Translations under genes and position numbers: made by a program
Shown here: one piece after another, positions 1-64,000 of the stretch
How positions within the stretch are numbered: the first letter of the stretch is position 1
Layout: each line of letters begins with the position of its first letter
Source of the DNA: Carpediemonas membranifera BICM
Lineage: Eukaryota; Protista; Fornicata
DNA length: 64,000 nucleotides
Reading direction: 5' to 3'
Assembly: GCA_019828565.1 (NCBI GenBank)
Contig: JAHDYR010000069.1
Coordinates: 372,001 to 436,000 of the forward strand
Notes under the pieces: model-generated
The model's database searches: none
What the model was told of the DNA's origin: nothing
Seen by the model: the letters and a program-made list of their open reading frames with translations, nothing else

Positions 1-1449
1 GACCTTGAACGGCAGGACCAGTGGTCGTGCCGTGCTGAGGAGCTGACGCACTTTAGGACCGCCTAGGAACTGCTCGGCGAGTTTGAAGACAGTGCCGGCG
101 TATCTGAGAGTCTTGTCGCCGTAGAAGATGTTGTAGCTCTGGCCGCCAAAGGCTACGACTTCGACCGGGTACGGAAGAGGTGCGAAACTGCCCAGACGTC
201 GCGAGTGCCCCAGGCCGAGCTGGCCTTTGTCATTCCTTCCCCCAATCATTTGATTACCCTCGTCATCCGTGACAACAGCGACGTACTCCTCAGCGATGAC
301 CCGGGCGGCCCTGAAGTCCTGGGGCATCGGGCAAGGGTGGAACAAGTCGGTGTCGGTGTCTGGTCCGGCAGAGTTCAAGTGTCTGCTGACCAGGCCACAG
401 GCTACCGTGCCTGCGCGGGTGACTATGACAGTGCAGTAGTAGGTCATGGCGACAGACAGCACGAGTTTGCCCTTGTGCCAGGGTGGCAGGGTGCGTTCGT
501 AGGCGTCGACCTTGGGACAGGCCGTGAATTTGACACGGCGGGGTTCGATGATCGGCTCGGGTTCGATCCCGTCATCGTCGAGCTCGGCCTCGTAGTCGAA
601 GACGTTATGGTGCACGATTGCTGCGGCGTGGCCGAGCGTGCCGTTGTACCCAGTGCCCCAGGTGAACACCCCCTTGGGCGACAGCGCGAGCACCCCGTCT
701 CGGGCAACGTGGATGTCTACCACGGGCGGCATTCGGACATGTGCGTACACAGTGGCGGCCTTTTGGTTAGTGCGGACGCCGAGGGTGTGCCAGATGTTGC
801 TGCCCCGAGTGAAGAGGCGGCCTGCGTACAGGCGGGTGAACATGGGCGTGTCGTCGGCATGGTGGGTCTGCGCGGTGCCGTCCTTGATGGCCACGTGGCA
901 CGTGTAAAAGAACTTCTTACACAGGAACCAGAGGCACTTGGCGGTGCTGGTGTATGTCTTGTTGGCTGGTCTGGGGTGGTATCTCTCGTCCTCGCTGTCA
1001 TCCAGGTCTGGGTCGGCGCCCCCCGCCATCATGATCGCCCAAATCGTGCCCTGGAGCAGAGTGTGGAGACGGATGGGGAGGTCCTCGCCGTCTTCGAGAA
1101 GGATGTTCATGCTCAGTTCAGCGGGGGTTGTGAGCAGCTTCTTGGCCTGTTGGACGAAGCCGACGGCCTTTGGGTCGGTGAGAACCAGAGTGACCATGAG
1201 CTCGAGATGGGGCGATTCTAGAGATACTGGGAGCAGAGAATCGAGGAGTGTGGACAAACTCTCGATCGTGTACTTGGCTAGATTGACCTTTGACGTTTGT
1301 TTGGGAAGCTTTTCGCCAAACTGTACCTCGAACGCTATGCTGAGAAGCAGCGGAATCTTTGCGCCTGGAACATCGGCGTACAGATGCTCAGCAATGCGAT
1401 GAGCTGAAATCATCGCTTCACGAACGTTCCGGAACTTAAGTTGGTGCAT
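1..1449 (-). CDS. RCC1/BLIP-II-like expanded-family protein (runs off window start)
   Basis: Manual minus-strand translation from ATG 1449 gives MHQLKFRNVREAMISAHRIA...LSMNILLEDGEDLPIRLHTLLQGTIWAIMMAGGADPDL...CLWFLCKKFF...KGVFTWGTGYNGTLG. It has the same blocks as 3047-4792, 54231-55916 and 57501-59336. It is absent from the ORF track, probably because no stop falls in the window. Confidence 0.8.
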   Translation of the reverse strand, partial: MHQLKFRNVREAMISAHRIAEHLYADVPGAKIPLLLSIAFEVQFGEKLPKQTSKVNLAKYTIESLSTLLDSLLPVSLESPHLELMVTLVLTDPKAVGFVQQAKKLLTTPAELSMNILLEDGEDLPIRLHTLLQGTIWAIMMAGGADPDLDDSEDERYHPRPANKTYTSTAKCLWFLCKKFFYTCHVAIKDGTAQTHHADDTPMFTRLYAGRLFTRGSNIWHTLGVRTNQKAATVYAHVRMPPVVDIHVARDGVLALSPKGVFTWGTGYNGTLGHAAAIVHHNVFDYEAELDDDGIEPEPIIEPRRVKFTACPKVDAYERTLPPWHKGKLVLSVAMTYYCTVIVTRAGTVACGLVSRHLNSAGPDTDTDLFHPCPMPQDFRAARVIAEEYVAVVTDDEGNQMIGGRNDKGQLGLGHSRRLGSFAPLPYPVEVVAFGGQSYNIFYGDKTLRYAGTVFKLAEQFLGGPKVRQLLSTARPLVLPFKV

Positions 1450-1635
1450 GGCGCGCGGGTTTGCGTATTAAACTGCACTGTGCATTCCTCCGCTGGGGCC
1501 GCGCCCAATCCAGGAAGAGCACTCTTGTCTTGGATGACTGACGGTTTTCTCTCCGTGCTAGACCCCCTCTGCTCAAGTCCAAGGTCCATCACATCACTGC
1601 CCAAACCCGCTATCTCATACTGTTTAACTAGGCCC

Positions 1636-2700
1636 CTAAGGCTTGACGTAGATCGCACGGGAGTGCTTCGCGTCCTGGTCGATCACGATAAGCCGTCTAT
1701 CGGCGGTGACTCCGGCCAGAGTCGGATGGGTGACTGCCACAGTAGTTTTGAGATAGTCACTGACTGCCCAGTCGCCGTGGGCCCTAGAGAGAACGACGTG
1801 GGCCATGTGCTCCTCGGTAGGCTTGTTGTGCTTGCCGTTGTTCATGAAAAACACCTCAATGTGGTCAGTGTCGACAATCCTAGCAGCAAGAGTGCATGCC
1901 GACAGGTCCACGCCGGGCACCTCGGCCGCTGTGAACGTGTGGCGGTGTGTGACGAGCTTGTTGTCGTGCTGGAATATGACGACCGAGGGGTGGGTGTGAG
2001 AGATGAAGAGGGCGAGGTTGAACCCGCCGTGGGCACACGTGGCGCCTGTGCTGAAGCCACCAGGGACCCCGCCGGAGTTGGTGACGTCCCACTCGCCGGA
2101 CAAGTCGCGGACAACAAGGTTGAATTCGTCGGCGTTCACGGCAACGATGACGTTGGTGTTAAGGGCCTGGATGGCGGTGGGGTTGTGCATGTGCGCATCA
2201 CCGCCGGTCCATGGGCTAGGCTCGAAGCTGTCCTCGTCGTCGTGCATGAAGTAGTCGTTGATGGTGCCGTCGCTGTCGAGGGCGACCAAGTGATCGATCG
2301 AGATGTAGGCAGCAGTGTTCTTGGCGCCGAGGTCGAGGCATTGGACTGGCTTGAGGTTGTATCCGTCACGGGTGTACACAGCGACGGCGTTGTTGTGCTT
2401 GCCGGTTGTGTCCTTGAGCGAGACAATGAGGCGAGTGAGCGTTAGAACCATGGGCTCAGCCACGTCGTAGCGATCGTCAACAAGGGAACCGTTCTTGGAC
2501 CAGTATCTGTCGTTGTCGCTGATATACACATAGAGATGCGCGGGCTTGTTCTCCTCGCGGACTTCCATGATGACCATTTGTTCATCGCCGATGCCGCCAG
2601 CGAAGGGGCCGTCAGTGTTCGTGGCCGGAATCATCGCAATATTGTACGCGGAAAGAGCTAGTGCCGCGGCGAAACAAGCAAGAAAAGCTGTGATTTTCAT
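1636..2700 (-). CDS. Putative secreted protein of unknown function
   Basis: From ATG 2700 it reads MKITAFLACFAAALALSA, a signal-peptide-like start. Long ORF followed by a TTAAAC 3' signal after the stop. Confidence 0.7.
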   Translation of the reverse strand: MKITAFLACFAAALALSAYNIAMIPATNTDGPFAGGIGDEQMVIMEVREENKPAHLYVYISDNDRYWSKNGSLVDDRYDVAEPMVLTLTRLIVSLKDTTGKHNNAVAVYTRDGYNLKPVQCLDLGAKNTAAYISIDHLVALDSDGTINDYFMHDDEDSFEPSPWTGGDAHMHNPTAIQALNTNVIVAVNADEFNLVVRDLSGEWDVTNSGGVPGGFSTGATCAHGGFNLALFISHTHPSVVIFQHDNKLVTHRHTFTAAEVPGVDLSACTLAARIVDTDHIEVFFMNNGKHNKPTEEHMAHVVLSRAHGDWAVSDYLKTTVAVTHPTLAGVTADRRLIVIDQDAKHSRAIYVKP

Positions 2701-3046
2701 ACTTGGGGTCTTCTGTCCAAAGATTCGTCTTGACCCACCGCATCTGAGATCCACCACGGAATCTGGGTCTCATCTTCCGTATCAAACGCCGCACACCGCA
2801 GCACTGTTCAAAAAATCAGTCCCTGTTTACTGCTAGTCACAGAACTCGCCGTCCTTGTCTTCGTAAAACTCTGGGCAGGTCTTCTTCTGCTGTGTGCTCG
2901 GTGTATTCTTCTCGTTGACCTTCTTCTTAACTGGCATCGCCCGTATGTTGTGTTCTGGCAGGGTTCGCAGAGTGCTGGTTCGCATCTCGCAGGGTTGAGA
3001 GCCATGTCGAAGTTGGGCCGGCTGATGCTCATTTATCATCAATGTA

Positions 3047-4792
3047 TCACTCACTCCAGGGCTCGAGGTCGACCAGGACGACCGGGTCAACCAGTTGTAC
3101 CCTCTCGGGTGCCTCGCACTCGACCACCTCCGCCGACCCTTTGGTGACCTTGCGTTCAAACCACTGGCCAGCAGGGTTTTGATACTGGAGGTGAAATGGC
3201 TCACAAGCGCAGACTTCGAATGGGAGTGTAAACGAGTCCTCCTCCGTGACGACGTGACTCTCGCCCTCTCCTGCGAAAAGAACGAACGAGTAATCCGCAA
3301 GGATTCCAGTCACACGCCACGGGAGGCGGAGCGGGGTTGCAGTCTCGCAATAGTCGTCCGCTTTGAAGCCATGGAGCAGGCTAGCATACAGAGGCGTGAC
3401 CTCCCCCGCGTACAGAAGCTTCTTGCCCGACATGAAAAGGTTGTGCTCCTCACTGGGCATGACTCGATCGACTCTGAATGGGAGGTCAACGAAGGTCTTC
3501 AGACCGTCCATGTGGCCCAACCCGAGCTGGCCACACGAGTTCTCCCCGCCTATGAGCTGTCGATCGCCCATGGATAGGACAACGAGCCGCTCCTCGTGGA
3601 TAATGCGATCTGGGACAAAGCCGTCAGGCAGCGGGACAGGCCTGAAGTTGTGTTGGTTGGTCAGATCGCCGCCGAACCGGTTGCCAAACCCGAGCTTGCC
3701 TACGCCGACGAAAGGTCCGGCCATGATGGATGCTGCGACGGTGCCGACGGGCGTAACGAGGAAGGTGACCTGGCCGAAGAGAGAAAGCATGGTCACTAGC
3801 TCGTGTTTGCTCCAGGCGGGAAGGATGGCTTCGTACTCGGCGACCTTGGGGCAGGCTGGGAAGGTGAGGCGGGTCGGGTCAACTGGAGTGCGTCTGTTCT
3901 CCGGCTCGAACCCGAGCTGGCTCATAAAGTTGTCCCCCCAGCCCCACATGCCCTTGGGAGTCCTGGCAATGTGTGTGTTACCGTTGCTGCAGATCTCGAG
4001 GGCCCTGGGCATCCTAACGCGAGAGAACATCGGGTGGTTGCAGTCGATCATAAAGAGTCGGCCCATGTACATGCGGTGCACGAGGCTCTCCCAGGTGTAC
4101 CTATTGCCGTCCTTCTCGGCAACTTGGTGGCAGAAACGGAACTTGCGGCAGAGGAACCAGAGGCACCTGGCTTCTGGTGCGTATGAAACGGGGTTGGGGG
4201 TTCGCTTCTTGCCCGCCTTGCCTTGCTTCTTGGACTTCTTGAAAGCGGCGGGCTTCGGCTCGAGGTCTGGGTTGGCCCCAGCTTCCATGAGGATGGCCCA
4301 CAGCGTGCCCTGGAGCAGCGTGTACAGGGCGACCGGGAGCTCCTGCCCCTCTGTGAGTTCAACGTTCATGGACAGATGAGGGCCGTCTGTGAGGATGGAG
4401 AGGGCGCGATCAAGGAGGACTTGTGCAGTTAGTTTCAGAGGGGGAATTCTCGAGAGCATCACTTGCAGGGATTCGAGTTCAGTGGTGCTTCCCGAAGCAC
4501 CGTTGATCTCTGAATCGCGCTCTACCGGCAGTACCTTGTTGAAGTGCCTGGAATAGGCGTGGCGGATGAGAGAAGGGATGTCCCCGGGAACAGAGGCGGT
4601 TGCGAGGACCGAAAGATGGAATGCAGCCATAAGCGCTTGCTCAGTGTCCATTGGTTTGGAGTCGTTCGGTGTCGCTGGCTCCCCCATCATAGTATACCTC
4701 GTCGTACTATTATGCATCCACAGTCGTCGAGTCGTATCCCACCGAGATACGCCAAGAGTGCTTGTGCCAGTCTCTGACATCACAAACACCAC
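3047..4792 (-). CDS. RCC1/BLIP-II-like expanded-family protein
   Basis: RCC1-like GMWGWGDNFMSQLG and GENSCGQLGLGH; family motif LSMNVEL..G.ELPVAL.TLLQGT.WA.L.E.GA.PDL and WFLCRKF. Start codon uncertain. Confidence 0.8.
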   Translation of the reverse strand: MVFVMSETGTSTLGVSRWDTTRRLWMHNSTTRYTMMGEPATPNDSKPMDTEQALMAAFHLSVLATASVPGDIPSLIRHAYSRHFNKVLPVERDSEINGASGSTTELESLQVMLSRIPPLKLTAQVLLDRALSILTDGPHLSMNVELTEGQELPVALYTLLQGTLWAILMEAGANPDLEPKPAAFKKSKKQGKAGKKRTPNPVSYAPEARCLWFLCRKFRFCHQVAEKDGNRYTWESLVHRMYMGRLFMIDCNHPMFSRVRMPRALEICSNGNTHIARTPKGMWGWGDNFMSQLGFEPENRRTPVDPTRLTFPACPKVAEYEAILPAWSKHELVTMLSLFGQVTFLVTPVGTVAASIMAGPFVGVGKLGFGNRFGGDLTNQHNFRPVPLPDGFVPDRIIHEERLVVLSMGDRQLIGGENSCGQLGLGHMDGLKTFVDLPFRVDRVMPSEEHNLFMSGKKLLYAGEVTPLYASLLHGFKADDYCETATPLRLPWRVTGILADYSFVLFAGEGESHVVTEEDSFTLPFEVCACEPFHLQYQNPAGQWFERKVTKGSAEVVECEAPERVQLVDPVVLVDLEPWSE

Positions 4793-5017
4793 GCTGCATT
4801 GCCGAGCGCCAGCTGTCCTATCTCGCCTGTTCGCTTACTCTTCTGCTCCAGCCTCCCCGCATGAGGGCGCACTGTCCTAGCCCCTTGATGCGATATCTTC
4901 CTAATGCGGTGTATACCCACGGCTGTCGTATTATGCACACATAGCAAGGCTAACATTTGAGACAACAGCACGATCGCGTGCAGTTTAACTACTATCAAGC
5001 ACATACCCCCCCACCTC

Positions 5018-6078
5018 TCACGCCAGGTTCTTGATCCCCATGAGGGCGAGCGAGCTAGTCTCCGGGTCGAACTGGTAGATCACAAGCTGGCCCCCAGTCG
5101 ACACGACACAAACAGTGTGCGGGTCAGCCCAACGCACAGACGTGCCCTCCTTACCCACGCACAGGCTGGGGAGGGTCACCCCGCACACGTCCCGCCGCTC
5201 CTGCATCCATTCCCCGATGGTCCGGCCCACCTTGGAGTCGGCATTGCGGGCACTGACAGAGGGAATCTCGAAAATGTGTAAAGTACCGCGAGCTGACACA
5301 GCGCAGAGGTGGGAGCCGGTAGGGGAGAAGGCCATGGACAGTATGGCGCACGAGGCTGACCCTCGTCTGCACACAGCAACCCTCACCCCCTCGGGTAAAG
5401 CGAAGACGCGGACAATGGTTCCAGTCTGAGATGCCGTAGCCATGAGCGCCACCTGACCCGACCACCCCAGAGCTATGGTTTGGACTGGGCTCTTGTGGGC
5501 CTCAAGGACGATGACGCCGTGTGGTCTGGGCGGGGTCGGGTCGAAGACAAGGACCCTGCCCACAGTCTCGGAGAGGGCGTACGCGATGTACTGGGGCAGC
5601 GCTGTGTGTGTCCTGCTAGGGATCTGGACTGCTAGCGGCGAGCACTGCAGGAATGGCCGGGAGACGTGGATGGGGGATGATGGGGCATGGATGTCGAAGA
5701 TGTAGAGCGAATGCGCCGTGCGTACAAGGAGAGAGGCATCTGTGAGGGCAAGCTCGGTGACCGGCTCGGGGATTTGGAGTCTGTGGAGCCAGTCACCCTG
5801 TTCTGTGATGTTTCCGATGAAGACAGTTGTGTCGGGAGCGGAATCATCCGTAATAGCGCCTGATAAGATACAGAGTGCTGATTTCTTATATATACACGCG
5901 GAATTGACTGTATTCAGATCATCTCTGGCGACGAGGCCTGTGTAACTATTGAAAAAGAGTACGTGCGACGAAAAGGAGAAGTCTGAAACATGCTGAAGCC
6001 ATGCTGCAGCTGTACTCCAACTATAGATCCATCTGTACTAAACGTAGCACCAATAATCTTGGATCCGCCGTTGTTCAT
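5018..6078 (-). CDS. ATG18: Atg18/WIPI PROPPIN WD40 protein (one short intron near 5925-5969)
   Basis: AHKSPV...MATASQTGTIVRVF...CRRG (FRRG-like)...SARGTLHIF. N-terminus MNNGGSKIIGATFSTDG...GFSMFQTSPF read manually; a short intron is needed to join the frames. Confidence 0.75.
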
Positions 6079-6315
6079 CGTTGGTTGTATAACGATGCCG
6101 ACTCATACCCGACTCCCAGCATGAACACCGGCCAGCGGCGTGCGCCCAACGTCCGTCATACACCGTAAAACGTGCGGGAAAACAGCCCCACCCTGCCCGG
6201 CTCTTCAATCCCGAGCTCCACCCATCCAACACTGCAAGACCCAGACCACCCATGCCATCTCCATACTGTGCAACGGCTAGTGCATTTATAGTATATAATC
6301 AATGTTACATTCGAG

Positions 6316-7167
6316 CTACTCCTCCTCGTCGGAGGAATCGTCTCTCAACGACAGCAAAATCTCGCAAATATCAGCCTCGAACCCGCGCCTGCCGTCAATT
6401 TGCTGTACGTGCTTGCTGTTGAGTGGATAGACCCAATGGACACCCAACCGGTGCCTCGGTGCGAGGTCGGCCCACATTTGCATGAGGAGGGTGTTGATGG
6501 CGTTGGCAATCATCCGTCTGGATCCGTTGAACGTCGTCTTCATCTCCTTAATGACGTCGAGCATAGTGGCGTATATGAACGTCTTACTGGGCAGCTCAAT
6601 AGTTACTGGGATGTCTCCGAATAGGAGGCTTTTCTCGGGGCAGTGAGTCATCAACCGATCAAACGCCGTGTCTTTCACGGCCCCCACAGGGCCTAGGGAG
6701 GACATCGTGGGCTGCTGGTGCATTGGGAGTGTGGGGAACGCCTCGATACACCGCAGCACTGCCGCCCACCTCGGGATGTTGCCGCACCTGATCTGGGCGC
6801 GGAGCTCGCCGTACCACGGCTGAGCCTGGTAGAAGGAGAGGTCGGGGGCCTTGTCTGAGGTCAGGTGGCACAGCACGCAGGTCCCCTGAGAGCATCCTGA
6901 GTGGAGGCTGACGGTGGGGGGCTTGGCTCGGTCCACTGGGCACAGGCAAATGGGGAGCCCGCGGTTTCTACAGGTGCATTCGGGTGTTTGGCCGTAAGGG
7001 TGGATATCAATGGCAGCTCCGCGACTTCCTACGCGATAGTATTTGCCATCCCACTCGTCCACATCTCCAGAAGTATGCCTATCGGGGATCAGACGATCTG
7101 TGTCAATTTCTACGCTTTTGAGAACATCTAAGCCATCTCTTTGGAACATATATGTCTGTTTGGCCAA
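6316..7167 (-). CDS. Hypothetical protein with Cys/His cluster
   Basis: 283-aa ORF with CTC..CLC..HSGCSQGTCVLCH; no family recognised; non-ATG start in the track. Confidence 0.5.
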   Translation of the reverse strand: MAKQTYMFQRDGLDVLKSVEIDTDRLIPDRHTSGDVDEWDGKYYRVGSRGAAIDIHPYGQTPECTCRNRGLPICLCPVDRAKPPTVSLHSGCSQGTCVLCHLTSDKAPDLSFYQAQPWYGELRAQIRCGNIPRWAAVLRCIEAFPTLPMHQQPTMSSLGPVGAVKDTAFDRLMTHCPEKSLLFGDIPVTIELPSKTFIYATMLDVIKEMKTTFNGSRRMIANAINTLLMQMWADLAPRHRLGVHWVYPLNSKHVQQIDGRRGFEADICEILLSLRDDSSDEEE

Positions 7168-7764
7168 GAAAGCGGCAAGGTCTTCCTAAAGTGCGACGAA
7201 ATTTCAAGGTTCCCACCAGCCAGGAGCATCCAATCGACAGCCATATGATCGGGGGTCTAGCGTGGACGCGGTAGTACAATGGCTGTAATATCTCCAGTTC
7301 GGGTCACACGCTGAAGAATACATAAGGTTGGCTAACGTATCTCTGACAACGATAAGATCCGTTATGGACCTTATTTCGAGTCCTGAGACAGGAAGATTAT
7401 GTCCAAATCAAAGGCTTTGACCAATGCTGGAATGGCGAATCAAGTTCCGTATCATGCGATCCAAAGTTTGGGATCGTCTCAAAGATGCTACGGGCCGATG
7501 GGAGGCATGCTGGAACATGGTTTCATTGGCAAACGACCGATCTTGCTCTGCCACATATGTCGGTGTTTGCGAGTTTTCGCCAGCACATCGGATCATCGCA
7601 ATCTTCGAGGATTCTTTACTCTTGTGCTGAATCAAACCCAATCATCACCAATCGACCATCTAACAACATCAATCCAACCATTGCCAACAGCCCCATGAAC
7701 ATCAACAGAGTTCTTTACCCCTAGTTGTTTCGCACCAGTCCACACCATTCCATCTCCGACTCCG

Positions 7765-10101
7765 CTACACACGCGCCATGAAGCTCGACGTCTGGTCCAG
7801 AGCAGACCTGATGGCGTAGTCCCAATTGATCCGCCCGCTATGATGAACCCGAGCCGAAACGGACGATCTAGCCCTGTGCATCCGGACGGTTGACTCCCCG
7901 TCATCCGAGGCCGCCGGTGACGTCTGTAGTGACGCCCGCCTACTCGCTGAACGCATGGGAAGCTCTGCGCTGTCGCTCTGAAGGTACATGCGGCGGATTT
8001 CCTTTCTGTACCGCATGGCGATGGCATCCCGTTTCAACTCATGTGTGTTTGTCAGAAGCTGGTTGGCTATGCTGAATCCGGCATCTGTAAGCGTCACTGC
8101 TGTCACAATAGCGAAACCAGGAAGTCCATTTGTCCTCCCATAGTTCTGGAGCAGCTCAAGTACAAGAGCTACCACCTCTGGATGTTCACACATCTGAGAC
8201 AACGGCAGCTCAGCCAAGACTGTGTCATTAGTCCGCTGGAGATGCGTCTGGAGCTCCTGTAGGGCGGGCTTGACGATACAGACCGGGGCGGGGTGGTACT
8301 CAGAGCCGTGGAGATAAACCTGCTCCACCACGTCACAGCGAGAGTAGACTTCCTCGATGGGCTGGACAGCGATGTATACGCCACTGGAGAGACGAAGGAT
8401 GTGCTTTTCTCGGTCAATGATGGTCAAAGTGCCGTCTGCATTTCTACACGCGATATCCCCTGTCTTGAACCACCCGTCAGCGGTCATAACAGCTCTCGTG
8501 AGGTCCGGGTTCTTGTGGTACCCCCTAAACACGTTTGACCCTCTCACTGCCACCTCACCGAAGCCAAACACGGGATGAAACCGCCTTTCCTTCTCCAGAC
8601 TTGGCACAGTCATGAGTTTGATCTCGCAGCACTCGCTCACTGGTGTTCCGACGCATCCTGGGGCTGGATGGTCAAAGGAAGTCATGAGACTGACCGCCGT
8701 AGTCTCGGTGTTCCCGTATCCTTGGAGGATGACGCACGAGAAGCAGACCATGAAGAAATCCTGGACCAGGGGCGGCAAGGGGGCGCCGCCGCACACTACA
8801 TACTCGAGACGACCGCCGAGGAGGGCGCGGATGTCGCCAAAGGCGGCGTCGTCAAAGGCGGGAAGACGCTCGCCGGGCAGACAGATGTTTCGTTTGACCT
8901 GGTACGCCGCGGTGTAGAACCATCGCTGCTGGAGCGACTGCCGCTGGATCTGTTTGAGCACGCTGTCGTAAATTCTGTTGAGTACGCGAGGCACAGTGAA
9001 GAGGAACGTCGGCCGGACCTCCTGGCAGTCCTCGAGCAGAGACGACACGCCTACACTGGGGAAGGCCACAGCGCATCCGCTGGTGGTGCTGATGATTAGT
9101 GCGATGCGCTCGTACGCATGGGCGAGAGGGAGGAAAGATAGGCTGATGTCGGACGGCGTGTTGCTGTACGCCGCATGTGAGATTGACCCTGCTGCTGCAG
9201 AGATGAAGTTCGAGTGGGTGAGCACTGAGCCGACAGGCTCGGGGCCCTTGCTGAGATCGTAAAGGATCGAGGCGACGCTGTGCGCCTCGGGGTGGGGCAG
9301 GTGCGCGTGTGACACGGACTCTTGGACCGTGAGTCGCCGTGTGCGGCCCTCAGCCTCTACTGCGCTGAATAGGAGCAGGGCGGTGTCTGTGGCGCGGTCG
9401 GGCGGCCCCCCGACACTGGAAGTGTCGCTCGTGTCGGAGAGTTCCTGGGGCGTGAGGACCGATGATAGGTCGCACTCGGATGCGCGCGTGTGCAGGAAGC
9501 CGGATGCTACGGAGGTGCTGTACGTCTTGAGCGGAGCGGGAGCGAGTTTGGCGCCGAGTGAGCCTGGCGCTGCGATGGCCATGTCGCAGCCCGCCGCACG
9601 CATTTCAGCAAAGTCGTCGTCCATCTCAACGAGCATGTAGACGGAGGGGCAGTCCATCAGCAGCTCGGTCACGTACTGCGACTTATCGGGCGCACACACG
9701 ATGGCACTACACTCGGCCTGCTGGAGAATGAAGATCGCCTCCTCCGCAGAAAGGGCGTCATAAAGAGGAACGGTCACTGCGCTGCACATGTTGCAGGCGG
9801 CGTCGGCGATGACCCACTCGGGGCGGTTGTTGGCGAAGATGGCGACATGGGAACCGGCCCCGATGCCGTGGTGGTTCAATCCGTAGGCGAAATGCTGAAT
9901 ACGGTCGAAGATCTGCTCATACGTGTACCATTTGTATGGGCCGCGAGAATAGTCCGGTCTAAAAGAGCGTACGCCTAAGAATGGCCTGTCCTTGTACTGG
10001 CGAGCGGCGAAGCGGAAGTTCTCGAAGAGCGTTGTCGCCCCATTTGGTAAATGTGTTGTGAATGAGGGTTCAGAAGAAGCTCGGCTGCTTCCAACACCCA
10101 T
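7765..10101 (-). CDS. ACSL: Long-chain fatty acyl-CoA synthetase
   Basis: SFLPLAHAYER, QGYGNTET, GEVAVRG.NVF.GY, DGWFKTGD, IIDREK. Likely start MGVGSS (myristoylation-like). Confidence 0.9.
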   Translation of the reverse strand: MGVGSSRASSEPSFTTHLPNGATTLFENFRFAARQYKDRPFLGVRSFRPDYSRGPYKWYTYEQIFDRIQHFAYGLNHHGIGAGSHVAIFANNRPEWVIADAACNMCSAVTVPLYDALSAEEAIFILQQAECSAIVCAPDKSQYVTELLMDCPSVYMLVEMDDDFAEMRAAGCDMAIAAPGSLGAKLAPAPLKTYSTSVASGFLHTRASECDLSSVLTPQELSDTSDTSSVGGPPDRATDTALLLFSAVEAEGRTRRLTVQESVSHAHLPHPEAHSVASILYDLSKGPEPVGSVLTHSNFISAAAGSISHAAYSNTPSDISLSFLPLAHAYERIALIISTTSGCAVAFPSVGVSSLLEDCQEVRPTFLFTVPRVLNRIYDSVLKQIQRQSLQQRWFYTAAYQVKRNICLPGERLPAFDDAAFGDIRALLGGRLEYVVCGGAPLPPLVQDFFMVCFSCVILQGYGNTETTAVSLMTSFDHPAPGCVGTPVSECCEIKLMTVPSLEKERRFHPVFGFGEVAVRGSNVFRGYHKNPDLTRAVMTADGWFKTGDIACRNADGTLTIIDREKHILRLSSGVYIAVQPIEEVYSRCDVVEQVYLHGSEYHPAPVCIVKPALQELQTHLQRTNDTVLAELPLSQMCEHPEVVALVLELLQNYGRTNGLPGFAIVTAVTLTDAGFSIANQLLTNTHELKRDAIAMRYRKEIRRMYLQSDSAELPMRSASRRASLQTSPAASDDGESTVRMHRARSSVSARVHHSGRINWDYAIRSALDQTSSFMARV

Positions 10102-10352
10102 ATCTAGCGGTATTGATGGTAAAAACGGTGGACTTTGCTCAATCCGTGCACACAAAATGCACTCGACAACTCTGGCGGACTGCATGGCGTCCGAGTCAAG
10201 CCAGCCTGCCGGAGAATCCCGCGGAGCCCGGATCTGCGCGTCGGCCACCCGATTGCTCCTGCTTTAAGATGCATTTCGTGCGCCCTCGATATTTACTCTT
10301 ATCAGTACCCTATTATGCCACTCCACCTGTCCATCACACACCACCCTCATAT

Positions 10353-11219
10353 TTACAACTGATAGCCGTCGACGGTGACCTTCTCGACGCCCTTCGCCAC
10401 AGCCCATCCACCCCTCTCGTCCCGCTGGAGATAGGACACCGCCTCGCCCACCACGACGCCGAGGACGGTGCCGGTGCTATCCCACGACGCCCCACCGATA
10501 GCCTGCCCGTTCACCTCGACCTTCGTGGCCGTCCACTCCGGCTTAGGCTGCACTGCCCTGTGAACAGTGACGCTCGAGGCGGTGGTCACCACGAATTCAG
10601 TCACGGTCGTGCCAAGGTCAGGGCACCAGGCGAGGGAGGTGACGTGGGCCACGCCCGACCCCGTTGGCCACAGCTCGGTGTCCTTGGTCCAAGTGATCCC
10701 GTCCTTCGACTTGAACAGCGCGAGGGGAGTGTGGAAGCCGCCCGCGACGAAGCGCATCATCTGGGTGGTGTCGGACTCGAAGCGGATGTCTGCGGGAGCC
10801 CATGCCACGGCAGTGACTTCGCCGCTAGCAAAGACGGAGACAGACGCGGTCGTCCAGCGGCCATTGCGGAAGGAGGTAATGTGAACATATCCGTCGTGGC
10901 CACCGCAGGCAACGATTGGCCCGAAAGCGTCGGGGGCGAAAGAAACCGAGGAAAGTGGCTTCGAAGCATCGACGGTGTGAGCTAGCGCGAAGTCATTCTT
11001 GTACCTCTCATTATAGATGTTCATGCGGCCATCATGTCCAGCGGTAGCGAGGTAGTTTCCGCACTTGGGGCTCGAGAAATCTACAGAGACAACCTCCCCG
11101 ACGTGCGCGTTGATTGAAGCACAAACAGCTGGTTCCGAGCCAACCGTCATGAGGTTAACAGTACCATTTTCATCTCCGATCGCGATCCGCGCGCCAGTGC
11201 CGTCGTAGGCGAAGGCCAT
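10353..11219 (-). CDS. Sec13/Seh1-family WD40 protein
   Basis: AYDGTGARIA, AHVGEVVSVDFSSPKCGNYLATAGHDG, SVSFAPDAFGPIVACGGHDG, VTAVAWAP, SLAWCP, SWDSTGTVL match the Sec13/Seh1 pattern. Confidence 0.75.
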   Translation of the reverse strand: MAFAYDGTGARIAIGDENGTVNLMTVGSEPAVCASINAHVGEVVSVDFSSPKCGNYLATAGHDGRMNIYNERYKNDFALAHTVDASKPLSSVSFAPDAFGPIVACGGHDGYVHITSFRNGRWTTASVSVFASGEVTAVAWAPADIRFESDTTQMMRFVAGGFHTPLALFKSKDGITWTKDTELWPTGSGVAHVTSLAWCPDLGTTVTEFVVTTASSVTVHRAVQPKPEWTATKVEVNGQAIGGASWDSTGTVLGVVVGEAVSYLQRDERGGWAVAKGVEKVTVDGYQL

Positions 11220-11481
11220 TTGATATTGTACTTCAACGTGCAAGAAAAAAAAAACGGCACGACACCCCTGTTGCCTGTCTTGTAGCGAGGGGTACACGTT
11301 AGTTGCACTCCCGGCGGAACTTTGCGCCTCTTCAAAATAATTATTTCGGCCAGGAATTGTCTTTCCGGCGCGAGCATGTCACCAGAAATAAACTCGGAGG
11401 GCAGAGCACCAACTGACTGAAAGCTGCATTTTATGGCCAAACCACGGCGTAGACGTCTACATCTACCCAACCAACGCTCTC

Positions 11482-12387
11482 TCACTCCACGACTAGGAAC
11501 ACGGCGACCCTGACCAGCGTCTGCTCCACAGCCCCAGGCGCAGCACCCTCAGCAAGTAAAGTAGAAGTGAGCGGGCCCGCCAGGTCTGCCTCAGCCTCAC
11601 CCAGCGCGGTATACGCTATGCGGGCGACGTGCATGGTGTGAATAACGACTTCGGGCGTGGCGGAGGGGTGTGAGGCAGCTCGATGGGCGCAGTGCAGCGC
11701 CTCCGAGGGGTTGTCGTGAATCAGCTCGAGTAGCGCCACTGCGAGTAGACCCCGCGCGCTGTTGAGCACACTCACTGTGTTATTACCCTCTACCCTGAAC
11801 AGGTTCGACGGCGCCATGCAGAGAAGCGCCATGGCGCGGGTATGGTCATCACGGAGCCCCGCGTCAAGGGCACTAGTCACATGCTCTCGGGCAGACTTGA
11901 AGTCGTCCTGCAGGAACTGTACTAAGGCGTACAGTACATTGTGTCGCCCCGTCCTGTCATTCACGGCTTCCAGTCGCCGCGCCGCCTCGTCCAGAATCCT
12001 CGCCTGGAGTGGTCTGAGGCCCTCTACCAGCAGCAGCCTTAGCCAGTCCTCGACGATGGCTGTGACGTCCTTTTGGGGCATGAGGGAGTGCACGAGCAGA
12101 GCTTGCATCGGAGAGGCACGAAGGAGGATTGAGCGGACGGAATCGAGCAAGCGCTCTGGAAATGCTGGATACTTATCCAAAAAGAAGGTTGTAGCCGTGT
12201 TATCGGCCTCCAGGTAGCGACGGTAGATGAGTATTGGCGACCGGACGTAGTATGGGACGTCGAGGAAGGGCACAGGAGTCTCAAGGAGCTGGTTCCGGTC
12301 AAAGATCATCTTGACATGGTTCAGCACCTCGGCTTCACCCGCCGTCCTTGAGGTGTAAAAGCCGAGCATTCGAGCACTAACCTGCAC
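11482..12387 (-). CDS. Hypothetical helical/TPR-like protein (start uncertain)
   Basis: 301-aa Leu/Ala-rich ORF with TPR-like helices. Confidence 0.5.
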   Translation of the reverse strand: MQVSARMLGFYTSRTAGEAEVLNHVKMIFDRNQLLETPVPFLDVPYYVRSPILIYRRYLEADNTATTFFLDKYPAFPERLLDSVRSILLRASPMQALLVHSLMPQKDVTAIVEDWLRLLLVEGLRPLQARILDEAARRLEAVNDRTGRHNVLYALVQFLQDDFKSAREHVTSALDAGLRDDHTRAMALLCMAPSNLFRVEGNNTVSVLNSARGLLAVALLELIHDNPSEALHCAHRAASHPSATPEVVIHTMHVARIAYTALGEAEADLAGPLTSTLLAEGAAPGAVEQTLVRVAVFLVVE

Positions 12388-12713
12388 CGCTTCAGGCCAG
12401 ACGCTGTGACACCCAGGGCAAAGAGGGGCTGCAGGAGACCGAAGACGAGCATGAGCGTGACCACTGACCTTTACTTTGAGATCACGGCGAGATGGCGCCG
12501 CTGCTGTTCGCGACTATCCTGCTGCTGATTGCAGTACAGTGTCAGAGTCTGGTGCCAGTCGAGCAACACGAGGCCTGTGGTGAGCGGAGAGAGCTAGTCG
12601 AGGTGGGCGGGCCGACCGATGGCAGCGGGCCGTGTCACTGTGCTGCATCGCGACGGCCTCGGGAAGGTGCCAGGCGCGGCGACATCTCGCACTCGCTGCT
12701 GTAGTGGGTAGCT

Positions 12714-13397
12714 TTATTCGTTAAAGAGCTTGATGACCCTGATCATCTCGGTGTAAGGTAAGGTAAGGCGGCCATCAGACGAGAATGCAAGGCGAACCAC
12801 ATGCCCAGCGTGCCCACTGAGGGTCTTAGTTTGCTGGCATGTGGCTGCATCCCAGAGTTTGATGAGATTGTCATCACCCCTGGAGCGATGGTCGATCCGT
12901 CCGGCGACACGGCAACACTCCAAACTGCACCTCCATGTGCTATGGTCATGCTACACTGGCCAGTGGCCGAGTCCCACTGCTTGACGGTGCCGTCTTGTGA
13001 GGCAGTGACGATGGTGCCGTCGGGGGTGGTGGCGACACCGAACACTGTGTCTTCGTGCCCATTCAGTGTCCATATGCACACGCCAGCCTCCATATCCCTT
13101 CTGGTGTGCAAGTTCCATGCATTGAGCGCGAGCTCGACCCGGTTGTTCTCATGGTCAGCCTCGAGTCTGCCATCCACCATCGAGACGGTAACGGCGGGCT
13201 CAGTGAGTTCTATCGTCAGCGTATCGGGTTCTACGCTCTCGCTGAGAAGGTACTGGATGACCTTCTCGAGGTCCCGAACGGTGATCGGTGTCTCACCTCG
13301 CTTGCGGATTTGGAGGCTCGGAGCTTGCGGTGCGGATCTGAGCAGCTACTGCTTTACAGTCCTTGATGTGTGAAAATTCAGCCTCGAGACGTACCAT
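12714..13397 (-). pseudogene. Disrupted WD40-repeat gene
   Basis: WD repeats (GHEDTVFGV..TASQDGTVKQWD; DDNLIKLWD..LSGHAGHV..FSSDG) are split across two frames at about 12880, with an in-frame TAG near 13347. Confidence 0.6.
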
Positions 13398-13568
13398 TGG
13401 CTGTGTAATGACGAAATTGGCGGATCAAACCTTGGTTGGTGTTGGTTGGACTTGAGTCGACAAAGTCATGAAAGGAGAGAGTCACGAAAGGTGAGTATGC
13501 CGCAGTGAGTGGCGAGTCGAAACACCCCTTTACCCCCGCATACCCCATTATCCTAATCCGCAGTTTAA

Positions 13569-14663
13569 TTATAACTGAGCCATACCGACGACCTGCACCT
13601 CTTCCTCAACAAGCCCCTCCCGGCACGCCTCAGGGCACGTTGCCACACACACAGCCAAGAAGTCGAGCTCCCCCTTTCCATGCGTCCTATCGTCAGATCC
13701 CAGCATATGAAGGGCAGGTGAGAGCAGCTGGGCCTCCCACACCCGGCACCGACCACAGTGGGGGCATGGCGCGGGCTTTTCGAGCGTCACAGAGGTGGGA
13801 AGCAGGGGCTCGGCGTCTCTAGCGTATCTGACAGCCACACCACTGCCCTTGCCGATGTTTGTCAGGTGTAGGGACCACGTGGTGAAGGCCTCGTCCTTGG
13901 GCATTATCGCCTCCACTTCCTTGGACAGCTTGGCACCCTTCATGCTGCTCATCTTCATGCTGGCCTTCTTGCCCATGCCCTTGCCCTTGGGCTCGATGTC
14001 GTCGTCGTCGCTCCCTTCTTCGGCCTCGACCTGGACGTTCTTGTAAGTGTGTCCATTCATGGGCACGTGCGGCTCGTCCTCCAGCTCGGGCTGTTCGGTG
14101 ATGTAAAGCAGCACGCCGGGATGGTCGCCCCGTCTTTCAGGCATCGCGGTGCCCGCTTCGGCCAGATCGGACTCTGGATCCGCCTCTTCTGGCTGGGCGG
14201 CCTTGGGGGTAGGGGTAGGGGCAGGGGTGGGCTCGGTCTGGACCTTCGCCTGGCTCATGAGTGCACCAAGGGCGGCAAAGCTCTTCACAGCAGGCTTGGC
14301 GGGGGCGATGGGCTCAGGCTCGGGTTCAGGTGCCTGCTCTACTTCTTTGGGGGCGTTCTTGAGCGTTTTGGTGTACGAGAAGCACTTGGCGGTGCGTTTG
14401 AAGTGATCCGAGTTGCATCCGAAGAGATAGAGGATGCGGAACTTGACCTCGTCGTCGTTGGGGTACAGAGGCGCGTACAACTGGGCCAGAAGGTTCAGTG
14501 GATGGTCGTCAATGAAGCAAGTGAGGTCCTTCTCATCGAATGAGAAGCCATCAACTGTAATGGGCTGGCCGCCAATGAAGTTGTCCATTGCATTCACATC
14601 CTTGGGCAGCGGCCCGCTTGCAAGGCCGATATACGCAGCTTCAGCCGTTGAGGTATCCTCCAT
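13569..14663 (-). CDS. PDCD2/PDCD2L (Tsr4-like) protein
   Basis: N-terminal YIGL..NFIGGQP; C-terminal PCPHCG..WEAQLLSP..LDFLAVCVATCPEAC..VEEEV, a PDCD2_C pattern. Confidence 0.75.
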   Translation of the reverse strand: MEDTSTAEAAYIGLASGPLPKDVNAMDNFIGGQPITVDGFSFDEKDLTCFIDDHPLNLLAQLYAPLYPNDDEVKFRILYLFGCNSDHFKRTAKCFSYTKTLKNAPKEVEQAPEPEPEPIAPAKPAVKSFAALGALMSQAKVQTEPTPAPTPTPKAAQPEEADPESDLAEAGTAMPERRGDHPGVLLYITEQPELEDEPHVPMNGHTYKNVQVEAEEGSDDDDIEPKGKGMGKKASMKMSSMKGAKLSKEVEAIMPKDEAFTTWSLHLTNIGKGSGVAVRYARDAEPLLPTSVTLEKPAPCPHCGRCRVWEAQLLSPALHMLGSDDRTHGKGELDFLAVCVATCPEACREGLVEEEVQVVGMAQL

Positions 14664-14759
14664 CCTGTGCTTCGCTTCGTCGTCTTCAGAGACCGACTCC
14701 TCGACTCAGCTAGACTCCCCCCAGCCCACCCGACGCACGCGACGCATGTATCCGCAAGT

Positions 14760-15731
14760 TTATTCATCCGTGTGGGGCCGCTTTCCCTCTCTCTCCTCCG
14801 TCCCGTCGACCTTGGACCTCTTGGTTCCTCTAAACTGCCGCCGGTTGACCTCCATGACATCCTGGGACACGTGATACAGCCTTGCCACAGTCTGCCCGAG
14901 CCCGTCCTTGCTCTTGTTCTTGCCCAACTTATCAATAATGTTGATAGCCTTCTTGCATGCCGCCTTCCGCTTAGCTGGCTCGGCCCACTGCGCCCGGGCA
15001 ATAGTGAACTCCACAGCGAATCCGGCGAGGTTGTTCTTGACGAAGGGCTGAGTGCCAGTGGACTTGGTAAAGGCCATCTTCTGGACCTGGATATTAAACC
15101 TGTCCTCATCCAGTGCCGTGCAGACGACCACGGGGGTGTGCTCGATGGAGGTGGGGTCGAGTTGGTCCTGGCGATCGTGGCCTCGGAACATGTCAATCAA
15201 AAGATTACGAGTCAGGGCAAGATCATTGTGGTTAGTCCAGTCGCCCTGGAAGATGAAGAAGGGCTTGAAGGAGAGGTCCCATGCAGTGTCGGCGTCCTTC
15301 TTGGTGGCGCATACGTCGTCCGTGGACATGTAGTGGAAGCCGGGATATGGGTAGTACGAGCCCTCGCTGTCGGGGGCCTTGACAACGGCAAGCTCGACCA
15401 TATCGAGGGCCTCGTGCTCGAATGTGCGGCCGAGAGTGATGGTGTGTCCGCGTTTCTTGGTGGTTGCCGCCGTCATGAAGAGAGAAATGTTCTTCTTGCG
15501 GGAGATCTCCTGGATGACCTCAATGTCTTCGAAAGGACGAAGGTTCGCCTTCTTGCCAAGCTTGTGCACGTGAGGGGTCTTGAGAGCGGCCATATCCTTG
15601 AGCAGCTCGGATGCAAGGGCACCAGCAGTGCTGGAAGCCCCGACAAGGGCCAGTTTCTCGCCTTCAATCGGCTCAGACTCAAAAGCGACCTTCGAACCCT
15701 TCTTTCCACCCTTAGGGTTTCCCTTAGCCAT
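14760..15731 (-). CDS. RPF2: Ribosome production factor 2 (Brix domain)
   Basis: LRPFEDIE, SLFM..TKKRGHTITLGRTFEHEALDMVEL, KPFFIFQG, RNLLIDMFRG, KNKSKDGLGQTVARLYH. Confidence 0.85.
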   Translation of the reverse strand: MAKGNPKGGKKGSKVAFESEPIEGEKLALVGASSTAGALASELLKDMAALKTPHVHKLGKKANLRPFEDIEVIQEISRKKNISLFMTAATTKKRGHTITLGRTFEHEALDMVELAVVKAPDSEGSYYPYPGFHYMSTDDVCATKKDADTAWDLSFKPFFIFQGDWTNHNDLALTRNLLIDMFRGHDRQDQLDPTSIEHTPVVVCTALDEDRFNIQVQKMAFTKSTGTQPFVKNNLAGFAVEFTIARAQWAEPAKRKAACKKAINIIDKLGKNKSKDGLGQTVARLYHVSQDVMEVNRRQFRGTKRSKVDGTEEREGKRPHTDE

Positions 15732-15832
15732 CTTTACGAAGCAACGTCCAGTGAGAAATGATCCCATCATCCAGCTGATCAAACCAAACCAATCAAACGT
15801 GAAACGATACATACAAGTCTTTAAGAACATCC

Positions 15833-16696
15833 TCACTTGGCTACAGGTGTCCGCGGGGCGGCCCTGCTGCCTGGCCGGGACCTGCCACGGCTGGTGGGGC
15901 GGGAGGGCGACTTATGGCTAATGTTGGTGAGAGTGACCACGTCGCGCTCAAGCTGCTTGACCTTATCCCGCTGGGACTGGACCACGCTCTCGAGCTCCGC
16001 CTTCTGGGTCTTTAGGGCAGTGTTGGCAGCCAGTAGCGTCTTGTTCTTCCCGGCAGAGATGTCAAACTTCCGCTGGACCTCCGCAAGGTTGGCCTTGATA
16101 CCCATGATCTGCTCCTGCAGGTTCTTGTGGCGCACAGCGATCTCTCTGACGTTTGAGGCGTGCTGGTTCTTCTCAGTGTCGAACTTGGTCCTGAGATCCT
16201 TCGCCTCGCCCTGGAGGGACTTCAGCTCAGACTCGAGAGTCAGGTTCTTCTTCGTCTCGGCGTCTGCGATCTGCTGCATCTTGAGCTTCTCGGCGTCAGT
16301 AGTGTGCAGCTGATCGTTCAACTCGTTCTTCTGGGCATCGATCTCCTTGAGCTTGGCCTCGATGCGCTCGAGACGGACTTCGAGAGACTGTTTCTCCTTC
16401 TCAACTTGGAGGTTCTGCTTCTTAAGCATTTCAATCTGTGTAGTCATGCGAACTTCCGTCGAGGAGAGGGCGGTCTCCAAATCAGCAATGCGTTTCCGGT
16501 AGGCGGTGTTCTCCGCATCAAGCTCCTGTCTACGGCGAAGAAGCTGGTCTCTCTCGCGCGTGAGAGTCAGAAGCTGCGCTTTCTTCTCTGCTACGTCCGC
16601 CTTGAACACACGGGCTTCGCTGTCAATAGTAACAAGCGCCTGCTTGCGTTCCGCTTCAACTGCCTCAATCTTCGCTTTGAGATCGGCAACAGACAT
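15833..16696 (-). CDS. Coiled-coil protein
   Basis: Continuous heptad-rich K/E/Q/L sequence. Confidence 0.75.
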   Translation of the reverse strand: MSVADLKAKIEAVEAERKQALVTIDSEARVFKADVAEKKAQLLTLTRERDQLLRRRQELDAENTAYRKRIADLETALSSTEVRMTTQIEMLKKQNLQVEKEKQSLEVRLERIEAKLKEIDAQKNELNDQLHTTDAEKLKMQQIADAETKKNLTLESELKSLQGEAKDLRTKFDTEKNQHASNVREIAVRHKNLQEQIMGIKANLAEVQRKFDISAGKNKTLLAANTALKTQKAELESVVQSQRDKVKQLERDVVTLTNISHKSPSRPTSRGRSRPGSRAAPRTPVAK

Positions 16697-16798
16697 GGTA
16701 GTTCCGGGGGTGAAAATTTTCGCTGCGCATAAAATGCACTTGCCCCAACTGGAGTCTGCATATAGACGATTGAGAGTCCTACTTTATTGCTTGCACTG

Positions 16799-16817
16799 TG
16801 CACTCTATGATACTTCA
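16799..16817 (+). repeat. 19-bp direct repeat, left copy (TGCACTCTATGATACTTCA), flanking the Fanzor locus
   Basis: Identical to 18579-18597. Confidence 0.95.
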
Positions 16818-17005
16818 TTACCCCTTCCCGCTCCCTTCCTTCTTCTTGAGAGTGATACTTCGATAGTCAGTCATCATCGTCGGGGGTCATCAATCAGTGC
16901 TTCTCCAGTCCTCTCGCCAAGCAACTAGCTTCCCACCTATCGTCTACCCCATCTTACTTCCATCCGCTCTCTTCTGCTTGTCGGATTTCGGGGTCTTGAT
17001 CATGA

Positions 17006-18559
17006 CGTCTTGAATATGCCACGAGCACCAAGCTGTGGCTCGTCAAGGCCCTTGAAGGTTACTGCTGGCGCCTGGCGAAGATCATCACTCGGGTCGACAC
17101 TGCCCTGACTCAGCGTGATCCAGACGTGCCCCGGGACGACATCACCCGGTTGCGCACCGAACAACGCGCTGTCAAGGCGATCGTTGATGAGCACCTTGCA
17201 AAGATCTCAACTCCGGGACGAGTCGACGAGGGCGTTCTACTCACGCTGCCCTGCGTCTGGCGGATCTCCGCGGCTCTGGGAGAGCTCACGGATATGGTTG
17301 CGGCATTCAACACCGCCCATCCACCTCTTCCGGGTGACAAGCTGCTGGCTGGCCCCAAGCTTGTTCCGCTTGTCCCGATGGCTCCGATCCGCCCCGGGTT
17401 CATGCACGTTCCCTGTTCTCTCAACGTGCTGAACCCGGCTTGGCTTGCCCAACTTGGGGTCGACCCGGAGCATCACACCACTGAGCGCATGACCCGAGAG
17501 CAGCTGGAGGCTCTTCCTCCGAACATCCGTCGGGTGCTGTCTGTCAAGACAGATGGGGTCGCCGTAGACCTCACGGTCCAAGTTGGTGCTCTGCCATACG
17601 TCAGCAGACGTGCCAGTGGCAACCCGACGATGAAGCGAAAGGTTCGGGAGCGTCTGGGTGTGGATGACGCAGATGCTCGCCCCGCGCCAGACCCCGATGC
17701 CCACCTCATGGGTTTCGACCCGGGTGCTCGGGCTCTGGGTGGATTCTTCATCCGCCACCCAGATGGCACCACCAGCTCCGGTGTGGTCCCGAAGTGTGGG
17801 TACACCAAGACCCCCAGCTTCGCGTTCGACATGACTCCTGCGTCATTCAAAAGTACAAATCTAGATAGTCTACAAAACTCGATTAGGTTTGTGCTCCTCC
17901 ACGAGCAGGAAATATTCGACGCTGGGATGGTCAAGAGCTTCCGCAGAGTGCGCCTGACGAACCACATCTTGCGTCAAAAGCACTTCCACAGAGCTGGGGA
18001 GCTGCTTGCTCGCACCCTAGGATGGACTCCTCGGCGACTCCCTCGCGGTATTGCCCCTCCCCGGGCAGCCCCCACCAGGCTGGTTGTCTTCTACGGAAGC
18101 GCTAGATTCAAGACGCCCCGTCGGGTGCATCCATGCGCGCCGTATGGTCGCTTTGCAAAATCACTACCACACATCATGAGAGCTGTCAACATCACTGCTG
18201 AAGTGCGGATGACTAACGAGTTCCGAACCTCACTCGTCTGCCCCTTCTGCCGCGCGAGGTTCCGTAGAACTCGCTACACGAGGCGCACGATGCGATGCCA
18301 CAACCCGAATTGTCAAGGTGCTCCATGGTACAGACAGCAACGCCTCAATTCCGATCCTACCACCACTTGGCTCAATCTCTCCCACAGAGACAAGACTGCT
18401 GCACAGAACATCTTGGATTGCGGCCTCATGGCGGATGCACAGTATCAAGCCAGTGCTTTCAGAAATCCAAGACCTCCAGCCCGTCTTCCCAACTATAACC
18501 CCAATACACCAATTACGGCTAACCAGCCGCTAGTCTTCGCCTCCGGGCAAGCTAATTGA
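17006..18559 (+). CDS. Fanzor (Fanzor1-like, TnpB-derived) RNA-guided RuvC nuclease
   Basis: SVKTDGVAV; RuvC-I MGFDPG (D 17717); VVFYG; rearranged RuvC-II NEFRTS (E 18218); zinc finger CPFC...CHNPNC; RuvC-III HRDKTAAQNI (D 18389). The frame is open from 17006, but the first in-frame ATG is 17294. Confidence 0.9.
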   Translation, partial: RLEYATSTKLWLVKALEGYCWRLAKIITRVDTALTQRDPDVPRDDITRLRTEQRAVKAIVDEHLAKISTPGRVDEGVLLTLPCVWRISAALGELTDMVAAFNTAHPPLPGDKLLAGPKLVPLVPMAPIRPGFMHVPCSLNVLNPAWLAQLGVDPEHHTTERMTREQLEALPPNIRRVLSVKTDGVAVDLTVQVGALPYVSRRASGNPTMKRKVRERLGVDDADARPAPDPDAHLMGFDPGARALGGFFIRHPDGTTSSGVVPKCGYTKTPSFAFDMTPASFKSTNLDSLQNSIRFVLLHEQEIFDAGMVKSFRRVRLTNHILRQKHFHRAGELLARTLGWTPRRLPRGIAPPRAAPTRLVVFYGSARFKTPRRVHPCAPYGRFAKSLPHIMRAVNITAEVRMTNEFRTSLVCPFCRARFRRTRYTRRTMRCHNPNCQGAPWYRQQRLNSDPTTTWLNLSHRDKTAAQNILDCGLMADAQYQASAFRNPRPPARLPNYNPNTPITANQPLVFASGQAN

Positions 18560-18597
18560 AGTGGAGAGAGGCAGTGCTTGCACTCTATGATACTTCA
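18482..18597 (+). ncRNA. Candidate omegaRNA (scaffold overlapping the ORF 3' end, plus guide) of Fanzor copy 1
   Basis: Nucleotide blocks cgtcttc / caatt / ggctaacc and hairpin tag-ctt-gcc[tccg]ggc-aag-cta are shared with the paralogue despite indels. Boundaries inferred. Confidence 0.55.
18579..18597 (+). repeat. 19-bp direct repeat, right copy
   Basis: Identical to 16799-16817; begins 20 nt after the Fanzor stop codon. Confidence 0.95.
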
Positions 18598-18698
18598 CCA
18601 ACTGGTGCAAAAAAGTTTGCTTCAAACCGGATGACAAAATCCGATATGTCATCATATCTATTCCCTCCTCAACTATATCTATCCAACCGAACGAGTAT

Positions 18699-19472
18699 TT
18701 AGTGGATCTCAGCGCCATCAGGCAGGTCAGCGGTGAGGGCACCCTTCGCCGTGACAATCTCCATGCCGCACAGCGTGGCCTTCTTGTCCTTCACGGAGAG
18801 GTTACCGACGACGCGCTCCCACTGCTTGGGCGGGCACCTGGCGTCCATGGGGGAGGCGAGGTCCAGGGGGACCGTGCTTGCCTCGGGGAGACCCTCGGCG
18901 TGCTCGCCGGTAGGGTTAACGTAGATGCGATCGCCGACAACGGACCCGGTCGGAGGTTCGAGGACCTTGACGATCTCCTTGGTCTCGCCGCTGACGACGG
19001 AGCCGGCAAGAAGCATGGCTTCGGACAGAGTGCCGGCGAGCTTCGCGGGCTTGAGGTTGAGGATGGTGCAGACCTTCTTGTTGACGAGCTCCTCCTTGGA
19101 GTAGAAGAGCTTGATGCCAGCGACAAAAGTCTTGAGCTCAGCGCCCTCCTCCTCGGAAACCTTGAGCTTCATGAGGTAGAGCTTGTCGGCGACAGGGTGG
19201 TCCTCGCACGAGACGATCTGTGAGACCTGGAGGAAGGCCTTGTTGAAGGACTGCATCACAGCGTGCTTGGGCTCAATGGGCTTGCCGCGCTTGGGCTGCT
19301 TGGGCTGCTTGGGCTTCTTCTGCTTGGGCTTGGGAGCCTCAGCGGGCTTCTGGGCGGCATCAGCGGGCTTGCCCTCGTTGGCGGCCTGCTCGGCAGTAAC
19401 GCCGGCCTTCTCCTCAACAAGCTTGATAGCCTCGTTGACCTCATTAAGTGCCTTATCGATAGAGTCGCTCAT
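18699..19472 (-). CDS. tRNA-binding OB-fold protein (Arc1p/AIMP1/EMAPII-like)
   Basis: HPVADKLY, FVAGIK, ILNLKPAKLAGTLSEAMLLAG, LEPPTGSVVGDRI. Confidence 0.9.
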   Translation of the reverse strand: MSDSIDKALNEVNEAIKLVEEKAGVTAEQAANEGKPADAAQKPAEAPKPKQKKPKQPKQPKRGKPIEPKHAVMQSFNKAFLQVSQIVSCEDHPVADKLYLMKLKVSEEEGAELKTFVAGIKLFYSKEELVNKKVCTILNLKPAKLAGTLSEAMLLAGSVVSGETKEIVKVLEPPTGSVVGDRIYVNPTGEHAEGLPEASTVPLDLASPMDARCPPKQWERVVGNLSVKDKKATLCGMEIVTAKGALTADLPDGAEIH

Positions 19473-19758
19473 TCTTGCAAACTGACCAGACAGATCAAAA
19501 GAACCCGCACTTTAACGTCAGTCGCGACTCAATCGACTCTGGGATCTCTGGGATCTAGTTTATCACCCCCAACGCCTTTCTGCTCCCGCACGCACATTGA
19601 AGTAAATGCAACCCTGTCGTTCGCTGCACCTCTCCCTTGCCATCTCCAGCCTCTCAGCCCGAGCTCAAGACAGCCGGCACCCCAGATCAAAAACTTTACC
19701 TTGCATAAAACCGCATATGTATCTTAAAAATCGCATATCAGATAATTACTGCCACAGA

Positions 19759-21048
19759 CTATTGCTCCAACGTCGACAGGAGCGCGAGTACCTCGAGCGG
19801 CGAGCATAGTAGTTCACCCGGCACCGTGCTGAACATCGCGCCGGCCCCAATAGCCGCCTCGGCCCTTTTCCCAGACATGGCAGGCATCATAAAGCTGACA
19901 CTGCGCTGTGCAGGACTGAGGGGGGGCATCTTCATCGGCTGGCAGGCGGCGAGGTCGACCCTAGGAGCATGGGCCGTCTCGGGCGTGCACATGCCGACAA
20001 TGACCCCGCCCGCGGGGTCGGAGGAGGTCTGGTCGAACATGAGCTTGAACACCTCCTCGGGGGAGGTGGATCCGCGAAAGAGTTCCGCCTCGGGCGACTG
20101 GCTGGCGAGGCTGGGGTCGTGTAGCAGGCGGGCGATGATCTCGGGACGCATGCCGATGCTCTGAAGCACGGCGGCGAGGGTCTCCTTCTGGTCTTCGTTC
20201 TGGGAAGCAGCCTCGAGCTCTGACTGAAAGCACTCTTCGAACTCGGCCACGACCTCCTCAGCGTTGATATTGGTCGCACGGACAAGGTCCTCTCTGCCCC
20301 AGTCCGCAGCTGTGTGGCCCCTTGCCTTCATTGCTTCATCCAGGATCGAGGAGAACGGCGGGCAGTTCGACAGGTCAGACCGGAGCTTGGACCGCATGTA
20401 GTCGTACACCGTGGCCGCCAGCTCGACGTGGGTAAGCACAAAGCGGGGCTGTCCACCTGAGGTGTGCAGACGCTTGTCGACCCGGCCGCTGGGGGCTCGG
20501 CGAATGTCGGGGATGAAACGATCGTCGGCGATGCCGTCAAAGCATGCCTGGAACAAGCTGACGGTGATCCGCGTGAAGTTCTCGTGGTTGTCGAGGTTTG
20601 CGCTGACAGCGCCGGGTACTTCTTGCTCTAGGAGAGAGACGAGGTTCCTTCGGCGATTACGCTTGTTGCGGTTGTACCGACACTGGAAAGTGTTCTTCCA
20701 ACGATCTAAGTACTGGTTAGGCGCGATGTTAAGCGCCTTAGCCCACTGAGGGTTCGGAGGATGGGAGTTGTTGTTGCGATTTGTGCTAGGCGGAGGAGGG
20801 GCGATTGCATAGTGGACAATATCAGTCATAAACAGTTCGTGCACAACAGTACACCATATCTTGCGGTGTTTCGGGGCCATAAATCCGTAAGTTGGGGGAT
20901 TCTGGCGATGAAGGTGCTTTGCCCCCGACCCAAACGACCCGAACTCAGGGGAATGTGGGTCGCAGTATTTCAGATATCTCGTAAGTGGGGCCTGGCTGGG
21001 TTCGTTGGGGATGAGCTGCGTTGTGAGCCTCAAATTGTCAGATATCAT
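19759..21048 (-). CDS. Hypothetical protein
   Basis: 429-aa ORF; no recognised motif. Confidence 0.65.
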   Translation of the reverse strand: MISDNLRLTTQLIPNEPSQAPLTRYLKYCDPHSPEFGSFGSGAKHLHRQNPPTYGFMAPKHRKIWCTVVHELFMTDIVHYAIAPPPPSTNRNNNSHPPNPQWAKALNIAPNQYLDRWKNTFQCRYNRNKRNRRRNLVSLLEQEVPGAVSANLDNHENFTRITVSLFQACFDGIADDRFIPDIRRAPSGRVDKRLHTSGGQPRFVLTHVELAATVYDYMRSKLRSDLSNCPPFSSILDEAMKARGHTAADWGREDLVRATNINAEEVVAEFEECFQSELEAASQNEDQKETLAAVLQSIGMRPEIIARLLHDPSLASQSPEAELFRGSTSPEEVFKLMFDQTSSDPAGGVIVGMCTPETAHAPRVDLAACQPMKMPPLSPAQRSVSFMMPAMSGKRAEAAIGAGAMFSTVPGELLCSPLEVLALLSTLEQ

Positions 21049-21314
21049 CGAATGATACGGCGGAAATCTTTGAGTGATTCAGCTGATAAACAGTCGTAAC
21101 TGGATGTATAGAGGATGAAAACACGCGAATTGATTAAAATTCCCCTGTCATGATAAGAGGATATCAGATCAGCTCACGATCGCACATTTCCAGTGGTCCT
21201 CAAAAGTCAATCAAAAAATTAGCTCATCCGATGTTTCCGGGTAAGCTCGCTAGACTCTCCCATAGTTTCCATGAGGCGTGAGCAACGTTGCTCTCGGTCC
21301 TTCCGGAGTTCATC

Positions 21315-21394
21315 GTTGTGCAGTTTAAGGCGTGTAATATGGTGGTAAGAATTGTGCAATTGAAGGGTCGAACAACGTGTTTATACTGCGCAAC
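21315..21394 (+). repeat. Hairpin element, paralogue of 24634-24710
   Basis: gttgtgcagttt ... gaagggtcgaacaacgtgtttatactgcgcaac. The ends pair with each other and match the copy just downstream of Fanzor copy 2. Confidence 0.75.
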
Positions 21395-21492
21395 AAGAAT
21401 TCTGTAAACAATAGCGACCGCCAGTCGCCCTTCAGTAGTATTTATCCTTCAATGCGCCCTGCCTTCTCGCTATACTCTCAACTCTGCTCTGG

Positions 21493-22144
21493 CTACAAGT
21501 TATTAAACCTGTCAGCCAGCGGGTCGACCGGGGGCGCCGCTGCAACGCTTTCCTGCACATCCGGTGCCGCTACCTGAGCTGCACCGGGCGTGGCGAACTC
21601 CGACTTGAACTCGAGGCACTCCTTTGCCGCGATGCCTTGGATGAGGGTGTCAACCTCCTCGAGGGGCACCGCAGAGGCAGCGGACTGACTCATGACCTGG
21701 TCCATAAACATGGACTGGGCCTGGACGTCCTCGAGCTGGCCGATGAACTGACCGACGGCCTGCCCCATCTCAGTCATGTTGGCAGTGGAGAGGGCGTTGG
21801 ACAGGTTGTGGCTGAGCTTGCCCATGGTATGCCCGATGGACGACATGGTCGCCTGCTGCTGTAGGAGGCCGATGCACGTGTCTGGGTGAGTGTCAAGTGG
21901 TGAACGTACCAAGGTGGGCAACCATCGCGCGGTATTGGAACGCTTCTTGCTTCTTGCGGATGGCGGTGGTACCATACAGCCTGGCACTGTTGTCATCGCT
22001 GCGGCGAACGCATGCGGCTACCTTCTTTTCGGCTGCGGCCTTGTCTTTGTCGGCTTTTTTCGCGTTCTTCGCGAGTTCTTTCATAGCGAACTTCATATCG
22101 AAGATCTGATCAGTGATGTCTGGTTGTTTGCGTCCGAAACCCAT
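21493..22144 (-). CDS. CHMP1: ESCRT-III CHMP1/Did2 (intron 21882-21909)
   Basis: QIFDMKFAMKEL, ARLYGTTAIRKKQEA, EEVDTLIQGIA, DPLADRFNNL. A 28-nt GTACGT..CTCACCCAG intron joins the two frames. Confidence 0.9.
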
Positions 22145-22533
22145 GGTACGCCTTGTTGTGTTGCTGGTTGTCTAACCTGCGGATGACGATCCGGAGCCCG
22201 GATCATCGACTCGGCCAAAGTCATGGAAGTGCATGCCCAGCCTGCTAGCCCGTCCAACCAGGCGGGTAGGCAGTCTTTTCTTGGGGCTTGTCCAAAACAA
22301 GCGGGCTATTTCGGGCGTGTCACAATCTAAAAAAAAATTCTCAACGTGCTCGCCCATTGTTCTTTGGTTGTGTCATAGCGATGCTGTCCATGATGGCGCC
22401 CGCCTGCACCTTGCCCTCCTCGTCAGGCAAGGTCTCCTTAAAGCACCTTCCCAGAACAGTCATACCGCCGAAATCATCAACTCATTCAACAACTCATCAG
22501 CTCCCTACTCATGATGTTTACTTGCTATAAAGG

Positions 22534-23613
22534 TTACTGGTTGGCGGTCTGGTAATCCTTCATCGCCTGGACAAGCGCCTCGACCCCCTCGATCGGCATC
22601 GAGTTGTAAATGGAGGCCCGGAAACTGCCGGGAATGCTGCGGTGGCCGCCCAGGGTCTTGCAGCGGCGGGTCTCCGCGAAGGCCATAAACTCCTTCTGGC
22701 GCTCCTCGCCAAAGATGTTGGCGAAGGGGATGTTCATCATGGAGCGGCACGACTCCTCGGCGGGGACGTTCCAGAAGCCGTTGGACTGGGCGATGGTGTC
22801 ATAGATCATCATAGCCTTCTTGCGGTTGAGCTCAGCGATGCCGGGGAGGCCGCCCTTGGACATGATCCACTTGAACACGAGGCCGGCGATGTAGATGGCG
22901 TAGGTGGGGGGTGTGTTCTTCATCGACTTGTTAGCCTCGAGCACGGAGTAGCGGAGGAGGTTGGGGCATGTCTGGATCGGCTCCTTGATGAGGTCCTTAC
23001 GGATGACAACAACGGTCAGGCCGGCGGGGCCGAAGTTCTTCTGGGCGCAGGCGTAGACTATGCCGTACTTCTTGATGTCGATGGGGCGGGACAGGAAGTT
23101 GGAGGACATGTCGGCGATGACGGGGATGGGGGCCTCGGGGACCTCCTGGAACTCGACGCCCTGGATGGTCTCGTTGTCGCAGTAGTAGAGGTAAGCGGCC
23201 TCGGGGTCGACCTTGGCCTTGATCTCCTCGGCAGTGGGGACGCGCTTGGTGTCCTTGAAGATGACGTCAACGTCCATACCAAGTTGCTCGGCCTCAGCGG
23301 CGGCTGTCTTGGACCAGGTACCGGTCTGGATGTACTGGACCTTCTTGTTGTCCTTGCAGAGGTTCAGCGGGATGGCGGAGAACTGGAAGGAGGCGCCGCC
23401 AGAGGCGAAGAGGACGGCATAGTCGTCGGGGATGCCGATAAGGGTGCGCAGATCGGCCTCAGCCTCTTTGATGATCTTGTCGAAGACGGGGCCACGGTGG
23501 GATTGCTCCATGATGTTGGCGCCGGTGTTATCGTGATTGAGGAACTGGCTTTGGGCTTCCTCGAGGATTTCGAGGGGAAGAACGGCGGGGCCGGCGGAAA
23601 ACTGGGTTAGCAT
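22534..23613 (-). CDS. serC: Phosphoserine aminotransferase
   Basis: FSAGPAVLP, SHRG, GGAS.QF, NETIQGVEF, DMSSN, AQKNFGPAG, NTPP, GHRS..FRASIYN. Confidence 0.97.
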   Translation of the reverse strand: MLTQFSAGPAVLPLEILEEAQSQFLNHDNTGANIMEQSHRGPVFDKIIKEAEADLRTLIGIPDDYAVLFASGGASFQFSAIPLNLCKDNKKVQYIQTGTWSKTAAAEAEQLGMDVDVIFKDTKRVPTAEEIKAKVDPEAAYLYYCDNETIQGVEFQEVPEAPIPVIADMSSNFLSRPIDIKKYGIVYACAQKNFGPAGLTVVVIRKDLIKEPIQTCPNLLRYSVLEANKSMKNTPPTYAIYIAGLVFKWIMSKGGLPGIAELNRKKAMMIYDTIAQSNGFWNVPAEESCRSMMNIPFANIFGEERQKEFMAFAETRRCKTLGGHRSIPGSFRASIYNSMPIEGVEALVQAMKDYQTANQ

Positions 23614-23863
23614 TCATTTGCTGAAGGTTACTGACGTTGAATACACGATCGCTCATGCTTTTAGGTTTGCTTGAAGTGTGCTGTCACGAATTGAATCGAA
23701 GACTGCCCGAGAAAGTCACGATCTTGCCAGATCCGATCTTCTCGATCGAGGAAAAGATTTTTCGAGACTCAAAAACAATCGAGTGATCGTCTCAGTCCAT
23801 GATCTATGCCAGGCTTCCGTCTGCCCCAAGTGCATCGTGCAGTTTAGGACTAATGTCCGTGTG

Positions 23864-24014
23864 CGGCGTCCAGCAATGCCTGGGCTGCTGCCGCTGAGAC
23901 GAGGCCTGCAGATTGGGCGGGGGAGGGCTTGTTGGCGAGGAAGCGCTCCTTGGCGATGGCGTAGACCTCATCTGACCGAGTGAAGATGGACGCGACCGAG
24001 ATCCAGAGGCTAGC
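23864..24014 (+). repeat. 151-bp copy of 27273-27423 (dynein-like CDS) inserted with an 11-bp duplication
   Basis: 150 of 151 nt identical by eye; flanked by tgtccgtgtgc at 23854-23864 and 24016-24026. Confidence 0.93.
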
Positions 24015-24081
24015 GTGTCCGTGTGCACACGTCGTCTCATTGTCTTCTATTCCACATTAAATTCACTTCTACACTTGTATA

Positions 24082-24632
24082 GTTCGCCAGAAGCACTTCG
24101 CCCGCTGCGGCCAACACTTGGCTCGGGAGTTCGGTCGCCACCATCCCATCGCCACCCCCATTCGCCTGAAAGTCTTCTACGGGAGCTCGGGATTCACCAC
24201 GCCTGCTGGTATGTTCATTCCTTGTGCGCCATATCGAAAGTTCGCGAGAGAGATAGCACCCTTCTCAAGAGGTATAACATTGTCGTCGATCTTAACATGG
24301 TTAACGAGGATCGCACCACCGCCGTCTGCCCTCACTGCCACGCCCCCTACAAGCGAGTTCGTCCGCGTGATGACCAGCACGTTCACCCACATCGTGTGAT
24401 GCTCTGCGAAAATCCACAGTGCCGTGGTGCTCAGTGGCGCGCAACAGTTCCTGATGCTCTGAATGTTGATCATCGGGACAAGAGTGCTGCAGAGAACATC
24501 CTGTGGCGTTCTCTTGCCACGGAAGATGAGCTCAGTGGCTCTCCGTTCAGTCGCACATCGATCCCACGTCTTCAAACATCATTCCAGTATCATCAATTGG
24601 CTAACCGCCAACATTCGTCTACGGACGGATGA
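24082..24632 (+). pseudogene. Truncated, frameshifted Fanzor paralogue (C-terminal half)
   Basis: VRQKHFARCG..LKVFYGSSGF..PCAPYRKFA, a frameshift near 24262, then NEDRTTAVCPHC..CENPQC..HRDKSAAENIL. Aligns to the 17006-18559 protein; RuvC-I is missing. Confidence 0.88.
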
Positions 24633-24710
24633 TGTTGTGCAGTTTGGCACTTTGATCGTTCCTTTCAGGCCCTGTCTGGAGGTTCGAATAATGTGTTTAT
24701 ACTGCGCAAC
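24566..24710 (+). ncRNA. Candidate omegaRNA of Fanzor copy 2 plus downstream long hairpin
   Basis: cgtcttc / caatt / ggctaacc / cattcgtc[tacg]gacggatg hairpin, then a gttgtgcagt...actgcgcaac stem. Confidence 0.5.
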
Positions 24711-24792
24711 AGTCCGGCGAGGTCATGAGGGGCAAATCACGGATAATAAGGCTTTAAAGCAATACACAATGATACTATACATAGAGCGCACC

Positions 24793-27700
24793 TCAAGTAA
24801 ACAACGCGCCGACCTCCTCCTCGGTTGCTAGCGCCTGCTGCACATCCGAATGGTCGACACAAGCGTCGTCAAGGCTAGCCACGGCCGGCCCGAGCGTGCC
24901 TTCCTCCTTGCTGCCCACAACAATAGCCACCGACGCGATGATAGCATCCCCAACACAGTTCCTAGCCGAACCCCGGAGCCGCTGTAGCTCGCCAGCCCAC
25001 CGTGCAGCACTGCTCTCTGTCTCGTTCAGCTGGAGTGTTAGCTCATCCTTCTGGGCGATCAGCTCCTTGTACGCGTTCCTCTCCACCTGCAGCCCCTGGT
25101 CAATGGAGATGAACTCGACCTGGAGTCGGGTGACTGAGACAACAGAGGCCGCGATCCGGGCCTCGAGATTCCGGATCAGACCGGCATTCTTCTTTTGCGC
25201 GGCTACAACGGTGGAAAGCTGCTCGTTGCCAGGTACAATAGTGTCTTCACGAAGTCTGCAAGCACACAGATGGAGCACCGTGATCCGGAGAACGTGGTCG
25301 AGAAATGGGGTGGGGAGCGTGGGCAGGTCGACCTCGATGCGGCCAGCAGGGTCAACCACGGTGGTCACGTCGACGCTGGGCATGATCTCCCGCAGACGCT
25401 GCATTAAAGTGCGGGTTGTCGCCAGGTTGAGCATGCCGGGCTCGAGGCTTCCGATGTCGTCCACGAGCTTCCTGGCTGTGCCGAACAGTGTGCGGCGTAG
25501 CGTGGCGACTCGGGCGTCCTGGGTCACCCGGCCCGATGCGAACAGACGCGAGGCAGACGCCAGCACCATCGCCATGGCTGACACAGCCGTGATCAGACGA
25601 GTGTCACGGTCCGGGGCGCAGCTCATTGGATCGCCGCCTGAGATTGCCTTGAGCAGATGGCCGACGTGGGCCTTCAGCTGTGTTGCAATGGCAGCCAGTT
25701 GGGAGTCTGGCGCCTCAAGCTTGGCGCGGAGGCCGGCCGCCTTGTCGTCGAGGCTGCTGCCCGTCGTCTGGGCGGAGGACAAGGACTTCTGAAGCGATGT
25801 CTTCTGGGAGAACTCTGAGCCGAGCTGGGTCTCGAGCTCGGCAAGGGACTTGACACGCTGACCGATGGCTGATGCTTGCTCGGCGAGATTGCTTTCAATG
25901 GAGACAACCTTGTTCCGGAGACCTTGGACATGCTCTCCGGAACGCCGGAGAACTGTAAGGCGGGACGCGATACGGATCGACCGCTGAGTGAGCAGGCCGA
26001 TCATTGTCTGGAAAGCTGCAGGGAGCATTGAATCTGGTGCAACGCGAAGCACAGCGCCGACGAGAGCAATGGCAGTAGTCTTGGCAGATGCAGTCGTCAG
26101 AAGCACTGGTATCGCACCCGCTACAGCAGCGGCATATGGCTTTCCTTGGAGCGCGGCGACAGTTCGGCCATGCTCTTCCAACCGGGTCCCGATCGGCACC
26201 GGCTTGGCCGCCTTGTTGACTGCGCCACCCACAGGCGGGGTCGACGGCCTGCCCGCCGCTAGAGCGGACCAGAGGCTCATAGACGACGTCGGCCGGGCAG
26301 GGTAGGCATGGGAGTCGCCCCGGGCCCCGGCCAACGTTCGCATGGCCGCGGCAACTGCGTCAGCGAGCTCTGCGGGGGTTTGGTCTCTGAGGACGAGGGT
26401 CGGGGCGGGTCTGGCGGCGGGGCCGTGGGCGATGATGTGGATCGATCGCCCAGTGGATGCAATCAATTGATTAATAACAATCGGGGCGTCCTCGATTGCC
26501 GTAGCGCTGCGGAGACGGACGAGCGTCTTTGCTAGGACCGCGCGGCAGTCTGGTCGATCGTTGAAGAGTGTCTCAGAATACCCGAAGAGCACGAGCTCGG
26601 ACAGGCTGCCGAGGACGGCGGGGTCAGCCTCGTCGGGCACACTTAGGAAGAGCAGCACGTCCTTGTGGTGTCTCACACAGACCGCCAGTGCTGCGCAGTA
26701 CGCCTCGGCCAGGTTGGCCATGTTTGACCCGTCGAGACTGACTGGGACGAGTCGGCCTTCATCAGTTGATGACTGGAGAGCGACTGCCATGAGTTGGATG
26801 AGCAAGGGCGTGGGACAGGACGTCTCTATGAAAGCTGAGCCCGTGCCAGTGACTGGAGACGATGCGGACGAGAGTGCCGCGCAGGATAAGGACAGCAGCG
26901 GGGGTCTGGTCGCGAGGAGCATCGAGAGCGAGGCGACCCACTCGAGAGCGGCAGCGTGGGCGGGGACGAAGTCATCGGGGCCGTGTGTGACTGAGAACAT
27001 CGCCCCCAGGGCCCCCAGGGCTTGGTCAGCCCAGTTGGCCGTCGTGGGGGTAAGCTTGGGGCGGTGGCGACCCTTGGGCTTCAGGGGTTCCGGCACGCCG
27101 GAAACTGGGATGAGTACCGGAATAACTGTGCCGCTGGAATATTCCGGCACATCTGTCTGAGAGACAACAGATAAGGCGCCGTGGAGGTATTCCGACAACG
27201 AGACCGCTTTGATCATACGCTGGGAGGAAGTCCGTATGACCCGCCCCGTGAGATCTGGGACAAGGACGATGCCGGCGTCCAGCAATGCCTGGGCTGCTGC
27301 CGCTGAGACGAGGCCTGCAGATTGGGCGGGGGAGGGCTTGTTGGCGAGGAAGCGCTCCTTGGCGATGGCGTAGACCTCATCTGACCGAGTGAAGATGGAC
27401 GCGACCGAGATCCAGAGGTTAGCCAGGCGGTCAACGTCTTCAGCACGAGACGCCGTGACGGCCGAGAGAACGGACCGCAGCACCATCAGGGCACAGGGGG
27501 TCGGCCCGCAGAGCTCGAGCGTGGCTGCGACAAGGACAGCCGATTGGGTGGCCAGCGCGGGCTTGGGCGCCAGTGTTTCCTGCGCGGCGGCCGTGAGGAG
27601 GGTTTTCATGGTGTGGGCGATCATGGCACGCGGCACAATGACGGGGAAGACGCCGGGGGCGGGCTGGGTCTCGTTGCAGGGAGCCGAGAGCGAGAGGGTG

Positions 27701-30700
27701 TTCAGGGACGCGACACCAACCGCTCTGCCGCTCAAGACAACGGTGCCGCCGAGGACGGAGAGGAGCGCCGGGTCTTCGAGCGAGGTTGTCACGTAATGGA
27801 CGCTGACTGCGGCCGCTGGCTTGATGACACGCGCCTGGAGGTCGGTTGGGCTGAATAGATCGCCCAGCGCACGGATCAGCGGCCTCTGGGCGATGAAAGC
27901 GAACACGGTGGGCGGAGTAGAGGCCGAACGGCACGGGTTGGTGGTCTTGACGAGCTCGGGCACCGGGGCGAGCCCGCACGCGTGCTGGGCGAGCACGGTC
28001 TCGACTGGGGCGAGGGAGGGCGGGAACACGACCGGCCGGTGTGTCGTTAGAGGTGCGATGGCCTTGGCCCCTAGCCTTGCCTCGCGGGCAGCACGTAGGA
28101 CTGCGGCGAGGACCCCGACGGCCTGGGGTAGGTCCTGTACGGTGGCTACAGTGGCCTGTGGGGCGTGTGATGGCTCTGTGATGAAGAGAGGGTGCCACTG
28201 GGCAAGCATGGCCGCGTGTTTCCTCTCGTCGGTGATGCCTCGGCCGGCAGTGAGCATTCCGGTGACCGCAGGGGTGCTCTCGAACGTCTCGGTCAGGAGA
28301 GTGGCGATAAGGCGGGGCCAGTCAGTGTTGCCGCTGCCGCAGAGGCCGAGGGACCAGCATAGGGCGTAGCAAAGGACTGTGCGCAGAGCAGAGGGGTCTA
28401 GGACATCGACAGCGTTGGCAGGACCGAGCGCATCTGTCACAATTGCGATGAAACCGGTCAACACGTCGAGGAAATCGCTCAGGCCCTTGTGGGAAAGGTC
28501 GTTGGAGGTGAGCTGGCTTGCGGCTGCGACTACAGGCGCGAGGAAAGCGTCAATTGTCACTGTGACGGCTGCTCTGAAGGTATTCGAGTCGAAGGAAGGG
28601 GCGAGGCCAAGCATAGAGTCGGTCCATATCTTGAGATTGACCTCAATCTCGAGATCACGCCAAGATTTGCCGTCAGTGATGCTGATCGCAGGCAGACCGA
28701 GACTGTTGTTCGCGAGCACGACCTTATGAGGCGTTGCCACCTGCTTGGCCCGGATCACGTCAAGCTGCTCAGCCCTGATGGCACCGATAAACGAGTAAAT
28801 CGCGTCCTCGACCTTGAACGACGGCGCACTATATTCCTTAAAGTGCACTGGGATGACTCGTTTCTTGAGCACTGGCCCGGTCCGATCGATGATGAAGTCC
28901 CGGGCAAACTTGGGGCCGACTACTGAGACAGTGTCAGATCTTGTGAGAACCAGGACTGTCTGGATTATGCGGTCGGTAAACGGTGCCAGATCCACTGGAG
29001 ATTCGTCTGGTATCAGTTCAGATACGACGTCGACCACACGATCCGCGAGATCTGGGTTGAGCGTGGCCGACAGAGCTGCGGCGGACCCGTGCGTGGCCTC
29101 CACGACGGTGGCCAGATGAACCATGGCCGCGCTCGCACACGACTTGCCGTGGACAAGCTCGAGTGCCCTTGCAGGCTTGGCCATGAGAGGCGGCTCGGCC
29201 GGGTCAAGCTCCCTGATGAGGGCGGGCGGCAGGGCAGTGACGGCGTCAGGTCTGCTCGAGGGTGGGACGTTTAGGTAGTCCTTGCCCTCAGCCCTGGAGT
29301 ACACCGAGGCGAGAAGAGTCGTTGTCATGTCCGCGTCGTAAAACTTGAATGGGTCGGTAGCCATCCTGATTGTCATGAGATCGTGGCCGGGGACAGGCCC
29401 ATTGTCTGTGTCCGCCCTGACTGCGTCAAGGAGGAGCTGTGCTGCGAGCTCGGGGTCGGTCACGTCAGCCTCGGGGAGGGTGGCGCCGCATGCGGCTGCC
29501 CTGGCTACGGTAGAGAGGGTCAGGCGGGGGTGGCTGAGGGCCTCGAGCAGCGGGACCAGCCTAGTCGACCCGTCCACATCCACCCGGGCAACGGCGGGGG
29601 CAGGCTTAGCGGCCGCCACGCCCAGCGCACTAAGCGCCTCAAGGTCGGCCCCACCAACGTACTCCGCGGCCACAGAGGGCGGCAGGGTGAGCGGGCCGCA
29701 GCGTGCAACAACCCTGGGAACGGATGGGATCACTGCCGACCCTGCAACGGCCCCGCACATCTTGAGGATGGTGTCTGATAGGGTCTGGATGCGGTCGAGG
29801 CCAGAGAGAAGCGCTGAGACATTGTGGACGATAATGTGGTGTGGCCGCTTCGACTGGGCAGAGAGTGTGACAAGTCTGGCCTGGAGCTCCTTGCCAGCGG
29901 TCGACAGATGCTGGAGAATCCCCGGAATAACCCCCGGATTGAAAGCCACGGATGCCCCGAGCAGTGGTAGCATCACAACTAAGTCAGTTCCAATTGCCGT
30001 CCCGGTAGCAAGCACAGCTGGAGGCACCACTGCACAGATGTGAGCCCACATCGCCTGGACCGAGGCCGACCAGGACCGCGAGCAAATCGTCTCCACAAGT
30101 GTGACGACAACCGCCTCGATGAGCTGGGCGATCACCTCGGACAAGGAAAGACGGAGGTCGGCGAGAGCTGTAGCAATTGGGCTCGGGCTATCGGTGCGGA
30201 CAGCGCTGCACGGCATGGGCGTGCCGACTAGAGGGATCGTGACTCCGTCCACAGTTGTGGCAGATGTCACGAGTTTGCGGTCAGAGTCAATCTCCACAGA
30301 TTTGATCCCAAGGATGATCTGCTGCAGCTGGATACACCCCTCCGTGACTGCCAGTGACCGCAGGAATGTGTGGACCATCACTGATTCCGGGTCCTGCTCG
30401 GGGATGATGAAAAAGGTGGGGTCGTCGCTGGCCTCGACGCTAATGAGGGCCTCGAGGGTCAGGACACTGTCAGAAATGCCGGAGAGTGTGGTAACATGGT
30501 GTGCGAAGTATAGAACTGACTCGGTCGAGTCAAATCTCTGGGGGATGGATTCGCCGAAGAGGATGCTGAGCAGACGCCGGCCGACGCTCTCGAGAGCCGG
30601 GTGGAGGGCCTCCTCGATCAGAGCCGGGTCGTCCGGTAGCTCAGAAGAGACCAGGGTGAGCAGACTGCCCTGCTGGGAGATGTGGGCGATCAGCTGCACT

Positions 30701-33700
30701 AACCTGCGCATGGCGGCAGTGTAATCCGGCACCGATGGGATGCCTCCTCCGGCAATCCGGCAAATATATCTGACCGCCCGTATTGTCCGTGTGAGTGATG
30801 TCAGCGAATCCATGACTCGGCTGAGTTTGTCGAATGTGCCGACCCACTTCGTGGCCGCTGCCCTGTGCTCAAGAATAGGGCCAGTGCTGAGCGCCAGAAC
30901 CTTGGCAGCTGAGGCCGCTGCGAGCTCTCTGAGATCGACGTGTTGCGTCGTCTCAACGTCGATCCTGCACTCATGAAGGAGGAACGTAGCCGATAGAGAG
31001 CCCCACTCGCGATCCACGGACTCAAGCTGGGCCGCGCTGTCCCGCTCTGTGTTCGCCGTCGCGATCACACGGGTCACGAGCGCGTGCACCGTCTCAATGT
31101 GCAGGTTAAGGTTGAAAGCATCGCCCAGAGACGGAAGGGGCTCCCGCTGTAGCTTCTGGAGCAATGAGGTGTCGCCGAGGTCTTGAACAATCATCCGCCA
31201 GTGGTGTGGGGCGACGCTCGACTGGCACACCTCGATGACCACGTGGAGCATTGTGACATGGGCCTTGACAAAGCGGTCGAGTACATCTCTTACTCCTGAT
31301 TTCATTGTGCCGGAATACTCGAGGGCCGATTCCATGACTTCGATAAAATGACGGAGTCGAGCAACAGTGGCCTCTGTTCCCTCCAGCACCAGGTCTGTGG
31401 TTGCCTGAGCCTCAGCCCGAACCTGGGCGATTGCCTCAAAAGTCCGGATCGTGTCCCGTATCCGTGACTCGACTGACTCAAGGTTGGGTGACTCGTGTGG
31501 CGACTGCCCTGCGATGGCAAGGCGGTCATTGAGATCTGCGAGATCCTTTTTGATTACACCGATCATCTCCTGGCACTTCTCGAGTGATTCCAGGGCGTTT
31601 TCCGTGACAGGAAGGGCGTTGGCGTTCTTAGGGCACTGTACCAGTCCCATGACCACAGTGTGGACCTGATCCACCGCCTCCATGATGGCGGCGGGTCTGC
31701 TGGCCATCTGGTCGACGATGATTGCCCTGTAGGCGTTGATGTCGGGCAGTGCCGAGGCGTATGAATCGACGCAGCGGCCCCAGTCGAGGTGTGCCCTGCC
31801 GGTAACTGTCGACAGGCTCCCTACTGGCACATGGTGCTTCAACAGGACGGAGATCACAGCCTTGGCCGACTGGATGATGCGGGAGACGGCGGCGTTGACG
31901 TCCTTAATTTCGGCACTGGTGCCAAGGACGCCGAGGAGCTCCGGGCCGGGCTCTACTGTGGAGTTTGTGAGTGTGTTCATCTCGTGCCAGTGGCGGAAGA
32001 CGTCTAGCCTTACCATCGCCTCTCGGGTGAACTCGAGCGTGTTTTCCATCCATCTCTGCGTGTTTTCCAGCATGCCGGAAAGTGACTCGAACACGAGTCG
32101 AGCCACGGTCGCCGGAAGTCTCATGACTGCTGGCCCCGTCTCCACTACGACGGGCCCCGCCCTCACTGTGGTGGGCAGACCCCTCAACTCCTGCTCCAGA
32201 GTCATCGTGGCGGCGTCAAGGGAGAAGCCGAGGACGGAGGGATCCGGCAGAGCCAGGCCGGTGACGGGGTGGGTCGACCTGACAGCTCCAAGGGCGACTG
32301 GGCGATCAATGGAGATTTCTCGACCGCTCGACTGGGTGGAAGTGATTCGTTGGCGGACACGTTCGAGCCAACTAGCAGAGAATTCCGTGAAAGACGCCTT
32401 GTGGCGGTCGAGGACGGCTACGGCTCGCGTGCAGTGTGACATGAAGACACCGATAGCCGCTGCTATGGCGTCGTTACCACCGACGACACCGGGCACGTCT
32501 GACTTAAAAGGACCGGGCAGAGTGTCGCCCCGTGCTACATGGGCATCGTAAGTCTGTCCGAGGGCCGTGGGGAGCTGGAGCAACTCGGCCACATAGCCCT
32601 CCAGCGCGGAAATGATGCTGCCGTTGCCAGCTAGGACAGGGGTAAAGACGACGCCGTCGCCCTCGCTCGCCCGTGTGGTAAGCATTTGGACTGGGACGGC
32701 CAGGCCGGTCTTGCTCTCACATGCCCGACCAAGCGCGACAAGGTGGGAAAGCACAAGAGCAGCCGAGGCCGTGGCGACCATCCCCCGACACTGGGCGGCG
32801 AACTCGGCGAAACTGACAGCCGTGTGGGCGATCCCGAGGGCATGCGCGACGTTTGTGAGATAATCATCGTACTGTGCCCCAATGTCAGCCACTTGTCTCC
32901 GCAGTGCCTGGACTGTGACCTGAGTCATGTGAGTCAGTCCCGCCAGGTCCTCCGCAGCCTCCCACTGCGGCTCAGCTGGTAGGAATGGGAGGGTGACGGC
33001 GGAGTATACCGTCTCAGGCACACTCTTCGGGTCTGCGAACGAGGACTTGGCGAGCATCTCCTCGCAGGGCAGAGGTGCTGGGTCTGTTGGGTGAGCGAGC
33101 ACGTGTTCCGGCTCGAAGACGGGGTGAACGCTCACCGTGCCCTGCCAGAAGACGCGGATCGTTGTCGCCAGTGTCTGGGTGGATTGGAGCACGTTGAAGT
33201 CTGCCTCGAGCTTGTCCAGGGCAGCAGTGACGGCCGCTGCCATTCGGGTAAAATCTGATGGGTCGCAGCGCCAGTCGAAGGGGCACGCGGCAGACTCTCG
33301 GCCGGTGATTACTGCCACTGCCTGGTCAACCGCAGTTTCGGTCCCGGTAAAGGCAGACACGACGGCAGCAATGTCATTCCCAAGCAACGGCAGGATCTCT
33401 GCCCAGCCCACGAGCGGACCGACTGCAGCGGCGAGTCTCAGCTCGAGAGCCTTGGCTGAGACAAGTATCATTCGCATGCTAGGATACCGATCAAACGTCT
33501 CGGCGACTGTCTCAACGATGATCGGGCCGCTCGTCGTGCTGGCAGGGTACTCTTCCTTGTGTCTCATGAGATACGACACGTCCTCCATGAACGCCCAGAG
33601 CTCCTGCTTGAGGGAGAGTGTGAGTGTCGTGCCGGAGAGGGTCGCCGCGGGCTTGATGACGAGCATATTGATGTCCGCAAAGAGCTCGGTGGCTGCCCGA

Positions 33701-36168
33701 CGCCAGTGCCGCAGGATCCTGGTCTGTGTGGCGCTCACGGCAGCACAGTGCTGCTTCCCCATGTCGATAGCTGAGGAACTTTCGCAGGCTTCGAGCAGGG
33801 TCGGGGTCAGTGTGACAAACGCCTTGAGCGGTCCCGCCACGCGTGCGTGGACCATCGCCAGGAGTCGCATCTGATCTGGCAGGCTAGTCAACGCGTCTGG
33901 GGCGACATGCAGTGACGCCCCGCGGGTCCTGGAGTGCCGATCGTGCAGCTTTGTCAGGCTCTCCGTGACTTTGGTCGAGTCGGCCACGTATGCCGTAAAC
34001 ATTGCGTTAACCTTGACCCTGATGTCCATGAGGATGGCGGGCCGAGTCGCGAGCGACTCGAGAGCTGTCAGAATCTTAACGATGGGAACAGGTGAGATGT
34101 GGGGGCCGGCCTGGAGATGGTGATCCATCGCCGCAACTAGGACTGTGATCACACGGAGCTCTGCATCTGACAGGTGTTGCTTGAAGTTGAAGTAGGCAGA
34201 GTCAAATTTTGACTCGAAAGTGGGGTCGACTCTGAATATATCCGAGCCGAACTGGGCGATCGCCTGGGCCGACTCCACTACGTTCGTCCGGACATCACAG
34301 AGCAGAGCGGCCGAGGCCTGGATGGTCACGGGGAGGACGGCGGCGTCGAGGGTTCCAAAGTCGGAGAGAGCTTGGGCAACCTCTTTCAGGTCGGAAACGC
34401 GGTCCTCAAACACTTCGAGCGGCATGAGAACGTGCGCTGGGACTCGCCAGGGGACTTCGGGGTTCGAGGACGCGATCTCGTCGCGGAGTCGGAAGAATCT
34501 GTTTCTGAAGACTGTAAGGGCACGCGACACATCCGTGAGACGGTCGATGTAATCGTCAGGCTCCGCAATCATTTCGGAGACAGCGCCAATGTGGCAAGTC
34601 AGGCGGCGCATCGTGTCATGCGCCAATTCTCGCAGGATAGTGGCCAGTCGGCTGTGGTTGGAGACGTACGGACTGTATCTCCATATAATATTCACTACGT
34701 GGAAACAGATATGGAAGATATGACCGAGATCCTCAAGAGGCTCTGTCTGTATCCTGTTGGCAAGCATTGTCAGGCGCTGGAGAAGTAGTGTGACGCTCTT
34801 CGCCTCTTCCAGAGCCTTGTTGACGTCCCTTTGCATGTTTGCGTGAGTCAGTGCGTGCGCGGGTCTCGTCTTCTCCGCGAGCCTGACGAACCTCCTGCAC
34901 GGGTCGCTACTGAGCTGTGTCGCCGTGGCCTGCAGGTCCTGCAGCCTCTCCTGCCATGCGTTGAGCAGTGCGCCCACCCCCCTGGGCTCGGTGACTCTGA
35001 CGAAGTCGGCCGGCTCACCCAGGAGTCTGGAGTACGATGAGTCGTCGATGGTACGGGGCTGGGGGCGCATGTCGGTAGTCTGCCCGCGAGCTAGGCGATC
35101 GTAGAACGAGTCTGTGGCCGTCCGAGCAGTGTCAATGGTTCCAACGGCGGACTCGGTCCTGTCGGCGACGCTCACCGTGTCCGCTGTCCGATGGGCGGCC
35201 TCAGAGGGCTCGTGGGCCTGTCTCTCTGTCTCCCCAGGGTCGGCAGCAGGGGCAAGGGCAGGCTCTTTCTCAGCCCCGTCGTCTCTTTCCACGTTGGTGC
35301 GACCAAAGACGGAGTCGATGTCAGCCCGCAGTAAAATGTTGGTCTGTGCTGACCATACGGTCATGATGGAATCCACCGCTCTGGCCTTGACTGCGGCCGA
35401 CTCCTGGTCGTTGCTGGTCTCGTCCATCGGCAGGGGCAGCACGGGGTGACCCTGTTCGTTCCCTATCGACAGCTGCAGACTGAGAATGAAACGGCGGATG
35501 GTGTCGATGAACCCTGCGCCGAGTGTCTGGGACCCATCACCTGTCACTATAGGCACGGCTATCTGTTGAGTAATATGCTCTAGGGACAGTAGAAGGGAGG
35601 TCTTGGCCGCAAGCATGCCCACAGTTACCTCGTCCCAGGCAGACGGGGTCGTAAGCTCAACGGGGGAGGACCGGAGCAGGTATATGACGCGGTGGTGCAT
35701 GTGTGTGAACGGCTGGATGCTGGCGACGACGGTGAAGGGGACGTCGGCGTCCTTGTGCTCTTCCACGGACAAAAAGAGCCGCTGGACGCGTGGGTTGCTC
35801 ACGAATTGCTCAATTGCAGCATCATTCTTGATTTGGTCGCGGAATAGGTGGTCTGGACAGTGTAGTGCCGCCGAAAGGATGCCCACGACGTATTTTCGGG
35901 CCTGGGAAAAGTGCCCGCTATCATGGATCACCCCATTGGGGTTAACGCCGTCGTTTGGGACTATACGAGAAGCCACTTGTCGTGGCGCCTCGTAGTCGGC
36001 GTGTATGTCCATCAAGCAAATTTGAACGCAGGATAAGGTGCAAGAAATTTGTGGGGATTGGAGGCTAGTGTGCTGCTGCTTGAGCACACAGCGTCGCATG
36101 GTTGCGCGTCCTTGTCGAGCCGACTCTGGCATCTCCAGAGACTCAACCCCGTGAGTGATTTTCGACAA
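24793..36168 (-). CDS. Highly divergent dynein heavy chain-like protein (DNHD1-like)
   Basis: DHC tail-like (FHVVNIIWRYSPY..RLATILRE), linker-like (PHHWRMI..QLESVDREW), and a stalk coiled coil ending RWAGEL..CVGDAIIAS. No intact P-loops seen. True start may be 36012. Confidence 0.7.
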   Translation of the reverse strand: MSKITHGVESLEMPESARQGRATMRRCVLKQQHTSLQSPQISCTLSCVQICLMDIHADYEAPRQVASRIVPNDGVNPNGVIHDSGHFSQARKYVVGILSAALHCPDHLFRDQIKNDAAIEQFVSNPRVQRLFLSVEEHKDADVPFTVVASIQPFTHMHHRVIYLLRSSPVELTTPSAWDEVTVGMLAAKTSLLLSLEHITQQIAVPIVTGDGSQTLGAGFIDTIRRFILSLQLSIGNEQGHPVLPLPMDETSNDQESAAVKARAVDSIMTVWSAQTNILLRADIDSVFGRTNVERDDGAEKEPALAPAADPGETERQAHEPSEAAHRTADTVSVADRTESAVGTIDTARTATDSFYDRLARGQTTDMRPQPRTIDDSSYSRLLGEPADFVRVTEPRGVGALLNAWQERLQDLQATATQLSSDPCRRFVRLAEKTRPAHALTHANMQRDVNKALEEAKSVTLLLQRLTMLANRIQTEPLEDLGHIFHICFHVVNIIWRYSPYVSNHSRLATILRELAHDTMRRLTCHIGAVSEMIAEPDDYIDRLTDVSRALTVFRNRFFRLRDEIASSNPEVPWRVPAHVLMPLEVFEDRVSDLKEVAQALSDFGTLDAAVLPVTIQASAALLCDVRTNVVESAQAIAQFGSDIFRVDPTFESKFDSAYFNFKQHLSDAELRVITVLVAAMDHHLQAGPHISPVPIVKILTALESLATRPAILMDIRVKVNAMFTAYVADSTKVTESLTKLHDRHSRTRGASLHVAPDALTSLPDQMRLLAMVHARVAGPLKAFVTLTPTLLEACESSSAIDMGKQHCAAVSATQTRILRHWRRAATELFADINMLVIKPAATLSGTTLTLSLKQELWAFMEDVSYLMRHKEEYPASTTSGPIIVETVAETFDRYPSMRMILVSAKALELRLAAAVGPLVGWAEILPLLGNDIAAVVSAFTGTETAVDQAVAVITGRESAACPFDWRCDPSDFTRMAAAVTAALDKLEADFNVLQSTQTLATTIRVFWQGTVSVHPVFEPEHVLAHPTDPAPLPCEEMLAKSSFADPKSVPETVYSAVTLPFLPAEPQWEAAEDLAGLTHMTQVTVQALRRQVADIGAQYDDYLTNVAHALGIAHTAVSFAEFAAQCRGMVATASAALVLSHLVALGRACESKTGLAVPVQMLTTRASEGDGVVFTPVLAGNGSIISALEGYVAELLQLPTALGQTYDAHVARGDTLPGPFKSDVPGVVGGNDAIAAAIGVFMSHCTRAVAVLDRHKASFTEFSASWLERVRQRITSTQSSGREISIDRPVALGAVRSTHPVTGLALPDPSVLGFSLDAATMTLEQELRGLPTTVRAGPVVVETGPAVMRLPATVARLVFESLSGMLENTQRWMENTLEFTREAMVRLDVFRHWHEMNTLTNSTVEPGPELLGVLGTSAEIKDVNAAVSRIIQSAKAVISVLLKHHVPVGSLSTVTGRAHLDWGRCVDSYASALPDINAYRAIIVDQMASRPAAIMEAVDQVHTVVMGLVQCPKNANALPVTENALESLEKCQEMIGVIKKDLADLNDRLAIAGQSPHESPNLESVESRIRDTIRTFEAIAQVRAEAQATTDLVLEGTEATVARLRHFIEVMESALEYSGTMKSGVRDVLDRFVKAHVTMLHVVIEVCQSSVAPHHWRMIVQDLGDTSLLQKLQREPLPSLGDAFNLNLHIETVHALVTRVIATANTERDSAAQLESVDREWGSLSATFLLHECRIDVETTQHVDLRELAAASAAKVLALSTGPILEHRAAATKWVGTFDKLSRVMDSLTSLTRTIRAVRYICRIAGGGIPSVPDYTAAMRRLVQLIAHISQQGSLLTLVSSELPDDPALIEEALHPALESVGRRLLSILFGESIPQRFDSTESVLYFAHHVTTLSGISDSVLTLEALISVEASDDPTFFIIPEQDPESVMVHTFLRSLAVTEGCIQLQQIILGIKSVEIDSDRKLVTSATTVDGVTIPLVGTPMPCSAVRTDSPSPIATALADLRLSLSEVIAQLIEAVVVTLVETICSRSWSASVQAMWAHICAVVPPAVLATGTAIGTDLVVMLPLLGASVAFNPGVIPGILQHLSTAGKELQARLVTLSAQSKRPHHIIVHNVSALLSGLDRIQTLSDTILKMCGAVAGSAVIPSVPRVVARCGPLTLPPSVAAEYVGGADLEALSALGVAAAKPAPAVARVDVDGSTRLVPLLEALSHPRLTLSTVARAAACGATLPEADVTDPELAAQLLLDAVRADTDNGPVPGHDLMTIRMATDPFKFYDADMTTTLLASVYSRAEGKDYLNVPPSSRPDAVTALPPALIRELDPAEPPLMAKPARALELVHGKSCASAAMVHLATVVEATHGSAAALSATLNPDLADRVVDVVSELIPDESPVDLAPFTDRIIQTVLVLTRSDTVSVVGPKFARDFIIDRTGPVLKKRVIPVHFKEYSAPSFKVEDAIYSFIGAIRAEQLDVIRAKQVATPHKVVLANNSLGLPAISITDGKSWRDLEIEVNLKIWTDSMLGLAPSFDSNTFRAAVTVTIDAFLAPVVAAASQLTSNDLSHKGLSDFLDVLTGFIAIVTDALGPANAVDVLDPSALRTVLCYALCWSLGLCGSGNTDWPRLIATLLTETFESTPAVTGMLTAGRGITDERKHAAMLAQWHPLFITEPSHAPQATVATVQDLPQAVGVLAAVLRAAREARLGAKAIAPLTTHRPVVFPPSLAPVETVLAQHACGLAPVPELVKTTNPCRSASTPPTVFAFIAQRPLIRALGDLFSPTDLQARVIKPAAAVSVHYVTTSLEDPALLSVLGGTVVLSGRAVGVASLNTLSLSAPCNETQPAPGVFPVIVPRAMIAHTMKTLLTAAAQETLAPKPALATQSAVLVAATLELCGPTPCALMVLRSVLSAVTASRAEDVDRLANLWISVASIFTRSDEVYAIAKERFLANKPSPAQSAGLVSAAAAQALLDAGIVLVPDLTGRVIRTSSQRMIKAVSLSEYLHGALSVVSQTDVPEYSSGTVIPVLIPVSGVPEPLKPKGRHRPKLTPTTANWADQALGALGAMFSVTHGPDDFVPAHAAALEWVASLSMLLATRPPLLSLSCAALSSASSPVTGTGSAFIETSCPTPLLIQLMAVALQSSTDEGRLVPVSLDGSNMANLAEAYCAALAVCVRHHKDVLLFLSVPDEADPAVLGSLSELVLFGYSETLFNDRPDCRAVLAKTLVRLRSATAIEDAPIVINQLIASTGRSIHIIAHGPAARPAPTLVLRDQTPAELADAVAAAMRTLAGARGDSHAYPARPTSSMSLWSALAAGRPSTPPVGGAVNKAAKPVPIGTRLEEHGRTVAALQGKPYAAAVAGAIPVLLTTASAKTTAIALVGAVLRVAPDSMLPAAFQTMIGLLTQRSIRIASRLTVLRRSGEHVQGLRNKVVSIESNLAEQASAIGQRVKSLAELETQLGSEFSQKTSLQKSLSSAQTTGSSLDDKAAGLRAKLEAPDSQLAAIATQLKAHVGHLLKAISGGDPMSCAPDRDTRLITAVSAMAMVLASASRLFASGRVTQDARVATLRRTLFGTARKLVDDIGSLEPGMLNLATTRTLMQRLREIMPSVDVTTVVDPAGRIEVDLPTLPTPFLDHVLRITVLHLCACRLREDTIVPGNEQLSTVVAAQKKNAGLIRNLEARIAASVVSVTRLQVEFISIDQGLQVERNAYKELIAQKDELTLQLNETESSAARWAGELQRLRGSARNCVGDAIIASVAIVVGSKEEGTLGPAVASLDDACVDHSDVQQALATEEEVGALFT

Positions 36169-36274
36169 TGGAGAGCTTCTCAGACAGTGTGTAAGCGTGG
36201 GAGCAGGAACTGCGTACAGCGTTCTTGGTGCATTTTAGAACAGAGAATTTGACTGTCAGACAAAAGCGTCCAAG

Positions 36275-36865
36275 ATGGCCGAATTGTTTCTTATTGGCCA
36301 GTTGAAAGGAGGAATAGGGTTCTCACAACCAGAACTGAGCTGCAAATACTCACTAGTACTCGGTGAAGCCTGGAAGGTCGTAGACGTTCGTTTCTCCTCC
36401 CCAAACTCACACAGGGCGAAACCGAAGCGAATACACAAGTAGATGAAGGATTACCTGGCGAGATGTGCACTTGGTCCTGCCCTATCGACGTTCATCTCAC
36501 CACCGAGTCCGTGAACGACTGGCCCAAGCTCGTCTTCGAGGTCTGGTCCCGCGATAGGTTTGGAAGGAATGATCTTGGTATGTACGATGGTGCACGATGC
36601 TCACACAGCAGGCTACGGGGTGTGCAATATTCCATATAACGTGGGGAACCACCAGCTGAAGGTCCACTGCTGGAAACCCGTCGGGAATGCACTGGAGCGC
36701 CTCACTGAGTTGTTCGTGGGGGGTTCTGTGGTCCTTAAGCGGCCTGAGATCATCCTGAACAGCGATGATCGGGAGGACCTGGTGACGAGGCCGACGGGCG
36801 TCATCGAGCTCGAGCTGAATGTGCTTGCTAACGGGTTCGAGGCGGTTGATGGAATCGAGAGGTAG
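36275..36865 (+). CDS. B9D2: B9 domain ciliary transition-zone protein (introns 36386-36414, 36578-36608)
   Basis: Spliced product [67 protein letters not shown]..FVGG. Both introns are GT..CTCACACAG and keep the frame. Confidence 0.9.
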
Positions 36866-36956
36866 GAGGCATGTTTTCCATGTAAACTTAGCGTTTGGCG
36901 GCCACAGAGTGGAGGTCTCGGTGGGAGGTCAGGAGAGTGGGTCGAACAGACCTCCG

Positions 36957-38795
36957 ATGCCGAGCACCATAAGGGGAGAGATGCTTCGGCGCATGGCCGT
37001 GGCATGGGCTCTGTTGCCTGTATTGAGATCTGTGCAGTTTAGCCCACTCGGTGATTGTTGGATGAATAGCAGGTTCCGAAACGACCTGTTTTCTGGCAAC
37101 AGACGCGATCTCATCCAAAAGCTTCGCAGTGAGGCAGAATATGCCGTCAAAAGCTCCGATAAGCTTCATCCCGGCGTTCCAGCGGATATCCGCAACGCAG
37201 ATCGTGTCCTCTTGATGCTTTCCTTCGCAACCATCCACAGCCAGGCAAATATCCGCTGGGAGATCTGCAAGCTGATCTCTACGGTGCTTCCCCATGCCTC
37301 TGAGCCTTACATCCTCCACGCCCTCGGGTCCCAGCCAAACTGGTCGTTCCCCATCCCCACAGACCTCGTTGCCAGTGCCCCGCCCTCACCCGACTTCCTC
37401 TCCGTCCTCAGACTCCTCCCCCCAGGCTTCTCCCACCCTGTCGCGACATGTGACCGCCGCGTGTCCAACCAGTTGTCACTGCCCAACTCAGACCAGATGT
37501 TGGGCGACTCCTACTCGGGCGAGTTGTGCAAGGACATCGACTACTTCACCGTTCTCCATTCTCTGACTCGGGTCGACCACGCAGCCCTCGCACGAGTAGC
37601 CTCGGCCTCAGTTGTACACCGACTTCTCCAAGACCACGAGGTGTCGGTCAGAGTTGTCGCGTGTCGCACCCTTATTCCGGCACTTTGCACATGGATCCGA
37701 CTCCACCCTGATGCCGATACCGCTGTGGTCTCCTTGACTCTGTCTCGAGTCGCTTCTGAGACCGAGGACCCGCTGCCAGAGGTCAGGCTCGCTGCCATGA
37801 AGGGACTGTGGCACTTTCCCCGGGCCCTGTCCATGTCCGCACCGGCCCAGCGGCCTGATGTCGCCGATGCGAGCATGGATGGCAGCATTCCGCTGATGCT
37901 TCAGATGCTGGCTCGACACGCGACCACAGCTGCTGAGGCCGCGCTGATACAGGCATTCAAGGTGGAGTACCCCGACCCCGCCGCTATTGCCCACGGAACA
38001 GAGGTCCTCGGCCAAATACTCGCAAGCATCACAACCCAATCGCTCCCAATGGCAATCTCTCTCGCCCTCGCTATCAGAGTTCTAGACATTCGCCAGTGTG
38101 TTGACCTCGGCATGCTACGAAGCATCTTCCTACGTACTGGGATCACTGGAATGGCCGGTAGGGTCCTCGCCTCCCACCTCTGGGCTGAACCCGATGAAAC
38201 TTTACCAGTGCAGTTTAAGGCAGATGTTGTGGCCAACACAATCATGCCGAATCACAAGCCGTGGCCGTATGACACCGCCCTGGCCGCAGTCACCGCCGCA
38301 CTAGAGGGAACCATGCCCTTTATTGACTCGAGCGCTGGGTTCTCCATTGATCCAACAAGCGGTATGATCACTGCGACGCCCTACGACATGCCCGCCGCAT
38401 GCGGAGTCGTGGCGTGGCAGGGGATGTATGTGACGGCGCTGGCTAGGGGGCTGGCCAAGCAGGTCAAGGGCGAGGGTGCCGTGGGTGAATTTGAGGCGTG
38501 CCGGTGGATCGCCGAGAAGGCTGGCTTGCAGGGGAGGCTGGCACATCAATTGATTGGCCCTGAAGATGGCCGGACGGGCCCTTTAGAGCTGCCCACTGCT
38601 GAGCAGCTTGGGTCAATCAAGAGATTGCCCTCAATTTTTGGATATGTTTTGATTGAGTCAGCTCCATGGTCAGCCCCGTTCATCCGAGTCGACGGCGGGG
38701 CCATCCACGCCGTGCCTGTGGGTAGTGTTGTCATAGCCGGTGCCACTGCCGGTGTGCTGTGGGTTGAGCTGGCTGGGAGCAGGGTTGCATTTTGA
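36957..38795 (+). CDS. Hypothetical HEAT/ARM-repeat protein
   Basis: LLQDHEVSVRVVAC and EDPLPEVRLAAMKGL HEAT-like motifs; start uncertain. Confidence 0.6.
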   Translation: MPSTIRGEMLRRMAVAWALLPVLRSVQFSPLGDCWMNSRFRNDLFSGNRRDLIQKLRSEAEYAVKSSDKLHPGVPADIRNADRVLLMLSFATIHSQANIRWEICKLISTVLPHASEPYILHALGSQPNWSFPIPTDLVASAPPSPDFLSVLRLLPPGFSHPVATCDRRVSNQLSLPNSDQMLGDSYSGELCKDIDYFTVLHSLTRVDHAALARVASASVVHRLLQDHEVSVRVVACRTLIPALCTWIRLHPDADTAVVSLTLSRVASETEDPLPEVRLAAMKGLWHFPRALSMSAPAQRPDVADASMDGSIPLMLQMLARHATTAAEAALIQAFKVEYPDPAAIAHGTEVLGQILASITTQSLPMAISLALAIRVLDIRQCVDLGMLRSIFLRTGITGMAGRVLASHLWAEPDETLPVQFKADVVANTIMPNHKPWPYDTALAAVTAALEGTMPFIDSSAGFSIDPTSGMITATPYDMPAACGVVAWQGMYVTALARGLAKQVKGEGAVGEFEACRWIAEKAGLQGRLAHQLIGPEDGRTGPLELPTAEQLGSIKRLPSIFGYVLIESAPWSAPFIRVDGGAIHAVPVGSVVIAGATAGVLWVELAGSRVAF

Positions 38796-38880
38796 CTGGG
38801 TCTTGTTCGGCCAGCTACGGATTATTAAACCATGAGCTTATCTCTGACTCGACCCAGAGTTATCTGCAATATTTACTACG

Positions 38881-40164
38881 TTAAACGCCAAACAGCTGCT
38901 GGATGACGAGCTCCACGTTACCACTGTACTGGACAAGCAGCTGAAGGTTCAGCTCCTCGTTGGGGAAGCCCATCTCCCTCAGCTGAGTCAGCTGAGTCGA
39001 GAACGCGTCCCGGGGGTTGGCCGGGGGTGCGGCGGGCGTGGGGACTGCCTGAGGCGAGGCCTGGGCCTGGCCCATGCCGGGCATACCCATACCGGGGAAC
39101 CCCATGCCGGTCATACCGCCCATCCCGCCCTCAAGCAGGGGCCTGAGCACGTTATGCCGGTCAAGTACCATGATGGCGTTCTGCATCTGGACCATCGCCT
39201 GCTGTACTTCGGGGTGGTTGAATGCCGCTTGGACCTCAGGCGTCATGCCGGGCATGCCCATGCCAGGGAAGGCGGGGGTCGCGCCAGCCCCAGGCATGGA
39301 GGATCCGGGGGCTGGGGCCGTGGGGGCTGAGGGAGCGGGGCCGCCAGCGGGGGCGGCCGGGGTGGCCATCCAAGGGTTGGGCGCGTCCTCAGTCTCCATG
39401 TCTGGACCGTGGAGAGCGCTCGTGGCGCGTCTGAGGGCGTCCGCACCGCCAGGCAGGGACTCTGCGTGGGCAAAGGCGCGGTCCGACTGGCGCATGGCCT
39501 CTTGCATCAGCGCAGGGTTGGAGAAGAGGTTCATGGCCTCTCTGAGGGCAGCGGGGTCGTTGAGCATGTTGGCGATTTCCGGGTTAGACTCGCGCAGGGC
39601 ACGCATTTGGGGGTTAGAGTTGAGGATCGACTGGAGCATCTCAGGGTTGTTGAGCATCTGCTGCATCATGGGGGTGTTCATCATCTGCTGCATCATCTCG
39701 GGGTTGTTCATCATCGCGCTCATGCCCGGCATATCAAAGGGATTGCCTGAGGCGCCGGGGTTGAAGGATGGGAAGGCAGCGGGGCCGGAGGAGGCGGGGG
39801 CTGCCGGACGAGGGGCAGCAGCGGGTGCAGGAGCCGGGGCTGGGGCTGGATCGGCGGCAGCAGGCTTGGGCGCGGGCTTGACGGCGGCCTTCGGGATGAC
39901 CACGTGAACGGTGCTGCCGTCGGTGATGCCTGGGTCATTTGGTGAGAAATGAACGTACCATATTTGTCAAGGTTCTCGTTCTGCTGAAGAATACGGCCCG
40001 TGAAGATGATCCGCATGCGCTCAGTGGTACATTCAAACTTTTCCTAGATGAGGGCGCCGAGGGGGACGTACAGCGATCTTGTTCATGAGTTCCGTTACGC
40101 TCGCGCTGTTATCTACATCAATATCAGAAATCTCGCCGCTAGGTTGACGAATAGAGAGCTTCAT
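38881..40164 (-). CDS. DSK2: Ubiquilin/Dsk2 (UBL-STI1-UBA); introns 39930-39958 and 40044-40071
   Basis: UBL RIIFTGRIL..GITDGSTVHVV; STI1 repeats MNNPEMM, SNPQMR; UBA FSTQLTQLREMGF..GNVE. Confidence 0.92.
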
Positions 40165-40408
40165 GTGGAAATCAATCAATGAGCTTGACAAGACATCAAA
40201 TGATCACCCGCCCCTCCTCGAACCAAGTCGTGACCACAGATGCCCTCATCCACTCCCATGGAGACAGTGCCGTGGCTTTCAAGGCCTGATTTATGTTGTA
40301 GGGAGGTCGGATAAGAATATTCAAGCCTGGTCAACGGCGGGAGAATGACCCGGACCGAGACAACTAGAAGTATGCAGCTACTATGATACAATCCTCGGCA
40401 CATGGCCG

Positions 40409-40939
40409 TTAAACTCCGAGCAGGAGGCGGAGAAGCCCACAGAATGTGAGGCCGCCGGTGATGAGGCAATGGACGCCAATAACCAGGATCTCGGTCGCCC
40501 GCTGGTCCTTGGTGGTCAGGGTCGGGCTGACGAGCTGCAGGCTGACCGTGGTGATGGCTGTGACCTGCTCGATGATCCTGAAAACGAGGGTTGCCAGCCA
40601 GAATGATGAGACAAGCGTGCCGACACAATAGGCCGTCCTGCCGCTGACGGACATCAGTGTGCTACACGCCAGGGTCCATGTGAATAGGCTGAGGATCTTG
40701 AGACGGTGGCGGCGAAGAGCGTGGAACAGAAGTGCGTCGACGGCAACGAGGAGGCAGAAGATGGCGAATATGGCCCATAGGCCGTTGACGTAGTGGAAGT
40801 GCGTGGCTGTGCGGTGCCAGTACTGTAGCTGGTGGTGGATACCGGATAGCGAGCGCTGAATGAAGTGTCGGAGTACAATCATCCGAGAACTATACGTTCC
40901 GTATTTCAGCACACGGTCGCAAAGCATGCTGGATGCCAT
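40409..40939 (-). CDS. Hypothetical multi-pass membrane protein (3' end may be spliced)
   Basis: Several hydrophobic segments. Confidence 0.5.
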   Translation of the reverse strand: MASSMLCDRVLKYGTYSSRMIVLRHFIQRSLSGIHHQLQYWHRTATHFHYVNGLWAIFAIFCLLVAVDALLFHALRRHRLKILSLFTWTLACSTLMSVSGRTAYCVGTLVSSFWLATLVFRIIEQVTAITTVSLQLVSPTLTTKDQRATEILVIGVHCLITGGLTFCGLLRLLLGV

Positions 40940-41179
40940 TTTCTAGCTCGTTCAATGATTGCTGTCGTTCGCTGATCCCTCACGTGTCATTCGCAGCTGA
41001 ACGACTTCACTGACACACTTCGCAGTCGCCGAGTCGGAATGTAAGGGTGTCACAGATATCCCAAGACTCAACCGACGCCCGCTGATGACAACCAGACCCG
41101 TCATCCGGCCACCAGTCATCAAGGAACACGCTCGACCTCATTCAAAGTGCCTTTATCATTCATCACATAATACAAAACC

Positions 41180-43075
41180 TCAGCATATCGCCTGAGTCGC
41201 GTCCTCCGCGGCGTCCCTGACGTCCTTGTCGCTGTCATTCCCCATTCCCGTCAGCACTGCCTTAACCTGCACCGTGTTGAGTCGGTCAACGCACTGCCCA
41301 ACGACGCCCAGGGCCTTGGCTGCGTTGATCCTGACGTTGGGCACACGATCATTGGCCACTCCTCCGGCTATGTCGACGAGCGTAGGTCCAAAGCTTGGGT
41401 CTGTGCTAGTGACAGCCTCGGCGACGGCCACGAGCGTGTGCATGGCAGAAATCCGGATCAGATACGTCTGGTTCTTCGCCATGCGTTGGATTGTCGGCAC
41501 CAGCGCAGAGGCGACCCAGGGTCTGCCCATTAGGTCGACCAAGTCCACCGCCGCGTCAGCTGCCGCCTGTCTCACCTCAAAGACCGAGTCGGCCAGCAGC
41601 GTCAGCTCACAACCCGCCAGGGTCGTGATAAATCTCTCGCTGCTGTCGGCAGGAGTGTTAGCCTCCGCATCCTTCACGCTGAACGACCTGACCAACGCCG
41701 GCAGCAGCCTGGCCAACGTCTCGCGGGTCCGCCACAGGCTGTCGGCCATGAGGCCAGTCTTAGGCATGCCGTCACACGCCCCAATCGCAGAGGTGAGCAG
41801 TGCCCTGAACGAAGGGTCATGGGCCCCTACCCGGGGGATGGCCGTCTCAAGCAGGGCAAGGACGGCCAGACGGACCTCGGAGTCGGGGTCGGAGAGGATC
41901 CGGAAGACCACTGGCTTGAGATGCTGAGTGATGTTGCTGGGGGTCAGGCGCGTGGCGAGGCGGCAGACTGTCTGGGCTACGGCGACTTTCACGGGCTGCA
42001 GGGCGTCCGTCTTGAGCTGTGACAGGGCCGGGACGAGGTGGCGTGTGATCTCAGCCTCGGGGACGTTCTGGGCCAGCTCCATGGTCCGTCTGACTGCCTC
42101 GAGCCTGACTTCAGCTTCAGAGTCGTTGAGCAGGTCCGCAAAGATGGGCACGAGCTTGGACGACGTCTCTGTGTTGTGCTGGGCCAACGGCGCCGCTATT
42201 CCCGCCATGGCCGTGCTGATACAGCGGCGGACACGCCATGATGGATCGGCCGCGGCAAGTGTGACGGTATCAATCGTCCACTCGACGTCCTCATGGGCGC
42301 CGTGGCCGATAATGAGCGTGGTCAGCGCGGGCAGGCCGAGGACGGCATGCATCCGGATTGTGTCAGATGTATCTGAGAGAAAAGATTTGAACCAGTCGAC
42401 GATAGCGCGGGCGTGGTCGGCGTTCTTCTTGTTGTGGACCTGGATGGTCAGGGGCCCTGCAGCTTCTACGGCGCTCTTACGGGTGACTTCGAGCTGGTTC
42501 TCGTCCTGTAGTGAATCGAACAATGTGACAATGTCGTTCGTCTTCGTAGAGCATCGCTCATACACAATGGGCGTGATAAATGCCGCAGAGGAGAGCTGGT
42601 TGTAGAACGGGCCCGCGGTGAGCTCACTGTACAGGTCAAACAGGGACCGGTCAGCGTCAGCGGGCGCCATGTCGACCGTGATCGCCTCGAGCGTCTCCAC
42701 CGCCGCCCGACGAACGGCAAAGGTGTCTCCCTCGAGGAGCTTCTTCACAACACTGAAGAGGGAGGCGGGGTCAAGCACACGTTGCGCCATGCCCTTGAGC
42801 TGGTGGCAAATTTCCTTCTGCACGGCTTCATCGTCGTCTGCGGGGTCAACAAGATCCGCTAGGAGCGGCATAAGCTCGTCCTGAGTGCGTTTTGGGCCAA
42901 TGTAATCGCATATAGAGTGCAATTCCCTGATCCCCCGAAGCTGGAGGGCGGAATCGCCCGAGACAAGCTCTTGCAGGGCTCCTTTCACCAGTTTCACTGG
43001 AATTCTTGGAGATGATGGTGAATAGCTTCCTCTATGGCCACGTGGGCTCTCCTTCGAGGTTGGAAAGCTGACCAT
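41180..43075 (-). CDS. PP2A scaffold (A) subunit-like HEAT protein
   Basis: IGPKRTQDELMP, DPSWRVR, LLNDSEAEVR, DPDSEVRL, WRTR, LADSVFEVR, YLIR, DRVPNVRINAAK, DSDKDVR. Confidence 0.88.
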   Translation of the reverse strand: MVSFPTSKESPRGHRGSYSPSSPRIPVKLVKGALQELVSGDSALQLRGIRELHSICDYIGPKRTQDELMPLLADLVDPADDDEAVQKEICHQLKGMAQRVLDPASLFSVVKKLLEGDTFAVRRAAVETLEAITVDMAPADADRSLFDLYSELTAGPFYNQLSSAAFITPIVYERCSTKTNDIVTLFDSLQDENQLEVTRKSAVEAAGPLTIQVHNKKNADHARAIVDWFKSFLSDTSDTIRMHAVLGLPALTTLIIGHGAHEDVEWTIDTVTLAAADPSWRVRRCISTAMAGIAAPLAQHNTETSSKLVPIFADLLNDSEAEVRLEAVRRTMELAQNVPEAEITRHLVPALSQLKTDALQPVKVAVAQTVCRLATRLTPSNITQHLKPVVFRILSDPDSEVRLAVLALLETAIPRVGAHDPSFRALLTSAIGACDGMPKTGLMADSLWRTRETLARLLPALVRSFSVKDAEANTPADSSERFITTLAGCELTLLADSVFEVRQAAADAAVDLVDLMGRPWVASALVPTIQRMAKNQTYLIRISAMHTLVAVAEAVTSTDPSFGPTLVDIAGGVANDRVPNVRINAAKALGVVGQCVDRLNTVQVKAVLTGMGNDSDKDVRDAAEDATQAIC

Positions 43076-43306
43076 ACCGAAGAATGGAAAACCCGTAGCC
43101 GATCGTCTCGAAAGTGCCGAGATCATTCCAAATCGGATAAATATTCGGCATCTGATCGATATCCGACCCTCATTACACACACCCCAACCCGCTATCTCTT
43201 CAGCTAGGCCCCCAGAAGCCTCCACCGACCCGCGCTGCCTCTCGGCCATCCAAAAAGACCCATCGCAGCTGACAATACAGTTTACAGAAAGTTTACAACA
43301 ACATTC

Positions 43307-44689
43307 TTAGCCCCAGAAGGCGAGGTTGTCGTCAATGCTCTCCTTCTCCTTGATAATCCTCATCTTCCTGTCCATGTCGATCGCCACAATCCTGGGCGAC
43401 GCTCTCGAGTTGAACTTCGACCACACAGCGAAAGTGTACGCCCCCGTGTTGAACATGGCAACGTGGTCCCCGGCGACTGGGACAAGAGAGGTCGGGATCT
43501 TCCGTTCAAAGGCGATGGTGTCGTACGAGAAGCAGAGAGGGCCAACCAGGTCAACGGTGGCCAATGTATCGGCCTCGTCGTCGTGCACGTACTGGTTCTC
43601 GATGTACTTCAGGGCGCCGTCCTTGGAGTACGTGGCGAAGGGCACTCTGAGCATCTCCTCGTGGGTGTAAGTTGTCCACACCAGCATGTCCGCCCCAAAG
43701 TGGACGGTGGCAATGTGTCTGCCGCCCGCCTCACGGTCGTATTCCACGGCGCTGACGATCGTACCAGCGTGGCCGATCAGGGCCCGGCCGAACTCTGTTA
43801 CCAGCGTGTAGAGGTCGAGCGAGGGGCCAGTGGCCTCCCTGAGCTGCTTGTAGTACGCTTCGAATGGGAGGGTTCCGGCAAGGTCAGAGGCCATGTGCTC
43901 GATAGGGAAGCCCCCGCCGATGTCCACATAGTCCAAGGCCTTGCCAGAAGCACGGAGCTCGTCAGCCAGGTCGACTACAGCCTTAACACCGGCGCAGAGT
44001 GTGTCGAAGTGCATGCCGCCTGACCCGACGTGGACGTGGAGGCCGACGATGAACGGGAGAGTCTTGGCCGCCTCGAGGATCTCGGACCGGGCCTCCTGGA
44101 GGGGGATGCCGAACTTGGCGTATTTGGTAGCGGTGCTCGTGGCGGCAATAGAACCGGCGCCGACCTGGGGGTTGATGCGGAGCCCGACCTTAGGGCTGGA
44201 GCCCTCGGGAAGGGACTTCACAGCCTCCTCCACGCGCTTGAGCTCTGTGAGGTTGTCTACGTTGAGGTAGACTCCCTTCTCCAGGGCAAAGCTGATCTCC
44301 TTGGCCGTCTTGCACGGACCGTCGAAGACTACGTTCGCAGGATCGATGCCGGGGACACGGAGGGCCTGCATAACCTCCTCGATGGACGCACATTCGAGTC
44401 CGAAGCCGAGGGAGACGAAGAACTTGAGGACAGCGGGACACGGGTTGGCCTTGAGGGCAAAGCAGTGTTTTGTGGTACGGGGGAAGGCAAGCTTGACTTC
44501 CTTCGCGCGTTCGATGATTCTAGCCTCATCAATAAAGTAAACCCAGCGGTTCTCCTCGTCCAGAATGCCTTCCTTGTTCGCTCTTGCGATCAGGTCCGAG
44601 AATTCAGCCTCGTAGGCGGTGTTCTTGGCGGGTTTCATAGGCTCGGAAGGGTTAATGGGCTTCATTTCGTCTTGATGAACGGTAGGCAT
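43307..44689 (-). CDS. Orn/DAP/Arg decarboxylase class II (diaminopimelate decarboxylase-like)
   Basis: FALKANP (PLP lysine), ECASIEE, DGPCKT, KFG, HVHVGS, DIGGG, EFGR, GPLCFSYD, TGAY. Confidence 0.9.
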   Translation of the reverse strand: MPTVHQDEMKPINPSEPMKPAKNTAYEAEFSDLIARANKEGILDEENRWVYFIDEARIIERAKEVKLAFPRTTKHCFALKANPCPAVLKFFVSLGFGLECASIEEVMQALRVPGIDPANVVFDGPCKTAKEISFALEKGVYLNVDNLTELKRVEEAVKSLPEGSSPKVGLRINPQVGAGSIAATSTATKYAKFGIPLQEARSEILEAAKTLPFIVGLHVHVGSGGMHFDTLCAGVKAVVDLADELRASGKALDYVDIGGGFPIEHMASDLAGTLPFEAYYKQLREATGPSLDLYTLVTEFGRALIGHAGTIVSAVEYDREAGGRHIATVHFGADMLVWTTYTHEEMLRVPFATYSKDGALKYIENQYVHDDEADTLATVDLVGPLCFSYDTIAFERKIPTSLVPVAGDHVAMFNTGAYTFAVWSKFNSRASPRIVAIDMDRKMRIIKEKESIDDNLAFWG

Positions 44690-44890
44690 GGCTTGACTGC
44701 TTCTAATGCTGCAGCACGATCTTAGTGTGGTGTTGGACGCGACTCTGGGGCAGTCGATTGATCCGATGCCGCCGATGGATGTGAGTCAGATCGCGGGCCA
44801 TAGAGGCTCCCTCGCCAGCCCCGGCAATGCTATGTGATGGCCTCCTGCTCTCGGTCATCAACAACCAACCAATTGAAGCGATACTTTACA

Positions 44891-46048
44891 CTACTTCTTC
44901 CCCTTCTTCCCCTTCTTCCCCTTGCCCGCCGGCGCCGCCTTTCCCCTGGCCGCCTCCTTCCACAGTCGCTGGATCTCCGCAACGCTGTACGGTTGGCGAA
45001 GAACCCGCGCCGCGTCAAGCACGAGCTTCATCCGCGCCTCGAACGCGCGCTGCTCGTCCCTCCTGTTGAGATCCCGGACCTCGCGCTCGTAGTCCTCAGT
45101 GAGGCCGGCCAGCTTCTCCGCCGCAGCCTTCTCCTTCTTCGTCATCTCCTCGACCTGGTTCTCATGTTCCTCCAGCTCCTTGGCATACCGCTCATTCCAC
45201 TCCTGAGCTTGCTGCTCCAGATCTGTCACGGCCGCCTCGAGGTGGTCAGAAAGGGTCTTATCGACTCTCATCTCGACCTCAAGCTGGGTCCTGCCGTCCT
45301 CGATGAGCTTCATCACGTCCAGCTGGGCCGTCCCGTCCTCTCTCGCCCTCTTGTCCGCCCGCCCGGCCGCCTCCTTCCGTGTGTACGTGACCTCCACCGT
45401 GCTCTTCAGCTTCGTGTCCGCCAGCTCCGTCTGCAGCTTGGCCAGAGCATCCCTGCGTTGGGCCAGGCCCTTGTCGTACTCTGCCTTCTCGTGCTCAAGC
45501 TGTGCCGTTACGTCTTTGATCCGCTGGTTTGCCTCCTTCTCGTGCGTCACCATTTGCCCGTATCTGTCATTCTTTGCCTTCTCCTCGGACACCGTGACGT
45601 GCATTGCGGTGTATGTCCCATGGTCCAGGTCAGTCATGGTGTCGTGGAGGAGCTGGAGGAGGCGGGAACGCTCATGTTGGATCTTGGCGAGGTTGGAGGA
45701 AACGCGCGGGTTCTCCTGGAGGGCTTTGCGGAGAGCCTGTGTCGCTGTGCGAAGCTCATCGGTGACTTCCTTGATGTGTTCAAGGCTTTCGGTGTATCGT
45801 GAGCGATTGTGCATGCCTTTGAGCTGGTTCCTTTCTTGGATCAAATCATTATACCTCTGCTCAAGAGTCTTCTGGTTCTCGATCATCGAAAAGACCTCAT
45901 CGCCTAAAAATTTGGACAGCTCGTCGCGATGAGCAATGAGATCTGGCTCGGTCTGTGATAGGTTGTCAAGCGCTTGTGCGGACTCGAATATAAGTACCTT
46001 GGCAAGCGGTAATAGGATTGGTGGCAGAGATGCCGAGTTTGACGTCAT
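44891..46048 (-). CDS. Dynein regulatory complex subunit (IQCG/DRC9-like)
   Basis: Coiled coil, LQENPRVSSNLAKIQHER, IQ-like IQRLWK and a KGKKGKKGKK tail. Confidence 0.7.
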   Translation of the reverse strand: MTSNSASLPPILLPLAKVLIFESAQALDNLSQTEPDLIAHRDELSKFLGDEVFSMIENQKTLEQRYNDLIQERNQLKGMHNRSRYTESLEHIKEVTDELRTATQALRKALQENPRVSSNLAKIQHERSRLLQLLHDTMTDLDHGTYTAMHVTVSEEKAKNDRYGQMVTHEKEANQRIKDVTAQLEHEKAEYDKGLAQRRDALAKLQTELADTKLKSTVEVTYTRKEAAGRADKRAREDGTAQLDVMKLIEDGRTQLEVEMRVDKTLSDHLEAAVTDLEQQAQEWNERYAKELEEHENQVEEMTKKEKAAAEKLAGLTEDYEREVRDLNRRDEQRAFEARMKLVLDAARVLRQPYSVAEIQRLWKEAARGKAAPAGKGKKGKKGKK

Positions 46049-46481
46049 CGTCTCGTCGATTGAGACCTTAAAGTGCGAAATATAGATCGTCTATTTTCTA
46101 AGTCCATTGGCTCTATCCGACATATTAAGTGGTATTGAGCTGCTCTACATCAATATAAATAGTGTGAGGCAGTCTTTTTCTTCCTCCCGGGGTGAGTTGG
46201 GTCAACCCGCCCAGCACCGTGCTTTTCGTGTATTCTTGGCCAAGGATCTCAGCAGCAGATTCATTATGAGCTTGACAGGATCCAGGGTCACATCGGCTCG
46301 TGTGGATTGTCATGAGAGCTCGGAAGGACTGTGAAAAGTCCCTGAACACAAGTGGGTCCTGTCTGTCTCTGGTTACCGAAGCATACTGGCTGCAGGTGGG
46401 CTTCCGACTTCTGACACTCATCGCACGCCGGTTTCCTTTCCGACTCGACCCCAATCACACAACCTAAACTCGCATTTAAAC

Positions 46482-47778
46482 TCAGTAGTTCACAGTGATG
46501 ACCCCGATCTCGGCATAAGCCCCCAGTCGCATCACCGTGCCCCACGACCCGGTGCCCTGGTTCACGATGACCGGGGTCCCGTCAATGTCGCACTGCCCGC
46601 TGGGACACTCCCACATGAGGTTGATCGCCCAGGTCAGCGGCCACAGCTGCCCCGCGTGTGTGTGACCGCTGAGCATGAGGTGGACGTTGTTGCTGGCAGT
46701 GGGCTCGGAGAAGTCCTGGGGCTGGTGAACCAAGTACACCCCGGGCAGGGTCTCTGAAGAGGCAGCGACCAGGGCCTCCAGGGCCTCCAGGGCCTCTGTG
46801 ATGTTGGCGGGGGTGTTGATGTCACCCCGCATCTCCTGGAGGGTGTTGACGCCAGCAAAGAAGAAGTGGTCTGTCTCCAGCGCCTCGTTGATGAGCAGCT
46901 TGACACCGCGCTTGTTGAGGATGAGTCTGAACTCACCCTCCTCGTCCATGGCGTCATGATTCCCTGCAATGGCGATCGTGCGGCCCAATGGAGTTGTGAC
47001 CAGGTCAGCGAACGGGTCGGCCGCAGCCTCGAAGGCGTCTATGTCGTCGTCCATGATGTCTCCGGTGATTACGACGTACGCGGCGTCGTCGTCGCCGATC
47101 TTTTCATTCACCATGTCGACCACCATCTGCAGCCAGCCCTCTGGGCGAACTGTGCCGAGGTGGAGGTCGGAGAGGTGAATGATGGTCGCGGTCTTAGTGG
47201 GGTTGGCTGACGCGTTGATCTCGTATGTCTTGAACGAAGGGTAGAGGCCGACGACGGTCCCCATGATGATGAGGACGGCCGCCAGGCCAAAGGCAAAGAG
47301 GCTGAGGAAGCCCTGGACAATGTAGAATGTGCTGTCGAGCTTATCGACCCACACGGGCTTCTTGTTCTTGATGGACGAGTTGATGAGGAATGCGACGAGG
47401 TAAATGATTTCGATGACAGTCACGGGGATAACAGAGACGGTGAATATGAAGCCGGCGCCCAGGGCGAAGTTAAAGATCTGCGAAAAGACGAAGCTGAACG
47501 TGTCGCTGACGCTGTAGCTGATGGCTTGGTAAGGAGCAGTGATGTGACGAACTGAAGGAGGCGAAAGCGACGAGGATGAAACAGATGGCCAGCGCGGTCA
47601 TCCAAAAGAACAAATTGAAGAGTGTGATGCGCCGTACGCGCTTGCCACGGAGGGGCGGGGCCATTTGTAGTACCCACGCCATATGGAAGATCAGCTGGAC
47701 AAACACGACAGCCAGTAGGACAGTCATGACGCAAAGAGCTACTGCGCCGATGACTACAAGCTCCAAAACGGACGGCAT
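46482..47778 (-). CDS. Membrane-anchored metallophosphoesterase (TMPPE/YkuE-like); short intron near 47525-47552
   Basis: SDLHLG, TGD, GNHD, LVHQP, LSGHTHAGQ, with N-terminal transmembrane helices. Confidence 0.85.
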
Positions 47779-48553
47779 GCGCTGATTTGTTGCTGCTGAC
47801 AGTCGCTCGCAAGAAAAAGTTCGAGCCAGCGAAAACAGGGCACATGGCGCGGCATGGGTCAAGACACGCGGGCAAGCGACTACAGCTCACCGGACTAGAC
47901 TTATGCCTGCTTCCAGCAGTCGTTTCGGATCTGACACCGGTCGGGTTGGCTGGGAATTTTGTGAATCAGTCGAATCACCGAGACACCAAAATATCATCAG
48001 ATGCAGAGAGTGAAACAATACTGGAATGAATGGTGTCGCCTTATCGTGCGACTTAATTTCCGCCGACATCTGTCTCGACGAGCGGTCGATTAATCAAATC
48101 AGATTTGATTAAATGAGATGATTCGTGACGGTCAGCACTGAATATACGTGATTGGGCCACACCAGACGTGTGCCATCAATCATGTCGCAGTCGGATCAGT
48201 TGGTCAATCAGATGATTACGAGTCGAGGTCAAGCATGTTTGAAAAACGGACACGAGTCATCCAAGTGTTCGGGTTGGGGTTGGGGGGGGGGTCGAGCAGT
48301 GGATTCCCGAGAACATGGTGAGGGTGAGGGTCGCCATTCCGACCAAAACACAGATACACAGATACTCGACTCAGAGACTCAGAGCGCGACACTCTCACAG
48401 AAATCGCAGACCGGAAACCACTCTGGATCAACTGCAACAAGATCATGTATTAATACACCCGTAACACATAATCGGAGCCTTTACCTGTTGTATTTTGCAC
48501 AAAACAAACCGCCAAAAATGGCTAAAACTGCTGCTGACTCGACTCGACTCGAC

Positions 48554-49777
48554 TCACATCCACTGGTGCCCCACGGTAACAACCCCAACAGGCGTCGTCA
48601 CGTACACACAGCTCTGCCCAAACCCTACCCCGTCAATCATTTGATCTTTCTCAAACCTACCAAGCCCAGCCTCAAACTTGGCCGCGGCAGAAAGACCAGA
48701 AATTGGCACTGGGACTGGCTCCTGGTGGTCTACGCCAGTGACGGGGTGAAGCCCGACGAGGTAGAGCCCCCGGATAGTGACTATGGCTAGCCTCTTGCCC
48801 GTCTTGTCCGGGTGGAGGGCGGTGACTCGAGGCACAGTCATTCTTCGGTCAACGCCGGTCAAATCTCTGTAGAACAGTCGGAAGCCATATCGAACGTAGA
48901 CGCGTTGGCCCACGTGAACAGTCTCGCCCTCCTCGAGCTTCTTGCTGAACATCTCGAGGCGTTGTTCGCACACGAAGAAATGGTCCAGCTTATCCTTGCT
49001 CTTGAGGCCGGCCGTGACCATAACGGCCCACATAACGTCATTGGGCAGATCCTCCATGCATGGTGGGTCGACTACACCCATACACCGGCGCCAGGCCTTG
49101 ATCTCACCCGCCATGAGGTGGATGGCTGCTTGCTTGAGCCACGTGACGGCAACTGGGCGATGATACTCGGTAAGCTGTGCGGCAATAGTGTGGATAGCCT
49201 CTAGAAGGTCGTCGAGGGTGTCTCCGGCGTATGTTCTCTCGTCAAGCACACCGGGTGCAGGCTCGTCAGATACGTCCTCGAAGGCGAGCCGGAGGAGAGT
49301 CGGTACGTCGCCTGGGACGTCCTGGGTGGTACGGTCAGCGTACCGGATCTGATACAGCAAGTTTGCGAGGATGTCGCCGAGGGCTGCGTTCGGCTTCCCA
49401 ATTCCCGCAAAACGTTCAATGATTGTAAGCTCCTCCAGTGATGTTACAGGATGCATGGAGCCTTCTAGTAGGGATATTGCCTTGTCCACGAAGTACTTGG
49501 ACCGGTGGAACGCCTGGGCTTCATCTCTGTAGAAGATCTTGGCCAGCCATTTGGGTTGATCGTGTTCCATCTCATAGCTGATCGCCTGGAGCTTGCTATA
49601 GAGTATTGCTAGCGTAATAGTTCGTATCTCATCCCTCGGAGACGTTGGGGCCCGGAACACGCGGCCAGTCTTGAGGAAGAATGCCATTCGCAGCGCCATA
49701 GGCACTCCAAGGCGGTCTTTGACCAGTAGATCGGAAGCACTAATGCACTTTCCGATATTCACATCAAGCGCCTTCAT
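48554..49777 (-). CDS. Divergent, C-terminally truncated member of the RCC1-like family
   Basis: DVPGDVPTLLRLAF, RMTVPRV, RGLYLVG, FEAGL..EKDQM, TPVGVVTVG match the family; it stops abruptly at a (GACTC)n tract. Confidence 0.6.
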   Translation of the reverse strand: MKALDVNIGKCISASDLLVKDRLGVPMALRMAFFLKTGRVFRAPTSPRDEIRTITLAILYSKLQAISYEMEHDQPKWLAKIFYRDEAQAFHRSKYFVDKAISLLEGSMHPVTSLEELTIIERFAGIGKPNAALGDILANLLYQIRYADRTTQDVPGDVPTLLRLAFEDVSDEPAPGVLDERTYAGDTLDDLLEAIHTIAAQLTEYHRPVAVTWLKQAAIHLMAGEIKAWRRCMGVVDPPCMEDLPNDVMWAVMVTAGLKSKDKLDHFFVCEQRLEMFSKKLEEGETVHVGQRVYVRYGFRLFYRDLTGVDRRMTVPRVTALHPDKTGKRLAIVTIRGLYLVGLHPVTGVDHQEPVPVPISGLSAAAKFEAGLGRFEKDQMIDGVGFGQSCVYVTTPVGVVTVGHQWM

Positions 49778-50058
49778 GTGACGGCTTGTATTCGCTTATT
49801 CTCGGACTCAGTAGTAGTGAGAGTGGGACACCATCGAAAGATCGAGTAAATCTGAAAATTTGGGCAATTGACCAGTCAGGGGTTGTGAATGATGGCTTTA
49901 CTATGCGGTGGAGTCGACGCGACCCACGTATCTTCTTTGCAGGTGTCGGTGAATGGTTTCCGGAATTTCTGTTGATGTACAAAACGAAGAAGCGGAGACG
50001 AACACTCCAGGATTGTACATGTGGCATGCCAGGACATGTATCAGTATCCCACGGCCGC

Positions 50059-50355
50059 TCAGTGCGTGAGTAGGTACCGGAGGAGGAGGTATGCGATGAA
50101 CAAGAGTGCAATTGTCAGCAGAACGATGTAGAACATGCTCACTTTCTTGTGGCGGATGAGATAGGAGACCTTTTCCGCGGTCTTGTGGATCGCGGCGCTA
50201 GTGGAGCTGATGCTCTCGCCAAAAGAGTCCAAGAGCTCCTCCTGGTCCTGCACGGTAGTCCCAATGCCCATCGAGAGGTCCTTGAGGATCGTAAGCTTCT
50301 TGGAAAGCTCATCTAGTTCATCTTCGTTCTCTTTGAGAAACGTATGCTTCTGCAT
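50059..50355 (-). CDS. Qc-type SNARE (SNARE motif plus C-terminal TM; 5' end uncertain)
   Basis: LDELSKKL..LKDLSMGIGTTVQDQEELLD followed by a hydrophobic tail anchor. Confidence 0.75.
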   Translation of the reverse strand: MQKHTFLKENEDELDELSKKLTILKDLSMGIGTTVQDQEELLDSFGESISSTSAAIHKTAEKVSYLIRHKKVSMFYIVLLTIALLFIAYLLLRYLLTH

Positions 50356-50653
50356 CGGGCAGGATGTCGCAGATGACGATGGTCGCGCGATAAGGAAAGC
50401 GGCGATGTGGTCTGAAAAGACGATGGGGTGCGTATAGATGTCCCTCGATCACGCCTTGCTCGCTCCGGCTTGGCACGGCCCATGACCTCATGGCAACTAC
50501 AGCAGTTGTAGTAGCATGTGGGAGGAACTGAAAGAGCAAGGCATGCTTCTGTGAATGGGCAGCGAATGTGCCGTTTACTCAGCATCCTGGCCGCACTGGC
50601 CGGGCCGATTGGCAGCAGTGAGAATGAAATACCGACATCAGCAGCGTCAGAGC

Positions 50654-50875
50654 TCAAGAGGTGTAATGCGACCGCACATTCGTCAGATACTCTGTTAAAA
50701 TGCTGTTTCCATCCTTCAGCTCGTCATTCTCCTTGTTAATCTGCTCAATACGGCCCGTGATGTCCGCCCTCATGTCATGGAAGATGCCGATAAGATCAAT
50801 CATCTCCTCCCTGCATATTTCGTTCGTTTGTGTTCCAGGGCTGCTCTCAGATCCAACCTTTGCGTGGGGATCCAT
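50654..50875 (-). CDS. Short coiled-coil protein (SCOC/Slo1-like)
   Basis: RIEQINKENDELKDGNSILTEYLTNV resembles the SCOC C-terminal coil. Confidence 0.55.
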   Translation of the reverse strand: MDPHAKVGSESSPGTQTNEICREEMIDLIGIFHDMRADITGRIEQINKENDELKDGNSILTEYLTNVRSHYTS

Positions 50876-50985
50876 CGTTTTGCTTGTGGGCAGCTTTCGC
50901 AGTCGGCGAGTCAACGTCGGTCAAAACCTTGGTGCCGCAGCCAGGACATGGCGTGTGCTCATGCGGTACATGCAACAGCATTTAC

Positions 50986-52119
50986 TCAAGCTTCATGCTC
51001 GGCAGGCAGCACGTTGTCAGCTTCGAAGGTTCGTCCGATGAGTTCAGCGAACACATGCGCCTTGGTCTCTCGGTCGAGCGCGTCTTCGCCCTTGTACAGC
51101 CCTTGGGCGGCCAGATGGTTGGCCCTGCACCGCTTCACGAAGCACTGCTGCGCGGTCTCTTCGTTGGCAGGGTTGCCTGCCCACGCCTTCATCGCACTGC
51201 CCTGGAGGGCTCGAGCGAAGCTGAACGACAGCTGCCACGGCGCATTCGCCTTGCCCAGGCGGGCGGCGTGGAGGTTGATGGCGTTGAGCATGCCGGTCGA
51301 CTCCTGCTCCTTGAAGCCGCCCGAGAGGAAGCAGACCGCGGGCACAGCGGCAGGCACCGTCGCCATGAGCGTGTTGAGCGTCATCTGGGCGATGTCGGCC
51401 GGGATGATGTGCTGGGTCGAGTCGAGCCCGGGGGCTACCATGCTCGTCTTCAGGATCATGCGGGTCAGGTCAACTTCTTGCGCCTTGAGCTCGTCAAACA
51501 CAGCAGTCCAGACCCGTGTGCAGGCGTTGGCGTGCTGCTCGATGGTGTGGGTGCCGTTCGCCAGGATCTCGGGCTCGACAACTGGTACCAGGCCGCACTG
51601 CTGGCATATGGATGCCATGCGGGCGAGCGTGAAGGCGTTGATGTACACCGCCCGGGCCGACGGGTAGCCCTTGGCCTCGTCCACGGGGAAGATGGCCCGG
51701 AACTTGGAGAAGCGAGCGCCCTTGTGGTGGTAGGTCCGGCATCGCTCGTGGAGCTTGTCGAGCCCTTGGAGCACCGTCTCGTCCGTCCCCGCGATGGAGG
51801 CCTGGCCCAGGTCCGTCTTGACGCCTGTAACCATGCCCAGCTCCTGGATGAGCTCGGGGAGGGTCTTGCCGTCGTCGGCTCGCTGGTCGAGCTGCTCGGT
51901 GAAGAGGATGACGCCGCCAATGGCGATGGTGAACTCGGGGGAGGAAGTAAGCAGGATTTCACGCCAATGTCGTCTGTTTTCAGCGGTGTTGTCGATGTCA
52001 AACGCGAGGAAGCGCTTCCCCATCGTCCCGACGCTCTCATCAAGCGCAGCGAGGCCACGGTAGTTCCTCGTCATAATCTGGACGGTGTTATCAAGCTCTT
52101 TGCCAAATTCAAGCATCAT
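50986..52119 (-). CDS. Fructose-bisphosphate aldolase, class I
   Basis: GLAALDESVGT, GGVILF, GARFSKFR, GLVPVVEPE, ILKTSMV (Schiff-base lysine), FLSGG, LSFSFARALQ. Confidence 0.95.
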   Translation of the reverse strand: MMLEFGKELDNTVQIMTRNYRGLAALDESVGTMGKRFLAFDIDNTAENRRHWREILLTSSPEFTIAIGGVILFTEQLDQRADDGKTLPELIQELGMVTGVKTDLGQASIAGTDETVLQGLDKLHERCRTYHHKGARFSKFRAIFPVDEAKGYPSARAVYINAFTLARMASICQQCGLVPVVEPEILANGTHTIEQHANACTRVWTAVFDELKAQEVDLTRMILKTSMVAPGLDSTQHIIPADIAQMTLNTLMATVPAAVPAVCFLSGGFKEQESTGMLNAINLHAARLGKANAPWQLSFSFARALQGSAMKAWAGNPANEETAQQCFVKRCRANHLAAQGLYKGEDALDRETKAHVFAELIGRTFEADNVLPAEHEA

Positions 52120-52345
52120 GGTACTTTCTGCCCATGTCAGAGTGGACGATGTGTCATGGACTGGCGTTGAACGATGGAAATGGGCAAAACTGACAAAACA
52201 AAAAGCCTGATTCTTCCGGGTAGAGCGTTCAGCCTGGCCCGATCAAGAGCCTGTCCAGACCGTATTACCAGGGTCTCTTGCCTCAAATTTTCTTTCTCGA
52301 CTCAGAACGAAAAGGGCCAGGATTTCGCCAGTATCCGTGCGAAAA

Positions 52346-64000: not shown

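Follow-up and report, generated by a model that had tools for sequence, protein, structure and literature searches.

Fanzor1 nucleases are known, and elements that carry only a TnpB-type gene are common; the new part of the system described here is its carrier. In the Fanzor1 elements described to date, all of which are DNA transposons, the TAM either abuts or encompasses the 5' duplication (PMC13565253), and the known Fanzor1 enzymes, whose TAMs touch the target, cut 14-21 nt into it (PMC10432273). A 2026 review sees no evidence that any retrotransposon encodes a Fanzor, and the Ty3 elements lying near SpuFz were regarded by Saito et al. as chance insertions. In the literature, we found neither a description of a carrier of the present type, in which a Fanzor1 gene lies between Ty3-derived ends, nor any work linking Fanzor and Carpediemonas.

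The window, a stretch of 64,000 nt from the metamonad Carpediemonas membranifera BICM (contig JAHDYR010000069.1, positions 372,001 to 436,000; all coordinates below are those of the window), contains an open frame at 17006-18559 on the + strand, which we confirmed to run from stop to stop and to lack a start codon. As an earlier note made from the sequence alone had recognized, it lies between two minus-strand host genes, which encode a coiled-coil protein (15833..16696) and a tRNA_bind protein, and belongs to a lineage-specific family in a metamonad host. The frame shows the motifs TDG (17549), GFDPG, VFYG, NEFRTS, CxxC...CxxxxC and HRDK, with the RuvC Asp codon at 17717-19, the Gly of VFYG at 18095-97, the RuvC Glu at 18218-20 and the second Asp of the triad at 18389-91. 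Six residues separate the RuvC Glu from the first Cys of the C4 finger. The D-E-D triad, TDG, finger and VFYG Gly reported in the note could all be located, and they are conserved across the three subfamilies that we find in this genome (A, to which the window copy belongs, B and C); single-copy defects aside, the catalytic residues and the finger are retained throughout, with D236, E403, D460 and the Cys pairs invariant (numbering of the full-length protein). A Glu about six residues ahead of the zinc finger, with a Gly at the canonical position, is the Fanzor arrangement (PMC13565253), and the E403/C410 spacing and the VFYG motif conform to it.

On its profile and fold matches, the encoded protein is to be classed as a divergent Fanzor1, nearer to Fanzor1 than to Fanzor2, TnpB or Cas12f, in agreement with the earlier assignment. 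A profile built with three outside Fanzor1-like proteins among its members recovers PpFz1 (3e-10), GtFz1 (2.5e-8) and SpuFz1 (1e-7), with Cas12f far behind (E 0.009), and the top three Foldseek matches of a structure model are all SpuFz. The structure models themselves are weak (pLDDT 56 for the one used with Foldseek, 44 for the other); when the RuvC part was compared using VIA-align, Fanzor2 and Cas12p tied, so the fold alone cannot separate the clades. The structural look-alikes in the Atlas are DUF8286/TNB clusters, Pfam gives only a TNB match below threshold for the window frame, and a word-based homolog search returns Carpediemonas proteins only. With SpuFz1, GtFz1 and PpFz1 (PMC10432273; PDB 8gkh, 9cer, 9cf0) the family has in common the triad, the finger-side Glu, TDG and DPG, as well as its full size (665 aa) and a hairpin after the stop codon at the right end, and Spu-1 is likewise an element without an internal transposase; however, the identity to known Fanzor1 proteins is only ~13-20%. 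The nearest outside sequences (P0052, P0053, P0055 and P0056; E 4e-7 to 5e-4) come from giant-virus-like contigs and Mucorales, and are linked to the family by HHalign at 97% and by their membership of DUF8286/TNB families, with only 21-23% identity. Two contexts of the outside Fanzor1-like proteins were read, and both are gene-dense contigs, one of them with virus-like genes.

Comparison with sibling copies shows what the window frame is. A full-length family A element measures ~2.49 kb and has an ORF of 665 codons, from which a 634-bp internal deletion, with its junction at 17011..17012 on the + strand, has removed the 5' leader, the ATG and codons 1-148 in the window copy. What is left (17012..18559, +) is a remnant ORF of codons 149-665 with the D-E-D triad and C4 finger, whose first in-frame ATG, at 17294, would give 421 aa. 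The descriptions 'catalytically intact' and 'compact (420-520 aa)' therefore fall away. A low-confidence model of the lost part shows a strand followed by a bundle of helices, and this part is probably the start of the WED/REC lobe, which is accordingly incomplete in this copy. The genome yields 86 scored matches, some of which are pieces of one copy, and the three subfamilies together amount to at least ~70 copies. Subfamily A is 93-98% identical (mean identity of its copies 97.3%), while B and C stand at ~45-50%. Variation among family A copies is neutral (pN/pS 1.00), and no intact copy was seen among those fetched; some subfamily B matches have no internal stop. The suggestion of an active or recently active family thus stands with respect to recent mobility, given copies 97% identical, and fails for the window copy as a nuclease. 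We regard this copy as a dead, internally deleted member of a non-autonomous element whose sole gene encodes a Fanzor1; the copy is of no use in itself.

Chimeric copies are also present: in L017/L059, L018 and L011 family A 5' parts are fused to 3' parts of B or C, and in the protein P0004 a family A 5' part and a B/C 3' part are joined in frame. At one further locus, L057, the right flank is that of L035 but the left flank is a different one, and the duplications of L056 do not match; these flank mismatches are probably due to recombination between copies or to misassembly.

The element spans 16750-18597, starts with TG, ends with CA and is flanked by CCAAC, with the left duplication at 16745..16749 and the right one at 18598..18602; a guide would be predicted to start in or just after the latter. 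The absence of a transposase noted earlier holds for the element, but the reported lack of TIRs had passed over these TG...CA ends, a 6-bp imperfect inverted repeat (the only one at the termini), the CCAAC duplication and a 19-bp perfect direct repeat. A perfect 5-nt duplication is seen in 12 of 16 two-ended copies. The left terminal unit (16750..16817, 68 nt, TG...CA) is 59-70 nt long in three variants across sibling copies, and is adjoined by a polypurine tract on the minus strand (16818..16845). The right unit (18557..18597, +), likewise of TG...CA form, begins at the stop codon and folds into a predicted hairpin (z -2.8); it is 48 nt long in the siblings and 7 nt shorter here. In all copies the two units have their last 30 nt in common, in the left unit of the window copy at 16788..16817. 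Subfamily B, whose DNA is unrelated, follows the same plan of a purine tract, a TG...CA unit and a ~30-nt repeat. There are ~25 solo left units without any interior in the genome, which would have arisen by recombination between the two 30-nt repeats, as do solo LTRs; by contrast, no solo right unit was found at the target motif, and we therefore reject independently mobile right units. The 19-bp repeat can be dismissed as a target duplication or guide match, since every copy has it within the element itself. The right unit is probably the 3' part of the omegaRNA scaffold; an Rfam search for an omegaRNA gave no match. Relative to known Fanzor1 elements, family A differs in its stop-to-end gap of only ~45 nt, the lack of long TIRs, a variable 5-bp duplication in place of TA, and the lack of fixed TAM-like bases beside the left end.

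The insertion site follows a one-sided rule. A promoter- or initiator-like motif, [GT]YGCAGKWTW, lies on the strand of the host gene (16730..16739, -), so that its TGC, read on the + strand at 16735-16737, is 12 nt from the element. In 14 of the 17 flanks read, and in 20 of 22 left units genome-wide, this TGC occupies -15..-13 relative to the left end, as against a chance expectation of ~1 in 64 per site, while the right flanks have no motif and are unrelated to one another. The host ORFs are directed away from the left end, with their starts most often 39-67 nt off; in the window copy the insertion lies in the promoter of the coiled-coil gene, with the ATG 53 nt from the element edge. Upstream of the window's ORFs the motif is found in sense for 6 of 33 (one of these being the insertion site) and in antisense for none, compared to a mean of 1.2 and a maximum of 5 in shuffled controls. 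From this sense-only occurrence, it is probably a core-promoter element. No base is fixed at -10..-1 before the element, and there is no conserved TAM directly 5' of it or in the duplication. Accordingly, homing would require a TAM that is relaxed or lies at a distance; otherwise the nuclease does something different. A Fanzor1 with such a TAM, as this lack of fixed bases predicts, would matter both for the mechanism and for editing tools.

The ends and the target register both lead to a resident Ty3 lineage. In L013 an element ends with a chromodomain-like C-terminus (E 0.002, below the Pfam cut-off), a purine tract and then a 96-bp LTR, with an rve match 1 kb upstream; on three contigs the same LTR is present as two copies spaced 4.2 kb apart. 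Its U5 end equals the outer left end of family A over 9 nt (14 nt for the third unit variant), and its opposite end equals, over 11 nt, the left end of family B. Five of ~8 outward-facing Ty3 LTR ends lie 12 nt from a TGC, that is, in the family A register, and the element and Ty3 have one orientation, both 12 nt from the promoter-like motif. On contig C68 a Ty3 and a family A copy stand side by side at one site with a common duplication, GGGAC. This link to Ty3, along with the same plan in subfamily B, supports insertion by the same machinery, and we consider integrase-driven insertion of the element well supported. What the earlier note overlooked is that the gene is carried as cargo by a multi-copy element whose ends derive from an LTR and which is targeted to promoters.

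Non-autonomous LTR elements are known as the TRIM/LARD type. With these and with the resident chromovirus-type Ty3, the element has in common its TG...CA ends, the 5-bp duplication, the purine tract, solo terminal units, the LTR end and the target register; it differs from them in that its units agree over no more than 30 nt, a primer site is lacking, and the cargo is an antisense Fanzor gene. TG...CA termini with a duplication in the 4-6-bp range and a polypurine tract before the 3' LTR are both present. Two identical LTRs at insertion are not found, with only the 30 nt common in all copies, and a tRNA primer site (TGG-type) is absent after the equivalent of the 5' LTR. The Ty3 LTR is followed at the expected primer-site position by a perfect 10-nt palindrome (L042:895-910), which the Fanzor element also lacks. 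The terminal units differ consistently, and this counts against standard LTR reverse transcription, which would erase such differences. Strictly tested, then, the element falls outside the non-autonomous LTR class, even though its insertion is of that kind. This 24-Mb genome has at least 150 matches to the rve integrase domain above the Pfam cut-off (716 candidates). When 31 matches to the purine-tract/unit junction were compared with the 150 listed of the 716 rve candidates, no autonomous element with the same junction emerged, and in a search for rve the 100 end matches listed and the 31 junction matches included no partner that has these termini together with a transposase. As for the traffic at these sites, the terminal repeat of subfamily B itself holds the target motif (L013:3490-3525; L015; L018), so other elements insert at its end, such as the Ty3 in L013, and pile up at common sites. 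At L045:1409-1500, a solo 92-nt B unit with its own duplication, TCACC, lies across the right end of a family A copy.

We posit that the element is very likely inserted in trans by the integrase of the resident Ty3 lineage. Its substrate would be, on roughly even chances, a cDNA made by the helper reverse transcriptase from the strand opposite the Fanzor gene, with non-standard priming. With a little under even confidence, we further propose that intact ancestors supplied a Fanzor protein and an omegaRNA ending in the right flank, which would cut empty alleles of the element's own sites and have the element copied in by repair from the filled allele (homing). Aborted repair would leave left-truncated copies with longer duplications. 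The complete scenario, in which Fanzor1 spreads on a never-excising Ty3-derived retroelement, delivered to core promoters by the helper integrase and driven by homing without an adjacent TAM or via a motif at least 10 nt away, is offered tentatively. There is only a hint of element expression: in run X1 (possibly RNA, and apparently the same data as X2) the two host genes are covered by Logan contigs that end at the gene borders, and the element by contigs of sibling copies, which accumulate over its last 250 nt; contigs give no strand, ends or level.

The six copies without a left unit bear on the homing step. Their duplications still start at TGC+7, with lengths of 5, 6, 7, 10, 11 and 12 nt and often with filler DNA. 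Plain deletion after insertion cannot explain them, because bases of the right flank have been added on the left. One-ended integration finished by host repair usually gives much longer duplications (PMC5041404), while the 14-21 nt cut position of Fanzor1 enzymes sets a bound on duplications produced by cutting and aborted copying. Both of these known processes can add such bases; as an inference, we slightly favor the second, in which the empty allele is cut and copying from the filled one is then aborted. The Fanzor1-only CRe elements of Chlamydomonas (CRe-1/2/3) show the same truncation pattern, which was left unexplained there: they, too, have intact 3' ends, 5' truncations, filler at the 5' junction and variable duplications, of 7-19 bp as against 5-12 here, which in both cases begin at the usual target position (PMC3627910). 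However, CRe elements are Helitron derivatives whose complete copies lack a duplication (PMC3627910), whereas the complete copies here have the 5-bp duplication of an integrase.

Several features of the family could also be accommodated by a non-autonomous cut-and-paste DNA transposon with very short inverted ends, moved by an integrase-like DDE transposase of the Ginger/IS481EU type with the same promoter targeting; the Fanzor would act in ordinary restorative homing after excision. The 6-bp imperfect inverted ends with a 5-bp duplication, the non-identical terminal units, the frequent internal deletions that keep both ends, as after gap repair, and the precedent of the described Fanzor1 carriers all sit well with such a transposon. 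What renders it an unlikely account in our estimate is the purine tract, placed as it would be next to an LTR in two subfamilies whose DNA is unrelated, the match of the termini to a real Ty3 LTR with both site and duplication in common, and the occurrence of solo units of the left but not of the right kind.

If the Fanzor itself read the motif as a distant TAM and opened or marked the site, targeting would come from the nuclease rather than from an integrase, in keeping with a one-sided motif at a fixed distance and a duplication start that is invariant even in truncated copies; yet the identical register is seen for Ty3 elements that have no Fanzor, the right flanks are mutually unrelated, so that site choice is not explained by a guide, and known TAMs touch their targets (PMC10432273). 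We thus judge it improbable. Even less credible, to the point of being nearly dismissed, is the view that this locus simply has an intact nuclease gene, compact and standing alone. Its 515 codons without a stop, its intact triad and the record of a 421-aa product in a protein collection (P0002) would speak for it, but with no start codon before 17294 any product would be missing 242 of 665 residues, the right-end hairpin is shortened, variation is neutral, and the sibling copies contradict it. The Ty3-derived carrier with an internally deleted Fanzor1 cargo is our preferred reading of the locus, with moderate confidence.

Other traces of the family are seen nearby and in other data. Run X5, which is labeled as another organism, has a 338-nt contig nearly identical to 18213-18550, and may represent a mixed culture or a mislabel. 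Between two genes at 21316-21395 lies an orphan unit akin to the right end of subfamily C (35 nt, 89%), at which a clean duplication was not seen. A subfamily C remnant at 23822-24711 (87-97% to P0010/P0007) ends in CA and has a 5-nt duplication, GTCCG; the promoter-like motif ~14 nt before it reads towards the element, unlike in family A. At its truncated left junction, 23864-24014 equals 27273-27423 at 99%; this 151-nt piece of host DNA, whose source lies 3.4 kb away, reads from the sequence as a templated repair insertion.
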